Source: Longimicrobiales bacterium
GTDB taxonomy: Bacteria > Gemmatimonadota > Gemmatimonadetes > Longimicrobiales > Gaopeijiaceae
Assembly: GCA_965203485.1 (NCBI GenBank)
Contig: OZ241892.1
Coordinates: 205,786 to 269,785 of the forward strand
Length of the DNA stretch: 64,000 bases
Direction: 5' to 3'
How positions within the stretch are numbered: position 1 is the stretch's first letter; each line of letters begins with the position of its first letter. The notes beneath the pieces are model-generated. The model ran no database searches, was not told the origin of the DNA, and was given only the letters and a program-made list of their open reading frames with translations. A program made the position numbers and the translations under genes. Of this stretch, positions 1 through 64,000 are shown piece after piece.

Positions 1-1173
1 ACCAGCATCGGTGACCTCCTCAACCCGTTCCTGCTGTACTGCGCCCTCGTGGCGCTGCTTGCGCCCTTCCGATCGGTCCGGGGCTACGCCCACGTCATGG
101 TCGTGGCCACCGTCCTGGCGCTGCTTTGGCTGCTCAAGACGACCGGGTCGCTGATGGCGCCGTTCTTCTTGGCCTTCGTCCTCGCCTACATCCTGGACCC
201 GCTCGTCGACCGGCTGTCCGCCCGCCCTCGCATCGGCCGGCAGACCGCGATCTTCCTGATTCTCGCGCCGGCGCTCGCGGCGGTCGGGCTTGTTGCGATG
301 GTCGGCGTGCCCGCCATGCTTCGCCAAGCCGGCCGGCTCATGCTCGACGCGCCCGCGGCCTTGGCGGCGGCCCACCGCTGGGCCGTCGGCCTGGCCGCCA
401 AGGCCGTCGAGGCCGATCTCCCCTTCGTGGACGACGCCCAGCTCCTGGCGCGCGTGCAAGCCTTCGACGGACAGGCGGCGGCCGACCTGCTGGCCAGCCA
501 AGCCTCGCGGATCGCGAGCGGCGCCTGGGCGGCCTTCCTGGGCCTTGGCCGCGGACTCGGCACGCTGGTCACCGTGGCGAGCTACGTCGTCCTGACGCCG
601 GTCCTCACCGTCTACCTGCTGCGCGACTACGACCACATCGTGGCTCGGGCCGGACGGCTCGTTCCCGTGCGCTACCAAGCCTCGACCCGCGGCTGCTTCC
701 GCGAGTACGACGCCATTCTGTCGCGCTACCTGCGCGGCCAGATATCGGTCGCCGCAATCGTGGGAGGGTTGACGTGGCTGGGCTTGGCCGCCACGGGGTT
801 TCCGCACGCCTTCTTCCTGGGGGCGACGGTGGCCGTGCTGGGCGTGGTTCCGTACTTGGGCTTGGTCCTCTCGCTGATTCCGGCCCTCGTCATCGCGTTG
901 GCCGGCGGCGATCCCGGCGCCGGACTGCTCAAGGTCGTGGTCGTCTACGGCGTCGCGCAGACGCTCGAAGGCACGGTCGTCAGCCCCAGGATCGTGGGCG
1001 GATCAGTGGGCCTGCACCCCGTGTGGATTGTGCTCGCGCTTGCGCTGGGGGGTCTCTACTTCGGATTCGCGGGCCTGTTGCTGGCCGTCCCGGCGGCCGC
1101 GGGAATCAAGCTGCTCGCGGTGCGCGCCGAGGCCAGCTACCGAGCGTCCGCCTTCTACGGCAGGAAGAACTAA
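1..1173 (+). CDS. AI-2E family transporter (PerM/YhhT-like permease), possibly 5'-partial
   Basis: ORF 49..1173 starts at GTG, but the frame is open back to base 1. It has multiple hydrophobic helices. The C-terminal block 'LGLVLSLIPALVIAL...VVSPRIVGGSVGLHPVWIVLALALGG' is typical of this family as I know it. Confidence 0.75.
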   Translation, partial: TSIGDLLNPFLLYCALVALLAPFRSVRGYAHVMVVATVLALLWLLKTTGSLMAPFFLAFVLAYILDPLVDRLSARPRIGRQTAIFLILAPALAAVGLVAMVGVPAMLRQAGRLMLDAPAALAAAHRWAVGLAAKAVEADLPFVDDAQLLARVQAFDGQAAADLLASQASRIASGAWAAFLGLGRGLGTLVTVASYVVLTPVLTVYLLRDYDHIVARAGRLVPVRYQASTRGCFREYDAILSRYLRGQISVAAIVGGLTWLGLAATGFPHAFFLGATVAVLGVVPYLGLVLSLIPALVIALAGGDPGAGLLKVVVVYGVAQTLEGTVVSPRIVGGSVGLHPVWIVLALALGGLYFGFAGLLLAVPAAAGIKLLAVRAEASYRASAFYGRKN

Positions 1174-1412
1174 GGCCGAGCTGATGGCGCGGGCCGGCCT
1201 CGGCAGCACGGACGCCGAGCCGGGCCTGCCTCCGGAGGTTGCGGCCCGGAACAACAAAGCGAGGCCGCTCGGCCCGCTCGGCCGCCACTTGCCGCGCTCG
1301 GTCTCGGCAGGCTTATTTGTTCTTGAACGCTCCGACCGCGCGCATGCTGTTTCGCCTCCTCCTCCGGCGCTCGCGGCTTCCCTTGCCATTTGCCGTCCAG
1401 GAAGGCTTCGCC

Positions 1413-2333
1413 ATGGCGGTCATCGAGGCGCGCGCCCTGAGCAAGCGCTACAAGGAAGTCGTCGCGGTCGACCAAGCCACGTTCGATGTCGAACCGGGCC
1501 AAGTGTTCGGGTTCCTCGGGCCCAACGGAAGCGGCAAGACGACGACCATCGGCATGTTGCTGGGGATCATTCGGCCCACGTCGGGCGCGTTTCGGCTCCT
1601 CGGCGCATCGGCTCCTGCGGAGCTCGTCGCCGTCCGAAGGCGCGTCGGGGCGACGCTCGAGGTCCCGAACTTCTATCCGTACCTGAGCGGCCGCGACAAT
1701 CTCCGCATCACGGCGCGGGTCAAGGGCGCCGGCCCGGAGCGCATCGAGGAGTGCCTGGGCCTGGTCGGCTTGACCGCTCGCGCAAGGCATCGCTTCAAGA
1801 CGTACTCCCTGGGCATGAAGCAGCGCCTGGCCCTGGCCGCCGCCATGCTGAACGACCCGGAGCTGGTGATCTTGGACGAGCCCGCCAACGGCCTCGATCC
1901 GCAGGGCATGATCGAGATCCGCCAGCTCATTGGCGACTTGGCGGGACGCGGCAAGACGATATTCCTGTCGAGCCACCTGCTCTGGGAAGTCGAGCGGACG
2001 TGCACGCACGTGGCCATCATCCGCAACGGCAGGGTCATGACGACCGGGGCCGTGGAGGACATCGTGGCGGGCGACCCGCACGTCGTGGTCAAGTCCGACG
2101 ACTTGGAGCGCCTCCGGCAGGCCCTGGAGGAGTATCCCGGCGTCTCGGCCGCGCGCGTCGAGGGCGACGGCGTCGTGGCGCGGCTTGCTGCCGGCGACAT
2201 CGGGCGCCTGAACGGCCACCTGGCAAGCCGCGGCATCCACCCGTCCCATTTGGCCGCGAAGGAACGCTCGCTCGAGGACGTGTTCATGCAGATCACGGGC
2301 TCCGCCGCGCCGGATGCCGGAGAGAGCTCGTGA
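1413..2333 (+). CDS. ABC transporter ATP-binding protein (ABC-2/DrrA-like)
   Basis: ATG at 1413 gives 'MAVIEARALSKRY'. Motifs present: Walker A 'GPNGSGKTTT', signature 'YSLGMKQRLALA', Walker B 'LVILDEP', H-loop 'SSHLL'. Confidence 0.9.
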   Translation: MAVIEARALSKRYKEVVAVDQATFDVEPGQVFGFLGPNGSGKTTTIGMLLGIIRPTSGAFRLLGASAPAELVAVRRRVGATLEVPNFYPYLSGRDNLRITARVKGAGPERIEECLGLVGLTARARHRFKTYSLGMKQRLALAAAMLNDPELVILDEPANGLDPQGMIEIRQLIGDLAGRGKTIFLSSHLLWEVERTCTHVAIIRNGRVMTTGAVEDIVAGDPHVVVKSDDLERLRQALEEYPGVSAARVEGDGVVARLAAGDIGRLNGHLASRGIHPSHLAAKERSLEDVFMQITGSAAPDAGESS

Positions 2334-3175
2334 ACGAACGGATCGGCGGCGAGCAGGACGGCATGTTGCGCGTCGTCCTCGCCAACGAAGCGCTGAAGAC
2401 GGCGAGGCGTCCCGCCTTCTGGGTCCTCATCGGCGTCTTCGCCGGATGCATCGCGTTCGTGGCCGTCGTCAGCGAGCTGCTCGCGAGAGCGGATGGCGTG
2501 CGCCTAGTCAGCAGGAGCTGGACTGTCGTCCCAGCGGGTGCGGCTGCGGTTGGACCGATATGCGCAGGACTGGCGCTCGCGTTGCTGTTCGTGCCCGAGT
2601 TCAAGTGGCGCACCGCCAGACAGAACGTGATCGACGGCGTCAGCAAAGACTCCTTCTTCGCGGGCAAGTTGTTGCTGGTGCCGGCGCTCATCGTTGCGTT
2701 TCTGGCGTTGGCGTGGGCGCTGGGCGCGGCCGCCGCGCTGATCTTCCCGCCTCCGGACGGACTCCAGGCGCCTGCGCTCGCCGACCTTCAGGCATGGACC
2801 GGTCTCGCATTGGCGATGGGCGTGTGGGCGGGGGCCGCCTTCTTGCTGGCCGCGGTCCTGCGGGCGGGCGGCGCCACCGTCGGCGTCCTGCTCGGCTACT
2901 TTGTCGTCGAGGGCGTTGCCGCGAGCCTTGGGAAGGCCACGGCGGCGATGCGCGGGTTGGAATTCCTTTTCACCGCGCTCGACTACCTGCCGGGCCGGGT
3001 CTCCGAGGCGCTCGGCGGCTATAGGCTTCACTACGGCTCGACGGCGCCGGTGGAGTGGAACGGGGTCGTCTTTGGGGAGCCGCCGGGCTTTTGGCCGCTT
3101 GCCGGGATTGCCTGCGCGTACGTTGCGGCGTTCGTCGCGCTGGCGTATGCGAACTTCCGCAGGCGGGATCTCTAG
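2330..3175 (+). CDS. ABC-2 type transporter permease
   Basis: GTG at 2330 overlaps the ATPase stop (GTGA); an alternative ATG lies at 2363. The protein has about 6 hydrophobic segments, starting 'MLRVVLANEALKTARRPAFWVLIGVFAG...'. Confidence 0.65.
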   Translation: MNERIGGEQDGMLRVVLANEALKTARRPAFWVLIGVFAGCIAFVAVVSELLARADGVRLVSRSWTVVPAGAAAVGPICAGLALALLFVPEFKWRTARQNVIDGVSKDSFFAGKLLLVPALIVAFLALAWALGAAAALIFPPPDGLQAPALADLQAWTGLALAMGVWAGAAFLLAAVLRAGGATVGVLLGYFVVEGVAASLGKATAAMRGLEFLFTALDYLPGRVSEALGGYRLHYGSTAPVEWNGVVFGEPPGFWPLAGIACAYVAAFVALAYANFRRRDL

Positions 3176-3241
3176 GCGTGCCGCGCAACCCAGGCGCCGG
3201 GCCCACGCGTGCCGGCGCATTCTGCTGACGAGGACGACGAC

Positions 3242-4402
3242 ATGAGATCAAGCCGCAGGCGATTCCTCAAGGTCGCCGCAACCGCGGGCAGCGGGCTGGC
3301 GGCCGGCGCGGCGCTTCGCGCGGAGCCGAGCACGCCGGGCGCCGAGGACGGAGAATCCGGGGCGCGTCGCGCGCCTGGGCTGGCGAAGAAGCTGCTGTTC
3401 CTCGGCGGCACCAACTTCATCGGGCCGCACCAAGTTCGGTACGCGCTGCGGCGCGGGCACGAAGTCACCCTGTTCAACCGGGGTCGCACGAACCCGCACC
3501 TCTTTCCGGACCTGGAGAAGCTGGTGGGCGACCGCGAAAGCGACCTGAGCGCGCTCGAAGGACGCCGGTGGGACGTGGTCGTGGACACGTCGGCGACCAA
3601 CCCAGCCTGGGTCGAGCGCAGCGCGCGCATGCTCGAGGACGCGTGCGAGCGCTACGTCTTCGTGTCGACGCGGTCCGTCTATGCGGACACGAGCCGGGTG
3701 CCGATGTCCACGGCCGCCCCTGTGTGGACCTACGAGTCCGCCGGGGTCGAACCGGGTGCGGGGCGGTTGCCCTACGGCCTCAGCAAGGCGCTGGCCGAAC
3801 GGATCGTCCGCGAGAAGTTCGGCCGGGAACGCAGCTTGGTGTTCCGCCCCGGCCTGATCGTCGGCCCGGGCGATCCGACCGACCGGTTCACCTATTGGCC
3901 CGTCCGCATTCACCGAGGCGGCGAGGTGCTCGCTCCCGGCGACGGCTCGGACCCCGTGCAGGTGATCGACGTGCGCGACTTCGCCGAGTGGCTGGTCGAG
4001 ATGGTGGAGGCGGACGAGTCGGGCACCTACAACGTGGTGGGACCGCGCACGCCGCGCCCGATGGCCGAGCTGCTGTACGGCATCCGCGCCGTGACCACGG
4101 CCGAGACCACCTTCACGTGGGTGGATGCGGACTTCGCGGTCAATGCGGGCCTGCGGCCCTACGCCGAGATGCCCGTGTGGCGGCCGGCGCGCGGCCGCTT
4201 CGCCGGCTTCGCCCGCTTCGATCTCACGCCCGAGGTGGAGAAGGGCCTCGCGTTCCGGTCCTTGGCGGACACCGCAGCGGCAACGTTGGAGCACCACTTC
4301 TCCCGCCCCGCGGACCGGCAGGCGGCGTTGCGCTCCGGCGTCGGCGCCGAACGCGAACGCGAGGTGCTCGACCTTTGGCGAGCCTTTCAGCGGGCCGGAT
4401 AG
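3242..4402 (+). CDS. NAD-dependent epimerase/dehydratase (extended SDR) with Tat-type signal
   Basis: 'MRSSRRRFLKVAATAGSGLAAGAA' has a twin-arginine motif. Rossmann motif 'LFLGGTNFIGPHQV' is present. Length is 386 aa. Confidence 0.8.
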   Translation: MRSSRRRFLKVAATAGSGLAAGAALRAEPSTPGAEDGESGARRAPGLAKKLLFLGGTNFIGPHQVRYALRRGHEVTLFNRGRTNPHLFPDLEKLVGDRESDLSALEGRRWDVVVDTSATNPAWVERSARMLEDACERYVFVSTRSVYADTSRVPMSTAAPVWTYESAGVEPGAGRLPYGLSKALAERIVREKFGRERSLVFRPGLIVGPGDPTDRFTYWPVRIHRGGEVLAPGDGSDPVQVIDVRDFAEWLVEMVEADESGTYNVVGPRTPRPMAELLYGIRAVTTAETTFTWVDADFAVNAGLRPYAEMPVWRPARGRFAGFARFDLTPEVEKGLAFRSLADTAAATLEHHFSRPADRQAALRSGVGAEREREVLDLWRAFQRAG

Positions 4403-4426
4403 CCCCTTCACCGAACGAGACCGACC

Positions 4427-6166
4427 ATGGCGCCCGGAAGACAGCTGCACCGATCTCGCCCGCTGTTCTTCCTCCTGCTTGCCGCGGCCTGCGGCCGGGA
4501 CGGCGGCGGACCCCGCGAAGCCGGCCTCGTGCTGCGGGGCGGCATCGTGGCCACCATGGACGCGCGGAACTCCACGGCGGAGGCCGTCGCCGTCGACGAC
4601 GGGCGGATCGTGGCGGTCGGCAGCGACGCCGACGTGGCGTCGTTCATAGGCGGCGACACGAAGGTGATCGAACTCGGCGGACGCTTGGCCGTGCCCGGCT
4701 TCATCGAGGGACACGGCCACTTCATGGCTCTAGGCGACGCGCGCGCGATCCTCGACCTGACCCGCGCCGCCAGTTGGGAGGAGATTGTGGCCATGGTCGC
4801 CGAAGCCGTTGCCGAAGCCGCTCCGGGCGCTTGGATCCGGGGGCGCGGCTGGCACCAGGAGAAGTGGGACGTCCCGCCACATCCCGTGGTTGAAGGCGGG
4901 CCGACGCACGCCACGCTCTCGGCGGCGGCGCCCGGCAACCCGGTCCTGCTCACCCATGCGTCCGGCCATGCGGCCTTCGCGAACGCCGCCGCCCTAGCGG
5001 CCGCGGGCTTGAGTCGCGGTTCCGAGCCTCCTCCGGGCGGCGAGTTCGTTCGCGACGAGAACGGCGAGCTCACGGGCCTGCTTCGCGAGACGGCCCAGCG
5101 CCCGGTCGCGGCGGCCTTCGCGCGCGTCCAGGCCGCGCGTTCGCCGGACGAAATCGACGCCGACTTCCGTCGCCAAGTTCACCTTGCAGGAGAGGAAGCC
5201 CTGTCCAAGGGCGTGACCTCCTTCCAGGACGCGGGCGCCAGCTTCGCGACGATCGACCGCTTCAGGGAACTCGAAGCGGAGGGCGCGTTGCCGGTGAGGT
5301 TGTACGTCATGGTGCGCCCGGAGTCCAACGCCGAGATGGACGCCCGCCTGGCCGACTACTACATGCCGTCCGAGGGCGACGACTATCTCGCCGTGCGGTC
5401 GGTCAAGCGCCAGATCGACGGTGCCCTGGGATCGCACGGCGCGTGGTTGCTCGAGCCCTACGACGACATGCCGGAGTCCACCGGACTCGTGCTGGAGACC
5501 GTCGAAGAGATCACGGGAACGGCCCACGTCGCCCTCAAGCACGGCTTCCAAGTCAACACCCACGCCATCGGCGACCGGGCGAACCGGGAGACGCTGGACA
5601 TCTACGAAGCAGTCTTCGACTCGGCCGGCATCGCCGAGAGCGGCCTGCTTCGCTGGCGCATCGAACATGCTCAGCACGTCCATCCCGACGACGTGGAACG
5701 GTTCGCCTCGCTGGGCGTCGTCGCGTCGATGCAGGGCGTCCACGCCACCTCCGACGCCCCTTGGGTGTACGTCCGCCTGGGAGCCGGCCGGGCCGAATCC
5801 GGAGCGTATCTGTGGCGCTCGTTCCTGGACGCCGGAGTCGTCGTCAGCAACGGCACCGACGCTCCGGTCGAGGACGTCGATCCCTTGGCCAACTTCCGGG
5901 CATCGGTGCTGCGTTCGACTGCGGAGGGCCAGGAGTTTTTTCCGGCGCAGCGCATGACCCGCATCGAGGCGTTGCGCAGCTACACGATCAGCGCCGCCTT
6001 CGCGGCGTTCGAAGACGAGTTCAAGGGGTCGGTGGAGGTCGGCAAGCTGGGCGACATCGTGGTGCTCGACCGCGACATTCTGACCGTGCCCGACGACGAA
6101 CTCGCCGGCGCCAAGGTGGACATGACGATAGTGGGAGGGGTCGTGCGCTACGCCGCGTCCCGCTGA
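4427..6166 (+). CDS. Amidohydrolase-family (Amidohydro_3 / YtcJ-like) lipoprotein
   Basis: Lipobox 'LLLAAAC'. Metal-binding 'GFIEGHGHF', plus 'NTHAIGDRAN' and 'SNGTDAPVED', match the TIM-barrel metal hydrolase pattern. Confidence 0.85.
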   Translation: MAPGRQLHRSRPLFFLLLAAACGRDGGGPREAGLVLRGGIVATMDARNSTAEAVAVDDGRIVAVGSDADVASFIGGDTKVIELGGRLAVPGFIEGHGHFMALGDARAILDLTRAASWEEIVAMVAEAVAEAAPGAWIRGRGWHQEKWDVPPHPVVEGGPTHATLSAAAPGNPVLLTHASGHAAFANAAALAAAGLSRGSEPPPGGEFVRDENGELTGLLRETAQRPVAAAFARVQAARSPDEIDADFRRQVHLAGEEALSKGVTSFQDAGASFATIDRFRELEAEGALPVRLYVMVRPESNAEMDARLADYYMPSEGDDYLAVRSVKRQIDGALGSHGAWLLEPYDDMPESTGLVLETVEEITGTAHVALKHGFQVNTHAIGDRANRETLDIYEAVFDSAGIAESGLLRWRIEHAQHVHPDDVERFASLGVVASMQGVHATSDAPWVYVRLGAGRAESGAYLWRSFLDAGVVVSNGTDAPVEDVDPLANFRASVLRSTAEGQEFFPAQRMTRIEALRSYTISAAFAAFEDEFKGSVEVGKLGDIVVLDRDILTVPDDELAGAKVDMTIVGGVVRYAASR

Positions 6167-6535
6167 ACCGAGCGGGGAATCGAGCCCGGCGAAAGGCTTC
6201 GGACCGGTCATTGCGAGAACTTAGGGCGCGGGCGACCGACGGGTGGGCCGCCGGCTGTTTCGGCTTCGATCGTGGCGCTCGCGTTCGGCGTCGGCATGTA
6301 CTTGGCGTGGGCGCGCGTGTTCCCGTGGGGAGTGGTCTCCAATGGCGCCAAGACGGGCTGTCGGTCGTGGCCGCGTGGAGGACCGACATGCCCTGGTTGC
6401 GTCGCGGACGTGCCGCCGGACAGCGCGAAGGCGCGCAGGGTGCGACCCGTGAAGGGAACGGAATTGCAGGATGCCGTCGTCCTGGTGGGCGGACGGTGGG
6501 GCATTGGCGAGCGCTGTCCCGGCGCGGACGGTTGC

Positions 6536-6975
6536 ATGGCCGTCGAGTACACCGGTCGCGCGCAACCGCGCCGGACGTGCCCGTTCCGGACGGATGTTCT
6601 CGATGCTGTGCTGAGGGCGAACTCGCGCACGCTGGAGAAGTTTCCGGGCGTCGCCGCCATGGACTTCCTTCGGCCGCACTACGTGTCGCCGTACGCCAAC
6701 GGCGACCTGCTGGTCAGCTTCGTGTGCACGGACCCGGAGCGGCTGGAGCAGTGGCGCACGCACCGCGAAGGCCGACTGTCGATCCCGACCGAACGCGCGT
6801 CGTCGCGTCGTTCACGGAGTCGGGCCGAGCGGCGGAGGTGCGAATTGCGGACGGCGCGGTACTAGCGGATTTCGACTTCGTTCACGACACGCGGGGCTTC
6901 GAGCGCTTCCCCGCCGGCCGGAGCGTGATCCGCTTCGGAACGGGCGAAGCCTTCTACGCTCACGAGGCGCGATAG
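6536..6975 (+). pseudogene. Hypothetical ORF that seems to need a frame change near 6790
   Basis: One frame gives protein-like text with good GC3: '...MDFLRPHYVSPYANGDLLVSFVCTDPERLEQWRTHREGRLSIPTE'. Another frame continues as 'RVVASFTESGRAAEVRIADGAVLADFDFVHDTRGFERFPAGRSVIRFGTGEAFYAHEAR*'. I recognise no family. Confidence 0.2.
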
Positions 6976-6981
6976 GCGGGG

Positions 6982-8346
6982 CTAGTCCTTGTTCCCGGAT
7001 CCGCGAATGCGATACAGGCCGGGCGACTGCCGAACCATCAGCGGGCCCACGAGTATCTGGCGAGCGCGAGCGAGCGAGTATCCCTCGGCGAGCATGCGCG
7101 CCGAGAACTCGGTGCTGGCGATTACGTTCCCCGCGGCCCGCGCCAGCCGCATCCCGGCAGCCTCCGCCTCCGACAGCGGTTGTGCGTGGCGGGCGCCTTC
7201 GGCCAAGCGGACCAACTTGCCGGACACGTCGAAGTCCGGATGGCTCGAGAGCAGCAACCGCACCACCGGAGGCGGTGGCGAGACGCCGCACCTCCGAGCG
7301 ACCGCCACGGCCAGCTCGGCCGCGCTCAGCGCCTCCGCAACCGACAGCACCTTGCGCGCGGTCCGCACCAACACGTTCTCGCGGGCGGGCAGGGCCACGA
7401 GCCACCCGCTCCGCTCCCGCAACCGCCTTCCCTCGGGGGTCAACGCGGTCACGACGTCGTCGGAGCGGATGCCGTCGTCCGCTCCACCCCAGAACTTCGC
7501 CACTGCGCCCACGCGGCCGAGTTCCCTTCGCGCCACGCTCACGCGCGCCTTGAAGCGCACCGCGTACACTGCGGCGTCCGCCTCGGACCCGGGCACGACC
7601 CACTGCATGATGTCGCCGTGCCAAGCGATCTCCGGCATGAGCCGCAACCGTGCCAGGGAGGGCAGCACGCACAAGTCGGCCTCGTTCACCGACAGTCCGC
7701 GCTCGCGGCACGTCGCCACGATCGTCGCGGGCCCCGCCATGCCTCCGGCTCGCTTCACCACGGCCGCGACCGCGCAAGCGATGGGCAACCGAAGGCCGGA
7801 CGAGGTCAGCAACGCGGCGTGCTGGGCGCATACTTGCCGGACGCGTTCGCGCGTCACGCCGAACTCCGCTCCCAGCGCCTCGAGCGTCGGCACGGGGCCG
7901 TGACCGGCGCCCAGCCGGCGCAGGAAGGCATCGGCGTCCCTGGCGCGCAGACCCGCCACCAAGCCGCGCACCTCCGCCGAAAGCGTCTTCGCCGAAGCGA
8001 CGGCGACGACGATCGCGGCGGGCAGCAAGCGCCACGGACTGTCGGCGCCGGGGCGGGCCAGCGCCGCTATCTGCTTCGGGGACAGCGAGGCCAGCGCGCC
8101 GACCAGCTCTTGGATGCGCGCCAGATCGCTGGGGGCCATTTCAGGCACGCTTCGGATGCGGCGCTGGCCCGCGCCCAGCACGTCGCCGAACGTGGCGTAG
8201 CCGGCCCGGGCCAGCGCGGCCGAGGCGCGGGAGCTCAAGCCGAGCGACGATACGGGCAGACCGGCGAGTTCGCGCGGCAGTCCCCTGTTGCCGCTCCGCC
8301 CCGGCGGCGTCTTGCCCTTCTCCCGCCGCCCGCCGTTCGCCACCAT
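6982..8346 (-). CDS. Hypothetical DNA-binding protein with RNAP alpha-CTD-like HhH and sigma-70 region-4-like HTH
   Basis: ATG at 8346, 48 nt after the stop of the upstream protease. 'LSSRASAALARAGYATFGDVL...SDLARIQEL' is HhH-like. 'TLEALGAEFGVTRERVRQVCAQHAALL' is region-4-like. Length is 454 aa. Confidence 0.55.
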   Translation of the reverse strand: MVANGGRREKGKTPPGRSGNRGLPRELAGLPVSSLGLSSRASAALARAGYATFGDVLGAGQRRIRSVPEMAPSDLARIQELVGALASLSPKQIAALARPGADSPWRLLPAAIVVAVASAKTLSAEVRGLVAGLRARDADAFLRRLGAGHGPVPTLEALGAEFGVTRERVRQVCAQHAALLTSSGLRLPIACAVAAVVKRAGGMAGPATIVATCRERGLSVNEADLCVLPSLARLRLMPEIAWHGDIMQWVVPGSEADAAVYAVRFKARVSVARRELGRVGAVAKFWGGADDGIRSDDVVTALTPEGRRLRERSGWLVALPARENVLVRTARKVLSVAEALSAAELAVAVARRCGVSPPPPVVRLLLSSHPDFDVSGKLVRLAEGARHAQPLSEAEAAGMRLARAAGNVIASTEFSARMLAEGYSLARARQILVGPLMVRQSPGLYRIRGSGNKD

Positions 8347-8393
8347 CGCGGCCGTGCGTCCGGACCCGCCGGACAAGCTCCTGTTCTGCGGGG

Positions 8394-10991
8394 TCAAGAT
8401 CCGGCGGGGTCGAGGACGGCGTCGATGCGGGCTGCCGCGTCGCGGAAGTGCAAGCGGGTCGCACGGTCCCGCAACCGGTCCCTGGCGCCGTCCAGCTCGC
8501 CGCGCAGCAATTCCAGCTGTTCTCGAACGAACGCAGCGACGTCCGTCTCGATCGCGTCCTCGTCCTCCAGCAGCGCCTTGGCCCGCGCGAGGTAGGCGCG
8601 TTGCAAGTTGCGGCGATAGGCGTCCGTTGCCTCGCCGCGGGCCGCCTCCGACCAAACCGTCTCCCGCAGGTCGTCGAGCATCTCGGCGAGGGCGTAGGCG
8701 TCCGACCCGTGGAACGCCTCCTGCTCGATCAACCGCTTCATCCGGCTCACGTCGAGCACCCGGCCGAGGGCGGCGGCCTGCCGCCCACCCACTAGGTCCA
8801 GCGCTCCGTCTCCCTGAAACAGGTTGAGCAGTCCGTCGTCCAGCAACCACTGCGGCGTGGAAAACACTTGGCGGCCGAGGTACTCCATCGCGCGCTCCTG
8901 CTTTTCCTTTGACACCATCGCGTACTGGGGACCGTCCTGTCCTTGCCGCTTGCGCGTACGAACGACTCCGCCGATGTTCGCGGTGACGTGACCCGTGTAG
9001 CGGCTCCACTGCGAAAGCACGTTGCCGTAAAGCTCCTGGAGTTGCGAGTAGTCTTCGCCTTCCTCGTAGGTCCAGTCGGCCAGCCTGTCCACGATCCGCT
9101 TCAGGTTCTCGACGCCGTAGTCCGAGGCCCGCATGGCGTCGTCGCCGATCGCTTCCGTCAGTGCGGTAGGATCGGCGCCCGTGGGGCTCGAGAAGCGATA
9201 CACCGGGTCTTTCTGCATCTCCTGCACCATCTTGCGCAAGTCGTCCTGTTCCGCAACGGCGTCCTTGCCGGGGAACGGCCGGTAGCCCCATTCGACGGCA
9301 AACTCGTCGTACGGGCCGACGACGGGCATCACGCAGGTGTCGTCGCCCGGCTGCGCGACGTAGTTGAAGCGCGCATAGTCCATGATCGACGGCGCCACGC
9401 CCATCTCGCAGACGAAGCGCGTGCGCAGCCGCTCGACCGGGTACGCCGCCGAAGCTTGCATGTTGTGTTGCAGACCGATCGTGTGTCCCACCTCGTGGGC
9501 CGACACGAACCGTACCAGCTCTCCCATTACGTCGTCGTCGAACTTGACGCCGCGCGCATCCTCGTTGACGGCCGCAGTCTGCACGAAGAACCAGTTGCGC
9601 AACAAGTTCATGACGTTGTGGTACCACTGAATGTCGCTCTCCAAGATCTCGCCGGTGCGCGGGTCGTGCACGTGCGGACCCGACGCGTTCTGGACCGGCG
9701 ACGCCAAATAGCGGATGACGGAATAGCGAGCGTCCTCCGGATGCCAGTCCGGGTCGTCCGGCGCGTCTCGGGCCACGACGGCGTTGCTGAAGCCGGCGCG
9801 CTCGAAGGCCGGTTGCCAGTCTTCGACGCCCTGCTTGAGATAGGGCACCCACTTGGGAGGCGTGGCGGGGTCGATGTAGTAGACGATCGGCTTGACCGGA
9901 TCGACGAGTTCGCCGCGGGCAAAGGCATCGGGATCGCTGGGCTCGAGGCGCCAGCGGGTCACCAAGCAGCGCGTCACCGCTCGCTGCTCGTCGAGTCCGT
10001 AGTCGGTCATGCGCGTGCTGAAGAAGCCGACCCGCTCGTCGCACAGCCGCGGTTGCATCGGATCGCCGGGCAGGACGAGCATCGAGTGATGCATCTCCAT
10101 CGACAGCGTGTGGCTTGCCGCGTTCGAAGGCGCTTCGGTTGCCACGTACGTGAGCACTCGCCGCACTTCCACGTTGGTGGGGAAGGCGCTGGCGCGCACG
10201 ATGTAGGTGCGGTCTCCGTCGACGCGGCGCACGCCGTATTGCTCGCGGCGAAAGCCCGGCAGGCCCAGCATCGGCACGTCTTCGGTGAACAAGCCGGTCA
10301 CGTCGACGACGACCGCGGACGAATCCTCCGGCATCGCTTCGACGTCGAAGGCCATCAGAATCGGATCGAAGTTCGAGTTCCTGACCGCGTCCGCGACGGC
10401 GGTCGTGTCGTCGGCCACGTTGTCGTAGCTTACTAGACGAAGCAGGATGCGGTCGTCCAGCCGCTCCCAACGGACCGTGGCCGTGTTGGCCTTGGAACCG
10501 CCGTAGCCGGCGCCGTCGGCTGTGCGCGCGATGCGGGTGAGCAACAGCATTTCGCGGCCCATCATGTCCAGCGGGATCTCGTAGAACAGGTCGCCGTCGA
10601 TCATGTGCGCGTCGAAGAGGCCCTCGCTGGTCACCGCCTCGTCGGTGATCACGTCGGCGTAGGACTTCGCGTCTCCCTTGTCCTCTTCCTCTTCCTGGGC
10701 TTCCTCCTCCTGGAACCACGCCGCCGCGGCAGGACGTGCCGGAGACGCGAGCGGCCCGGGCCGGGGAGCGTCTGCGCCGACTAGCGACGATGCGTTCGCA
10801 GCCAGCCCCGCCTTGGCCGGTTCGGGCGCCTCGGCGTCTCCCGGCGGCAAGGCGCCGGCCGCGGACGATACGGGCGCCGACAAGGCGGCTCCCGTTGCGG
10901 CGACGGCGAAAAGAAGCGAGCGGCGCCACGTCCGCGCCGGTCGTGTCCCCGCTGCCGCGGCGACGGCGAACCACAATGAACGACAGTCCAT
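8394..10991 (-). CDS. Secreted zinc-dependent metalloprotease (Met-zincin, DUF5117/DUF4953-type)
   Basis: 865 aa with an N-terminal signal-like segment. It has the HEXXH site 'FVSAHEVGHTIGLQHN' and a long beta-rich N-terminal region typical of this large family. Confidence 0.85.
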   Translation of the reverse strand: MDCRSLWFAVAAAAGTRPARTWRRSLLFAVAATGAALSAPVSSAAGALPPGDAEAPEPAKAGLAANASSLVGADAPRPGPLASPARPAAAAWFQEEEAQEEEEDKGDAKSYADVITDEAVTSEGLFDAHMIDGDLFYEIPLDMMGREMLLLTRIARTADGAGYGGSKANTATVRWERLDDRILLRLVSYDNVADDTTAVADAVRNSNFDPILMAFDVEAMPEDSSAVVVDVTGLFTEDVPMLGLPGFRREQYGVRRVDGDRTYIVRASAFPTNVEVRRVLTYVATEAPSNAASHTLSMEMHHSMLVLPGDPMQPRLCDERVGFFSTRMTDYGLDEQRAVTRCLVTRWRLEPSDPDAFARGELVDPVKPIVYYIDPATPPKWVPYLKQGVEDWQPAFERAGFSNAVVARDAPDDPDWHPEDARYSVIRYLASPVQNASGPHVHDPRTGEILESDIQWYHNVMNLLRNWFFVQTAAVNEDARGVKFDDDVMGELVRFVSAHEVGHTIGLQHNMQASAAYPVERLRTRFVCEMGVAPSIMDYARFNYVAQPGDDTCVMPVVGPYDEFAVEWGYRPFPGKDAVAEQDDLRKMVQEMQKDPVYRFSSPTGADPTALTEAIGDDAMRASDYGVENLKRIVDRLADWTYEEGEDYSQLQELYGNVLSQWSRYTGHVTANIGGVVRTRKRQGQDGPQYAMVSKEKQERAMEYLGRQVFSTPQWLLDDGLLNLFQGDGALDLVGGRQAAALGRVLDVSRMKRLIEQEAFHGSDAYALAEMLDDLRETVWSEAARGEATDAYRRNLQRAYLARAKALLEDEDAIETDVAAFVREQLELLRGELDGARDRLRDRATRLHFRDAAARIDAVLDPAGS

Positions 10992-11205
10992 CGCATTCTC
11001 CTTGCGAGTTTTTGGTGAGCAGTGAATCTAGGCGACAGGCGTTGGGCCGGGCAATTGGACGCCCGTGCTCATCCCCGGCGGCGGGACCGCCTCTGATCGA
11101 GGCGGGAGTCCGGCGCTCGACACGTTGGTCGCGCTCTTGTCCGCGCGCGCCGCTCGAACCGTTGCGTCCGCATGTGCCCTCGGCGCGTGGACGCGGGCTT
11201 TGCGG

Positions 11206-13098
11206 TCACGGGCGCGGCGGGATCAGCCATCGCACCACGCGCCCGTCTGCGCCGAGCACGCCCAAGGGACCCTTGCGGACGTCTCCGTCCAGCGAGACGA
11301 TCCGCCGCGGCCCCGACGCCCGCCCGGACGAGGCGGCCGACAGGCGGAACGCGTCCGCCGCCGCGTAGGCGACTTCGGCGTAGCCCAAGTCCTCCATCGC
11401 GGCGATCGTCACGGCACTGAGCGGGTTCGGTTTGCCGGCGTCGATCAGCCCCGTTAGGAGTTCATCGCCGAAGACGGACTCGCGCCAGTGCACGTTCCGG
11501 GTGCCGACGCCGTACCGGTTTTCCACCGGCACCTTGCTGCCGGCATGGTCCGTGCCTCCGGCCGCGTCGAACTCGCGGACGGCAATCGCTCCCGCGAAGT
11601 GCGTGTCGGCGGTCCCCGATGCGTCTTCGGCGGCTCCGCGCAACAGCCCGTGGTAGCGCCAGAGCGTGCCGAAGCCCAGCACGTGGGCCACCTCGTGCAG
11701 CAACGTCCCGAACAGATGACCGGACTCGTTCAGCCCGGCGACGTCCGCCTCGTCCAACGACAGCACGCCGACCGCGGGCAGACCGTTGCTCTCGCGCAGA
11801 AAGCACGGACCCGCCGACGCGATGACGCCGCCCGGCCCGTCGGCTTCCTCGACGACGGCGAAGACGAGCACGTCGTCCACCTTCCGAACCGGCGGATGCT
11901 CCATCGCGTCGGTGCACCGCGCCAAGTCCGCGCCGCCGACGGCCACGGGCGCCAAGTTGCCCCGGATCGCCGCCTCCCAGCGCGCCTCGGCGGCCTCGAA
12001 CGCTTGGCGCAGCTCGGGCGCAAGCCGGGACGGACGCGCGTGCACCAGGCGCACGTCGAACGAAGGAGGGATGCCCACTGCCGAGAACATCACCCGCGTG
12101 CCGGCGAATTCCGCGCCGCCGGTTGCCGCGGTCGCCTCGAGAGCGTGCTGCGGACCCAGCTCGTGCCCGACGGTCCACTCGTCCGGCTCGGCCTGTCCGG
12201 CGCTGTCCGTGACCTGCTCGGCCCCGGTAACGCGGCCGCTCCCCTTGGCGACGGCGAACGCCACGCGCACGCCGGGCACGCCGTTGCCGTACGCGTCGTC
12301 CACTCTCACGCGCGGGGCCACCAGCGCGGGCGAACCGGCTTCGACTTCCTGGCCGTCCCCGGCCGCCGCCGCCATCGACGTGGGCGGCCCCGGCGCGGCA
12401 ATGGCGCGCACCGTGGCTGGATTGCCGGCGATTCCGCCGCCCGGCACGGCCGCCAACAGCTCCTGGGGGCCCGCGACCGGGCCCAGCGTCCACGCGCCCG
12501 GCGACGCCTCGCCCCGCCCGGAAGTCACCGCCTGCGCCCCCTCGACCGCGCCGTTGCGCGCAATGAACGCCACCGCGACGCCCTCCAACGGAGCCCCGTC
12601 TGCGTCCAGCACGCGCACGGCCGGCCGAACCCGCACCGGCTGGCCCACCATTCCGGCTTGGCCGTCGCCCGCAACGATGCGCACGGCGGCGGGCGCTCCG
12701 GTCGCGACGGCGGCGAACACCGCCGGCGACAAGCCGTCCACGATCGCCTCGAGGCGCTGGGCGCCCACGGCTTCGCCCAGCGTCCACGCGCCTGCCGACG
12801 CTCTTCCGCCCGTCGCCGTCTTGACTTGCCCGAACTCCACTTCTCCCGACCCGGACGCCGGACGAAACGTCACGTCCACGCCCGCGACCCCGTCGCCGTC
12901 CGCGCCGACGACCCTGACCACCAGTTCCACCGGCAACGCGCGTCCGGCTCGTCCCTTCTGCCCGCCGCCGGACTCGGCCAGCACGGCCACCGGAGCCGCG
13001 GGAGCGGCCGTGCCCGAGCCGCCGTCGCATCCGAGAACGGGCGCCGCGAGCCCCGTCGCGACGATCCGCCAGGAGGCTCGGAGGCGCGCGGCGCTCAC
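11206..13098 (-). CDS. Leishmanolysin-like (M8-like) zinc metalloprotease lipoprotein with three Ig-like repeats
   Basis: GTG at 13098 overlaps the upstream stop (GTGA). Lipobox '...AAPVLGC'. It has three repeats of about 90 aa ('GDGQ..V.V.D..G.P..GV.V.F...WTLG...G.Q.L.A'). The catalytic site is 'LLHEVAHVLGFG'. Confidence 0.8.
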   Translation of the reverse strand: MSAARLRASWRIVATGLAAPVLGCDGGSGTAAPAAPVAVLAESGGGQKGRAGRALPVELVVRVVGADGDGVAGVDVTFRPASGSGEVEFGQVKTATGGRASAGAWTLGEAVGAQRLEAIVDGLSPAVFAAVATGAPAAVRIVAGDGQAGMVGQPVRVRPAVRVLDADGAPLEGVAVAFIARNGAVEGAQAVTSGRGEASPGAWTLGPVAGPQELLAAVPGGGIAGNPATVRAIAAPGPPTSMAAAAGDGQEVEAGSPALVAPRVRVDDAYGNGVPGVRVAFAVAKGSGRVTGAEQVTDSAGQAEPDEWTVGHELGPQHALEATAATGGAEFAGTRVMFSAVGIPPSFDVRLVHARPSRLAPELRQAFEAAEARWEAAIRGNLAPVAVGGADLARCTDAMEHPPVRKVDDVLVFAVVEEADGPGGVIASAGPCFLRESNGLPAVGVLSLDEADVAGLNESGHLFGTLLHEVAHVLGFGTLWRYHGLLRGAAEDASGTADTHFAGAIAVREFDAAGGTDHAGSKVPVENRYGVGTRNVHWRESVFGDELLTGLIDAGKPNPLSAVTIAAMEDLGYAEVAYAAADAFRLSAASSGRASGPRRIVSLDGDVRKGPLGVLGADGRVVRWLIPPRP

Positions 13099-15098
13099 CG
13101 CGACTCCCTCCGGGCGGCGGCCGGCTTGGCGCTCGGCGACGCCCGTGGAAGCGCGGCGGGGTCGTTCGCCGGGGACGTCCCGCTGGCGGCGGCGACCGCC
13201 CAAGGCGCCAAGGTCGGCCGGTCCGGACCGCCGGCGCGGCTCACTGCGCCGGTCTTGGCGTCCAGCACGCGCCGGGGCAGGGCCAGCCCGTCGTCCCCCA
13301 GCCAGAGCCAGCGGGTCGCCGCTTCCGTCGGCAGCCCGGCGCCGCCCGCGCTCGGGCCGGGCAATGCGTAGTCGTCCGCCACGCTCAAGTCCACGTCGCG
13401 ATAGCCGGCGTCGCGCATCGTGGCCAGCGTCACGACGCTGAGTGGGTTGGGACCGCCCGCCCGCACGACCTCCGTGAGAAGCTCCGGTCCGAACACCGAC
13501 GCTCGCCAGTGAAGGTTCCCTTCCGCCTCCGAGACTGGATCAAGGGGGGTGCCGGCGCCCGCAACGACGCTTCCTCCGAGCGACTTGAACGCGGACAGCG
13601 CCTCCGAGCCCGTGAAGTAGAGGCCCGACGGCGCACCGACGGCGCCTCCCAGCAAGTCCTTGCCCCGCCACAGCGTCGTGCCGAAGCCGAGCGCGTGGGC
13701 CAGCTGGTGCCGCGCCAAGTCGGCCAGGGTCGCCGCCGACAGCGTCGGGACGTCGGCGGCATCGAACACGACCACCGAGATCGCCGGCCAGACTTCGCCC
13801 TCGTCCGTCAAGGCCCAGCACCACCCGGACCGCGCCAACGTGCCGCCCGGCCCGTCCAGAGGCGCCGCCACCGAAAAGACCAGGTGGTCGTCGATCACGA
13901 ACCGGGCCGGGAGGCCCATCCAGGCCGCTTCGTCGTCGGAAAAGCAGCGCGCGACGGTCTCACGGCGCCAGAAGAGGCCCAGCACGTCCGCTTCGACGAC
14001 GGACTGCCAAGTCGCTCGCGCGTCGTCAAGCGCGGCCACGAGCGCGGGGACGGGTTCGGGGAGGTGGAGAACTTCGATGTCGAAGTCGGCGGCTTCGGGT
14101 GCGGCCGCGATCGTGGCGGAAGCGCCGGTCACGGCCGAGCCCACCGACAAGATCGTGGCCGTGAGCGCGTTGCGCGCGCCTGCGGTCGGGCCCATCACCC
14201 AGCGGTCCACGACCGCCACGCCGCGCCCGTCCGTGTATACGACCGAGTCCATGACCCGTCCGCCGCCCGAAGCCTCGACGCCCACTGCCACCCAGGGCAC
14301 CCCGTTGCCGTGAACGTCCGTGACCCGCAGCGTCGCCGGGGGCCAGTAGTAGCGGTCCACTTCCGGTTCCGCCGCACCCGGCCGCAACGCGAACTGCGCC
14401 GGCAGCGCAGGCGTGGCGGTGGCGCGAAAGACCACCGGGTTGTTCGCGATGCCGCTCCCCGCGACGCCCGCGAGCAGCCGTTGCGGCCCCGCGGCCGGAC
14501 CCAGCCTCCAGACGCCTGGGGACGCGCGCCCGGCGTCGTCCGTGTAGACTTGTCCCTGTCCGACGCTTCCCTGGTCGGCGGCGAACGTCACGAGCACGAA
14601 CGGCGCCGGCTCCCCGTCCGCTTCAAGGACCCGCACCGCGGGCGCCGTCGGCGTCGCCGATGCGACCTCCGCCGCCTGTCCGTCGCCCGCAACGACGACG
14701 ATTGCGGCCGGATCGCCCGCCGCCCCGGCGCTGAAGAACACCGGATCGAGCCCGGCCGCGGCCGCTTCCAGGCGCTGTCTTCCCTTGGCGCCCAGCGTCC
14801 AGCGGCCCGCCGCCGCCGTTCCGTCCGCGCCGGTGGCCGCCGACTGGGATGCGACGCTCCCGCCGCCCTGCACGACTCGGAACGTCACGGCGACGCCGGC
14901 GACGCCCGCTCCCGAGGCGGCCACCGCCTTCACCGACGGCTCCACCGCGACGGGCTCGCCAGCGGCCGCCACTTGCTCGGCGCCCGCCTCGACCACAAGC
15001 GCGACAGGAGCCTCCGAGTCCGGTCCCGTTCCCGAGTCGCACGCGCCCAGGCCCAGCACGAGCAACGCGCGGGCGCGACGGGCGCAACGCGCGCGCAA
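13095..15098 (-). CDS. Leishmanolysin-like lipoprotein paralogue with HQXXH instead of HEXXH
   Basis: TTG at 15098 follows 'GGAAGG' and gives 'LRARCARRARALLVLGLGAC' (lipobox). A longer ATG alternative at 15230 overlaps the Fic stop. The architecture matches the downstream paralogue, but the active-site helix reads 'LARHQLAHALGFG'. Confidence 0.75.
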   Translation of the reverse strand: MRARCARRARALLVLGLGACDSGTGPDSEAPVALVVEAGAEQVAAAGEPVAVEPSVKAVAASGAGVAGVAVTFRVVQGGGSVASQSAATGADGTAAAGRWTLGAKGRQRLEAAAAGLDPVFFSAGAAGDPAAIVVVAGDGQAAEVASATPTAPAVRVLEADGEPAPFVLVTFAADQGSVGQGQVYTDDAGRASPGVWRLGPAAGPQRLLAGVAGSGIANNPVVFRATATPALPAQFALRPGAAEPEVDRYYWPPATLRVTDVHGNGVPWVAVGVEASGGGRVMDSVVYTDGRGVAVVDRWVMGPTAGARNALTATILSVGSAVTGASATIAAAPEAADFDIEVLHLPEPVPALVAALDDARATWQSVVEADVLGLFWRRETVARCFSDDEAAWMGLPARFVIDDHLVFSVAAPLDGPGGTLARSGWCWALTDEGEVWPAISVVVFDAADVPTLSAATLADLARHQLAHALGFGTTLWRGKDLLGGAVGAPSGLYFTGSEALSAFKSLGGSVVAGAGTPLDPVSEAEGNLHWRASVFGPELLTEVVRAGGPNPLSVVTLATMRDAGYRDVDLSVADDYALPGPSAGGAGLPTEAATRWLWLGDDGLALPRRVLDAKTGAVSRAGGPDRPTLAPWAVAAASGTSPANDPAALPRASPSAKPAAARRESR

Positions 15099-15226
15099 GT
15101 TCCTTCCGCTTCCCGTGTCGCCGCAGGAAAGGTCCGGCCCAGGTTGCTCGTCGGCGCGACGGGCGTGCAGTCTCCGCCCGCCGCCCTGTCCGCCGCCGCC
15201 GGGACGCGTTTGGTGCGGCGGGCGGC

Positions 15227-16579
15227 TCATGCGCCGCTTGCTCCCGCCCGGGGCGCTGCGGCGCCGGGAGGCCGTTGGGCGCGCCGGCGACCTCCGTCGG
15301 CCGGGGGTTCCGTCCGATCCTGCGCCTTGGCGATCAGGTCGTCGTAGACGTAGCGCCGGTTGCGGCGGCCGCCGGTGATCTCGCGGACGATCCCGCAACC
15401 GGCCAGCGCGTCCATGGCGGAGTCCGCGGTCTGGAACGCGAGGCCAGTGGCCCGGCAAGCCGCGGGAATCGACAGGTAGGGGCGCACGATCAACGCTTCG
15501 TAGAGGCGAAGTGCCGTCGGCGTCCGCCGGCCGGCATCGGCCGCGATCCGCGCCCGCGCGCCCGCGAAAGTCTCGACCAAGCGAGCCGCGACGGAAGCGG
15601 CATGCGCGGCGGCCGCCTCCACCGCTTCCAGGAAGTACCCCAGCCACGCCTCCCAGTCGCCAGTTTGGTGCACGCCTCTGAGCGCTTGGTAGTACGACGG
15701 ACGGCGCCACGCCAAGCGGAGGCTCCAGGGCAGCAGAGGCCGGCGCAGCACGCCGGTTTCGAGCAGGATGCACGTCGCAAGGAGCCGGCCCACGCGCCCG
15801 TTGCCGTCCACGAAGGGATGGATCGTCTCGAACTGGGCGTGGGCCAACCCGGCCCGGAGGAGCACCGGCATGCCGTGGCCGCCCCGTTGCACGAAGCGCT
15901 CGAGCGTCCGCATGCATCCGGCCACGGCGCCGTGGGGCGGGGGAACGAAGGCCGCGACGCTCGGCCGCCGGCCGCCGATCCAGTTCTGGACGCGCCGGAA
16001 CTCGCCCGGACAGGCTGTCCTTCCGTGGGGACCCTGCATCAGCTCTCCGTGCATCTCGCGGAGCAGCCGGTTCGACAGGCGGACACCCTCGTTCATCCGC
16101 CGGAGCCCGTGGTCCAGGGCCGCCACGCAGTTGGCCGTCTGGGCGGCGGCCGCGTCGGCGGGCTCCTCCGCGTCGCCGTCCAAGTCGAAGCGCAGAAGCT
16201 CCAGGAGCGAGCAACGGATGCCCTCGATCCTCGACGAAAGCATGGCCTCCTCGCGGACGAGCGTCCGGATCACCGCGGCCGCGTCGGCGCTTCCATGCGC
16301 CGCTCCTTCCAGCCGTCCCACCGCGAGGGCCGCCGCCTCCATCTTCCCCTGCAACGCTTCGTCCACGACCAGTCCCGGTCTCGGCGGCAACGGCGCCGGC
16401 ACCAAGGCTTGGACCCGCTCCCCTGCGACGGCCACGACCTCGTACCTGCCGGTTTGGTCGCGTCTTATTGCAAGTTCCCTTGGTTTCGTGGAATAACGAG
16501 ACGTCTTATTACGTTTTCGGTACTGAAAACGTAACACGTTGCGGCGTGGCGGCCACGGATGGCCGCGAGCCGCGGTCAC
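15227..16579 (-). CDS. Fic family protein (Fic_N + Fic + C-terminal wHTH type)
   Basis: Fic motif 'HPFVDGNGRVGRLL'. N-terminal inhibitory-type motif 'SSRIEG'. It is collinear with the second Fic at 51328..52500. The start is ATG 16579 or GTG 16537. Confidence 0.85.
   Translation of the reverse strand: MTAARGHPWPPRRNVLRFQYRKRNKTSRYSTKPRELAIRRDQTGRYEVVAVAGERVQALVPAPLPPRPGLVVDEALQGKMEAAALAVGRLEGAAHGSADAAAVIRTLVREEAMLSSRIEGIRCSLLELLRFDLDGDAEEPADAAAAQTANCVAALDHGLRRMNEGVRLSNRLLREMHGELMQGPHGRTACPGEFRRVQNWIGGRRPSVAAFVPPPHGAVAGCMRTLERFVQRGGHGMPVLLRAGLAHAQFETIHPFVDGNGRVGRLLATCILLETGVLRRPLLPWSLRLAWRRPSYYQALRGVHQTGDWEAWLGYFLEAVEAAAAHAASVAARLVETFAGARARIAADAGRRTPTALRLYEALIVRPYLSIPAACRATGLAFQTADSAMDALAGCGIVREITGGRRNRRYVYDDLIAKAQDRTEPPADGGRRRAQRPPGAAAPRAGASGA
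16509..16534. repeat. Perfect 10-bp inverted repeat with 6-nt spacer (TTACGTTTTC-GGTACT-GAAAACGTAA)
   Basis: Read directly from the sequence. It lies in a local A+T-rich patch, immediately 3' of the candidate GTG start (16537) of the Fic gene on the minus strand. Confidence 0.8.
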
Positions 16580-16591
16580 GCCCGGTGGGTG

Positions 16592-20097
<3,506 letters not shown>

Positions 20098-20369
20098 TGA
20101 GTTCGGAACCTTCGTCACCGGCCTCACGCTCCCAGCTTCGACGACATGCGCGCCCTGTGCCACGCCATGCTGCACCATAGGACGACGGCTCCAAGCGTGG
20201 AAGCGCGCGGGCTAGGCCGCTTGGCCGGGACGGGGCCCAGGCCGCGTTCCCGGAGCGTCGGTTGCGGCCACGGATGTCCCGTGCGCAACGCCGCGCTGGA
20301 CCCGCGAGCGACGGGCGCAGGCGCGAAGGGGCCGCTGTTGCGCCGGCGGGCGCTGGAGGGAGTGGTTGG

Positions 20370-21662
20370 ATGGCACGGTCCGTGACGGCGGCAGGCGCGA
20401 GGGCGCCGCTGTTGCGCTTGTCTTCGGAAGAGGCCGCGATGCTCGACGGCGGCGCCGGGCCGGCGGTCCAGCTGGCGATGCGGATCGTGGTGCGAATGGC
20501 CGGCATCCTGGGCGCGCGCGACCTGGCGAGGATCGCGTCCGCCCACATCGACGGTTGCCTGCACCACGGCGACGGCGGAGTGGAGTTCGCCGAGCGGCTG
20601 GTGGAACTCGGGGGAGCTTCGGCGGTGCCGGCCACGCTGAACGTGGGCGCCCTGGACCTGCTGCATCCTGGGCGCGTGCGGGTTGGCGCGCACAGGCGGC
20701 AGATGGCGCTTCGGCAAATGAGAGCGTACGAGGCGCTCGGCTGCCGTCCCACGTGGACCTGCGCCCCCTACCAAGCCGGACACAGGCCGCGCCTGGGCGA
20801 AGACGTGGCTTGGGGCGAGAGCAATGCCGTGGCCTTCGCCAACTCGGTGCTTGGAGCCCGGACGAACCGGTACGGCGACTTCATGGACATCTGCTGCGCG
20901 CTGGCCGGGCGCGCGCCGCGCACGGGTCTCCACCTCGCCGAGAACCGCCGGGCGACCGTCCTCGTCGAAACGGCCGCCTTGGCGCCCGAGCTCAAGGAGC
21001 GCGACGTGTTCTTTCCGGTCCTGGGGACTTGGCTGGGCCGGGCGGTGGGCGACCGCGTAGCCGTGGTGACGGGGTTGCCCGAGACGACGACGGAGGACCA
21101 GCTGAAGGCCATGGGCGCGGCGGCCGCTTCTTCGGGCGCCGTGGGGCTGTTTCACGTGGAGGCCGTGACGCCCGAGGCGCCGGACGCGACGACGGCCATG
21201 GGCGGTGGCCCGGCCGAGACCGTGCTGGCCGCGGCTCCCCCGACTCTCCGGCGCGTCCGCGACGGCCTGAGCACGGTTCCCGCCGGCCGAATCGACGCCG
21301 TCGCCGTCGGCAGCCCGCACTTCTCCCTTCGCGAGTTCGCCCACTTGGACGCTCTCCTGCCCGCGGCGCCGTTCGCCGTTCCGTTTTATGCGTGCACGGG
21401 CAGGCACGAGCACGGGAGCCTGTCCAAGGCCGGGCGCCTGCGGCGCCTTGAAGACGCGGGCGTGCAGGTCGTCGTGGACACGTGCGTCGTCGTCACCCCC
21501 GTGCTGCCGGCGCGCGGCGGCGTGCTCATGACCAACTCGGGCAAGTTCGCCCACTACACTCCCGCCAACACGGGCTACGGCGTCGTCTACGGCAGCCTGG
21601 AGGACTGCGTCGCCTCCGCGAAGCAGGGACGCGTGGTTCGCGACGAGACGCTGTGGAGCTGA
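20370..21662 (+). CDS. Aconitase X catalytic (large) subunit, DUF521 family
   Basis: 430 aa. 'AHIDGCLHHGDGGVEFAERL', 'TCAPYQ', 'GESNAVAFANSVLGARTNRYGDFMDICCAL' and 'GSPHFS' match the AcnX large-subunit pattern. Confidence 0.8.
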   Translation: MARSVTAAGARAPLLRLSSEEAAMLDGGAGPAVQLAMRIVVRMAGILGARDLARIASAHIDGCLHHGDGGVEFAERLVELGGASAVPATLNVGALDLLHPGRVRVGAHRRQMALRQMRAYEALGCRPTWTCAPYQAGHRPRLGEDVAWGESNAVAFANSVLGARTNRYGDFMDICCALAGRAPRTGLHLAENRRATVLVETAALAPELKERDVFFPVLGTWLGRAVGDRVAVVTGLPETTTEDQLKAMGAAAASSGAVGLFHVEAVTPEAPDATTAMGGGPAETVLAAAPPTLRRVRDGLSTVPAGRIDAVAVGSPHFSLREFAHLDALLPAAPFAVPFYACTGRHEHGSLSKAGRLRRLEDAGVQVVVDTCVVVTPVLPARGGVLMTNSGKFAHYTPANTGYGVVYGSLEDCVASAKQGRVVRDETLWS

Positions 21663-21915
21663 AGGGCCGGATCGGGACCGTCGCGAGCGGCGATCCGCTT
21701 CCGAATGGTCCCGTCGCGTTCACGGGGTTCCGCCTCGGGCACGGCTGGGACGCTCGCGGGCAGCGATCTGCTTCCGGGTGGGTCCCATCCGGCCATGGGA
21801 GCGTCCCGAGGGCCGCCTCATCTTTCTTCCGGGGGCGCCGAGGCCCGCGGCTCGGGCGGGACGACTCGCCGCGCGCTACTTTCTTGACCGAACCAATCCG
21901 CCGGAAGGAACGATC

Positions 21916-22392
21916 ATGGAGTACTGGGCCGCAACGTTGACGACGACGGTGATCGTCGGGGGAGCGACGCTCAGCCTGGGACGTTGGTTCGGCAGTCGCC
22001 TTGCGGAGATGAGGGAGGACATGGACCGTCGTTTCCGCGAAGCGGGGGAGGACATGGACCGCCGCTTCGCCGAGGTCGACCGCCGCTTTGGCGAGGTCGA
22101 CCGCCGCTTCGGCGAAGTTGACCTCCGCTTCGGCGCAGCCGGAAGAGATGCCGACCGCCGTTTCCGGGAGACGATGGGACTCATTCAGCGTCATGCCGAG
22201 GAAAACAGGGAGGCGCACGCGGCGATCGGGCGGAGCATCAAGGATTCCGAGACGCGCATCGTCACGGTCATGAACCAGCGTTTCGAGGACGCCGGCAAGC
22301 GGGTCGACGAGATGAGCAAGCGGATCGACGATCTGCGGTCCACGGAACTGATTCAGGACCTGAGAAAGCACTTCGGTTCTTCCGGCGGCTGA
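21916..22392 (+). CDS. Small membrane-anchored coiled-coil protein with DRRF heptad repeats
   Basis: ATG preceded by 'GGAAGGA'. It has an N-terminal TM helix 'AATLTTTVIVGGATLSLG' and six copies of 'D(R/L)RF', four of them as exact 7-aa tandem units. Confidence 0.65.
   Translation: MEYWAATLTTTVIVGGATLSLGRWFGSRLAEMREDMDRRFREAGEDMDRRFAEVDRRFGEVDRRFGEVDLRFGAAGRDADRRFRETMGLIQRHAEENREAHAAIGRSIKDSETRIVTVMNQRFEDAGKRVDEMSKRIDDLRSTELIQDLRKHFGSSGG
22057..22140 (+). repeat. Four in-frame 21-nt tandem repeats (GACCGCCGCTTCGSCGARGTY), encoding DRRFxEV
   Basis: Units lie at 22057, 22078, 22099 and 22120. Degenerate copies lie at 22024 and 22153. Confidence 0.85.
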
Positions 22393-22405
22393 GGCGCCCA
22401 GACTG

Positions 22406-22951
22406 GTGCGGGAGGGGCGAGAAACGAATGCCGTGGAGCTGACCGGCCGGCCGGTCAGCGGCGGCAAGGCCCAAGCGCGGCTGCTCGTGCTGAGCGAGCC
22501 TCTGAGCTTCTGGGGCGGCGTCGATCCTCGCTCAGGGCTCGTCGCGGACCCGCGCCATCCGCATCACGGCGAGAGCCTGCAGGGCCGCATCCTGGTGATG
22601 GAACGCACCATCGGCTCCAGCTCGTCGAGCGCGATCATGCTGGAAATGCTCCGCTCGAGCACCGCGCCGTCCGGGATCGTGGTGGGTGCGCCCGACGCCA
22701 TTCTGGTGCTGGGCGTCCTGGTCGCCGAAGAGCTCGGCTATCCCACGATACCGTGTCTCGAAATCGGAACTGGCGCCGCCCGGCGGTTGCGGCGACAAAG
22801 CGGATCCTGGGCGGAATTGCGGGACGACCGCCTGAGCATCCGGCCGAGAGCGAACCGAACCGGCCGAGTTGCGGACAACGGGGCGGAAGTTGCGCAGACG
22901 CAGCCTGCGCACCCCCGACTTAGCGGCCGATGGAGTCCAGCGGAAGGCTGA
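22406..22951 (+). CDS. Aconitase X swivel (small) subunit, DUF126 family
   Basis: GTG at 22406, 14 nt after the upstream stop. 'GKAQARLLVLSEPLSFWGGVDPRSG...GESLQGRILVMERTIGSSSSS' is the DUF126 pattern. The C-terminal tail is longer than usual. Confidence 0.7.
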   Translation: MREGRETNAVELTGRPVSGGKAQARLLVLSEPLSFWGGVDPRSGLVADPRHPHHGESLQGRILVMERTIGSSSSSAIMLEMLRSSTAPSGIVVGAPDAILVLGVLVAEELGYPTIPCLEIGTGAARRLRRQSGSWAELRDDRLSIRPRANRTGRVADNGAEVAQTQPAHPRLSGRWSPAEG

Positions 22952-23522
22952 CGTTCACCCCGCAGAAATCGCCCGCGACCGTTCCCGAGAGAACGAGTTC
23001 TCCGTCGGTTCCGATCTCGCCGCGACCGGTCAAGTCCATGTCGAGTGGGCACGAACCGGCCCGGGACGGGTTCGCGACCCGCCAGTCGAAGCCGCCCGTG
23101 ATCTCGTAGGCCAAGTCTATGGACTCGAAGAAGCCGTGAACGATGGTCGTCCCTTGCTGGTTCACGCCGGGGGCGCCGTCCAACGTGAAGACGACATCGT
23201 CGACATCCATGCCGCATTGCGTGAGACCCATGACAAGGTTTACCGCGAGGATGCTGTCGGCGAGGGGATCGGGAGCGACGGACCCGGATACGGCGGCAGT
23301 TCCTCCGCGGGGGCATGCGAACGTCGTGTCGGACACAGGGGGGCCGACTGCCGTCAATCTCGCAATTCCGTACGCCAACCCCGTGGCCTCGGCTGGGGAA
23401 AGCGAGTCCTCGGCAGCAGGTTCGGCGTTGTTCCCGCACGCCGACAGCGCGGTCGCGCAGGCAAACGCGGCGATGGCGCCGGTCTTCTTCCGGTCGGGAG
23501 CGGGCGCAGTGCAGCGAATCAT
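22920..23522 (-). CDS. Hypothetical lipoprotein
   Basis: Signal plus lipobox 'AIAAFACATALSAC'. 200 aa with good GC3. I recognise no family. Confidence 0.6.
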   Translation of the reverse strand: MIRCTAPAPDRKKTGAIAAFACATALSACGNNAEPAAEDSLSPAEATGLAYGIARLTAVGPPVSDTTFACPRGGTAAVSGSVAPDPLADSILAVNLVMGLTQCGMDVDDVVFTLDGAPGVNQQGTTIVHGFFESIDLAYEITGGFDWRVANPSRAGSCPLDMDLTGRGEIGTDGELVLSGTVAGDFCGVNVSLPLDSIGR

Positions 23523-23559
23523 GGAGTCCTCTCGTCTCGAGTTGGGGCAGACCGCGACA

Positions 23560-24735
23560 TCAGGGCAGAACGTAGCGCTCCAAATGCTGCATTCCGAGTT
23601 CGTCCGTGTGCACTACGTAGGCCCTGCCGGGGCCGAAGGCCGCGACCCGGCGGCCCGGACGCAGGTGAACCCGGGCCTCGCGCTCGCCCGACGGGCCGAA
23701 CAGGTCGTAGGCCGACGCGGCGTCGGCTCCCGTGTGCACGCGCACCCAAGCGCGGCCGACGGAGTCGACCCTGATCGGCGAATCGTAGAAGGGGGGCAGC
23801 GCGTCGGGCCAAGGCTGGGCGTCGAGATCGGTGTTGGACGGTCCGCCTCGCGACGCCTGCACCGACATCCCGCCGTCGCTCGACTCCGAAATGCCTATGC
23901 TGAGGGAACTCCCGGAGCTGGTTGCCAGCCATTCCTCCTTCTCTTCTCGGCCGATGGGGAGCGGATCGTATTCGACCGGCGGGCCGTGCACGATCGAACC
24001 CTCGAGCATGACCCACTCGACGCTGTAGTCTTCGGCGCGCGCGATCACCAACCTGCCGTCCTCCGCGACGCCCCACGCGTCGGCCGGCGACAACGGAACC
24101 TGCCGCACGGACGCTCTCCGGTTGTTCTCGGGGCCGGACGAGGTCCGAATTGTCGAGGGCGTCTTGATGCGCGCCAGCGAATCGACGGTCCCGGTGGCCA
24201 GGTCCACGCGCAGCACGTAGGCGGAGTCCACGCCCGTCCGCATTCCGCCAAAACCGCGGAGATAGACGCGGCCGTCGCGGTCCACTGCGTTCGGCAACGC
24301 CAAGATGAGCGGCCGGCCCGGCGTCATGCCGCCGACCACGAAGGAGCGGGAGTCCTCGAACGCCAGGTCGGGCCCGAGTTCCGTGAGCCTCGAGTTGCCC
24401 AGGTCCACCAGCAGCGTCTTGCCGCCGGGCAGCGGCCACACGGCGTCCGGCTGCATGTACTCGTCCGGGCCGGGGCCGACCCCCCCGAGCGTGTCCGCCG
24501 TGCCGGCCTCCATGTCCGCGAGCGCCAGGACCTGGCCCAGCGGATCGGCCACGAGGACTTTGCCGTCCGGCATCTCGCGCACTGTGCGCACGAGCGCGAA
24601 CGCCTCCGGGAAGACGGCGTCCGGATCGTCCATTTCCAGATGGCTCGCGCCGCCCCCGTCCATCGGCCCTCCGTCGGCGCAACCGGTTGCCAAGATGGCC
24701 GACGCAACCAGCGCCCGTCCCGTCCTCTTCGTCAT
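23560..24735 (-). CDS. Hypothetical lipoprotein, probable beta-propeller
   Basis: Lipobox 'ASAILATGC'. Repeated 'DG.v.v.D' strand-like motifs. 391 aa. Confidence 0.65.
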   Translation of the reverse strand: MTKRTGRALVASAILATGCADGGPMDGGGASHLEMDDPDAVFPEAFALVRTVREMPDGKVLVADPLGQVLALADMEAGTADTLGGVGPGPDEYMQPDAVWPLPGGKTLLVDLGNSRLTELGPDLAFEDSRSFVVGGMTPGRPLILALPNAVDRDGRVYLRGFGGMRTGVDSAYVLRVDLATGTVDSLARIKTPSTIRTSSGPENNRRASVRQVPLSPADAWGVAEDGRLVIARAEDYSVEWVMLEGSIVHGPPVEYDPLPIGREEKEEWLATSSGSSLSIGISESSDGGMSVQASRGGPSNTDLDAQPWPDALPPFYDSPIRVDSVGRAWVRVHTGADAASAYDLFGPSGEREARVHLRPGRRVAAFGPGRAYVVHTDELGMQHLERYVLP

Positions 24736-24784
24736 CTTCTCTCCGTTCTTCGCTTGTGTCGAGCCTTCTCTCCGCCCGTTGCCG

Positions 24785-26971
24785 CTACTTGACGAACAAC
24801 ATATCGCGGTAGTTGGGCAAGGGCCACATGTCGTCGGGGATCACGGCCTCCAAGCGGTCGACGACGTCGCGGACCGCGTTCATGGCCGGAATCACGTTGT
24901 CCCTCATGTGGATCGTCTTGGACGCCATGTCGGCGCCCCCCAGCTCGGCGTTCTGCATGTCCAGCGCGTCGAGCGCGGCCACCAGTTCGTCCACGAGTGC
25001 CCCGGTGCGCCGGGCGGAGGCGGCGAGTCCCTCGGTCGCGAGCCCGGCCCGGTCGGCCTTGTCGCAGGCCGACAGCAACTGGTCGAAGTACCGCACCGCG
25101 GCGGGAAGAATCATGGTGCGGCCCATGCTGGCCGCGGTCTCGCCCTCGATGTTGACCCGGATGAAGTACTGCTCCAGGCGCACTTCGAGGCGCGACTCCA
25201 GCTCGCGCGGGCTCAGCACGCCGAACTTCTCGAACAGCGTTCGGTTCTTGGGCGACGCCATGGCCGGAAGGGCGTCCACGGCGGTGCGCAGGTTGAGCAG
25301 GCCTCGCCCCTCGGCCTCGGCGACCCATTCGGACGAATAGTTGTCGCCGTTGAAGACGATGCGCTTGAACGACTTGGCCTCGCGCGAAAGGAGCTTCCGC
25401 AGTGCGTCCTTGCGGTCGGCGCCCGAGTTGGCGGCTTCCTCCAGCTGCTCGGCCAGCTCGTCGATGGATTCGGCCACGACCGCGTTCAGGACCGTCGCTG
25501 GAAACGACACGCTGATCGACGACCCCAGGGCCCGGAACTCGAACTTGTTGCCGGTGAACGCGAACGGCGACGTGCGGTTGCGGTCGCCGGAGTGCTTGGG
25601 CAGCACCGGCAGCACGTCCACTCCCAGGCCCAGCAGTCCTTCGCGGCGTTCCGCCTGGGCGGACCCGGCCCGCTCGAGCTGCTCGAATACGTCCTGTAGC
25701 TGGTCGCCCAGGAACACCGAGATGATCGACGGCGGCGCTTCGTTGGCGCCGAGGCGATGGTCGTTGCCGGCGCTGGCGATCGAGGCGCGGAGCAGGTCTT
25801 GGTGGCGCTCGACCGCGCGCAGGACCGCGGTGCAGAAGAAGAGGAACTTCTCGTTGTCGTGCGGCGTGTCGCCCGGCTCGAGCAGGTTGCGGTCGGCAGT
25901 GCCGAAGGACCAGTTGAGGTGCTTGCCGCTCCCGTTGAGGCCCGCGAACGGCTTTTCGTGCAGCAGGCAGACGAAGCCGTACTTGCGGGCGTTCTTCTCC
26001 AGGATGCGCATCATCAGCTGCTGGTGGTCCGACGCCACGTTGGCGTTCTCGTGCACGGGGGCCATCTCGAACTGGTGCGGCGCGACCTCGTTGTGGCGCG
26101 TCTTCATCGGAACGCCGAGGCGGTAGAGGGCGACTTCCACCGACTGCATGAACGCGAGCACGCGGTCGTGAATGGAGCCGAAGTAGTGGTCGTCGAGCTC
26201 CTGTCCGCGCGGGGGCTCCGCTCCGAACAGCGTGCGGCCGGCGGTCATCATGTCGGGCCGCCGGTAGTAGAACTCCTGGTCGATCAGGAAGAACTCCTGC
26301 TCGGGCCCCAGACTGGCCGTGATCCGTCCGCTCTCCTCGCCGAAGAAGCGCAACGCGCGGCGGGCGGCGCGATCCAGCGCATCCATCGACCGCAACAGCG
26401 GAATCTTCTTGTCCAGGCTGTCGCCGGCCCAGCTGGAGAAGGCCGTCGGGATGCACAGGAAGGTCGCGGCCTCGCCCTCGAGGATGAACGCGGGCGACGT
26501 CGGGTCCCAGGCGGTGTATCCCCTCGCCTCGAAGGTGGCGCGCAGGCCGCCGGACGGAAACGACGAGGCGTCGGGCTCTCCCTGCACCAGCTCGGTGCCG
26601 CCGAACGCGGTGAGCGCCCTGCCCTCCTCGCCGACCTTGAGGAACGAGTCGTGCTTCTCGGCCGTGTTGCCGGTGAGCGGCTGGAACCAGTGCGTGTAGT
26701 GGGTCGCGCCGCGCGCGAGCGCCCACTTCTTCATGGCGTCGGCCACCGTCTCGGCGATGGAGGCGTCGAGCGGGCTGCCGTCGCGGATCGTCGCGGTCAG
26801 CCGGTCGAAGACGTCGCCCGGCAGGAAGGCTCGCATTTGGGGGACGCCGAAGGCGTTCTCGCCGAACAGTCGCTCCAGGTAGCCCGGATCGGCGGGGCGG
26901 GAGGTCTCGGGATCGGGTCGCCAAGTCTTCGCGGCCCTCAAGGAGTCGAAGCGTCCTTGGGTGGTGATCAT
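24785..26971 (-). CDS. glnN: Type III glutamine synthetase
   Basis: 728 aa from ATG 26971, preceded by 'GGAGA'. Blocks 'THYTHWFQPLTG', 'GGLRATFEARGYTAWDP', 'MKTRHNEVAPHQFE' and 'NGSGKHLNWS' are GSIII-typical. Confidence 0.9.
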   Translation of the reverse strand: MITTQGRFDSLRAAKTWRPDPETSRPADPGYLERLFGENAFGVPQMRAFLPGDVFDRLTATIRDGSPLDASIAETVADAMKKWALARGATHYTHWFQPLTGNTAEKHDSFLKVGEEGRALTAFGGTELVQGEPDASSFPSGGLRATFEARGYTAWDPTSPAFILEGEAATFLCIPTAFSSWAGDSLDKKIPLLRSMDALDRAARRALRFFGEESGRITASLGPEQEFFLIDQEFYYRRPDMMTAGRTLFGAEPPRGQELDDHYFGSIHDRVLAFMQSVEVALYRLGVPMKTRHNEVAPHQFEMAPVHENANVASDHQQLMMRILEKNARKYGFVCLLHEKPFAGLNGSGKHLNWSFGTADRNLLEPGDTPHDNEKFLFFCTAVLRAVERHQDLLRASIASAGNDHRLGANEAPPSIISVFLGDQLQDVFEQLERAGSAQAERREGLLGLGVDVLPVLPKHSGDRNRTSPFAFTGNKFEFRALGSSISVSFPATVLNAVVAESIDELAEQLEEAANSGADRKDALRKLLSREAKSFKRIVFNGDNYSSEWVAEAEGRGLLNLRTAVDALPAMASPKNRTLFEKFGVLSPRELESRLEVRLEQYFIRVNIEGETAASMGRTMILPAAVRYFDQLLSACDKADRAGLATEGLAASARRTGALVDELVAALDALDMQNAELGGADMASKTIHMRDNVIPAMNAVRDVVDRLEAVIPDDMWPLPNYRDMLFVK

Positions 26972-27197
26972 TGTCTCCGTGGCTCTTGGGGGTGGGGTGG
27001 ATGGAGGCCGGGGTCGGCGGGCGGGGTGCGCGCGTCGGTGCGCGGACGACGGCGGCTGACTAGGCCGCGTCCATGACGTAGTGAGGACTGGCGCCTTGCT
27101 CGTGCTCGCGCGGGCCGTTCGTTTGGATAAAAGATGGGGCCCGGCGGACGGAAGCGGAAGCACTTTTGGCAGTATTTCATTTAAGTTATTTTTGATT

Positions 27198-28751
27198 ATG
27201 ATATTCGACTTGGCCAAGGATCGGCTTCGGGGGCTGGCCCGGCGGGCAGGGCCCGTCCTGGCCTCGGTGGAAGGGCGTCCTGGCCTCTCGCCTCTGCCGT
27301 TCGTGCTGGAGGCGACGCAGTCGTTCCGCCGGGTCGTGTTCGAGCCGCCGGGGCTGAGCGACCGAGCCAATCTGGCGGCCTTCGCGGAGCAGGTCCGTCC
27401 CCTCGTGAGCGATGCCCGGGCGGCCTCGCCGCGACGGCGGACGGACGTCTGGAACCTGCCTGCGTGGGACCCGTGGTCGTCTGCGCCTGCGGCGTCGGCG
27501 CTTCCCCGAGAGTGGCCCGGCCTGCTGGCCCTCCTGCCGCGGTCGGCGCCGCTCACGCTGGTGATCAACGAGCCGGACGGGCTCGCGGCGGTCAACCGGA
27601 GGTTCTGGCGGCTCTTGGGCGACGCGTGGCTGGCCGCTCGCCGCCGGGGCCAGCGCGTCCACGTCTTCCTCGTTCGGGCCGAACGCGGGCTCGGCCGCCG
27701 GCTGAACGCGCCCGGATCTCCCTTTCGCGAGCCCAGCGCGGCCTTGGGATCCCGGCCGGTCGCCGATCCGGCCGAAGTCATGGAGGTCGGCGTCGGCAGC
27801 CACTACGACTTGGCGAGCGCGTTCCCCGAGTGGCGCGGCCGGCATCTGCTGCTGGGCTGGGCTCTCTTCGGCGGCCTTCCGAGCACGTGGGCGGCGGTAC
27901 GGAGCGTCGCGGAGCCGAACGCGAACCCGCCCTTCGGCCCGGCGGACGCGCTGCGCGCCTGCTTGGCCCGCGCGGACAGCCCGCTCGCGTCGGCGCCCAG
28001 GGACCGCCTCGAACGGCGAGTCCAGAAGGTGTCCCGCTACGCGTCGATCCTGAGCGCGGTGGCCCAAGGCGCCGCCAGCTGGGGCCAAGTGTCGGCGGCT
28101 CTCGGCGCCAGCGCGCCCGGCGCGGCGGGCCCGTACCTGCACCGGCTTCGGCGCTTGGGCCTGATCGACGCCGAGCGGCCCTTGGGAGCGTCTCGCTCCG
28201 GCCGGCGCACGCGCTACCGCTTGGCCGACCCCTTCGAGGCTCTCTGGTGGTCCGCGCTGCACCCGTTGCGCTCGGCGCTCCTGACCCCGGGCGGCGCCGA
28301 ACGCGCTTGGGCCGACCGCCTGGAACCCGCCCTGCAGGCGGTTCTCGCTGCCGCCCTGCCGGCGATCTGCCGCAACTTCCTCCGCTTCGGATGCGGGGCT
28401 CTGCTGGGCGCCACGGCGCGGCGCGCAGGGCCGTTGTGGGGAGACGACTTCGACTTCCCGGCTGCCGCGACGCTCGAGAACGGCGCCGTTTGCCATGCCC
28501 ACGTCCATGCGGGTCCGGGACCCGTGGAATCCTCCGCCCTTGAGGCGCTGGAAGGCGAAGTGCGCAGGTGCCCCTACGGTCGCGGCCGCCAATCCCGCTT
28601 TCGCCTTCTCGTGTCGCTCGGCGGCTTCGCGGAGCCGCTCCGCCGAGAAGCCGCCCGCAATCCCCTCGTCCGCCTAGTCGGCGCCGAAGTTCTCGGGGCG
28701 CCCCCCACCTCGGTTGCGCCGGAAGTGTTGCGCTCGACCAGGGGGGCATGA
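27198..28751 (+). CDS. Arch-ATPase/DUF234-family homologue lacking a Walker A P-loop
   Basis: The central and C-terminal regions follow the family pattern: 'LTLVINEPDGL', the wHTH 'YASILSAVAQGAASWGQVSAAL...YLHRLRRLGLIDAERP...RYRLADPFEALWW', and a DUF234-like tail. Where GxxGxGKT is expected, the sequence reads 'VFEPPGLSDRAN'. Confidence 0.5.
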   Translation: MIFDLAKDRLRGLARRAGPVLASVEGRPGLSPLPFVLEATQSFRRVVFEPPGLSDRANLAAFAEQVRPLVSDARAASPRRRTDVWNLPAWDPWSSAPAASALPREWPGLLALLPRSAPLTLVINEPDGLAAVNRRFWRLLGDAWLAARRRGQRVHVFLVRAERGLGRRLNAPGSPFREPSAALGSRPVADPAEVMEVGVGSHYDLASAFPEWRGRHLLLGWALFGGLPSTWAAVRSVAEPNANPPFGPADALRACLARADSPLASAPRDRLERRVQKVSRYASILSAVAQGAASWGQVSAALGASAPGAAGPYLHRLRRLGLIDAERPLGASRSGRRTRYRLADPFEALWWSALHPLRSALLTPGGAERAWADRLEPALQAVLAAALPAICRNFLRFGCGALLGATARRAGPLWGDDFDFPAAATLENGAVCHAHVHAGPGPVESSALEALEGEVRRCPYGRGRQSRFRLLVSLGGFAEPLRREAARNPLVRLVGAEVLGAPPTSVAPEVLRSTRGA

Positions 28752-28829
28752 CTCGATTCGCGCTGCTTGCAAGCCTGCCGGTCGGCGCCGGCGCCCGCTT
28801 CGCGTCCTGGACGTTGCCGATGCCCGTCG

Positions 28830-30530
28830 TCAGCCTTCCACGGCAAAGTGCGTCATCATTCCCGCGTGCAAGTGCTCCGCGATGTGGCAGTGCAGCATCC
28901 AAGCGCCCGGGTTCGACATCTCGACGAGAATGTCCATCGTGGACCCTACCGGGACGATCGCCGTGTCCTTCCACGCGAGGTTGTCGTTGGGCACGTCGTC
29001 GCGGGCGAGGACGACGAAGCGCTGCCCGTGCACGTGCACGGGGTGGTTCATGGGGTGAAACGAGTTGGGCGAGTTGAAGACGCGAATCTTCACTAGGTCG
29101 CCCAGCTTGAACCGCCACTGAATCTCTTCGTTCTCCCGGCCCGTCTCGGCGTCGCGAAGAATCCACTTCACCTGCGTGCCCGTCGACAGCCAGTTCATCA
29201 TCGGCATGGCGTCGTTCCATTCGACGGGGGGCACGTAGAGCGTGTCCGCTTCCATCGAGCGCACGATCGGCAACGGGAGACCCTGCACGCGGACGTCTGC
29301 GACCAGGGTGTGATCGGGCGGGCGGGCCACGTGTGCGCGCAGCGGAGCGAGCTCGGCGGCGACGGCCTCGTTGCGGCGCAAGACGGCGTGCGCTTCGGCG
29401 ACGGCGTCGCGGACGGGCGGGCCGGAGACTTCGACCAGTGCGAGCGTGTCCACGCGCGGATAGAACTCGCCGCGGAAGTGGTTGACGGCCTGGATCGTGT
29501 TGGCGATCGCGACGCGCCCCGCCTCGGGGAACGAGACGTCCACCACGTAGCGCTCGGCGGGAGCGACCACGACGCTCCGCACCCAGGTCTCCCTCTCGAA
29601 CAGGCCCACGTCGGACGCCACCAGCTTCACGCTCGCCGAGCCGAAGGTGACGTTGAAGGTGCGCGTGTTGGCCACGTTGGTGATGAAGAAGCGAATCACC
29701 TCGCCGGGGGCCGCGTCCAGCGAATGGCCGGTCGCGCCGTTGACCAGCATCACGTTGCCGAACCGGCCCATGAGCGCGTGCGTGGGAGCTTCCTTGCCCC
29801 ACGGCGCCAACCCCTGCTCGTCCATCAGGATGTCGTCGAGCGCCAGCAGCTCGTCGCGGTGGGCCGGCCCGTAGTGCTCCGGGTCGGGCGACGAAACAAG
29901 GAGGTTGCCGTACAGGCCCAGGTCCTGCTGCACGTCCTCGCGCACGTGCGGATGATACCAGAACATGCCCGCGTCGGGGACCTTGAGTTCGTAGGTGAAG
30001 GACTCGCCGGGCTGGATCGGCGCTTGCGTGAGGCCGGGCACGCCGTCGAAGCGGTTGTCGAGGCGAAGGCCGTGCCAGTGAACCGTCGTCGGACCCTCGA
30101 TCCGGTTGGTGACCCGCACCACGACGGTCGATCCCTGCGCCGCATGGATGAAGGGGCCGGGGTGCTGGCCGTTGTATCCGTACATCGCGGCGACGTGTCC
30201 GCCCAACGCGCGGCGCACGATCGACACGTCCACGTCCAGCGTGTCGCCATGCGCCATCCGCACGACTTCGCTGGGACGCGCTTCGGGCAAGTCGGCCAAG
30301 TCGACGCCCTCTCCCGCCAGGAATGCGCCCACCGGCGGCTGCGCTCCCGCCAGTCCCGGCAACATGGGCATGTTCGGGTCCATCGGCGGCATCCTCCACC
30401 CGGTCGCGGCCGTGTCGTGCCCGGCGTGCGCTCCATGTTCCATCTGCTGGGCTGCGACGGGGAAAGGAAGCGTCCCTGCCGCGACGAGCCCTGCGCAAGC
30501 GAGCCCGCGCGTCTTCGCGCGACCTGTCAT
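28830..30530 (-). CDS. Multicopper oxidase (CopA/CueO-like)
   Basis: Four copper-binding motifs: 'VHWHG', 'WYHPH', 'HPVHVHG', 'HCHIAEHLHAGMM'. The N-terminal stretch after the signal is Met/His-rich. Confidence 0.9.
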   Translation of the reverse strand: MTGRAKTRGLACAGLVAAGTLPFPVAAQQMEHGAHAGHDTAATGWRMPPMDPNMPMLPGLAGAQPPVGAFLAGEGVDLADLPEARPSEVVRMAHGDTLDVDVSIVRRALGGHVAAMYGYNGQHPGPFIHAAQGSTVVVRVTNRIEGPTTVHWHGLRLDNRFDGVPGLTQAPIQPGESFTYELKVPDAGMFWYHPHVREDVQQDLGLYGNLLVSSPDPEHYGPAHRDELLALDDILMDEQGLAPWGKEAPTHALMGRFGNVMLVNGATGHSLDAAPGEVIRFFITNVANTRTFNVTFGSASVKLVASDVGLFERETWVRSVVVAPAERYVVDVSFPEAGRVAIANTIQAVNHFRGEFYPRVDTLALVEVSGPPVRDAVAEAHAVLRRNEAVAAELAPLRAHVARPPDHTLVADVRVQGLPLPIVRSMEADTLYVPPVEWNDAMPMMNWLSTGTQVKWILRDAETGRENEEIQWRFKLGDLVKIRVFNSPNSFHPMNHPVHVHGQRFVVLARDDVPNDNLAWKDTAIVPVGSTMDILVEMSNPGAWMLHCHIAEHLHAGMMTHFAVEG

Positions 30531-30558
30531 CGGAGTCGTGCCGTGCCTGGAGCGCGCG

Positions 30559-31227
30559 CTATTCGTAGCCGTAGGCGGCGCAGTTCTCCTGCTCGAACGC
30601 GCCGTGCCCCGCCATCGTGTGCATCATCCCGGAACGCGACATGCCGCGAACGACGACCGGGCCCGTCCAGGCCGTGGCGCCGGGGTCGAATTCGGGCTCC
30701 AGCGTGATCACGACCAGGAACTTGTTCCATGCGACGCTGCCCTTGAAGATGCCGGGATCCTCCAACGGGCCCGCGACGGCCACTTGGTCCAGCGCCGGCG
30801 TGGCGGTCCAGACGACGAACACGCCCTGCGGCGGCAGCCTCAGCCGCTCGAAGCGCAGCGCGAAGTCGTACTCGTAGCTTCCGTCCTCGCCCAGCGCGAC
30901 GCCGAAGGGAGAAGCCGAGAAGGCGACCTCGCCGGTGCCCGTCGCTGCGGCGGTGCCCGGAACGCGCCTCGTGGAGACCATCGGAAAGCGATAGTACTCG
31001 GGCCCGCGAATGTTCGTCGCGCCGCACGGCCCCGGGACGGCCGTCGCCGCCGGTTCCGCCGCGTCGCCACCCGGCGTCGCCCCCGAAATCGCGGCGGCTC
31101 CGAAGCCCAGCGCCCCCAGCGCGACGAGCCGTCTCGCCCGGGCGCCGGCGCGCCGCCGTGCCGCACTCGTGCCGGCCGCGGCCGCAGGAAGCTCCTGCCG
31201 CGACGCCGTCTTGCCGCCGGCCGTCAA
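30559..31227 (-). CDS. Hypothetical secreted protein
   Basis: TTG at 31227 overlaps the upstream stop (TTGA). Arg-rich n-region plus 'LVALGALGFGAAAISGA'. The family is unknown and the start is uncertain because there is no ATG. Confidence 0.45.
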   Translation of the reverse strand: MTAGGKTASRQELPAAAAGTSAARRRAGARARRLVALGALGFGAAAISGATPGGDAAEPAATAVPGPCGATNIRGPEYYRFPMVSTRRVPGTAAATGTGEVAFSASPFGVALGEDGSYEYDFALRFERLRLPPQGVFVVWTATPALDQVAVAGPLEDPGIFKGSVAWNKFLVVITLEPEFDPGATAWTGPVVVRGMSRSGMMHTMAGHGAFEQENCAAYGYE

Positions 31228-32591
31228 CTGATCGGACGCCTGACCGGGCCGTTGTCCCAGTCCTGCACCGACGAGATGTTGGGCATCCCCCAGCGCTCGC
31301 CGTTCCATCCGCTGAAGCCCTCCATCTTGAAGGTCCACAGGCCAGTGGTCATGTCGCTCACCACGATCAGGCCGTCGGCGTTGCGCACGTCCACGCCGAA
31401 GGCTCCGTTGAACATCGGGTAGCGGTCCTTGTTGGGCGGGCCGACGTACGTGTCGTAGTAGCCCACCGTGACGGGATTCTCCGGGTCCATCAGCGAGAAG
31501 ACCTGCAGGCCGTCCAGGTAGCCGGACGCAAAGACGTAGGGCCAACGGACTTCGTGGTTGTGCACGAGGTTCTCCCAGTCCGCGGTCCAAGCCGAGATCG
31601 GTCGGCTGATGTTGGTCGTCTCGCCGTCGAGCGCGGGCTGGAGGTCGAAGATGCGGATCGGGGCGTACTGGTACTCGGTCTCGGCGATCACGTAGCGGCC
31701 GTCGGGGCTGGGCGTGAAGGTGTGGCCGTAGCGGACGCCGCTGATCCCCGCGAGCGAGACGCGCAGCTCCGGATTGTCCAGATCGCTCACGTCGTACACG
31801 TAGTAGCCGCCCGTGCCGCCGCCGTAGAAGCGGTCTTCTCCGGTGTCCGGATGATAGCCGACGTAGAAGTCGTGGTAGCCGCGCCCCGCGCCGCTTCCCT
31901 CGGCGGACTCCGGCACGGGCACCTTCCCGGCCAGCGCGTTCTCCATGTCGCCCGCCACAACGCTGGCCATGTCGTAGACGTGGGCGAAGGGGCCGCGCAC
32001 GGTGGCGAAGAGCAACACGCGGCCGTCCGAATGCTTGTAGACGAAGATGTTGTGGAAGCCGCCGGGCAGACCGGGCTCGCGGATGCGCGCCACCTCGCGG
32101 ACGGTGGACGGATCGGGAAGGCCGGTCACGTCGAGGACCACGGCGCCGAGGTCCGGGTTGGGGCCGCCTTGGCCGAACTGCAGGGACTGCACCACGTAGT
32201 AGCGCCCGGCCAGCTTGAAGTGCTTCACGTCCATGCCGCCGGTCCGCATGTGCAGGTCCTGGTTCTCGATCCGCCACTCGTACAGCACTTCGGGACTCTC
32301 GGGGTCGGCTATGGACACGATGTCCAAGCCCTTGGGGCCGACGTCGCCGTACACCATGCGGCCGACGTAGGCGTAGGGCCGGTCCAGCTCCTGCTCCAGG
32401 TCCAGGTCGGAAACCGACAGCCGCGGGCCGAGCGGGGCGTGGCCGAGGACGTCCATGTTGTCGCTGCCCGGCGCCGAGGGCGTCCACTGCTGGGCGTGGG
32501 CGGCGGGGGCGGGGAGCGCGAGGAGGAGGGCGACGGCGAGCGCGGCGACGGAACGCCCGGCGCCGAGGTGACGGCAAGCGAGTACGTGCAT
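31224..32591 (-). CDS. Secreted beta-propeller protein (LVIVD-repeat-like)
   Basis: Signal 'AALAVALLLALPAPAAHA'. Repeated 'G..vvDvsdP..P' type blades, for example 'GLDIVSIADPESPEV', 'AVVLDVTGLPDPS', 'YYVYDVSDLDNPEL', 'LQVFSLMDPENP'. Confidence 0.7.
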   Translation of the reverse strand: MHVLACRHLGAGRSVAALAVALLLALPAPAAHAQQWTPSAPGSDNMDVLGHAPLGPRLSVSDLDLEQELDRPYAYVGRMVYGDVGPKGLDIVSIADPESPEVLYEWRIENQDLHMRTGGMDVKHFKLAGRYYVVQSLQFGQGGPNPDLGAVVLDVTGLPDPSTVREVARIREPGLPGGFHNIFVYKHSDGRVLLFATVRGPFAHVYDMASVVAGDMENALAGKVPVPESAEGSGAGRGYHDFYVGYHPDTGEDRFYGGGTGGYYVYDVSDLDNPELRVSLAGISGVRYGHTFTPSPDGRYVIAETEYQYAPIRIFDLQPALDGETTNISRPISAWTADWENLVHNHEVRWPYVFASGYLDGLQVFSLMDPENPVTVGYYDTYVGPPNKDRYPMFNGAFGVDVRNADGLIVVSDMTTGLWTFKMEGFSGWNGERWGMPNISSVQDWDNGPVRRPIS

Positions 32592-32979
32592 GGTTTGGGG
32601 CTCCTGCTGCTTGGGGACTTCGCGGCTTCGGGAGATGCTTCCTCAAGATGGCGAGTCGGCGCGTCTTCCGAAACCTTGGGTTGCCGGACAGCCGACCGGG
32701 GCGCATTCTGGGCAACGGCGCATTCCGATTCGGGAACGACATCACTTGGCGTATGGAGGCAAACGATGGACCGGACGGCAACCGGCGCTTCGGCGGAGAT
32801 TCGATGCTACTCGGCAGGGCCGAAACAAGTCTACGCCACCGAGCTGGTGCGCTCCGGCGAGGCTGGGCGGCCGGGCCGCAGGTGGGTGGGACACAGCGCC
32901 GAGGGCGAGACGGCGGACACGGTCGAGGCGCTGCCGGGGGCGGGGGAACCGGGGCGTCATGTGCGAGTGGGGCGAAGGC

Positions 32980-33503
32980 ATGATCGGCTTCTTCGAGGTT
33001 CCGTTTGGCGCGAGGCGCGTCCAGCACCCGGGCCCGGACGGCTTGCGGTACTCGGCCATGACCGACGAGTACAAGATCGTCGCGACCCGCGGAGCCGACA
33101 CCGTGCGGGTGATCTAGCGCGTATTGCCCGCGGAGCAGGTGAGCGACGCGGAATGGAGCGCCGTGGAAGAGGAATGGGACCAGTGGATCGCGGAGCGTCC
33201 CGGCGCATCCTGCGATCCTCGGCGTTCGGTCCGCCCAGTCGCAAAGCCCGTCGTGGTCGATCTCTTTTTGGGACCTCGGCGGCACGATGTTCGTCGAGGT
33301 TGAGCACGACGGCGGGAACTACTGGGAAGCCTTCGACCCCCGGCGCGCTGGTGGGCCGCCTGCCGGCGCCGCGCCGAAAAGAGGGCATCGGAACCTCGTC
33401 GCTCGTGCCCCCCGCCTTCGGAGACGATCTCGTCGCGGCGATCCGACAGGACAGCCTCGACCTGGACCACATGGACGTCTTCGGGATCGGAGGGAGACGC
33501 TGA
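32980..33503 (+). pseudogene. Decayed beta-propeller-family gene (in-frame TAG plus at least two frameshifts)
   Basis: Protein-like text continues across TAG 33115 ('...ATRGADTVRVI*RVLPAEQVSDAEWSAVEEEWDQW...VVVDLFLGP'). It then shifts frame to 'MFVEVEHDGGNYWEAFDP' and shifts again to 'GALVGRLPAP...FGDDLVAAIRQDSLDLDHMDVFGI'. The pattern resembles the C-terminus of the 23560..24735 lipoprotein. Confidence 0.4.
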
Positions 33504-33689
33504 CGGCCGCCGAGTCAGCGTCGACTGCGCCGCGGCCGCGTGTCCGCCCCCCGACCTCGGCCGCTCTCCTTGCAGCGTGGGCCGCTCGATCGTAGATTCC
33601 TGCATTGTGCGTGCGTCCGTGCAACTCCAACCCACTCGCTCCGGCCGTGTTCCGGCGAGATGATGGACAACCCTAACGCCGAGGCTGCA

Positions 33690-34865
33690 ATGTTCCTCCA
33701 CGAGGTTATTCTCAGCAATGTTCTGTCGTTCGGTTCTGAGACTACCCTAGGGATGAAGCCCCTGAACGTCCTCGTCGGACCAAACGGCTCTGGCAAGTCT
33801 AACTTCATCGAGGCCCTTGGGTTGGTACGCGCCGCGCCAACCGACATTCGCGTACCAATCCGAGAAGGGGGAGGCATTGTGGATTGGCTGTGGAGAGGGA
33901 AGTGCCGACCCTCGTCGGCTCGCCTGGAAGTCGTGGTGGACAACCCTGGAAGGCAACAGTCGCTCCGCTATAGTCTGGAGTTTGGGGCAAGCGCCGGGCG
34001 CTTCGAGCTATTGACCGAAAAACTCGAGAATCAACACCCATATCCTGGCAAGAACGACCCGTACATTTACCTGACCTCCACCGGCGGACGGGCCACGTTG
34101 AACTACCGTGACCCCCACAATGAGCAGCAACGTCGACAACTCCGACCGGAAGATGTCGATTTCGATCAATCCATCCTAGCGCAGAGGAAGGATCCAGATC
34201 ACTATCCAGAGATCACATACTTGGGACGCCAGCTAGGCAAGATGCGTCTGTATCGTGAGTGGACCTTTGGGCGCAACACGCCTCCGAGACTGCCGCAGAA
34301 GCCCGACCTTCCCAACGACTTTCTCTTGGAAGACGGCAGCAATCTTGGACTCATCCTCAGCCGCTTGGCGTTGGATGTCGAGACGAAGCAAGCCGTGCTG
34401 GAGGCGTTGCATCAGCTATACGACGGCATATCTAACTTTCACGTCGTTGTCCAAAATAACGCCGCCCAGTTGTTCTTGCAGGAAGGCAACATGATGATTC
34501 CCGCGACGAGATTGTCAGACGGCACTCTGAGGTACCTGTGCTTGTTGACCGTGTTGTGCGACCCCGAGCCGCCCCCGCTAGTGTGCTTGGAGGAGCCGGA
34601 GCTGGGTCTTCACCCGGACGTGTTGCCGCAGTTGGCCGACCTTCTGCGCGACGCTTCCCGGCGATGTCAGTTGGTCGTCACCACGCATTCGGACACGTTG
34701 GTCGATGCGCTCACTGAAGACGCGGACGTGGTCGTGGTGTGCGAGAAGCATGACGGCAAGACAACTATGAAGCGGCTGGATCCGGCAAAACTGTCCGATT
34801 GGCTGAAGGAATACCGCTTGGGCCAACTGTGGAGTGCAGGAAAGATCGGGGGGAACAGATGGTGA
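33690..34865 (+). CDS. ABC-type AAA ATPase (AAA_21/AAA_15-like)
   Basis: ATG 33690 is preceded by GAGG; an alternative ATG lies at 33660. 'MFLHEVILSNVLSF', Walker A 'GPNGSGKSN', 'LSDGTLRYLCLL', Walker B 'LVCLEEPELGLHP', 'VVTTHS'. Confidence 0.85.
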   Translation: MFLHEVILSNVLSFGSETTLGMKPLNVLVGPNGSGKSNFIEALGLVRAAPTDIRVPIREGGGIVDWLWRGKCRPSSARLEVVVDNPGRQQSLRYSLEFGASAGRFELLTEKLENQHPYPGKNDPYIYLTSTGGRATLNYRDPHNEQQRRQLRPEDVDFDQSILAQRKDPDHYPEITYLGRQLGKMRLYREWTFGRNTPPRLPQKPDLPNDFLLEDGSNLGLILSRLALDVETKQAVLEALHQLYDGISNFHVVVQNNAAQLFLQEGNMMIPATRLSDGTLRYLCLLTVLCDPEPPPLVCLEEPELGLHPDVLPQLADLLRDASRRCQLVVTTHSDTLVDALTEDADVVVVCEKHDGKTTMKRLDPAKLSDWLKEYRLGQLWSAGKIGGNRW

Positions 34866-35464
34866 CGGTGTTTGTCGAAGGAGGAGGAGATACACGCGAA
34901 CTGAAAAGCCGTTGCCGCAAAGGGTTTAGCGAGTTCTTTCGCCACGCCGGCCTTAAGAACCGAATGCCTCGCGTTGTAGCGTGCGGTGGGCGGGGCAACG
35001 CCTACGACAAATTCTGCCGTAGCTTGGACATTCCGGTGGACGGCCATGTTGCCATCCTGCTCGTCGACAGTGAGGAGCAAGTCAGCCAAGAAGTTGGGCC
35101 ATGGTCCCACTTGCGAAAGCGGGATGGGTGGCAGAAGCCGCCGGGTGCCACTGACGACCAGGCGCAACTGATGGTTCAGTGCATGGAGGCGTGGTTCTTG
35201 GCGGACAGGGAATGCTTGGCGAAGGTCTTTGGCAAGGATTTTCGAGCAAAAGCGCTTCCGGGCAGTAAAGACATCGAAGGAATCGCGAAGGAAGACGTGA
35301 TGGCCGGCCTCAAGAAAGCGACACGCCGTGGCGGAAAGCTGTACCACAAGGGCCGTCATTCATTCGTCTTGTTGGCGAAGATCGACCCGAAGAAGGTTGC
35401 CGACGCCTCGCCACACGTAAAGCGACTGCTTGACTGCCTCGACCGGGTGTCGTGCGCGACGTGA
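34859..35464 (+). CDS. DUF4276-family protein (TOPRIM-like pattern)
   Basis: The ATG overlaps the ATPase stop by 7 nt (ATGGTGA). 'MVTVFVEGGGD' plus the acidic 'ILLVDSEEQ' and 'MEAWFLAD'. 201 aa. Confidence 0.8.
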   Translation: MVTVFVEGGGDTRELKSRCRKGFSEFFRHAGLKNRMPRVVACGGRGNAYDKFCRSLDIPVDGHVAILLVDSEEQVSQEVGPWSHLRKRDGWQKPPGATDDQAQLMVQCMEAWFLADRECLAKVFGKDFRAKALPGSKDIEGIAKEDVMAGLKKATRRGGKLYHKGRHSFVLLAKIDPKKVADASPHVKRLLDCLDRVSCAT

Positions 35465-35562
35465 GCGTTACGCGACTTGACGGATTGACACAGTAATCTG
35501 GCGGAGAATCTGTCAACGACGCCTCTGCACGGCAGAAAGCGCCGGAGCCGAGATCAGGAAAG

Positions 35563-35965
35563 TTAGTTGGTGACCAAGGGCACGCCTTCTGCCGAAGCCG
35601 CACTTCGGAGTCGGTTGTCCAGGGTAGCCAGCGGGAGCCGTCGTCGGCCAGCGAGCGCCAAATAGGCGGCGTCATAGGCCGACAGCTTCCGGCGGCGCGC
35701 TACTTCCAGGATGTCCGCGTCCTCGTCGCCTTCGTCGACTGTGATCGGAAGTTGGGCCAAAAAGGCCAGCGTATCGGCTACCTCCCGGGAGTTCTATTCG
35801 CCCTCGTCGCTCGGCAACCAGCAGTGCGTTCAGCATCTCGTATCGCCATATCCTGGGAACGACAGCGCCGGTCCGCACGACTTGTCGCATCACTTCCTCG
35901 GTTTCCGGGGTGCCCTCGTCGGCCAGGACCCAGGACAGCGCGACCGAAGCGTCCAGAACGATCAA
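35563..35965 (-). pseudogene. VapC-like PIN-domain toxin interrupted by one frameshift (near 35781-35800)
   Basis: The N-terminal half from TTG 35965 reads 'LIVLDASVALSWVLADEG...PRIWRYEMLNALLVAERRGRI'. The C-terminal half, in another frame, reads '...EVADTLAFLAQLPITVDEGDEDADILEVARRRKLSAYDAAYLALAGRRRLPLATLDNRL'. Confidence 0.55.
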
Positions 35966-36286
35966 CGGCGACGCCCCTCGTGAATCCAGCGCACCAGTTC
36001 GGCAAGCGGAACGGTCCGCAGGCGCGCGCGCCGTGTTTCGAATCCGCCCTGCGGCTTGGGAAGCTCTCCGCCTTGCGTCGTCTTCCACGGGCACTAGCCG
36101 GGCGATGGGGCATCCGTGTCTCGTAGTCGGCACGGCTGGCCTCCTTCTGGCCGCATAAATCGACTGGTCGTTTAAGACTGGACGGTTCTGACGGTACTGG
36201 CTCCTCTCGGATTCGATCAAGCCCGCGACCTGTGCGCCAAGGTCCCGGAACCATACCTTGGTCCCCGTGACCGCCCCCGACCTCAT
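35962..36286 (-). pseudogene. Phd/YefM-like antitoxin remnant, probably frame-disrupted
   Basis: 'TKVWFRDLGAQVAGLIES...RQNRPVLNDQSIYAA...TTRHGCPIARLVPVED' reads in one frame. The expected C-terminus '...PLAELVRWIHEGRRR*' is in another frame, and its TGA overlaps the toxin TTG (TTGA). Confidence 0.35.
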
Positions 36287-38039
36287 CCGCCGCCTGGTGC
36301 GCGAAGCCGTGGCGCGCCCGCTGACCGCCCCCGGCGCCGAAGCGCTCCCCCGCGCCACCATCGGCGACATCGACCTTGCGGCTTCCGCCTCAACCACCGA
36401 CGCCGCCATGCGAGCCGAATGGCGCGTGCTGTCCGCAGCCGTCGCCCGGCGTTGCCTGCTGCTGGCCGACGACCCCAAGCGCCCCGGCCGCCTCCGCGTC
36501 CTGGGCCCGGTCACGCACCAAGGCCCAGTGCGCTCCGTGGACGCCAGCCACCTGGCCAAGTCGCTCGAATCGCTGGCGGACCTGTCGCCCCTGGAAGCGG
36601 TGCGCCGGCTGACGGCCGAGCTGAACCGCGCCGCGGGGAACGGGCTGGCCTTCAACGGCCTCCTCACCCGTCACACGCTGGAATCCCGCTGTCGGCGCGA
36701 CCCTGCCCGATGGGAGCGCGCCCGCCGCGCGGTGGCCGACCTCCCGCCCGCGCCGAGCTCGTGGCGCCAGACGTTGTCGGCGCTGGGCTACCGCCTGGAC
36801 CGCCTTCCGCGACGGGGATACTTGGCCGTCCACGAAGGCCGGCCGGTGGCGGTCGTGCATCCCAAGAAGACGAGCGCGCTGGCCCGCTTGGACAGCGACG
36901 GCCGCCCGCCCGAGGGACTGCTGGCGGCGGACTGCAAGCAACGAGGCGCTCGCTACGGCATTCTGGCGTTTCGCGGCTACTTCCGTCTGTTCGACATGGA
37001 GTCCCCCGGCGGAACCCGTCACTGGCTCGAACTGGACGACGACCTGCTGGACGACGACCGGCGCGCCTTCCTGGCGTTGCTGGCGCCCCCGTCCCTGGTC
37101 GGCGACGGCTTCGCCAACCTGCAACAGGAGGCGATCAACTTCGGCGTCCGGCTGCGTGCCCGGCTGGACCGCACGATCCGTCAGGAGGCCCTTCCCGCGC
37201 TGGCCGCCGACATGGAGCACTGGGCCAAGGAGCACGGCCTGGACCTGCACGACGACGCCCAGCGCGACAAGCTGGAGAAGGCCGCGATGACGCTGGGCTT
37301 CCGCGCCGTCTTCATCCTCTTTGCGGAAGCCGCCGACCATCTGCCGATGAACAACGAATCCTACCGCAAGGCGTCGCTGTCGGAGCTTGTAACCGAGGCC
37401 CACGCGACCAAGGGCAAGCTGAGCCCGGCGTCGTCCGCGCTGTGGAACGGGTTCACGCGGCTGGTCAAGGCGATGCGATCCGGCAACCCGGCGTGGGACG
37501 TGCCCGCCTACAACGGCGCACTCTTCGCGGCCAAGGACTTCGCGGGCGCCGAGCTGCTGGAGCGGATGGAGCTGCGCGCCCCCGAGTTCGGGCGCGTGCT
37601 GTCGGCCGTCGGCCACGACGCCGAGCAAGGGAGGGGAGTGGACTTCTCGACGCTGGAGATCGCCCACATCGGCCATACCTACGAGTCCCTGCTGGGCCTG
37701 CGCCTGTCGCTGGCCGCCCGCCCGCTCCGCTACGACGCCGCCCGTAGCGACGCCCCCGTCAGTGGCCGCTCCTCCGCTCTCCGTGCCGAGGACGCCTTCC
37801 CGAGGCTCCACTGGGTGATCGTCCGGGGCGAGAGCGGCCACGATGCCCGTCAGATGGCCCCTGAGTGGGCGCGCACCGTCCGGGACCATTGTGCCGCTAG
37901 CGGCGTACCGTTCTTCTTCAAGCAGTGGGGCGGTCGGACCCCGAAGGCGGGTGGCCGGGAACTGGACGGTACGACCCGGGACGGCTTTCCCGTCCCCGAC
38001 AACACGGTCCTGCTCGTCGGCAACGCAGCGTTTCCGTAG
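36258..38039 (+). pseudogene. Chimeric ORF: N-terminal half of a PglX/type-IIG-like enzyme fused to a DUF5131 (phage Gp37/Gp68) C-terminus
   Basis: 'ARYGILAFRGYFRLFD', 'FILFAEAADHLPMNNESY', 'PAYNGALF' and 'LEIAHIGHTYESLLGL' are typical of the pre-methylase region. No (D/N)PPY motif follows. From about 37800, 'LHWVIVRGESGHDARQMAPEWARTVRDHCAASGVPFFFKQWGG' is DUF5131-like. Confidence 0.55.
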
Positions 38040-38177
38040 CGCCCCTCCCGGCCATGCCGCTTGTTGATCCCAGGTGGTGATGTTATCGTGTAGGATACGA
38101 TGAGTACCATTGGGGAGAGCGAATGTCACACGAGGTGGCACACACAATCCAAGGGACATTCCAACAGGAGTCGACGA

Positions 38178-38672
38178 ATGAAACGACGAGTATTCTACAG
38201 CTTCCACTACCAGCCGGACAGCTGGCGTGCGAGCCAAGTGCGCAACATGGGTGTCGTTGAGGGCAACCAGCCCGCATCCGACAATGATTGGGAGGCGATC
38301 ACCGAGGGGGGTGAAAACGAAATCGAGGACTGGATCGACGATCAGATGCACGGTAGGTCCTGCGTTGTCGTATTGGTCGGCACCAACACGGCAGAGCGAA
38401 AATGGATCGACTACGAGATCAGAAAGGGATGGAAGGACGGCAAGGGCGTGGTCGGGATTCGCGTCCACGGGCTTAGGGACCAGGACCGCCAAGTATCAAG
38501 GCCAGGCAAGAATCCTTTCGCTCACATGTCGATAGGCGACAAATCTTTTTCGTCCATCGTAAAGTGTTACAATCCCGCCGGTTCGACCAGTCAGGATCGC
38601 TATGCCTGGATCAATGAAGACCTTGTATCGACAATCGAGGAAGCGATACAGATACGCAACGACTACAGCTAA
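38178..38672 (+). CDS. TIR-like domain protein (DUF1863 / ThsB-type)
   Basis: ATG preceded by AGGAG. 'MKRRVFYSFHYQPDSWRASQVRNMG', 'SCVVVLVGTNTAERKWIDYEIRKG'. 164 aa, visibly lower G+C. Confidence 0.85.
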   Translation: MKRRVFYSFHYQPDSWRASQVRNMGVVEGNQPASDNDWEAITEGGENEIEDWIDDQMHGRSCVVVLVGTNTAERKWIDYEIRKGWKDGKGVVGIRVHGLRDQDRQVSRPGKNPFAHMSIGDKSFSSIVKCYNPAGSTSQDRYAWINEDLVSTIEEAIQIRNDYS

Positions 38673-38686
38673 CAGGAAGAACTCCA

Positions 38687-39844
38687 ATGTCGTGCTCCTA
38701 TGAAGTTGTTCTTCTGCACCGTGGTCTCGACCAGTTTGCCGATGAGGTTGCTAATGATGTGAATCAGGCGGCAGACGGGGTCTTGGGACGTTCCGGTGTT
38801 TTGCGATGTAGCACGGCACTCCCTCAAGCAAACAACACGGCCCACGTCGTGGTTGTCTACCTGGGCAACAAAGCTGGCCAACGGGATGATGCCATTCGCA
38901 GAGCACTGAGTCGAGCACTCAAGTCACATTTCCCGATTCTTCCAATCGTGCGACGAGAAGATTTTGGTGATATCCATGAGAAGCTTCCGTCAGCTATCTC
39001 GCAAGTCAATACGATCAACTGGAACGACACCCCGGATCGAGCGGTGACAACTATTCTGGGGATGCTTGGGCTTGTGACGCAAGAGCGCAGGGTGTTTCTG
39101 TCATACGTTCGACGCGATTCAGGCCCAGTGGCGGAACAGCTACACGGGTTGCTCGTGCAGTCCGGCTTCGACGTGTTTTTAGATCGATTCACCGTTCCAC
39201 CGGGAAGTGACTTCAGCGAACGAATCGACGACGAGCTGGCCGACAAAGCTTTTGTGGTTCTTTTGGAGAGTCCTGGACTAGCGGAATCCAAGTGGGTCGA
39301 ACACGAGATTTCATACGCTCTACAACATCGAATCGAAATACTGGCTGTCGCATTGCCCAGTGCGAGCGAACCGACTCCATTGATTGACGATGCCTTCCGC
39401 ATTGACCTTGGGGAACAAGATTTCTCGGGTGGCAAGCTCACCGAGAGTGCATCGAATGCGCTTATCGGGAAGATTGAATTTGCCCACGCACGCGCAATTC
39501 GGAGACGTCGTGAGCAGATACTTGGCACGCTTACCGGGAGGCTCGATGAATTTGACCACACTTGGACTCCGATTGGGACATGGACGATTCAGGCTTTGTC
39601 GCCTGACAGCGTTTCCTCGGTGTACCGCGTCACGCCCCGTCGCCCACGATCGCATGATATGTATGCACTTGACATCGAACGGACCAAGGTCAGTTCGCCT
39701 AATGCTACCAGCACGCGGGCATCCGTCGTGCATGGTGGGGGACGCATCGACGAGCGAAAGCAAGCTGTATTGGAGTGGATTGGCCAGGCAACTCACATGG
39801 CGGTCAGGTCGATCGACACATGGACTCAGGATGTGGCGGCTTAG
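38687..39844 (+). CDS. TIR-domain protein with extra N- and C-terminal regions
   Basis: Starts 14 nt after the previous stop and is preceded by AGGAAG. The central TIR reads 'RRVFLSYVRRDSGPVAEQLHGLLVQSGFDVFLDRFTVPPGSDF...AFVVLLESPGLAESKWVEHEISYAL'. 385 aa. Confidence 0.8.
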   Translation: MSCSYEVVLLHRGLDQFADEVANDVNQAADGVLGRSGVLRCSTALPQANNTAHVVVVYLGNKAGQRDDAIRRALSRALKSHFPILPIVRREDFGDIHEKLPSAISQVNTINWNDTPDRAVTTILGMLGLVTQERRVFLSYVRRDSGPVAEQLHGLLVQSGFDVFLDRFTVPPGSDFSERIDDELADKAFVVLLESPGLAESKWVEHEISYALQHRIEILAVALPSASEPTPLIDDAFRIDLGEQDFSGGKLTESASNALIGKIEFAHARAIRRRREQILGTLTGRLDEFDHTWTPIGTWTIQALSPDSVSSVYRVTPRRPRSHDMYALDIERTKVSSPNATSTRASVVHGGGRIDERKQAVLEWIGQATHMAVRSIDTWTQDVAA

Positions 39845-39846
39845 CG

Positions 39847-40473
39847 ATGGATTCCCTTGGGGGGCGCCACGTCTTTCTGTCGGCGAGCTTTCCTTCCGGC
39901 GAAAGGGGAGAAGCAGTGCGGCCGTACGATCCATCAGCCGTCGCCGATGCCGTAACGGCCCTGGTGCGGGCTGTACTATCCCGCGACGGCAGGTTGCTGT
40001 TCGGAGGGCATCCTACCATTACGCCGCTGGTGCTCGCGATCGCCATGGAGCATCGCTCCAAGCACTCGGTGGACGTCTTCCAGTCGGAATGGTTTCGGGG
40101 GCGGGTTACATCGGAAACCAAGAGGCTGGCAAGCCTTGGCTATGGAGACGTCCATTGGACAGAGAGGCGTGGTGACCTGGATCGCACACTGAGGACGATG
40201 CGGCGGCGGATGCTGAGTTTTGGACAGATCGCCGGGGCGGTGTTCGTGGGTGGGATGGATGGTATCGAAGAGGAGCACCGAATGCTTGGGCACATGCTGC
40301 CGGGTGTTCCGAGGATACCCGTGCGTGGCCCAGGCGGAGCGGCGGCACGGTTGCAGACGATGGAGGCTGAGGTTCCAGAATACTTGGCGCGACAACTCGA
40401 TTCGAGAGCCTATCCGCTCCTTTCGTCGAAGATCGTGGAATACCTGATTGCCTCTGATTCGAGGCCTCGCTAG
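39847..40473 (+). CDS. Stand-alone SLOG/LOG-like Rossmann protein (TPALS-like, tentative)
   Basis: The ATG is 2 nt after the TIR stop. 'RHVFLSASFP...', 'GRLLFGGHPTITPLVL', 'IAGAVFVGGMDGIEEEHRML' and 'IPVRGPGGAA' resemble the SLOG glycine-rich motifs. 208 aa with no other domain. Confidence 0.6.
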   Translation: MDSLGGRHVFLSASFPSGERGEAVRPYDPSAVADAVTALVRAVLSRDGRLLFGGHPTITPLVLAIAMEHRSKHSVDVFQSEWFRGRVTSETKRLASLGYGDVHWTERRGDLDRTLRTMRRRMLSFGQIAGAVFVGGMDGIEEEHRMLGHMLPGVPRIPVRGPGGAAARLQTMEAEVPEYLARQLDSRAYPLLSSKIVEYLIASDSRPR

Positions 40474-40739
40474 CTACCGCCGCCCCCCGGGTTCGTCGGC
40501 GGGCACTTGCGCAGGGAATTCAACGAGGCATGGCGGGCTCCGTGACTTGCTAGGAGGCTGGCGGCGGAGGCGAGGCCGCCCCCGAAACGCGACGTGTCTT
40601 GGGAATGTACAGCGGGCGAGCGAGCCGGGCACGTCCTGCAGACGGCTCAAGTCCGGGTCGAAGGCACCGGCGGCTTCCCGAAGCGGCAAATCGGCAAATG
40701 GGACTTGGCGCGGCCAAGGCGCGGAAGCGGGAAGACGGA

Positions 40740-41050
40740 ATGGACGTGCTTCACCACGAAATCGTCGCGGTGCCAGGGGCGACCCGCGTCCGGAGCGGAC
40801 GCTGATCGTGCCGCACGGCATCTTCGGCCATGGGCGCAACTGGAAGTCCGTCGCTACGCGCCTCGTCCGCGACCGGCCGCGACTGGGCTGTGGCGCTGGT
40901 GGGACCTGCGAGGGCACGGACGATCGCCCGGCTGGCCGGAGACGCCGACGGTCGAGGCGTGCGCCCGCGACGTGCAACGGCGGCCACTGGTTGCACGTCG
41001 ACAATCCGGACGCGCTGCACCGGCTCCTCATTCGACGCCTGCCCGGCAAT
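40740..41050 (+). pseudogene. Alpha/beta-hydrolase remnant (frameshifted, internally deleted)
   Basis: Fragments lie in three frames: 'MDVLHHEIVAVPG', 'RTLIVPHGIFGHGRNWKSVATRLV', 'DLRGHGRSPGWPETPTVEACARDV'. The text then jumps directly to the C-terminal 'GGHWLHVDNPDALHRLL'. Confidence 0.45.
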
Positions 41051-41168
41051 CGCAGGCGGTCCTCGCACGAAGCCTTCGGCCGGCACCGTCCGACCAAACT
41101 GAACGGCCCAAGCGGCCCGGCCGGATCACGTCGTCGCGCCCCGGCCGGCCGCCTTGGTCGTACTCGCG

Positions 41169-43913
41169 TCAGTGGAAGATCTGGAAGCCGAAGTTGAACG
41201 ACCGCGGGTATCCGAGGAAGATCTCTGCGTCGTCGGCCTTGTGGCTCGGTCGGCCGCGGGCCCTCTCGGCGTCGTCGCGGTAGGCGTTGAATCTGGAGTT
41301 GTCGGTCGCGTCCTGCACGTACACTGCGTCCGTGACGTTGAAGATGTTCATGAACAGCCTCACGTTGCCTCCGAAGGCCGCCGCCACGTCGGACGCCAAT
41401 CGGTAGGACATGTGGACGTCGAAGACCGTGTATCCGGGAGGACTCCACGACTGCACGCCTTCGTCCGCGCCGTCCGTCCGATCGAAGGGATTGTAGTTTG
41501 CATAGTGCTTGCCGAAGGTCTTGCCGACGCCTTGCACGTACAGCCCGCCGGTGGGGAACAGAGACAGCGCGTACGCGACTTGGAACTGCGGCGCGTCGCC
41601 TACGTACAGGTCCCTGACGTAGAAGGTGTACTGCTCCGTCTCCGATCGCCGGTCGTCGGGCCGGTACTCGCCCTCGGCGTTGGCGGTGTGCTTCCAGTCG
41701 CCCCAGGAGAGCGCGGCGTCGAAGCGCATGTAGTCCGTCGGCTGAAACGCGCCTTCCAGCTCCACGCCCATGTGGCGGGCGTCCAGGCCCAGCAGGTTGA
41801 TCAAGCCTTCGGTGTCCTCGTCGAGACGGATGTTGCGCGTGCGCGTCCGGTCGTTCCACTGCGTGAAGTAGATGTTCCCGTCGAGAGAGAAGCGGCGATC
41901 CAGCGAGCGGAACCGAGCGCCCGCCTCGAACGACAGGAAGGTCTCGTTCCTGGGATTGGCGTTGAGAAGGCCGTTGTTGTCGTCGATCACGCCGTCGAAG
42001 ATCGGAACCTTGGACACGTACCCGGCGTTGCCGTAGACGGACCACTCGGAGTTGACGTTGCGCATTGCGCCGCCCTTGAGCTGGTAGCCGGTCAGTCCGC
42101 CGCTGCTGAGCTCAAGGAATCCCCCGCCCATGCCCCTCCTGAAGAAGTCGGTGTAGTCGTAGGAGATGCGCGAGACGCCCATCATGCCGTAGAGGGAACC
42201 GGCCAGCGTGGACCGCTCGGCCTGCACGTGGGCGCCGATCCAGTTCACGTCGTTCTCGTTGTGGTAGTGAATCTTGTCGCCCAGACCCCGGTCGCCTTCG
42301 GCCTCCGTCCAGAACTCGGAACTGCAACCGCGGAAGCAGTCGTTGTAGAACGAGCCGCCCAACAAGTCCCGGACTTCGCGGTAGTGCTCGATCGTGGCGG
42401 TGCGCCAGTCGACGCCGAGCTCGGCGGCCCAATCCCCGCCGAAGTCCTTGTGCATCTTGGCGATGGCGCCGTACGTGTCCTGGTTGTTGACCGAGTTGCG
42501 GAGAATGCCGCGCGACGCGCCTTCGTCGCTGCCGCCGTTGCGCGCAATCGTCGCATTCCAGTTGGGGAACCTCTGGCCGTAGGTGTTGTCCCAGACAAGC
42601 GATCCGTACGTTCCTGTTCCGCCGCCTTGGCCGCCCGAGTAGTAGGCCACCGTGTTGAGCGTCCATCCGCCGCCGAAGGCCGAGTACCAGTTGAGGTTGA
42701 CCTGCGGCTTGTGGAAGTAGTTCTCGCGCTCGTTGATGAAGTTGGCGCTGTGCCTGCTGAAGACGCCGGCGCCGGGCCCGGTGCTGGTGAACTGGCGCCC
42801 CCTGTAGCTCGGGTCGACACCTCCGAAGTTTGGGCTCCAATAGCGGCCGGCCTCCGTGGAAAACCTCTCCAAGCCGCCCGGGTCGTAGCCTTCGAGGCCG
42901 GCGGCAAAGTCGCGGTTCAGAGTGGCGGCGTTGAGCTTGTACAGATTCTGCCCGTGCCGCTGGGGCGCGCCGACCGCGTAGAGTTCGACGCGGTTGTGGT
43001 CGCTGATCCTGTACTGCGAGGCCAGATAGTACGACCACGCGTCGGTCCACGTGCCGTCGATCAAGCCGTCGCCCGTCTTGCGCACGCCCGAGGCCGTCAG
43101 GGCGAACTTGCCGATCTGCCCGGTGGACGCCGTCATCGTCGTCTTGCGGAAGTTCCCGCTTCCAAACTCTTGCTTGAGGTTGTAGCCGGCCGACTGCTGG
43201 CTCGGGTCGGTGATCACGTTGAGCGTGCCGCCGATCGACGGCGTGGCCAGGTTGACCGCGCTCAGGCCGCGTTGCAACTGAATGCTCGTGGCGGCGTCGC
43301 CGAGTCCGTCCCAGTTCGACCAGTAGACCCAGCCGTTCTCCATGTCGTTGACGGGCACGCCGTTGATCATGACGGCCGTGTTGCGCTGGCTGAACCCGCG
43401 CACGTTGATGCGGGCGTCGCCTGCCCCGCCGCCTTGGGCCGTCGAGTACACGGACGGCGTGACGCTCAGCACCAGCGGCAGGTCGCGCGAGCCCAGCTGG
43501 CGCTGGATCTGCGGCTTGGCCACGTCGGTGAACGCCACCGGCGTCCGGCGCTCTTCGGCCCGCTCGGCGAGCACATCGATGCTTCCGAGCGCCACCGCGT
43601 TCGACGTCATCGCGAAGTCCACGACCGTGGCGCCGCCCGATTCGACCGCGACGTCCCGGCTCTCGGACACGAAGCCGATCATGCGCGCCGTCACGTGGTA
43701 CGCGCCGGCGGGCACGCCCATCACGTTGAAGCGCCCGTTGGCGTTCGTGATGCCGCCGTACTCGGCGCCGGTCTCGGTCTGCGCGACCACCACGTGCACG
43801 CCTTCCAACCCTCCCCCCTCCGCGGTGACCGCCCCGGTCACCGATCCCGTCTCCTGGGCGGTCGCGGGCATCGCGACCAGCCACAGGAGCCCCACAGCGC
43901 ACATCGACTTCAT
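41169..43913 (-). CDS. TonB-dependent receptor with N-terminal CarboxypepD_reg-like domain
   Basis: Signal 'LLWLVAMPATAQ'. 'GSVTGAVTA...GVHVVVAQ...NANGRFNVMGVPAGAYHVTARMIGF'. Plug 'INVRGFSQRNTAVMINGVPVND'. 914 aa beta-barrel with a C-terminal aromatic end. Confidence 0.9.
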   Translation of the reverse strand: MKSMCAVGLLWLVAMPATAQETGSVTGAVTAEGGGLEGVHVVVAQTETGAEYGGITNANGRFNVMGVPAGAYHVTARMIGFVSESRDVAVESGGATVVDFAMTSNAVALGSIDVLAERAEERRTPVAFTDVAKPQIQRQLGSRDLPLVLSVTPSVYSTAQGGGAGDARINVRGFSQRNTAVMINGVPVNDMENGWVYWSNWDGLGDAATSIQLQRGLSAVNLATPSIGGTLNVITDPSQQSAGYNLKQEFGSGNFRKTTMTASTGQIGKFALTASGVRKTGDGLIDGTWTDAWSYYLASQYRISDHNRVELYAVGAPQRHGQNLYKLNAATLNRDFAAGLEGYDPGGLERFSTEAGRYWSPNFGGVDPSYRGRQFTSTGPGAGVFSRHSANFINERENYFHKPQVNLNWYSAFGGGWTLNTVAYYSGGQGGGTGTYGSLVWDNTYGQRFPNWNATIARNGGSDEGASRGILRNSVNNQDTYGAIAKMHKDFGGDWAAELGVDWRTATIEHYREVRDLLGGSFYNDCFRGCSSEFWTEAEGDRGLGDKIHYHNENDVNWIGAHVQAERSTLAGSLYGMMGVSRISYDYTDFFRRGMGGGFLELSSGGLTGYQLKGGAMRNVNSEWSVYGNAGYVSKVPIFDGVIDDNNGLLNANPRNETFLSFEAGARFRSLDRRFSLDGNIYFTQWNDRTRTRNIRLDEDTEGLINLLGLDARHMGVELEGAFQPTDYMRFDAALSWGDWKHTANAEGEYRPDDRRSETEQYTFYVRDLYVGDAPQFQVAYALSLFPTGGLYVQGVGKTFGKHYANYNPFDRTDGADEGVQSWSPPGYTVFDVHMSYRLASDVAAAFGGNVRLFMNIFNVTDAVYVQDATDNSRFNAYRDDAERARGRPSHKADDAEIFLGYPRSFNFGFQIFH

Positions 43914-44194
43914 CGTGCCGTCCTCTCCTTATGGAATGCTGGGTTTGCGCTCCCCGAGCCGGACGCGCCCGAACCCTCGCGGCGGTTGCCTGACCGAGCG
44001 CGCGGCTTCGCGGCAAGCGACGGATGGGCACGGACGGACCCTCGAGGTCAAGGAGCAATCTACGGACTTCAGCTTATGGTGCGCGCAACGTTTCGGCAAC
44101 GACTTCGCTACGCGGGAAGAGGGCGGGCGGGGCGAGGCCGGCGCCGGATGCTCGGCGAGCCGCGCGCCCCGGCCCCTGCGGACCGGCGGCAACC

Positions 44195-44223
44195 TGGACA
44201 CGCTCCGCCGCGTCTCGTATAAT
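44195..44223 (+). promoter_or_regulatory. Sigma-70-type promoter candidate TGGACA-N17-TATAAT
   Basis: The perfect -10 hexamer (44218..44223) with a 17-nt spacer is conspicuous in G+C-rich DNA. It lies about 200 nt upstream of the gldA-like start. Confidence 0.4.
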
Positions 44224-44424
44224 CGGTGCCCGCAAGAACGGCTTCGAGGCGTGGCCTTGCCCGGATTGCCCGGTGATCGCGATGGACCGGACGCAATGAG
44301 CCGGGGGGCCGAACGCGCTTGCGGCCCAGCGGCTTCGCAGGACTGGGAATGGCCGGCCCGACCGTGCGCCGACGGCGGCGCGGGCCCGGTTGCGAGCAAG
44401 GAGAGCATCAAGAGGAGGAGGCGA

Positions 44425-45456
44425 ATGATCTCGGTCGAGGGCGCTACCAAGCGGTTCGGCCCGATCGCGGCGGTGAACCAAGCCAGCTTCGAGGTGGGCC
44501 GGGGAGAGGTGGTCGGCTTCCTGGGACCGAACGGGGCGGGCAAGACCACGACGATGCGGTTGATCACGGGCACGCTTCAGCCGGACGAGGGCCAGATCCG
44601 GTTCGACGGCGCCCCGATCGGCGACGACCTGACGGCGGCCAAGGCCCGCATCGGCTATCTGCCCGAAGCGAACCCGCTCTACGACGAGATGCTGGTTTGC
44701 GAGTACTTGGAGTTCGTGGCGCGGCTCCGCGGCTTGGGGGGCGCGGAGGCGCGCTCGGCGATCTCGGCGGCGGTCGACGAGACGGGCCTGGACGCCGTCT
44801 TCTTCCGGCCCATCAGCCAGATCTCGAAGGGCTACCGGCAACGGACGGGGATGGCCGGAGCGATCCTGCACCGGCCGGAAATCCTCGTCCTCGATGAACC
44901 CACCGAGGGCCTCGATCCCAACCAGCGAGTCGAGATCCGCAAGCTGGTGAGTTCGCTGGGCAGCGAGCGGACCGTGATCCTGAGCACGCACGTCATGCAG
45001 GAAGTCGAGGCCACTTGCGGGCGGCTCCTGGTGATCTCGCAAGGGGCGATCGTGGCGGACGGGACCGTCGCGCAGCTGCTCGAAGGCGGCCGAGGCCGGG
45101 CGCGGTACCACGTCGAAGTCGAGGGCGAAGGAGCGGCCGAGGCGTTGCGGGCGTTGCCGGGGGCCGTGAGTTGCGAGGCCAAGGCGGTCAACGGGCGGAC
45201 GCGGGCGTGGATCGAGGGTGCGGAAGGGCACGAGCTTCGACCGGAGATATTCAAGCTGGCGGCGGCCCAGGGCTGGGTGCTCTGGGAACTCGGGCGCGAA
45301 CAGGCGTCGCTGGAGCAGGTCTTCCACCAGCTTACCGCGACCGCCGGGGAAGAGACCGCGGAAGCGGACGAAGGAGCCGCGCCCTCCGGGAGGGCGGAAA
45401 CGGCAACGGCGGCTCGAGACGCCGGCGAAGGGACCGCCGCAGGAGATACCCGATGA
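44425..45456 (+). CDS. ABC transporter ATP-binding protein (GldA-like)
   Basis: ATG preceded by 'AGGAGGAGG'. Walker A 'GPNGAGKTTT', signature 'ISKGYRQRTGMA', Walker B 'ILVLDEP'. Confidence 0.9.
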   Translation: MISVEGATKRFGPIAAVNQASFEVGRGEVVGFLGPNGAGKTTTMRLITGTLQPDEGQIRFDGAPIGDDLTAAKARIGYLPEANPLYDEMLVCEYLEFVARLRGLGGAEARSAISAAVDETGLDAVFFRPISQISKGYRQRTGMAGAILHRPEILVLDEPTEGLDPNQRVEIRKLVSSLGSERTVILSTHVMQEVEATCGRLLVISQGAIVADGTVAQLLEGGRGRARYHVEVEGEGAAEALRALPGAVSCEAKAVNGRTRAWIEGAEGHELRPEIFKLAAAQGWVLWELGREQASLEQVFHQLTATAGEETAEADEGAAPSGRAETATAARDAGEGTAAGDTR

Positions 45457-47783
45457 CGGCGCGCCAGACCTTCCTCGTGGCCCGCAAGGAATTGCGGAGC
45501 TTCTTCGACCAGCCCACCGCCTACGTGCTGGCGGTGGCGTTCCTCGGGCTCAGCCTGTACTTGACGTTCCGCTCTCTCTACGCCATGGAGAGGGCCACGC
45601 TGCGGCCCTTCTTCGACCTGCTGCCCTGGCTCCTCGTGGTCTTCGTGCCCGCCGCGGCGATGAAGGCTCTCGCGGAGGAGCGGCGCAGCCGGACGCTCGA
45701 ATGGCTCGTGGCGCAGCCGCTCACCGAGACCGACATCGTGCTGGGCAAGTTTCTGGGCACGTGGGCGTTCGTGGGGCTGACGCTGGCGGGCACGCTCCCG
45801 GCGGCGGCGGGCGTGCTGGCGGCCTCGGAGGCCGACCCCGGGATCATGGCGGCCCAGTACGCGGGCGCCGCGCTTCTCGCCGCGCAGATGATCGCGATCG
45901 GATTGTGGGCCTCGGCGATGACCGGCAACCAGATCACCGCCTTCATCCTCGGCGCGTTCACGTGCTTCGGCCTCGTGCTGGCCGGGACGCCGGTCGTGCA
46001 GATCGGTCTGCCGCAGCCGGTGGGGGGATGGGTGTCCCAACTGGCGGTCCTCGGCCACTTCGAGAACGTGGCGCGCGGCGTGGTCGATCTGAGGGACCTG
46101 CTCTACTTCGCATCGACGAGCGGCCTGTTTCTGCTGCTGGCGACGGCGGTGCTCAGCCGCAACCGCCTGAGCCTGCGCGACCCGGCGTACCGGCGGCTCC
46201 GCATCGGGGTGGGGGTGATCGCGGCGACCGTGCTGCTCGCCAACTTGGCCGGCGAACGCGTGCGCGGACGGCTCGACCTGACCCGCGACAACCTCTTCAC
46301 GCTTTCCGCGGGAAGCCGCGACATCCTCGGCGGGCTCGACGACATCGTGAACCTGAGCCTCTTCGCGAGCGACGACCTGCCCCAGCAGATCGAGGTCACG
46401 ATCCGCGACGTGAGGGACTTGGTGGCGGACATGGCAGACGCGTCCGACGACATGCTCGCAGTGCGCGAACTGAACCCGGACGACGACGAAGACGCCGCCG
46501 CCGAAGCCTCCTCGCTCGGAATCTCCCCGATCGAGTTCAACGTCCTGCGCGAGGACGAACTGCAGGTCAAGCGCGGCTACTTCGGCCTCGCGTTGACGTA
46601 CGCCGACGAACAGGAGGTCATCCCCGTCATCGACCGCGTGCACGACCTGGAGTTCCGGCTGGTGTCGGCGGTCGCCCAGATGACCAGCGACGAGATGCCC
46701 ACGGTGGCCTTCATGAGCGGCTTCCAGGCCAAGGAGGCGTACCAGTACGGCCAGTTCCGCGAGAGCATCTCCGACCGGTACCGCATCACGTCGATCGACG
46801 TCGCCAACGACAGCGCCGGCGCGCTTCGCCCGGACTCGATCGGCGTGCTCGTGGTCGCGGCTCCGGCGGAGCCCGTGTCGCCAGCGGTTGCGGACGCCGT
46901 CGGCGCCTACGTGGACGCGGGCGGCAAGGCGTTCTTCCTGATGGAGCGTCACTTGCCCGATCCCCAGAGTCCCATCGCGAGGCCCGTCGTGACCGGCCTC
47001 GAGAGCGTCTTGGCGCGCTACGGCGTGGAGGCGCCGGGCGACATGGTCTTCGACCTCGTCTCTTCGCAGGCGGTGTCGATGCGGCGCGGATTCTTCGATG
47101 TCGTGCAGCCCTACCCGCTGTGGCCGATCGCCATGCGGGGCGACGAGCATGCCACCAACCGCGACCTCGGCAACGTGACCTTCGGCTGGGCGGCGCCGTT
47201 CACGTGGGACGACTCGGTGCGGGCAACCGCCCTGTGGACGACGACGGAAGGCGGAGGCACCAGGCCGGGCGGCGGGATGATCGATCCGTCGATGCAGCTG
47301 GCCTCCAGCGAGGACGAGCTGGGCGTGCACGTGCTGGCGGTGGCCGTGGAGACGGGGGCGGGCGCGGATGCCGGCGATGCCGGGGATGCCGGGGAAGGCG
47401 ACGGCGAAGAAGACGCGGCGGCGGGCGGGCGGATCGTCGCGGTGGGCGACGCCGACTTCCTCGAGGACCGGTTTGCGCAGGCCAGTCCGCAGAACCTGAT
47501 CTTCGCGGCCAACGCGATCGACTGGCTGGCCCAGGACGAGTCGTTGATCGCGATCCGGTCGAAGGACCGCACGCCGCCGGCGCTGGTCTTCGAGTCGGAG
47601 TTCAGCAAGTCCGCCCTCAAGTGGGGGATGCTGGCAGGCGTGCCGCTGGTCTTCGTGGCCGTGGGCTTCGCGCGGGTGACGGGCCGGGCGGCGCGGGCCG
47701 AGCGGCGATGGACGGAGGCAGGCGGGGGCGAAGCCGCAAAGGGGAGAGCGGCGGGAGGACCGAAGGGAGGAGATGTCTCGTGA
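45453..47783 (+). CDS. Fused ABC-2 permease (GldF-like) and GldG-like auxiliary domain
   Basis: ATGA overlap with the ATPase gene. The N-terminal roughly 240 aa are polytopic. The remainder matches the GldG-type pattern ('DLTRDNLFTLS', 'VGDADFLEDRF') and ends in a TM anchor. Confidence 0.8.
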   Translation: MTARQTFLVARKELRSFFDQPTAYVLAVAFLGLSLYLTFRSLYAMERATLRPFFDLLPWLLVVFVPAAAMKALAEERRSRTLEWLVAQPLTETDIVLGKFLGTWAFVGLTLAGTLPAAAGVLAASEADPGIMAAQYAGAALLAAQMIAIGLWASAMTGNQITAFILGAFTCFGLVLAGTPVVQIGLPQPVGGWVSQLAVLGHFENVARGVVDLRDLLYFASTSGLFLLLATAVLSRNRLSLRDPAYRRLRIGVGVIAATVLLANLAGERVRGRLDLTRDNLFTLSAGSRDILGGLDDIVNLSLFASDDLPQQIEVTIRDVRDLVADMADASDDMLAVRELNPDDDEDAAAEASSLGISPIEFNVLREDELQVKRGYFGLALTYADEQEVIPVIDRVHDLEFRLVSAVAQMTSDEMPTVAFMSGFQAKEAYQYGQFRESISDRYRITSIDVANDSAGALRPDSIGVLVVAAPAEPVSPAVADAVGAYVDAGGKAFFLMERHLPDPQSPIARPVVTGLESVLARYGVEAPGDMVFDLVSSQAVSMRRGFFDVVQPYPLWPIAMRGDEHATNRDLGNVTFGWAAPFTWDDSVRATALWTTTEGGGTRPGGGMIDPSMQLASSEDELGVHVLAVAVETGAGADAGDAGDAGEGDGEEDAAAGGRIVAVGDADFLEDRFAQASPQNLIFAANAIDWLAQDESLIAIRSKDRTPPALVFESEFSKSALKWGMLAGVPLVFVAVGFARVTGRAARAERRWTEAGGGEAAKGRAAGGPKGGDVS

Positions 47784-48676
47784 CCGAGAAGACGTTGCGC
47801 GGATCGCTCTACGCCCTGGTGGGCGTGGCGGCGCTGTACGTGGTGATCACGCTGAGCGGCGGCCGGGGCGGAGACGGTCCGTCCGGAAGTTCGCGGCTGG
47901 CGGAGGCGCTGGAGGACATCGATCGCGCGGAGGTCGGGCGCGCCGACGTCGAGGGCCCGAGCGACACCGTCCGCCTGGCTCGCGAAGGCGACGCGTGGGT
48001 CGTCAACGGCTTTCCCGCGGACTCTGCCGCCGTGGAGCGGTTCCTGCGCGCCTTGGACGAGACGTCGGTGAGTTCGGTCGCGTCCACCAACGCCGACAAT
48101 CACGCGCGCTTGGGCGTGGACGCCGACAGCGCGTGGACGCTCTCGGTGGACGGCGCGCCGCCGATCCTGCTGGGCAAGTCCGGCGCCCGCTACCGAACCG
48201 CGTTTGCGCGCATGCCCGGCGAGGACGTGGTAAGCCTGCTCTCGGGCGACCTGCGCTCGGCGGCGGCGCGCCCGCTCCTGGACTGGCGCGACAAGACGAT
48301 CCTGCGCGTGGACACGGCCGCGGCGGCCGCCATCCGCATCACCCGGGACGGCGGCCGCACCGACTACGAGCGCGGCGACTCGGCTTGGACCGCGGGCGGC
48401 GCGATGGCCGAGGACGCCACCATCCGCGGCATCCTGCAGGAACTCGCCCATCTGCGGGCGAGCCGTTTTGCGCCCCCGGACTACGAGATGCCCGCGAGCC
48501 CGGAACGGGCCGTTCAGGTCTTGGACGCGGAGGGCGCCGAGATCGCCTCGCTCTCGTTGGCCGAAGCGGACGGCGACTTCCACGTGGTCACGCCGGCCAG
48601 CCCCTACGTGTTCGTGGTGGCGGCCTTCCGGGCGAACCGGGTCGCGCCCGGGCCGCCGGACGAGGAGGGGAGCTAA
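47780..48676 (+). CDS. DUF4340-domain protein
   Basis: GTGA overlap with the upstream gene. It has an N-terminal TM helix, and its position after gldG-like genes is typical of the family. Confidence 0.65.
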   Translation: MTEKTLRGSLYALVGVAALYVVITLSGGRGGDGPSGSSRLAEALEDIDRAEVGRADVEGPSDTVRLAREGDAWVVNGFPADSAAVERFLRALDETSVSSVASTNADNHARLGVDADSAWTLSVDGAPPILLGKSGARYRTAFARMPGEDVVSLLSGDLRSAAARPLLDWRDKTILRVDTAAAAAIRITRDGGRTDYERGDSAWTAGGAMAEDATIRGILQELAHLRASRFAPPDYEMPASPERAVQVLDAEGAEIASLSLAEADGDFHVVTPASPYVFVVAAFRANRVAPGPPDEEGS

Positions 48677-48682
48677 GTCCGC

Positions 48683-50464
48683 GTGGGCCGCCGCCAGGAA
48701 CGCTACGACGCGGTCGTAGTCGGGTCGGGGGCGGCGGGCGGCATGACGGCGTTCGTTCTCGCCGTGTCGGGGTTGCGGGTGCTCTTGCTGGAGGCGGGAC
48801 GCCACTACGACCCCCTGCGCGAGACGCCCATGTTCCAGTTGCCGCGCGAGGCGCCGTTGCGGGCGGCGGGCACGCGCCACAAGCCGTTCGGCTTCTACGA
48901 CGCCACCGTGGACGGCGGCTGGGAGGTGCCGGGCGAGCCGTACTCGGTGGCCGAGGGATCCGAGTTCTTGTGGTGGCGCTCGCGAATGCTGGGCGGGCGC
49001 ACCAATCACTGGGGCCGCATCTCGTTGCGCATGGGCGAGTACGACTTCAAGCCGAAGAGCCGGGACGGGCTCGGCTTCGACTGGCCGATGAGCTATGGGG
49101 ACTTGGCGCCCTACTACGACAAGACCGAGGCGCTGATCGGCGTCTACGGCTCGAACGAGGGCCTGGAGAACACGCCCGACTCCTCTCCCGGCGTGCTCCA
49201 GCCGCCGCCCAAGCCGCGCGCCTACGAGTTGCTGACCCGCAAGGCGTGCCGCCGCATGGGGATTCCGGTCGTCCCGGCGCACTTGGCCATCCTCACCGAG
49301 ATGCAGGACGCGGACCGGCTCCCGGCTCGGCTCTTCCCGGGAAATCCGCTGGCCCAGCGCGTGACCGCGGATTCGATGCGCGGCCGCGCCGCCTGCTACT
49401 GGGCGACGCCTTGCGGCCGAGGCTGCTCGATCCGGGCCAACTTCCAGTCCACGACCGTGCTGCTGCCGCCCGCGCTGGCCACGGGGAACCTCGACGTGCG
49501 GAGCGGCGCCATGGTTCGCGAGGTCGCCGTGGACGCGAGCGGGCGAGCCAGCGGCGTCCATTACGTGGACAAGGAGACGTTGCGCGACGAGTTCGCTGGC
49601 GCGCGCGTCGTGGTGTTGGCGGCGAGCGCCTGCGAGTCCGCGCGCATCCTCCTCAATTCCAAGAGCGCCCTCTTTCCGGACGGCTTGGCCAACTCGTCGG
49701 GGCTCGTGGGCAAGTACGTCATGGACACCGTGGGCGCCGGCGTGCAGGCCCACATTCCGGCGCTGGAGGGACTGCCGCCCCACAACGAGGACGGGGCGTC
49801 GGGCATGCACATGTACATGCCCTGGTGGCTGTACGGCGAACAACGCGGAGGCGCATTGGATTTCGCTCGGGGATACCACGTGGAGTTCGGCGGAGGCCGC
49901 GGGATGCCCGGCTTCGGCGCGTTCTCCGGCGTCGAGCCGCTGACGGAGGGCAGCTACGGCCGGCAGTTCAAGGACGACTGCCGCCGCTTCTACGGTAGCT
50001 TCCTTCACTTCGACGGACGCGGCGAGATGATTCCCAACGAGGACTGCTACTGCGAGATCGACCCCGAAAAGGTGGACCGCTACGGAATTCCCGTCCTCAA
50101 GTTCCACTGGAAGTGGTCCGAGCACGAGACCAGACAAGCCGCGCACATGCACGGCGCCTTCGCCGAGATCGTCGACGAAATGGGCGGACGGGTGCTGACG
50201 CCGTTGCAGACCGACGGCGCCAAGGCCATCGCCGCGGGCGGCCAGATCATCCACGAAGTCGGCGGCGCGCGCATGGGCGAGACGTCGAACGATTCGGTGC
50301 TCAACCAGTATTGCCAGTCTTGGGACGTGTCCAACCTGTTCGTGACCGACGGGGCCTGCTTCGTCTCGAACGCCGACAAGAACCCGACCCTTTCGATCCT
50401 GGCCATCGCGTGGCGGGCGGCCGACTACATCGTGGACCAGCTGACGACCCGGAGCATCGGATGA
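48683..50464 (+). CDS. GMC-family FAD oxidoreductase
   Basis: GTG start. 'YDAVVVGSGAAGG' dinucleotide fold. A C-terminal GMC block follows ('GGARMG...NLFVTDGA'). 593 aa. Confidence 0.85.
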   Translation: MGRRQERYDAVVVGSGAAGGMTAFVLAVSGLRVLLLEAGRHYDPLRETPMFQLPREAPLRAAGTRHKPFGFYDATVDGGWEVPGEPYSVAEGSEFLWWRSRMLGGRTNHWGRISLRMGEYDFKPKSRDGLGFDWPMSYGDLAPYYDKTEALIGVYGSNEGLENTPDSSPGVLQPPPKPRAYELLTRKACRRMGIPVVPAHLAILTEMQDADRLPARLFPGNPLAQRVTADSMRGRAACYWATPCGRGCSIRANFQSTTVLLPPALATGNLDVRSGAMVREVAVDASGRASGVHYVDKETLRDEFAGARVVVLAASACESARILLNSKSALFPDGLANSSGLVGKYVMDTVGAGVQAHIPALEGLPPHNEDGASGMHMYMPWWLYGEQRGGALDFARGYHVEFGGGRGMPGFGAFSGVEPLTEGSYGRQFKDDCRRFYGSFLHFDGRGEMIPNEDCYCEIDPEKVDRYGIPVLKFHWKWSEHETRQAAHMHGAFAEIVDEMGGRVLTPLQTDGAKAIAAGGQIIHEVGGARMGETSNDSVLNQYCQSWDVSNLFVTDGACFVSNADKNPTLSILAIAWRAADYIVDQLTTRSIG

Positions 50465-51213
50465 GCGCCGGCGGGCGAGGGTCGGCGCCGGCGGTGGGGT
50501 CGGGCGACGCGCCGGAGCGGGCATTGGGCGACAGCTCCGCAGGAGGCATGACGCGGCGCACCGCGCTCAAGGTGATGGCGACCACCACGGCGCTGGGCGG
50601 AGCTGGCGGTGTTGCCTGCGCGCCCGAGGCCGAGCCGTCGGCCCACGAGTCGCTATCTGGTTTCCAGCCGCTCCCGCCGCGCAACCCCTTGGCGGCGGGA
50701 ACCCCCACGGATCCCGACTTGCTGGCCCCGTCCGTCCCTTGGGAGTTCGTGCTGACCGCCGAAGAGCGCCGCCTCGCCTCGGTCCTGGCCGACGTGATCC
50801 TGCCCGGCGACGACCGTTCCCCGTCGGCCAGCGCCGTCGGCGTGGTGGACTACGTGGACGAGTTCGTCTCCGCGCCCGGCCACGAGGAACTGCTCGCGAT
50901 GGTGCGTGGCGGCTTGGTCTGGCTCAACCGGACGGCCCAGGAGCGCTTCGGCGCAGGCTTCGCCGAGATATTGGCCGGCCAGCAACGCGAGATCTGCGAC
51001 GAAATCTGCTTCGAGCCCGCCGCTCCGCCGCTTCTGAAGCCCCAGGCGCGTTTCTTCGACCTCTTCCGCGACGTCGTCTCAACCGGCTTCTGGACCACCG
51101 ACGAGGGCATGCGCGACCTCGGCTACGTCGGCAACGTGCCGTTGCCCAGCTTCGACGGCCCGCCCCCCGAAGTGCTGGAGCCGCTGGGACTGTCGGGGGA
51201 GGACTTGGAGTAG
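50461..51213 (+). CDS. Gluconate 2-dehydrogenase subunit-3-family protein (Tat signal)
   Basis: ATGA overlap with the GMC gene. 'MTRRTALKVMATTTALGGAG' gives an alternative start at 50548. The family-typical C-terminal 'FWTTDEGMRDLGYVGN' is present. Confidence 0.75.
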   Translation: MSAGGRGSAPAVGSGDAPERALGDSSAGGMTRRTALKVMATTTALGGAGGVACAPEAEPSAHESLSGFQPLPPRNPLAAGTPTDPDLLAPSVPWEFVLTAEERRLASVLADVILPGDDRSPSASAVGVVDYVDEFVSAPGHEELLAMVRGGLVWLNRTAQERFGAGFAEILAGQQREICDEICFEPAAPPLLKPQARFFDLFRDVVSTGFWTTDEGMRDLGYVGNVPLPSFDGPPPEVLEPLGLSGEDLE

Positions 51214-51327
51214 GCCCAGGTGGCACGCCGTTGCCGGCTTGCGAAAGACTTGTTTTAGCTTGGGGCCTTAAAGTTTAATAGCGCGATTCGCCATTCAAGC
51301 CGCCTTTACTAAAGGAGGCTCGGGGCC

Positions 51328-52500
51328 ATGAGCCGAAGGAAGACTGGTCGGTACGAGACCACGGCGGCCGGGGGCGAGCGAGTCCGCGCCTTCGTCCCGG
51401 CGCCGTTGCCGCCGAAGCCCCGTCTGCTCCTCGACGGGCCGCTCCTGAGACGGCTGGAATCGGCAACTCTTGCGCTAGGCCGGTTGGACAGCGTCTCGGC
51501 CCTTCTCCCCGACGAGGCCCTCTTCATCTACTCGTACGTCCGCAAGGAAGCCGTCCTCTCCTCCCAGATCGAAGGCACCCAGTCCTCCCTCTCCGACCTC
51601 TTGCTCTTCGAGTCGGGAGAGACGCCGGGAATCCCACGCGACGACGTCCTTGAAGTTTCCAACTACGTTGCCGCCCTCGACCACGGCCTGCGTCGCCTGA
51701 AAGAGGGCTTCCCCTTGTCCAACCGCTTGATCCGGGAGGCTCACGGCGTCCTTCTGTCCACGGGCGGGCAAGCCCGGGCGACTCCCGGCGAGTTCCGGCG
51801 CTCGCAAAACTGGGTCGGGGGTTCCAGACCGGGAAACGCCGTGTTCGTGCCCCCGCCTCACACCGCGGTGCAGGACTGCATGGCGGACCTGGAGCGCTTC
51901 CTTCACGCCGAAGACGACGGCCTCCCCACACTGGTCCGGGCGGGGCTTGCCCATGTCCAGTTCGAGACGATCCACCCCTTCCTCGACGGCAACGGGCGCG
52001 TGGGGCGCCTCCTCGTCACCCTCCTGCTGAGCCACGCCGGCGTGCTGCGCCAACCGCTTCTCTACCTGAGCCTCTTCCTGAAGCGGCATCGCCAAGAGTA
52101 CTACAGACTGCTCGACCACGTGCGGCAAACGGGCGACTGGGAGGCGTGGCTCGCGTTCTTCCTGGAAGGAGTCGAGACCACGGCGGAGGGCGCCGTCGAG
52201 ACGGCCCGGCAACTTCACGGAATCTTCCGGCGCGACTACGACCGCATCAGCGCCGTCGCGGGGCGTCGAACCGGATCGACCCTGCAAGTGCACGAAGTCC
52301 TCAAGGCCAAGTTGGTCGTGTCGATCAGGGGTGCTGCGAACATCACCGGCCTGACGTTTCCCACGGTCTCTCGGGCGATGCAGCTTCTGGTCGAGCGCGG
52401 CATCGCCCGAGAGGTGACCGGAGCGCCGCGCAATCGTCTGTACGTCTACGGGGAGTACATGGAGGCGCTGAACGAGGGGGTGGACGAGCCGCCGGCGTGA
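51328..52500 (+). CDS. Fic family protein (paralogue of 15227..16579)
   Basis: ATG preceded by 'AAAGGAGG'. 'HPFLDGNGRVGRLL', inhibitory-type 'SSQIEG' and a C-terminal wHTH. 390 aa. Confidence 0.9.
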   Translation: MSRRKTGRYETTAAGGERVRAFVPAPLPPKPRLLLDGPLLRRLESATLALGRLDSVSALLPDEALFIYSYVRKEAVLSSQIEGTQSSLSDLLLFESGETPGIPRDDVLEVSNYVAALDHGLRRLKEGFPLSNRLIREAHGVLLSTGGQARATPGEFRRSQNWVGGSRPGNAVFVPPPHTAVQDCMADLERFLHAEDDGLPTLVRAGLAHVQFETIHPFLDGNGRVGRLLVTLLLSHAGVLRQPLLYLSLFLKRHRQEYYRLLDHVRQTGDWEAWLAFFLEGVETTAEGAVETARQLHGIFRRDYDRISAVAGRRTGSTLQVHEVLKAKLVVSIRGAANITGLTFPTVSRAMQLLVERGIAREVTGAPRNRLYVYGEYMEALNEGVDEPPA

Positions 52501-52632
52501 GCTGGGTTGCGACTGTTTGCGGGACGCGGCTGGCGGAGCCGCCCGAAATGGTTGACGGAGTCCCACCATCCCATTAAGTTGAATGCCTTGATCATCGGAC
52601 ACACGGCCCGCCCAAGGGCACCCGACGCAAGC

Positions 52633-53105
52633 ATGAAGAAAGACATCGAGAGCTACGCGCACCGCGACAAGGAGCGCGCCAACAAACCGCCGGTCGGCCT
52701 GGTGACGCCCGCCACGGACAAGGACGCCGGCAAGAAGACCTACGCCCACGACCCCCACATCGATCCCGAACTCTCGTGGGCGGGCAAGGCCGAGCACATG
52801 TCGTTCGAGGTCCCGACCGTCTCGCTCCATGTCCACGAGCGGATCGACCCGCGCACCATCGTGGAAGCGGTCCGCAAGCGCAACGGCGACACGGCTCGCA
52901 GAACTCCCTGTTCGAGGACCCCGCCAAGAACCCCCCGATCCGGCAGGCCATCGACTTCTACCGCCACCGACACAACTGGACCAACCGCCTCGTCGCCGGC
53001 GACAGCCTGCTGGTCATGAACAGCCTGCTGGAGAAGGAAGGCCTGGGCGGCAAGGTGCAGATGGTGTACATGGACTCGCCCTACGGGATTCGGTACGGGT
53101 CCTTC
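52633..53105 (+). pseudogene. N-terminal fragment of a type-III-Mod-like N6/N4 DNA methyltransferase (frameshifted, truncated)
   Basis: 'MKKDIESYAHRDKERANKPPVGLVTPA...YAHDPHIDPELSWAGKAEHMSFEVPTVSLHVHERIDPRTIVEAVRK' is followed, after a frame change near 52890, by 'SLFEDPAKNPPIRQAIDFYRHRHNWTNRLVAGDSLLVMNSLLEKEGLGGKVQMVYMDSPYGI'. The fragment stops just after motif IV, which reads DSPY rather than DPPY. Confidence 0.65.
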
Positions 53106-53408
53106 TGGTGGATCGGTTTCGCGACAGTAGCCCGGACGCCCGAGAATCTCGATCTTTCGGCTCCCCGAGCTCCTTTCCCTCGATTGCCGGGCGTTGACGG
53201 ACGAGCAGATCGACCGGGCGAACGCCATGTTCGACGAGTTCGTGCAGATCGACCTGCTCCCCGCAAGCCTACCGAGACGACAGGAACTCCACGTCGCCAT
53301 CCTCTGCGACCTGCTCGGCATGCTTGAGAGCATCTTGGAGCCGCTTGCGACCGTGCGCCTCGCATGGTGCTCGGAGCCGACAGTGCACGGCGGTGAGAGT
53401 ACGAGACC

Positions 53409-54512
53409 ATGAGTGCAGAATCTACCACCGCGGAACAACACATCGAAACGTTGATGAACATGCTGTTGGGCCTGCGCCAGCCGGGGGAGCCACCCGATCA
53501 CAGAGATGCCAAATTTTGGATTTGCCTTTCCCTTACCAACTACGCATGGGTTGTTTTTCCCGAAGAATCACACTTCATGTGTGCTTTACATATTCCACAA
53601 TCCGATGATTTTTCGATTTTCTGCTCTGATGAAACTGCCGATGATGCCAAGCAAAGAATCAACAACTTGGTCCCCACCGAAATGCAGAAATGGTACCCAT
53701 GCAGTAGTCGAGATCACGCGGTTGCACTATTGCATTTTTTCGAGCTGACACGATATCACTTGAGATGGGGCGGAGTTCATCGTGGATTATGGAAAAATGC
53801 TCCATTTACAGGAAAGACTACCCCGCCCGGCACCTCTAATAAACTTGGCCTCCGATATGGTCATCCCACCGAAAAGTGGCCAGCAAGTGAAACTATATCG
53901 ATTTGGGCCGGTGCTACGCATGTTTTAGATACAGCAATCAACGATCCAACACTCGCCAACAACACTAATCTTCTAGACAACCCACACGTCAAAGAAAGCA
54001 TCAGCATGTTTTGTCGACCACTGATCGGACGGGATCGACCTCAAGGTCTACTGACATATCTGAACACCAGCTTTAGGGAACATCAGCCTCTGCTCGAACT
54101 GTGGATGAAAATCATCCGCAAAATACGAAACAACTGCATAGCTCATCTCCCAAACAAGAGTTTCGTACTCGACCGATTTGGCATTCAGGAATGTATAGCC
54201 ACCCGCACCTTGATCTCACAGGCAAAGGTTGCATGGGAACAAGCGAATGTACCCATCCCGGAACAAGTATATGATATATCCCCGGACGATGTGGTAAATC
54301 TGGGTTTTGCTGTAGCGATAAACACGAAAAGACCGGATCTAACAACAACCCTTGGAGACACATTCCAGGATGCTATTAGCATTCTTAATGTGCGCAAGTG
54401 CTTTGAGAATGGAAACCACACAGAAATGTACAAGGAGTTGGCGAGACTTGGCGCACGATATGTCTTGAAATACAACCGTCGTGTGGAACATTCTCAAGAT
54501 GCGGTACGCTAA
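53409..54512 (+). CDS. Low-G+C orphan protein with a single HEPN-like Rx5H motif
   Basis: 367-aa ORF, markedly A+T-richer than its flanks. The motif is 'LELWMKIIRKIRNNCIAHLPNK'. I recognise no other family. Confidence 0.6.
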   Translation: MSAESTTAEQHIETLMNMLLGLRQPGEPPDHRDAKFWICLSLTNYAWVVFPEESHFMCALHIPQSDDFSIFCSDETADDAKQRINNLVPTEMQKWYPCSSRDHAVALLHFFELTRYHLRWGGVHRGLWKNAPFTGKTTPPGTSNKLGLRYGHPTEKWPASETISIWAGATHVLDTAINDPTLANNTNLLDNPHVKESISMFCRPLIGRDRPQGLLTYLNTSFREHQPLLELWMKIIRKIRNNCIAHLPNKSFVLDRFGIQECIATRTLISQAKVAWEQANVPIPEQVYDISPDDVVNLGFAVAINTKRPDLTTTLGDTFQDAISILNVRKCFENGNHTEMYKELARLGARYVLKYNRRVEHSQDAVR

Positions 54513-54738
54513 ATATTGCATGGTGAGAAGCAAGATGCATTCATACGAGCATACCAGCATTACAAACAGGCCGGAGATTCAAATCCAATCCAAAGTGCAT
54601 TAAAGACGACTACCCCAGCCCCACGGAGAAGCGGTACATCGGGGTCGAGTCGCGCAGGCGCATGAACATCCGGCCGTAGAGGCTACGCGAGAAGAAGACC
54701 TTCGATCCGCACCGTCGGTGCCGATCCCCATGCTCGTA

Positions 54739-55595
54739 GAACCTATCTCAAAAAGCCGAGATGGTTGAAGAAGATGCAGATGGCGGACAGTTGAACGAAC
54801 GCCAGGAAGTTCTCGGGATGATATTCCCAACGGACCAACAGCCGGCGCTTCCACTGCATCCACCCGAAGAACCGCTCGACAATCCATCGTCGCTTCGCCC
54901 GCCGACGCCGACGACCGTCCTGCGTCCGCGGCCGCGTTCGATTGCGCCGGTGCGGCGCGACCATCTCGATGCCTCGCGCACGCAAGGCCGCGTCCAGCGG
55001 GTCGCTGTCGTACGCCTTGTCGCCGATCAAGTTTGCCGGCGTGTCGTCCGTGAACGCCAAGTCCAGCGACAACTGGACGAGCGTCGCCTCGTGAGGATTC
55101 GCAGGATGCGTGCTCAACGACAGCGGAAGACCGCAACGGTCCACGACCGCCATGATCTTCACGCCCTTGCCCGCCTTGGTGTTTCCCACGCCCGCCCCGC
55201 CTCCCTTCGCCCGCGCGAACGACGCGTCCACGCATGCCTCCGTGCCGTCGAAGAGACCCCGTTGCCTCGCTTCCCCCGCCAAGTCCCTCAGCACCCGTTC
55301 GAGCACTCCCGTCCGGACCCAAGTCTGGACCCTCCGGTGCACGGTCTTGTAGTTCGGATAGTGTTGCGGCAGAAAGCTCCACTGGGCGCCCGTGTGCAGA
55401 ATCCACAGCACAGCCTCGAACACGCGCCGGGCGGGCACCGGCGGCCGCCCCAGCCGCTTCCCCTTTTGCGCTTCCTCGGGAAAGTGGTGGCGAATCCGCT
55501 CCCACTGCTCGTCGCTCAGCTTCACCGTCGTCATGCCTCGAAGATGAACAACTCCCCGGCCCATCGCAACCCATCATGCTTTTTGAGATAGGCTC
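54739..55595 (-). mobile_element. IS5-family insertion sequence (IS427-like size), 857 bp, with TA target-site duplication
   Basis: The 18-bp terminal inverted repeats read GA(A/G)CCTATCTCAAAAAGC (54739..54756 and the reverse complement of 55578..55595, one mismatch). TA flanks lie at 54737-38 and 55596-97. Confidence 0.85.
54743..55534 (-). CDS. IS5-family DDE transposase
   Basis: 'MTTVKLSDEQWERIRHHFP...GRPPVPARRVFEAVLWILHTGAQW...' is the DUF4096-type N-terminus. 'VDASF', 'IGDKAYDS' and 'RWIVERFFGWMQ' are the DDE blocks. The stop codon lies inside the left IR. Confidence 0.9.
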   Translation of the reverse strand: MTTVKLSDEQWERIRHHFPEEAQKGKRLGRPPVPARRVFEAVLWILHTGAQWSFLPQHYPNYKTVHRRVQTWVRTGVLERVLRDLAGEARQRGLFDGTEACVDASFARAKGGGAGVGNTKAGKGVKIMAVVDRCGLPLSLSTHPANPHEATLVQLSLDLAFTDDTPANLIGDKAYDSDPLDAALRARGIEMVAPHRRNRTRPRTQDGRRRRRAKRRWIVERFFGWMQWKRRLLVRWEYHPENFLAFVQLSAICIFFNHLGFLR

Positions 55596-55749
55596 TAGGC
55601 ATAGTCCTCGGCGAGGCCAAGCCACCGGTTCACTGCCGCATCATTCCAGTCCGACATCGCAAACTCCGGGAAGTCGGACCGAAATGACGCTAGCAGCTCA
55701 TGGTCCTCCATGTGCTACTTCTTCGGAGGTGGCGTTGGCTCCGGCGTCG

Positions 55750-56124
55750 ACCGTCTTCGCCGCGCTGGAGTCCGGCGGTCACGACAAGATCGCCACTTGG
55801 ATGCTCGACCCAGACTACGACGGACGAAGCCTCTTGCCCCGCCAAGTGTTCTTCCCGGCCGGCAACGCCCGCCACGACTGGAATCGCCTGGCGAAGAACC
55901 TCAAGGCCAAGATTGACCCGAGCCTGATCGAAACCTACCGCGGCACCGTTTCCCTGTCGTTCAAGGACGGCAAGTACGGCCACTGCGCCGTCAAGATTGT
56001 GGCCGATCGTGGCATGCCCACCGAGGGTCCTTCTGGACAGCAAGACGCTGGAGGACATGGCAAGATCACATCCGAGAGCACCCTGCTGACGGCTGGAGGG
56101 CGAATTGAGCGCTGCGCATCGTGA
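55750..56124 (+). pseudogene. C-terminal fragment of the same Mod-like methyltransferase family
   Basis: 'IATWMLDPDYDGRSLLPRQVFFPAGNARHDWNRLAKNLKAKIDPSLIETYRGTVSLSFKDGKYGHCAVKIVADRG' matches the conserved C-terminus of these enzymes. Confidence 0.55.
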
Positions 56125-56680
56125 GGAAGTCCTCCAACGAAGCCACGGCGCGCCTCGGGTCCGACATGTCGGGCTGGTAGGCCTGCAAGTGCGGCCACGC
56201 AGGGGAATCGACACCGGGCAACAACTCCTCGTCCACGGCGATGCCGAACGCCACGGACATCACGCTCTTGGTGACGGACTGTAGCGTGTGAAGGCCGGTG
56301 TCGCGGTAGAAGGGGTGCCAAGCGGGGTGGTCGTAGTTGTACCGGTGGTTGGCCGTGTCCTCTTGCGCGGTCAGGAGCGCAAACGTACCGGGCGGCGTGG
56401 TCCCAGTTGCGGTCGACGATGACGCGGCCGTGGCGGACGAGGAGGAAGTGATCGATCAGGCCGTAGCACCCAGCGTTGATGTCGACCAAGAGCGAATCGA
56501 CGGCGGCCGGGTCTACGCCCTCGGCTTCGGGGGTAGCGCCGGGCCACTGGCTCGCTGGTTGCTGGTCCGCGTCGGAGGGATGGCATGCGAGTGCCACTGC
56601 CGCGAGGCGAGAGCGAGAGCATAGGCGGGGACGAAGGACGGCGGGCCGGGCCGGACGGGACTCGGGTTTGGCTTGCTCAT
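56066..56680 (-). pseudogene. Beta-lactamase-family serine hydrolase, frameshifted and 3'-truncated
   Basis: Fragments lie in three frames: 'MSKPNPSP...', 'WPGATPEAEGVDPAAVDSLLVDINAGCYGLIDHFLLVRHGRVIVDRNWDHA', and 'YNYDHPAWHPFYRDTGLHTLQSVTKSVMSVAFGIAVDE' (SxxK motif). It ends at the Mod fragment. Confidence 0.55.
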
Positions 56681-56887
56681 GGCGAATCCCTTTGGATGTG
56701 GAGGGGTTCCGGCCGACGTGACCGCCGGCCAAGTGCGTGAAGTCTGAGACGAAATCTGTTGCGAGCCGACCGCCTCGCCGTAGCTTGGAGGCAACAGGTG
56801 CGGAGGCTACCTTCGCACGTCGCCGTCCATGCGGGTAGCGTCCCTCGGTCAACCCCCTTGCCCCTGGAGATTACGGAGCGAGAGCTG

Positions 56888-57155
56888 ATGTTGACCAGAC
56901 TCACGTCCGACAACCAACTTACGTTGCCCGAGGCCGTAGCCGACAGACTTTGAGGGTACGGAGCACCTTGAGGTAGCCCTGGAGGCCGACCGCCTCGTCT
57001 TGACGCCTGTGCAGGTTGTTCGCGCCGTTGCGGTTCGTGCCAATCTGGCCGAGATGGGCATCACCGAAGAGGATGTTGCCGACGCCGTGAAGTGGGCGCG
57101 CAGTTCCGTTGCTGAACCGACTCTAGACGTCGCTCCATCAGGTCGCCGCCCGTAG
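56888..57155 (+). pseudogene. AbrB/MazE-type antitoxin-like gene with a +1 frameshift near 56946-56951
   Basis: 'MLTRLTSDNQLTLPEAVADRL*' continues in the next frame as 'FEGTEHLEVALEADRLVLTPV...EMGITEEDVADAVKWARS'. No toxin partner is visible. Confidence 0.4.
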
Positions 57156-57989
57156 CATCACCACCTCCGTGTCCAGCCCATGGTGCGCCACGTCCAGCTG
57201 GGGCGACTCGGCGGCAAGGCCCCGGGCCGTCACGTAGGACACCCGGAAGGGGAAAAGGCCGGGTTGCCCGAGCAGCTCCCGGACGGGCCCGGCAGGCTCG
57301 CCGTCTCGGATGTGAAGAGCGGCCTCCGCCAGCCAAGCGACCAACGCTGGGGCGTGGACCCAGCATGGCTCGCCGGCAACGTATCGACCCTGCGTCTCGG
57401 TGTCGGCCAGGATTCCCCAGTCCACGAACGACCGCACGACGCGTTGCGTGGCCCGGACGACGGTGGGGCGCTCGCCGTACTGCTCCTGGACGCGGCGGTG
57501 GACCTGGGCGGCGGTGGCGACGCCCTGCAGACGGAGGAGCCGGCCGACCTGGGTTGCAACGGCGTTCCAGAAGGGGTAGGCCGCCATCGTCATGCCCCAG
57601 TGCACGGCCAAGCGCCCGGTGGACTCCGTGGTGCCCGCCGGTTCGGTGGTCACCGCCGGTTCCGTGAGCCCGGCTGACTCCATGACCTCCGCTGGCTTGG
57701 TGGCCCTCGCCAGCCTCATGCCGTCCAGAAGGCGTAGGCCGGCGTCGCGCAACGGGAGGAGTCGCGGGGGCGGTCCGCACCAGATTCGCATCAGGATGGT
57801 GATCGTCTTTTCGCGGTTGCCGCGAGGGCTGGTTCCACCCACCGACACCTTCTCTTCAAGCATCTCCGCCAGGGCCGACCAAGCCTGCGCGCGGTCGCGT
57901 CCGGCGCGCGCCAACCCCGCCGCCTCGTCCAGCCACTCCAGTCGGAGGCGCTGGCTGAGCCCGACCGCTTGCGACGCCGGGCCGCTCAC
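57138..57989 (-). CDS. Hypothetical protein translationally coupled to PglZ
   Basis: The GTG overlaps the PglZ stop (GTGA). 283 aa. It has an internal 'TEPAVTTEPAGTTEST' mini-repeat. I could not assign a family, and BrxA/DUF1819-like is only a guess. Confidence 0.55.
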   Translation of the reverse strand: MSGPASQAVGLSQRLRLEWLDEAAGLARAGRDRAQAWSALAEMLEEKVSVGGTSPRGNREKTITILMRIWCGPPPRLLPLRDAGLRLLDGMRLARATKPAEVMESAGLTEPAVTTEPAGTTESTGRLAVHWGMTMAAYPFWNAVATQVGRLLRLQGVATAAQVHRRVQEQYGERPTVVRATQRVVRSFVDWGILADTETQGRYVAGEPCWVHAPALVAWLAEAALHIRDGEPAGPVRELLGQPGLFPFRVSYVTARGLAAESPQLDVAHHGLDTEVVMLRAAT

Positions 57990-59986
57990 GGCTCCGCCCG
58001 CTCGATGCCGACCAGCGGCACGACGACCTCCTCCAACGACGCGCCGCCGTGGGCGACCACTCGCTTCCCCTTGCGAACGAACGCGGAGCGCCCGGGAGCC
58101 AGCAGGGGCAGGTAGTCCTGGGGCAGGCCCGCCGTCGGCCACGGCCGGGCGTCCGGGAACTCGGCGGCGGCCCGCGTGCGCAACGTCGCGCTGGGATAGA
58201 CGTGGACACGCTTGCCCCGAAGGTCGGCGACTCCTCCGGTGGCTGGAAGGCCGCAACCCGTCGCTTCGACGTTGCCGTGGTCGGAGGCGAGCCAGACTCG
58301 GAAGCCGTTGTCCAGGAGCAGGTCGAGGAGCGTGGCCAAGTAGGGCTCCCGCGCCCACTGACGGACTTGGCCGTGCATTCCGCGGGCGCCGAGCTCCATG
58401 CCGTGCATGATCTTGTCCACCGTGTCCACGACCAGTCCTGCGGCCCGCACTCGCGGACGAGAGATCAGGTCGGCGACGGCCTCCGGCGAACCGGCGCCCA
58501 GGTTCTTCCGGTAGACGGCGGCGTCGGCGGCCAGGCCGCGCCCGGTCCAGTACTGACGCCACAGCGCCGGCTCTCGATCCGTGGAGTCGATGCTGCCCGG
58601 CGGGAAGTAGAAGGGCGGCTTCCCGGCGAACGCGGCTTGGCGCGACACGGACGTGATCGTGGGAATCCAGGCGAAGACGGCCCCTTCCCGGAAGCGGTAG
58701 GCGGGCCGACGGCGGGCCAGCTCCTCGCGCACCACGACCCATTGGTCCATTGACAGGCCGTCCACGACCAGCAGGGCGGCCTTGTGCTCCGGCGCGTCGT
58801 CCAAGTGTCGCGCAAGTACGCGCGGCACGTGGTGCAGCATGACGGGCGGAGAAGGCGGCAGGTTGGCCAAGCCCGCATAGCGACGCCCCAGCCACTCGGC
58901 GAAGGCGGCGTCGACGCGGTCGTGGAGCGCGGCAAGGTTCGGCTCGGTCGTGTCGGCGGCTTCGCGTTCCGGGGACAGGGCGAGTGCCCGAGCTTCCGCC
59001 CATGTGCGGGCGAAGCGTAGCCAATCGCCGTAGCGCGCGTCCGGGTCGGGCAGGGCGTCGGCCGCCGCGTCGAGCAGGCGTTCCAGGTGCTGCGCGTCGG
59101 CGTCGTCGCCCGAGGTCCGCACTCCGGACGCAACCCAACTATCGGCGAAGGTGTCGGCGGCCGCGTGATCGACCGGTCGCAGAAACCCCTCCCGGAACAG
59201 GTTGTCGATGTAGACGCGAACGTCGTCGTGGTCGAAGGGCAGATTCGCCGGCCCTGGGTAGGCGAAGTTGTGGTCGTGCTCCTCCGGCGTTGTCTGGGAC
59301 TCGGCGGCACGGCCGAGGAAGCGAAGCCAGCGTTCTTGAAGGAACGCGAAAAAAGCGTCCGGGTCCGGCACGATCTGCTCCAGGGGCCAGTCCTCGAAGT
59401 GGCCGTCCCGGCGGAGAATCCAAACCAGGCGCTCGCCCAGCGGTGGCGGAATCGACTGGCCGCCGTGATGGATGCGGAGCAGAGCGCGAAGCAGACTCGG
59501 AGGTTCGCGCACGAGTTCGGAGGCGATCCCGAAGACATGGCGAAGAATGAAGTCCTTGGTCGCATTGTCGCCCAGAACGCCCGGCGGCTTGCCTTCCACG
59601 GCGTCGTAGAGTGCATCGAGTTGCGTGGGATCGAGTGTCGCCACGACCGTCCGGCTCAGGGCGGGGAACAGCGCGTCGAGTCCGAGGGTCAGCGATCTCC
59701 CGGCTTGGACTACGTCGTAGGGCAGATTGGCGGCATCAAGAACGTCCATCCTCGCCACGACGACGGCCTCGATCGGCTTGCCGTCGTCCCAGTAGCGTCG
59801 GCATCTCGACTCGTAGGCGTATCGAAACGCCACGGGTTCATCGAAGACCAGCACCTCGAAGCCCCGGTGCCGAAGCTCGGCAAGGACGGCCTCGTCCAGC
59901 ACCAAGCCGTCGGGGTCGGATACGACGGTCAGCCGGGAAGCTCCCGGTGGGAACTCCTTGAGGACACGGTCGCGCCAGTTGTTCAC
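57986..59986 (-). CDS. pglZ: PglZ-domain alkaline-phosphatase-superfamily protein (BREX-type)
   Basis: GTG start. The N-terminus 'RLTVVSDPDGLVLDEAVLAELRHRGFEVLVFDEPVAFRYAYE' is followed by PglZ core blocks 'ALLVVDGLSMDQW', 'PTITSVSRQAAFAG', 'VDTVDKIMHG', 'LASDHGN', 'HGGASLEEVVVP'. Confidence 0.9.
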   Translation of the reverse strand: MNNWRDRVLKEFPPGASRLTVVSDPDGLVLDEAVLAELRHRGFEVLVFDEPVAFRYAYESRCRRYWDDGKPIEAVVVARMDVLDAANLPYDVVQAGRSLTLGLDALFPALSRTVVATLDPTQLDALYDAVEGKPPGVLGDNATKDFILRHVFGIASELVREPPSLLRALLRIHHGGQSIPPPLGERLVWILRRDGHFEDWPLEQIVPDPDAFFAFLQERWLRFLGRAAESQTTPEEHDHNFAYPGPANLPFDHDDVRVYIDNLFREGFLRPVDHAAADTFADSWVASGVRTSGDDADAQHLERLLDAAADALPDPDARYGDWLRFARTWAEARALALSPEREAADTTEPNLAALHDRVDAAFAEWLGRRYAGLANLPPSPPVMLHHVPRVLARHLDDAPEHKAALLVVDGLSMDQWVVVREELARRRPAYRFREGAVFAWIPTITSVSRQAAFAGKPPFYFPPGSIDSTDREPALWRQYWTGRGLAADAAVYRKNLGAGSPEAVADLISRPRVRAAGLVVDTVDKIMHGMELGARGMHGQVRQWAREPYLATLLDLLLDNGFRVWLASDHGNVEATGCGLPATGGVADLRGKRVHVYPSATLRTRAAAEFPDARPWPTAGLPQDYLPLLAPGRSAFVRKGKRVVAHGGASLEEVVVPLVGIERAEP

Positions 59987-60143
59987 AACCCTCGAGTGCT
60001 ACCAGTCACGAAGTTTCCAGAATCCGACGAGGATGATCCATCAGACTATTCGCGCCATGGGCAAGATCTGCAGTCGAAATCCCGCCTACGCCTATCCGGG
60101 GCGGTCAGTGCTTTGGTGTTCTGCACGGAAGTTCCTTGACGTG

Positions 60144-61097
60144 CTACCGTAGCCTGGGCAACGCCGTCAACCGCTTGCGCGCCCAATCCTCCACCTCTGC
60201 CCTTCGGCCGCCTTCCAGGTAGCCGTCCGGCCCGCCTTTGAGCAATCGTGCTCGATCGAGCACGATGGCGTGATCCATGCGTCGAAAATACCGGATGTAC
60301 TCTCCGTCCCTCGCCCACCACCAGGGAACCGCAAATGCCGGCACAGGTCTGGCGTTCCACTGAACGAGTTCGTTCCATCTATCGACCGGCACTCTGTCCT
60401 TTGCCATCCAGTTCCTCCCGGTTGCGCACTGGATCAGGAATACGACGGACCCTGCGGCACTCCCGCCCACTGCATGGCGCGCGGCGACGTCTAATCCGAT
60501 GTCCTTGTCGTACGGTTCCACCCTTTTGCCGAGATTATGAGGTTTCAGTCCCAACTCTTGCGCAAAATGCTCAATTCTGTCGCGAACGCTAGACGGCGTG
60601 CCTTCGTCAGGCGGCCAGCCGAACCGTGCTGCCCTCCCTCCCAGAAGCCCCGTAGCCGACGCGGCGACAACATGCTCAAACAACTTCGCCAACTCTTCTC
60701 CCTCGCCGCGCCCGTAATGGCCTGCCGTCGCCGCAAGCAAGAGAAAGGCGAAACTCGGACACGACTTCAAGTCGCTGATCGTTTCCAAGGTGCTGTTGTG
60801 GACGGCTAACGGATACTGATCGCCAAGAAACGTCTTGCGGCTCCTCAGTTCGGCCCATGTGTCTTCTTCGAGTCGATTCAGGTCGTTGGCGTCACCCGAG
60901 TCGGTGTAGTCGTACAACCCGGCATCACGATACGCCGTTGCAACATGCTCGCGAGAGAGGACCTCGCCGTCTGCCAACGCGCACAACTCGACCCAGTCCG
61001 CAATGACATTGACGGAGTTCGTGTCTCTGCCCGGAAGGTTGGATGGAAGTTCAATCATCTCCGAAATACTTGTTTCTGACGTTGGGAAAATGCTCAA
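60144..61097 (-). CDS. Hypothetical protein, possible Mrr/PD-(D/E)xK-like nuclease fold
   Basis: 317 aa with lower G+C; an alternative start at 61058 overlaps the upstream stop by 8 nt. 'FEHVV...DKDIGLDVAARHA...SVVFLIQCATGRNW' loosely follows an E...D...(E/Q)xK-type layout, but the lysine is absent. Confidence 0.5.
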   Translation of the reverse strand: MSIFPTSETSISEMIELPSNLPGRDTNSVNVIADWVELCALADGEVLSREHVATAYRDAGLYDYTDSGDANDLNRLEEDTWAELRSRKTFLGDQYPLAVHNSTLETISDLKSCPSFAFLLLAATAGHYGRGEGEELAKLFEHVVAASATGLLGGRAARFGWPPDEGTPSSVRDRIEHFAQELGLKPHNLGKRVEPYDKDIGLDVAARHAVGGSAAGSVVFLIQCATGRNWMAKDRVPVDRWNELVQWNARPVPAFAVPWWWARDGEYIRYFRRMDHAIVLDRARLLKGGPDGYLEGGRRAEVEDWARKRLTALPRLR

Positions 61098-62157
61098 GTA
61101 TCTGACTCATGAAGCGTGCACACCGCCGAGCACCTTCCACAACATCCTCGTTGGTCTTGTGTTCGGAAACAAGTGCCACAATCTCTTCGAGCTTGTAGGC
61201 GGCAGTGTGCATAGAATCACCCACGGACTGCGCTTCTCCACCGGATTTTTGCCATGCTCGGTCAAAGCTCGGTTTCTCAGCATTGCGCAAGTAACGGACT
61301 GCAGTAGGTGATTCAAGGATCTGGCCCCACTTGCTCAGCTGTCTGGAATCACTGACAACCGGTTTGAGTTCGTCGGTCCCGAAAGTCCATTCAACGAACT
61401 CACGAAAACGATCTTCATCGGCTTGCACTGGATTGCGTTGTGGTGCGCCTGTATATTCGACAGCGAGAAATCGGTTGATTCCAGGCGAATTGAGCGCACG
61501 AAGCAGAACCCCAAATCTGCTGTCCATCCGAGTGCTTCCAGGCACGCCCCGAGCGTGGGCTTGGCGCACTATCGTGTAGGCAACGTGATGTCGCTCCACG
61601 TGCTTCGCATAGGAGCCCAATCGATCTGCCACTCTCTTGAAGTCCCAATCATGATCCTCGACTAAAGCGGATATGAATCCAGCTTTTTCGTAAGCCGGCC
61701 ACTTCAAGACGCCTGTAACGTGACGAAAGCCAATGAACGCGGAGAGTTTGTGATCGTCCCTGGCATCGAACACCTCAACAGGCACCTGGCTGATCTGCCG
61801 TCTCTGGTCACGGGAGAGACGATTCGCGAAGTTCTTCCACTTGGCGTATTGCTTATGATCCTTCGCCAAGTCGGGGTCGAGCAGCAACTTCAGAGTTGCG
61901 ACCCGGCGATTGCCCTCTGCGATCACGACTTTCGCCGCGTCGGCGTCGGACGGAAACCCGACCAACGGATCAAACGTCAAGTATCCGCTCGACAGAATGG
62001 ACTCGGCCAGTTCCTCGAGCTTGAATCGGTCGATCAGCAATCGGAGCGTCTCCGCCTGGGGCTTGCCTCGTTCCGACGTTGCGAACCGGGGGTTTTGGGG
62101 GTCGAGTTGGAGGTCGACGGGAGAATGGTCTTGGAGCCTTGGAGTATTTGGAGTCAT
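61051..62157 (-). CDS. ParB/Sulfiredoxin-fold (ParB N-terminal-like) domain protein
   Basis: ATGA overlap with the methyltransferase stop. 'VDLQLDPQNPRF', 'SILSSGYLTFDPLVG' and 'VVIAEGNRRVATLKLL' are ParB-N-like. The roughly 250-aa C-terminal region is unassigned. Confidence 0.7.
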   Translation of the reverse strand: MTPNTPRLQDHSPVDLQLDPQNPRFATSERGKPQAETLRLLIDRFKLEELAESILSSGYLTFDPLVGFPSDADAAKVVIAEGNRRVATLKLLLDPDLAKDHKQYAKWKNFANRLSRDQRRQISQVPVEVFDARDDHKLSAFIGFRHVTGVLKWPAYEKAGFISALVEDHDWDFKRVADRLGSYAKHVERHHVAYTIVRQAHARGVPGSTRMDSRFGVLLRALNSPGINRFLAVEYTGAPQRNPVQADEDRFREFVEWTFGTDELKPVVSDSRQLSKWGQILESPTAVRYLRNAEKPSFDRAWQKSGGEAQSVGDSMHTAAYKLEEIVALVSEHKTNEDVVEGARRCARFMSQILEHFPNVRNKYFGDD

Positions 62158-63524
62158 GCGGATGCGAGCCTGGGAGAAAGGGGCCGGGGGCCCCGGCCGG
62201 GTCCGGGGTGAGCACGATGGTCCATCTCGAGGCGAAGGTAGCCGCGAGGCACGGGATGTGTCGGCTCCGGCAAGGGCACGGTTGGTTTGCGGGGAATGGC
62301 TAGGGCGGGGGTGCCCGAGTAGGTCATGGCCCAGAGCTGGCGTCCGAGGGCGCGACCAAGGACTTCGGCCAGGAGCGGAGGCGTGGCGTTTCCGATCTGC
62401 TGGACTTGCTGGCGATAGCCGCCTGTCAGTCGCCAGTTCCCCGGAAAGCTCTGGAGCCGCAACAACTCTGACGGCGCGAGACGACGGCTGGTCCAGTGAA
62501 ATGGGCCCGTGCCGGGTCCCGGAGTAGCGGGCAATGTCCACGAAGGAGAGTTCTTCGCGAGCTTCAGGAGAAACGACCAGTACCGAGTCCGATATCCGAA
62601 GAGATTTCGGCCGTCGCCCCTAGAGGTGTGCCATAGGTAGTTCTGGCCTTCCGGTATGGAGGGCAACAGATCCGCCCAACAGCCCGTCGCGGCCGGCCGT
62701 GCGCGAGGACGAAGGTGTCCGATGGCGTCCCAAGCACGGACGGGCAAATCGGCGTGGGTCTTGTCGGGCCACGCGAACGACTTCGGGCCTCGAACCGCAA
62801 GCAGGAAACCTCGCCGACGAGCTTGCGGCACGCCGTAGTCGGCGGCATTGAGGATCGTGGAGTGAACGTGGTACGAGTCCCTACGGTTGCCGACGGCCTC
62901 CAGCGCATGTTGCAGAACGGGCAACATGGACGTGCGTCCCTTGATCAAGCCGGGCACGTTTTCCAGCAGAACCGCCCGGGGACGGAATGCATCCACGATT
63001 CGCAACAAGGCTTGCAGAGAACCTGCACGTGGATCCTCGCGGCCCCTGCGTCCGTTCTTCGTCCACTGCGCCGCCATCGAGAACGGTTGGCACGGTGGGC
63101 CAGCAGCAATCAGGTCGAGTTCTCCGCAAGCCATTTCGAGCGCAGCGGGCTTCAGTTCCCTGGCGGCGTCCTCGACCCTCCTGCAACCCGACAGAGTCCA
63201 GTTCGGCCGATTCCGGCGCAAGGTGGCACGGACCACAGGGTCCTGCTCCACACAGTGCACGGTGCGGAAGCCAGCGTTTTCCAACCCGAGATCCAGCCCG
63301 CCCATCCCCGTAAATAGAGACAGGACTCGTGGCCCACCTGCGTTCCTCCCGGTACGTCGGCTCTCCCTGCCAGGGAAAGCTACGGTACGCCTCGGGTCGC
63401 TCTGGGCCACGGTCTGCTTCAGGTCCGCCCGGAGGTCGGACTGGCAGGGGCGCAGGCGGCCAACGCGACGGCGGAACTCATGGCTGGCCTCCTCTTGTGG
63501 GGCTTTGGCGACTGAACGGAACAT
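62154..63524 (-). CDS. dcm: DNA (cytosine-5)-methyltransferase
   Basis: Motif I 'LSLFTGMGGLDLG', IV 'GPPCQPFS', VI 'LLENVPG', VIII 'QARRRGF', X 'GNATPP'. The ATG 63524 start is tentative. Confidence 0.9.
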   Translation of the reverse strand: MFRSVAKAPQEEASHEFRRRVGRLRPCQSDLRADLKQTVAQSDPRRTVAFPGRESRRTGRNAGGPRVLSLFTGMGGLDLGLENAGFRTVHCVEQDPVVRATLRRNRPNWTLSGCRRVEDAARELKPAALEMACGELDLIAAGPPCQPFSMAAQWTKNGRRGREDPRAGSLQALLRIVDAFRPRAVLLENVPGLIKGRTSMLPVLQHALEAVGNRRDSYHVHSTILNAADYGVPQARRRGFLLAVRGPKSFAWPDKTHADLPVRAWDAIGHLRPRARPAATGCWADLLPSIPEGQNYLWHTSRGDGRNLFGYRTRYWSFLLKLAKNSPSWTLPATPGPGTGPFHWTSRRLAPSELLRLQSFPGNWRLTGGYRQQVQQIGNATPPLLAEVLGRALGRQLWAMTYSGTPALAIPRKPTVPLPEPTHPVPRGYLRLEMDHRAHPGPGRGPRPLSPRLASA

Positions 63525-63855
63525 CGCCCGTGACGGTATCGTGGTCCGACGGAGCCTGGCCCCGCGTCCTCGGGCCGCGCCGTCTTCTCCACAAGATGAG
63601 CATGGCGAGGCAGACTGGGCAACCCTCCCTATTGGGCCGAGTCGGGCCTGCGGAGAGCATTCGGGCGGCACTACGGCCTGGAGTCGTCAGGAGATGCGCG
63701 TCCATGACGCCCTCCATCATGCTCCACGAAGGCATCGTCCCCTGCAGGCTAGTAGCCCCGTGGCAAAAGTCCCTTTGCCGGCGCTCCAGTTTGGGTAGGT
63801 TCGAGGGAGACGAGGAACCTCTCGAAGGAGGACGGCGATGGCGATGGGCAGGTAG

Positions 63856-64000
63856 CGTCGCGGGCCGGAGCAAGCGCTGTTCTTGGCGACCAGCGCGGCG
63901 GAGAATCCGTTCTATCGGGCCCTGAACGAGTTGCTGGACGAGAACGGCGTCGGCCCGTTCGCCGAGGACCTGTGCGAGGAGTTCTACGCGCTGTCGAGCG
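63856..64000 (+). other. Partial transposase-like reading frame (InsH/DUF772-type N-terminus) running off the window
   Basis: 'EQALFLATSAAENPFYRALNELLDENGVGPFAEDLCEEFYALS' resembles the N-terminal region of IS5/IS4-type transposases. No in-frame start codon is seen after the stop at 53853-55... (63853-63855). Confidence 0.35.

Follow-up and report, generated by a model that had tools for sequence, protein, structure and literature searches.

The window, a stretch of 64,000 nt from a Longimicrobiales (Gemmatimonadota) genome, contains a three-gene block that we identify, with a probability of about 0.9, as an intact minimal type III Thoeris anti-phage operon, composed of a thsB-like TIR gene, thcB4 and thcA (Table 1). 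The identification is based on the matches of genes 2 and 3 to the ThcB4 and ThcA equivalog models above their cut-offs and on the ThsB-type TIR encoded by gene 1. The gene architecture also fits the published description of the type, given in the literature as multiple TIR proteins together with a distinct, non-STALD SLOG protein.

Table 1. Position and assignment of the genes, protein domains and a Shine-Dalgarno-like sequence of the locus.
Feature	Position	Strand	Size or extent	Sequence feature	Assignment or basis
GGAG Shine-Dalgarno-like sequence	38166-38169	+		8 nt ahead of the gene 1 ATG	Read from sequence
Gene 1	38178-38672	+	164 aa	Starts MKRRVFYSFHY, includes WIDYEI	ThsB-type TIR-like
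Gene 2	38687-39844	+	385 aa	Includes SKWVEHEI	ThcB4, three domains
ThcB4 N-terminal alpha/beta domain	38687-39064	+	aa 1-126		AF2 secondary structure
ThcB4 TIR domain	39089-39436	+	aa 135-250	W203-x3-E207	Pfam TIR_2
ThcB4 long helix and C-terminal alpha/beta domain	39443-39841	+	Helix aa 253-288, domain aa 292-385		AF2 model
Gene 3	39847-40473	+	208 aa	Includes LLFGGHPTITPLV and AVFVGGMDGIEEE	ThcA, stand-alone SLOG cluster-3

Identification of a type III Thoeris operon

Type III loci carry a stand-alone, non-STALD (cluster 3) SLOG protein of about 190-210 aa, and gene 3 encodes such a protein, with a match to Pfam PF18180 SLOG cluster3 (3.4e-32) and to the NCBIfam equivalog NF058525 'Thoeris type III ThcA' (2.7e-47), on which it scores 160.8 bits, the cut-off being 110. 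Directly upstream of ThcA, gene 2 encodes the TIR protein of about 380 aa found at this place in type III loci; it matches the equivalog NF058526 'Thoeris type III ThcB4' (7.5e-70, profile positions 1-368 of 375), although its score of 235.6 bits passes the cut-off of 220 only narrowly. A further feature of the type is the presence of additional small TIRs (ThcB1-3 in the published naming); the ThsB-type TIR of gene 1 is a candidate for this component, although no NCBIfam model for ThcB1-3 matched it.

An earlier note on this DNA had correctly read the trio as a Thoeris-like signaling module, and had also ranked it as its top candidate for an undescribed system. That ranking does not survive the equivalog matches and the literature, both of which name such loci type III Thoeris, and a Thoeris-like system apart from all named types is highly improbable. 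It would be in line with such a system that no model of PADLOC-DB 2.0.0 matched gene 3, that a search of PDB sequences with the ThcA profile gave no match and that gene 1 matched no NCBIfam Thc model. However, the curated equivalogs name genes 2 and 3, the architecture agrees with the published description, and homologues number in the thousands, with 2305 protein clusters found by a Pseudomonas ThcA query at E ≤ 1e-20 and 420 species-level loci. The comparison with TPALS drawn in the note was likewise unsupported, the SLOG domain being that of Pfam cluster 3.

The note had itself named, as the finding that would speak against its view, a described Thoeris subtype with a known effector. The subtype is indeed a described one, but the effector part does not apply, as the signaling and effector mechanism of type III Thoeris is called uncharacterized in the literature. 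For the same reason, the question of effector mechanism that the note raised is real but not new. Anti-phage activity of type III Thoeris has been reported by van den Berg et al. (2024, Cell Host Microbe 32:1427), and a dedicated phage inhibitor of this type, TadIII-1, has been reported as well.

Operon structure and genomic context

The tight packing of the genes, the Shine-Dalgarno sequences before genes 1 and 2 and the lower G+C content, all described earlier, were confirmed from the sequence. The spacers are 14 nt between genes 1 and 2 and 2 nt between the gene 2 stop and the gene 3 start; a Shine-Dalgarno-like AGGAAG can be read 7 nt ahead of the gene 2 ATG, and the G+C content of the block is 0.51-0.61 versus 0.69-0.72 in the flanks. 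An upstream ATG at 38100 was considered as the start of gene 1 and is disfavored; the homologues in locus L001 and in structure 8wcf support the MKRR start. All three ORFs are intact, and every family-invariant residue is kept.

The trio is part of a low-G+C defense island. A HEC-01 pair, a PIN remnant and a type IIG RM / DUF5131 remnant (a decayed chimeric ORF) lie directly upstream, and the downstream neighbor is a convergent TonB-dependent receptor gene; no tRNA, promoter or terminator signals were found at the island boundaries. This defense-island context is in keeping with a putative anti-phage function of the trio itself. Domain searches with Pfam and PADLOC found no gene for a SIR2 protein, a membrane protein, a nuclease or a protease adjoining the trio, and the absence of a classical effector domain reported in the earlier note was thereby borne out. 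The SIR2 fused to a STALD-type SLOG (ThsA) that marks type I was found neither in the trio nor in its neighbors. Macro, transmembrane and peptidase domains were absent from the trio and the adjacent ORFs in the ORF list, Pfam and PADLOC, so the locus has neither the Macro-TM effector of type II nor the caspase-like protease effector of type IV.

Domain composition of the three proteins

Gene 1 was assigned to the DUF1863/ThsB-type TIR-like proteins, in agreement with the first reading, by Pfam ThsB_TIR (2.5e-27) and by the PADLOC ThsB model PDLC00433 (8.1e-70). The nearest solved structures are 8wcf_A (2.1e-37), ThsB 6lhy (7.1e-16) and ThsB1 9b7d (7e-16). In the alignment with 9b7d, KWIDYEI of gene 1 stands opposite WVRYEI, which places E80 as the glutamate at the catalytic position. 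No NCBIfam model matched gene 1, and it could not be assigned to any specific ThcB1-3. PADLOC also matched gene 1 to the candidate system PDC-M50B, which was dropped because genes 2 and 3 match no PDC-M50 model. We take gene 1 to be the variable small TIR of the system, a putative phage sensor and signal synthase.

The AF2 model of ThcB4 (pLDDT 84.7) has three domains, and the protein has 217 homologues at E ≤ 1e-5. Its central domain is the canonical TIR with a W-x3-E motif that had been noted before: it matches Pfam TIR_2 (8.8e-21, aa 136-243), the whole protein matches PADLOC ThsB PDLC00434 (4.6e-34), and at least 90% of 41 homologues keep the catalytic-position E207. In a Foldseek search with the AF2 model, this domain matched the fold of the SARM1 TIR best (TM 0.68-0.71 on target), and the best profile matches were SARM1 (8.9e-8) and 7uxr (9.6e-8), with AbTir-type TIRs also among the closest. 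SARM1 similarity does not discriminate NAD-depleting from signal-making TIRs.

The flanking domains of ThcB4 are less readily placed. The N-terminal domain is possibly a degenerate TIR-like domain lacking the catalytic Glu; aa 68-126 give a weak, non-significant alignment to the SARM1 TIR in its C-terminal half (domain E 39). The long helix carries the conserved motif AHARAxRRRREQ, and residues E264, H267, R273-R275, Q277, W299, R318, H349 and W364 are invariant in the helix and C-terminal region, for which no Pfam, PDB or hhalign match was found. Neither terminal domain matched Pfam, and hhalign comparisons of both with TIR and SLOG profiles were not significant. Full-length ThcB4 gave Foldseek matches to EngA, Can2 and NMDA receptors, which were rejected as noise from tandem alpha/beta domains (TM < 0.27, rmsd > 18).

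For gene 3, the SLOG assignment made from its glycine-rich motifs was upheld by both profile and structure. The AF2 model of ThcA (pLDDT 93.9) adopts the SLOG fold in Foldseek, with matches to LOG 5ajt (6.2e-6), LOG 5zbl, DprA 4ljr and TRPM SLOG-like domains; no close relative was found in the viral structure library. The likeness to LOG and DprA, which the earlier note had asked about, was found at the level of the fold and not at that of the sequence profile: ThcA has no Pfam LOG (Lysine_decarbox) match, so that it falls outside the LOG family, and its hhalign profile-profile comparison with LOG gave a non-significant probability of 1.8%, over the first half only. Seven polar residues, S12, R20, H55, Q79, S80, R119 and E143, are invariant family-wide, R119 and E143 across phyla, and together with the SLOG fold the seven suggest that ThcA is a putative binder of a nucleotide ligand.

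Survey of related loci

A set of 81 non-redundant related loci was used to examine co-conservation of the genes. In 72 of them the gene immediately upstream of ThcA, on the same strand, is that of ThcB4, and 60 of these 72 also have one to five small ThsB-like TIR ORFs. The small TIR ORFs fall into four families, match no NCBIfam ThcB1-3 model and vary in number, side and strand; about five or six full-length loci have ThcB4 and ThcA and no detectable small TIR. In relatives the ThcB4 and ThcA genes overlap by 4 nt, and occasional ThcB4-ThcA fusions occur (P0185, 593 aa; L014, 624 aa). These overlaps and fusions, like the 2-nt spacer in the window locus, argue for a coupling of the two proteins. 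Such fusions are rare, however, and frameshift errors where the genes overlap in long-read MAGs could account for them. No match to E. coli genomes was obtained by megablast with a Buttiauxella locus.

The nearest relative has 82% identity in ThcA and 72% and 73% in the other two proteins, and a Pseudomonas locus has 38%, and 29% and 34%, respectively; by these identities ThcA is the most conserved of the three. The overall pattern is that of a conserved downstream module surrounded by variable sensors, comparable to several ThsB proteins serving one ThsA. The survey thereby offers a testable division of labor, in which ThcB4-ThcA forms an invariant core with a variable periphery of small TIRs.

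Some loci carry a further gene. In Pseudomonas, Vibrio, Erwinia and others, a protein of 538-558 aa with SLOG cluster2 and patatin domains is encoded between a ThsB and ThcB4, and these loci score best on the Thc models. This raises the alternative that the window trio is incomplete, being non-autonomous or decaying because its effector, such as the SLOG2-patatin phospholipase of proteobacterial relatives, lies elsewhere or was lost. The erosion of the island, with its PIN fragment and chimeric RM/DUF5131 ORF, and the orphan ThcA genes without ThcB4 in related Longimicrobiales genomes would agree with such a loss. However, the patatin gene is present in only 12 of the 81 loci, and most ThcB4-ThcA loci, from at least eight phyla and including Burkholderia, lack it. 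The same three-gene order also recurs in L001 (Longimicrobiales), L017 (Chloroflexia) and L033 and L034 (Actinomycetota), and the three ORFs of the window locus are undamaged at every family-invariant residue. We therefore regard an incomplete system as improbable.

Proposed mechanism

The domain identities, the family membership and the conservation of gene order and residues are shown by the data, whereas the sensor, the nature of the signal and the killing protein are inferred. At slightly less than even odds, the small TIR would be the sensor and signal maker, ThcA the receptor and ThcB4 the NAD+-depleting executor. The ThsB-type TIR of gene 1 would sense the phage and convert NAD+ into an ADPR-derived signal, to be bound by ThcA as a stand-alone non-STALD SLOG. 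The executing partner would be ThcB4, encoded next to ThcA and presumably translationally coupled to it: once ThcA has bound its ligand, it would bring about the assembly or activation of the SARM1-like TIR in ThcB4, which would deplete NAD+ and abort the infection. ThcB4 and ThcA would together form a split TIR-SLOG counterpart of the type I SIR2-SLOG effector ThsA. The closest matches of the ThcB4 TIR, which are of SARM1 and AbTir type, and the conserved Glu207 make it a putative NADase. Taken as a whole, the best explanation, identity plus mechanism, has about an even chance of being correct.

Several points argue against a split effector. The SLOG protein, renamed ThsD (Yirmiya 2025), and not ThcB4, is labeled the type III effector in the literature, and the name ThcB4 implies that its authors regard the protein as a ThsB-like signal producer. 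The loci lacking a small TIR, moreover, fit a self-sufficient ThcB4-ThcA pair better than an effector-only pair. In the corresponding alternative, gene 1 and ThcB4 would both be sensors and signal synthases, and their signal would switch on ThcA as a LOG-like N-glycosidase or other nucleotide-processing enzyme that depletes an essential nucleotide pool. LOG-clade SLOG domains are established N-glycosidases, and the best ThcA folds are LOG phosphoribohydrolases (5ajt and 5zbl). By motif spacing, the invariant R119 and E143 would sit at the LOG Arg and the Glu of PGGxGTxxE, with 16 residues from R to GG in both ThcA and LOG sequences. The few loci in which ThcB4 is the only TIR protein beside ThcA also speak for this alternative.

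On the other hand, because the ThcA-LOG profile comparison was not significant, this correspondence to the LOG catalytic dyad is a presumed one, and the structural match to LOG reaches TM-scores of only about 0.5. The same Arg and Glu positions presumably bind ligand in non-catalytic SLOG sensors such as ThsA, which also counts against catalysis by ThcA. Furthermore, a ThcA effector leaves unexplained why a 385-aa, three-domain TIR protein should be invariably coupled, and sometimes fused, to ThcA amid varying small TIRs. We consider a ThcA effector unlikely and favor execution by ThcB4 under the control of ThcA.

It is possible, though somewhat doubtful, that the locus uses either a split effector, i.e., a SLOG-controlled SARM1-like TIR, or else a ligand-gated LOG-like SLOG hydrolase. 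If true, either effector logic would be one not yet demonstrated for Thoeris, and the three-gene Gemmatimonadota form would make a clean test model. With the split effector in particular, TIRs would act as signal makers and as executioner in one system.

Comparison with known systems

Among TIR effectors, ThcB4 resembles SARM1, TIR-SAVED and TIR-STING in having a W-x3-E TIR that is closest to SARM1 and a proposed switch-on by a ligand-binding partner domain. It differs in that the SLOG module is on a separate protein, extra N- and C-terminal domains are present and the NADase role is a predicted one. Among SLOG superfamily members, ThcA shares with LOG and DprA its best fold matches (5ajt, 5zbl and 4ljr) and glycine-rich loops, whereas the GGGxxGLMG loop of LOG contrasts with GGH-P in ThcA, the PGGxGTxxE-like motif of ThcA has a one-residue insertion, and the TM value is about 0.5.

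Type I Thoeris has in common with the window locus a ThsB-type TIR, a SLOG that presumably receives the signal made by a TIR, and variable TIRs around a conserved module. However, type I has SIR2 and a STALD SLOG fused in ThsA, whereas the window locus has no SIR2, a separate cluster-3 SLOG and a large TIR partner. With type III Thoeris it shares a cluster-3 SLOG gene directly downstream of a TIR gene of about 380 aa, a small ThsB-type TIR and a defense-island setting. Type III relatives often have two to five small TIRs, whereas the window locus has one, and it lacks the SLOG2-patatin neighbor of the Pseudomonas and Vibrio loci. Its proteins show 29-38% identity to those proteobacterial proteins, and its host belongs to the Gemmatimonadota and not to the Pseudomonadota. 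Rather than revealing a new kind of system, the locus adds a distant, minimal type III Thoeris, free of a patatin neighbor, from a poorly studied phylum.

Identification of the operon as type III Thoeris

The three-gene operon is a type III Thoeris system in minimal form, in a phylum new for the system. Genes 2 and 3 exceeded the cut-offs of the two type III Thoeris equivalog models in NCBIfam release 20, "Thoeris type III anti-phage system protein ThcB4" (gene 2, 235.6 bits; cut-off 220) and "Thoeris type III anti-phage system protein ThcA" (gene 3, 160.8 bits; cut-off 110). The two features defining type III Thoeris that could be tested, ThcB4 and ThcA, are both present in the trio. Because the two genes already carry these names, the proposal of an undescribed system in the earlier note does not hold. 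Its anatomical reading (ThsB-type TIR-like, TIR and SLOG proteins) was accurate, as judged from Pfam and PADLOC matches and the SLOG fold. The three plus-strand ORFs lie exactly where it placed them, every peptide motif it quoted was found, and the gaps of 14 nt (genes 1 and 2) and 2 nt (genes 2 and 3) agree with it. The sequences ahead of genes 1 and 2 read GGAG and AGGAAG, respectively, and the G+C of the block is 0.51-0.61 versus ~0.70 on either flank.

Features of the window and of related loci (L-numbers, ThcA-related loci of the survey)
Feature	Position	Strand	Description
HEC-01 pair	33540-35464	+	AAA_21 ATPase and DUF4276; PADLOC HEC-01A 3e-168, HEC-01B 3.1e-75
PIN fragment	35563-35760	-	65 aa; C-terminal third of PIN, profile positions 74-118 of 120 only
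Chimeric ORF	36258-38039	+	593 aa; type IIG RM-like stretch and DUF5131 C-terminus
Gene 1 (ThsB-type TIR)	38178-38672	+	164 aa
Gene 2 (ThcB4)	38687-39844	+	385 aa
Gene 2, N-terminal alpha/beta domain	38687-39064		aa 1-126, AF2 model
Gene 2, TIR domain			aa 135-250, AF2 model
Gene 2, long Arg-rich helix			aa 253-288, AF2 model
Gene 2, C-terminal alpha/beta domain			aa 292-385, AF2 model
Gene 3 (ThcA)	39847-40473	+	208 aa
TonB-dependent receptor gene	41169-43913		after the trio, convergent
SLOG2-patatin	L042 5142-6764; L085 4158-5774; L087 4152-5768		3 of 12 loci
TIR/Nmad2/MazG_C cassette	L089 11268-14163; L077 4034-6471		about 17 loci
Small predicted membrane protein	L003 9302-9736 (-); L035 9378-9773; L059 10334-11017; L072 10379-10897 (-)		

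The three proteins

Gene 1 matched Pfam ThsB_TIR (2.5e-27) and the PADLOC ThsB models (8.1e-70). Among solved structures the nearest were 8wcf_A (2.1e-37) and, each at about 7e-16, ThsB1 (9b7d) and ThsB (6lhy) of Thoeris; the KWIDYEI of gene 1 aligns with WVRYEI of 9b7d.

In gene 2, Pfam placed a TIR_2 domain at residues 136-243 (8.8e-21), and an AF2 model (pLDDT 84.7) resolved four parts. Fold comparison (target TM 0.68-0.71) and profile comparison (8.9e-8) both gave the TIR of the SARM1 NAD+ hydrolase as the closest match to the ThcB4 TIR, in which Glu207 is retained. The N-terminal domain carries the pattern ILPIVR...KLP..I..VN.I.W......A...IL..LGL, resembling the C-terminal half of the SARM1 TIR (IVPIID...LPEDMQAVLTFNGIKW...IEKIIRF), but has no catalytic Glu. 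This resemblance falls short of significance (domain E 39; hhalign probability 8%), and the domain may be a second, degenerate TIR.

The SLOG fold of gene 3 was confirmed by a match to Pfam PF18180, SLOG cluster 3 (3.4e-32), and by an AF2 model (pLDDT 93.9) resembling the LOG phosphoribohydrolases 5ajt (6.2e-6) and 5zbl as well as DprA and TRPM-channel SLOG-like domains. Residues S12, R20, H55, Q79, S80, R119 and E143 are kept across bacteria and Asgard archaea, a conservation pattern that indicates a nucleotide-type pocket. R119 and E143 are spaced as are, in LOG, the Arg and the Glu of PGGxGTxxE. Because profile comparison of ThcA with LOG gave no significance, we can only infer this correspondence, which would be as compatible with ligand binding as with catalysis.

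Genomic setting

A small, eroded defence island surrounds the trio. Upstream, the HEC-01 genes are a candidate two-gene defence pair; their ORFs as called share 67 nt, and this stretch is also lower in G+C (0.54-0.60). The PIN fragment is probably a frameshifted vapC pseudogene, judging from a PIN-like N-terminal motif, IVLDASVALSW, read in another frame within an overlapping 331-aa ORF (upstream to ~36100). Immediately 5' of the Thoeris genes, the chimeric ORF has the look of a rearrangement scar, with residues 250-495 similar to the central part of type IIG RM/DrmMI enzymes and residues 516-578 formed by the DUF5131 C-terminus.

Distribution and gene order

Homologues of gene 3 formed 335 protein clusters (E <= 1e-5), and 420 loci with a relative turned up when one genome per species was scanned. 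The closest relatives are from Longimicrobiales MAGs (80-82% identity), which, together with the ~70% G+C of the surrounding DNA, points to a host in the Gemmatimonadota. The proteobacterial branch is large, as a Pseudomonas ThcA brought up 2305 clusters with E <= 1e-20. The ThcB4-ThcA pair also occurs on Promethearchaeota (Asgard) MAG contigs (L019, 517-2375; L022, ~6780-8657; ThcA 36-38% identical to gene 3), and the system therefore spans the bacteria-archaea divide.

ORFs were called in 81 non-redundant loci and labelled by phmmer and cluster HMMs. A same-strand ThcB4 lay immediately 5' of ThcA in 72 of the 81, and rare fusions of the two were seen (protein P0185 and L014). Within -7/+6 kb, 60 of these 72 loci had one to five small TIR-like ORFs. 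These ORFs fall into four families (Pfam TIR_2 or ThsB_TIR) and are found on either side of the pair or on the other strand; about half of the other 12 loci are truncated contigs. The order seen in the window, with the small TIR first, then ThcB4 and ThcA, recurs in L001 (Longimicrobiales), L017 (Chloroflexia), and L033 and L034 (Actinomycetota).

Three Longimicrobiales genomes have an orphan ThcA (L006, L007 and L013, all MAGs; around position 8001; 54-80% identical to gene 3), with neither ThcB4 nor a small TIR found by tblastn. These genes are apparently remnants after TIR gene loss. L007 has an intact DUF5131 gene about 1 kb upstream of its ThcA, and the 279-aa ORF filling the gap had no Pfam match.

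Neighbouring genes in related loci

The top Thc-model scores came from Pseudomonas loci (L042: ThcB4 464 bits, ThcA 247 bits); these best-scoring loci carry a patatin gene, which could have been part of the validated type III construct. Its product (538-558 aa) joins SLOG cluster2 to a patatin phospholipase and exceeds the NCBIfam CBASS_lipase cut-off (220.6 versus 200), and in L042 and other proteobacterial loci the gene lies between a ThsB gene and ThcB4. Hosts are Pseudomonas, Vibrio, Erwinia, Serratia and Alcaligenes. Possibly the protein acts as a second effector of the same island, gated by a TIR signal. Since just 12 of the 81 loci have the gene and no Burkholderia locus does, the ThcB4-ThcA pair is probably an autonomous, widespread module; the window has no such gene.

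A recurrent cassette beside the pair combines a small ThsB-like TIR with Nmad2, MazG_C and a UDG-like protein or 5-hmdU DNA kinase (HMUDK), in Burkholderia, Pseudomonas, Erwinia, Bacteroidota and one cyanobacterium, which links a TIR with nucleotide-modification genes. In seven loci, a small predicted membrane protein (130-230 aa; no match in Pfam or NCBIfam) adjoins small TIR genes near the pair, and the two could form a separate TIR plus membrane-effector pair.

Proposed mechanism

The effector question raised in the earlier note is genuine, but the field already recognises it. The main alternative to our reading, implicit in the literature, makes the SLOG protein the effector, perhaps as a LOG-like hydrolase. 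It is favoured by those few loci in which ThcB4 and ThcA occur with no small TIR, and we judge it less likely than the model below. We favour a split effector (probability about 0.45), in which the small TIR would be sensor and signal synthase, ThcA the receptor of the signal and the ThcB4 TIR the NADase executioner, because ThcB4-ThcA is invariant, translationally coupled and at times fused, small TIRs vary as sensors do, and ThcA has no output domain.

Comparison with known Thoeris systems

For type III Thoeris, Yirmiya et al. refer to van den Berg et al. 2024 and give the effector the new name ThsD. TadIII-1, a Pbunavirus protein, is reported as an inhibitor of type III Thoeris, and a 2026 review distinguishes the type III SLOG from the STALD-type SLOG of ThsA. 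Unlike types I, II and IV, with their SIR2, Macro-TM and caspase-like protease, respectively, the locus has none of these three and instead carries the ThcB4-ThcA pair.
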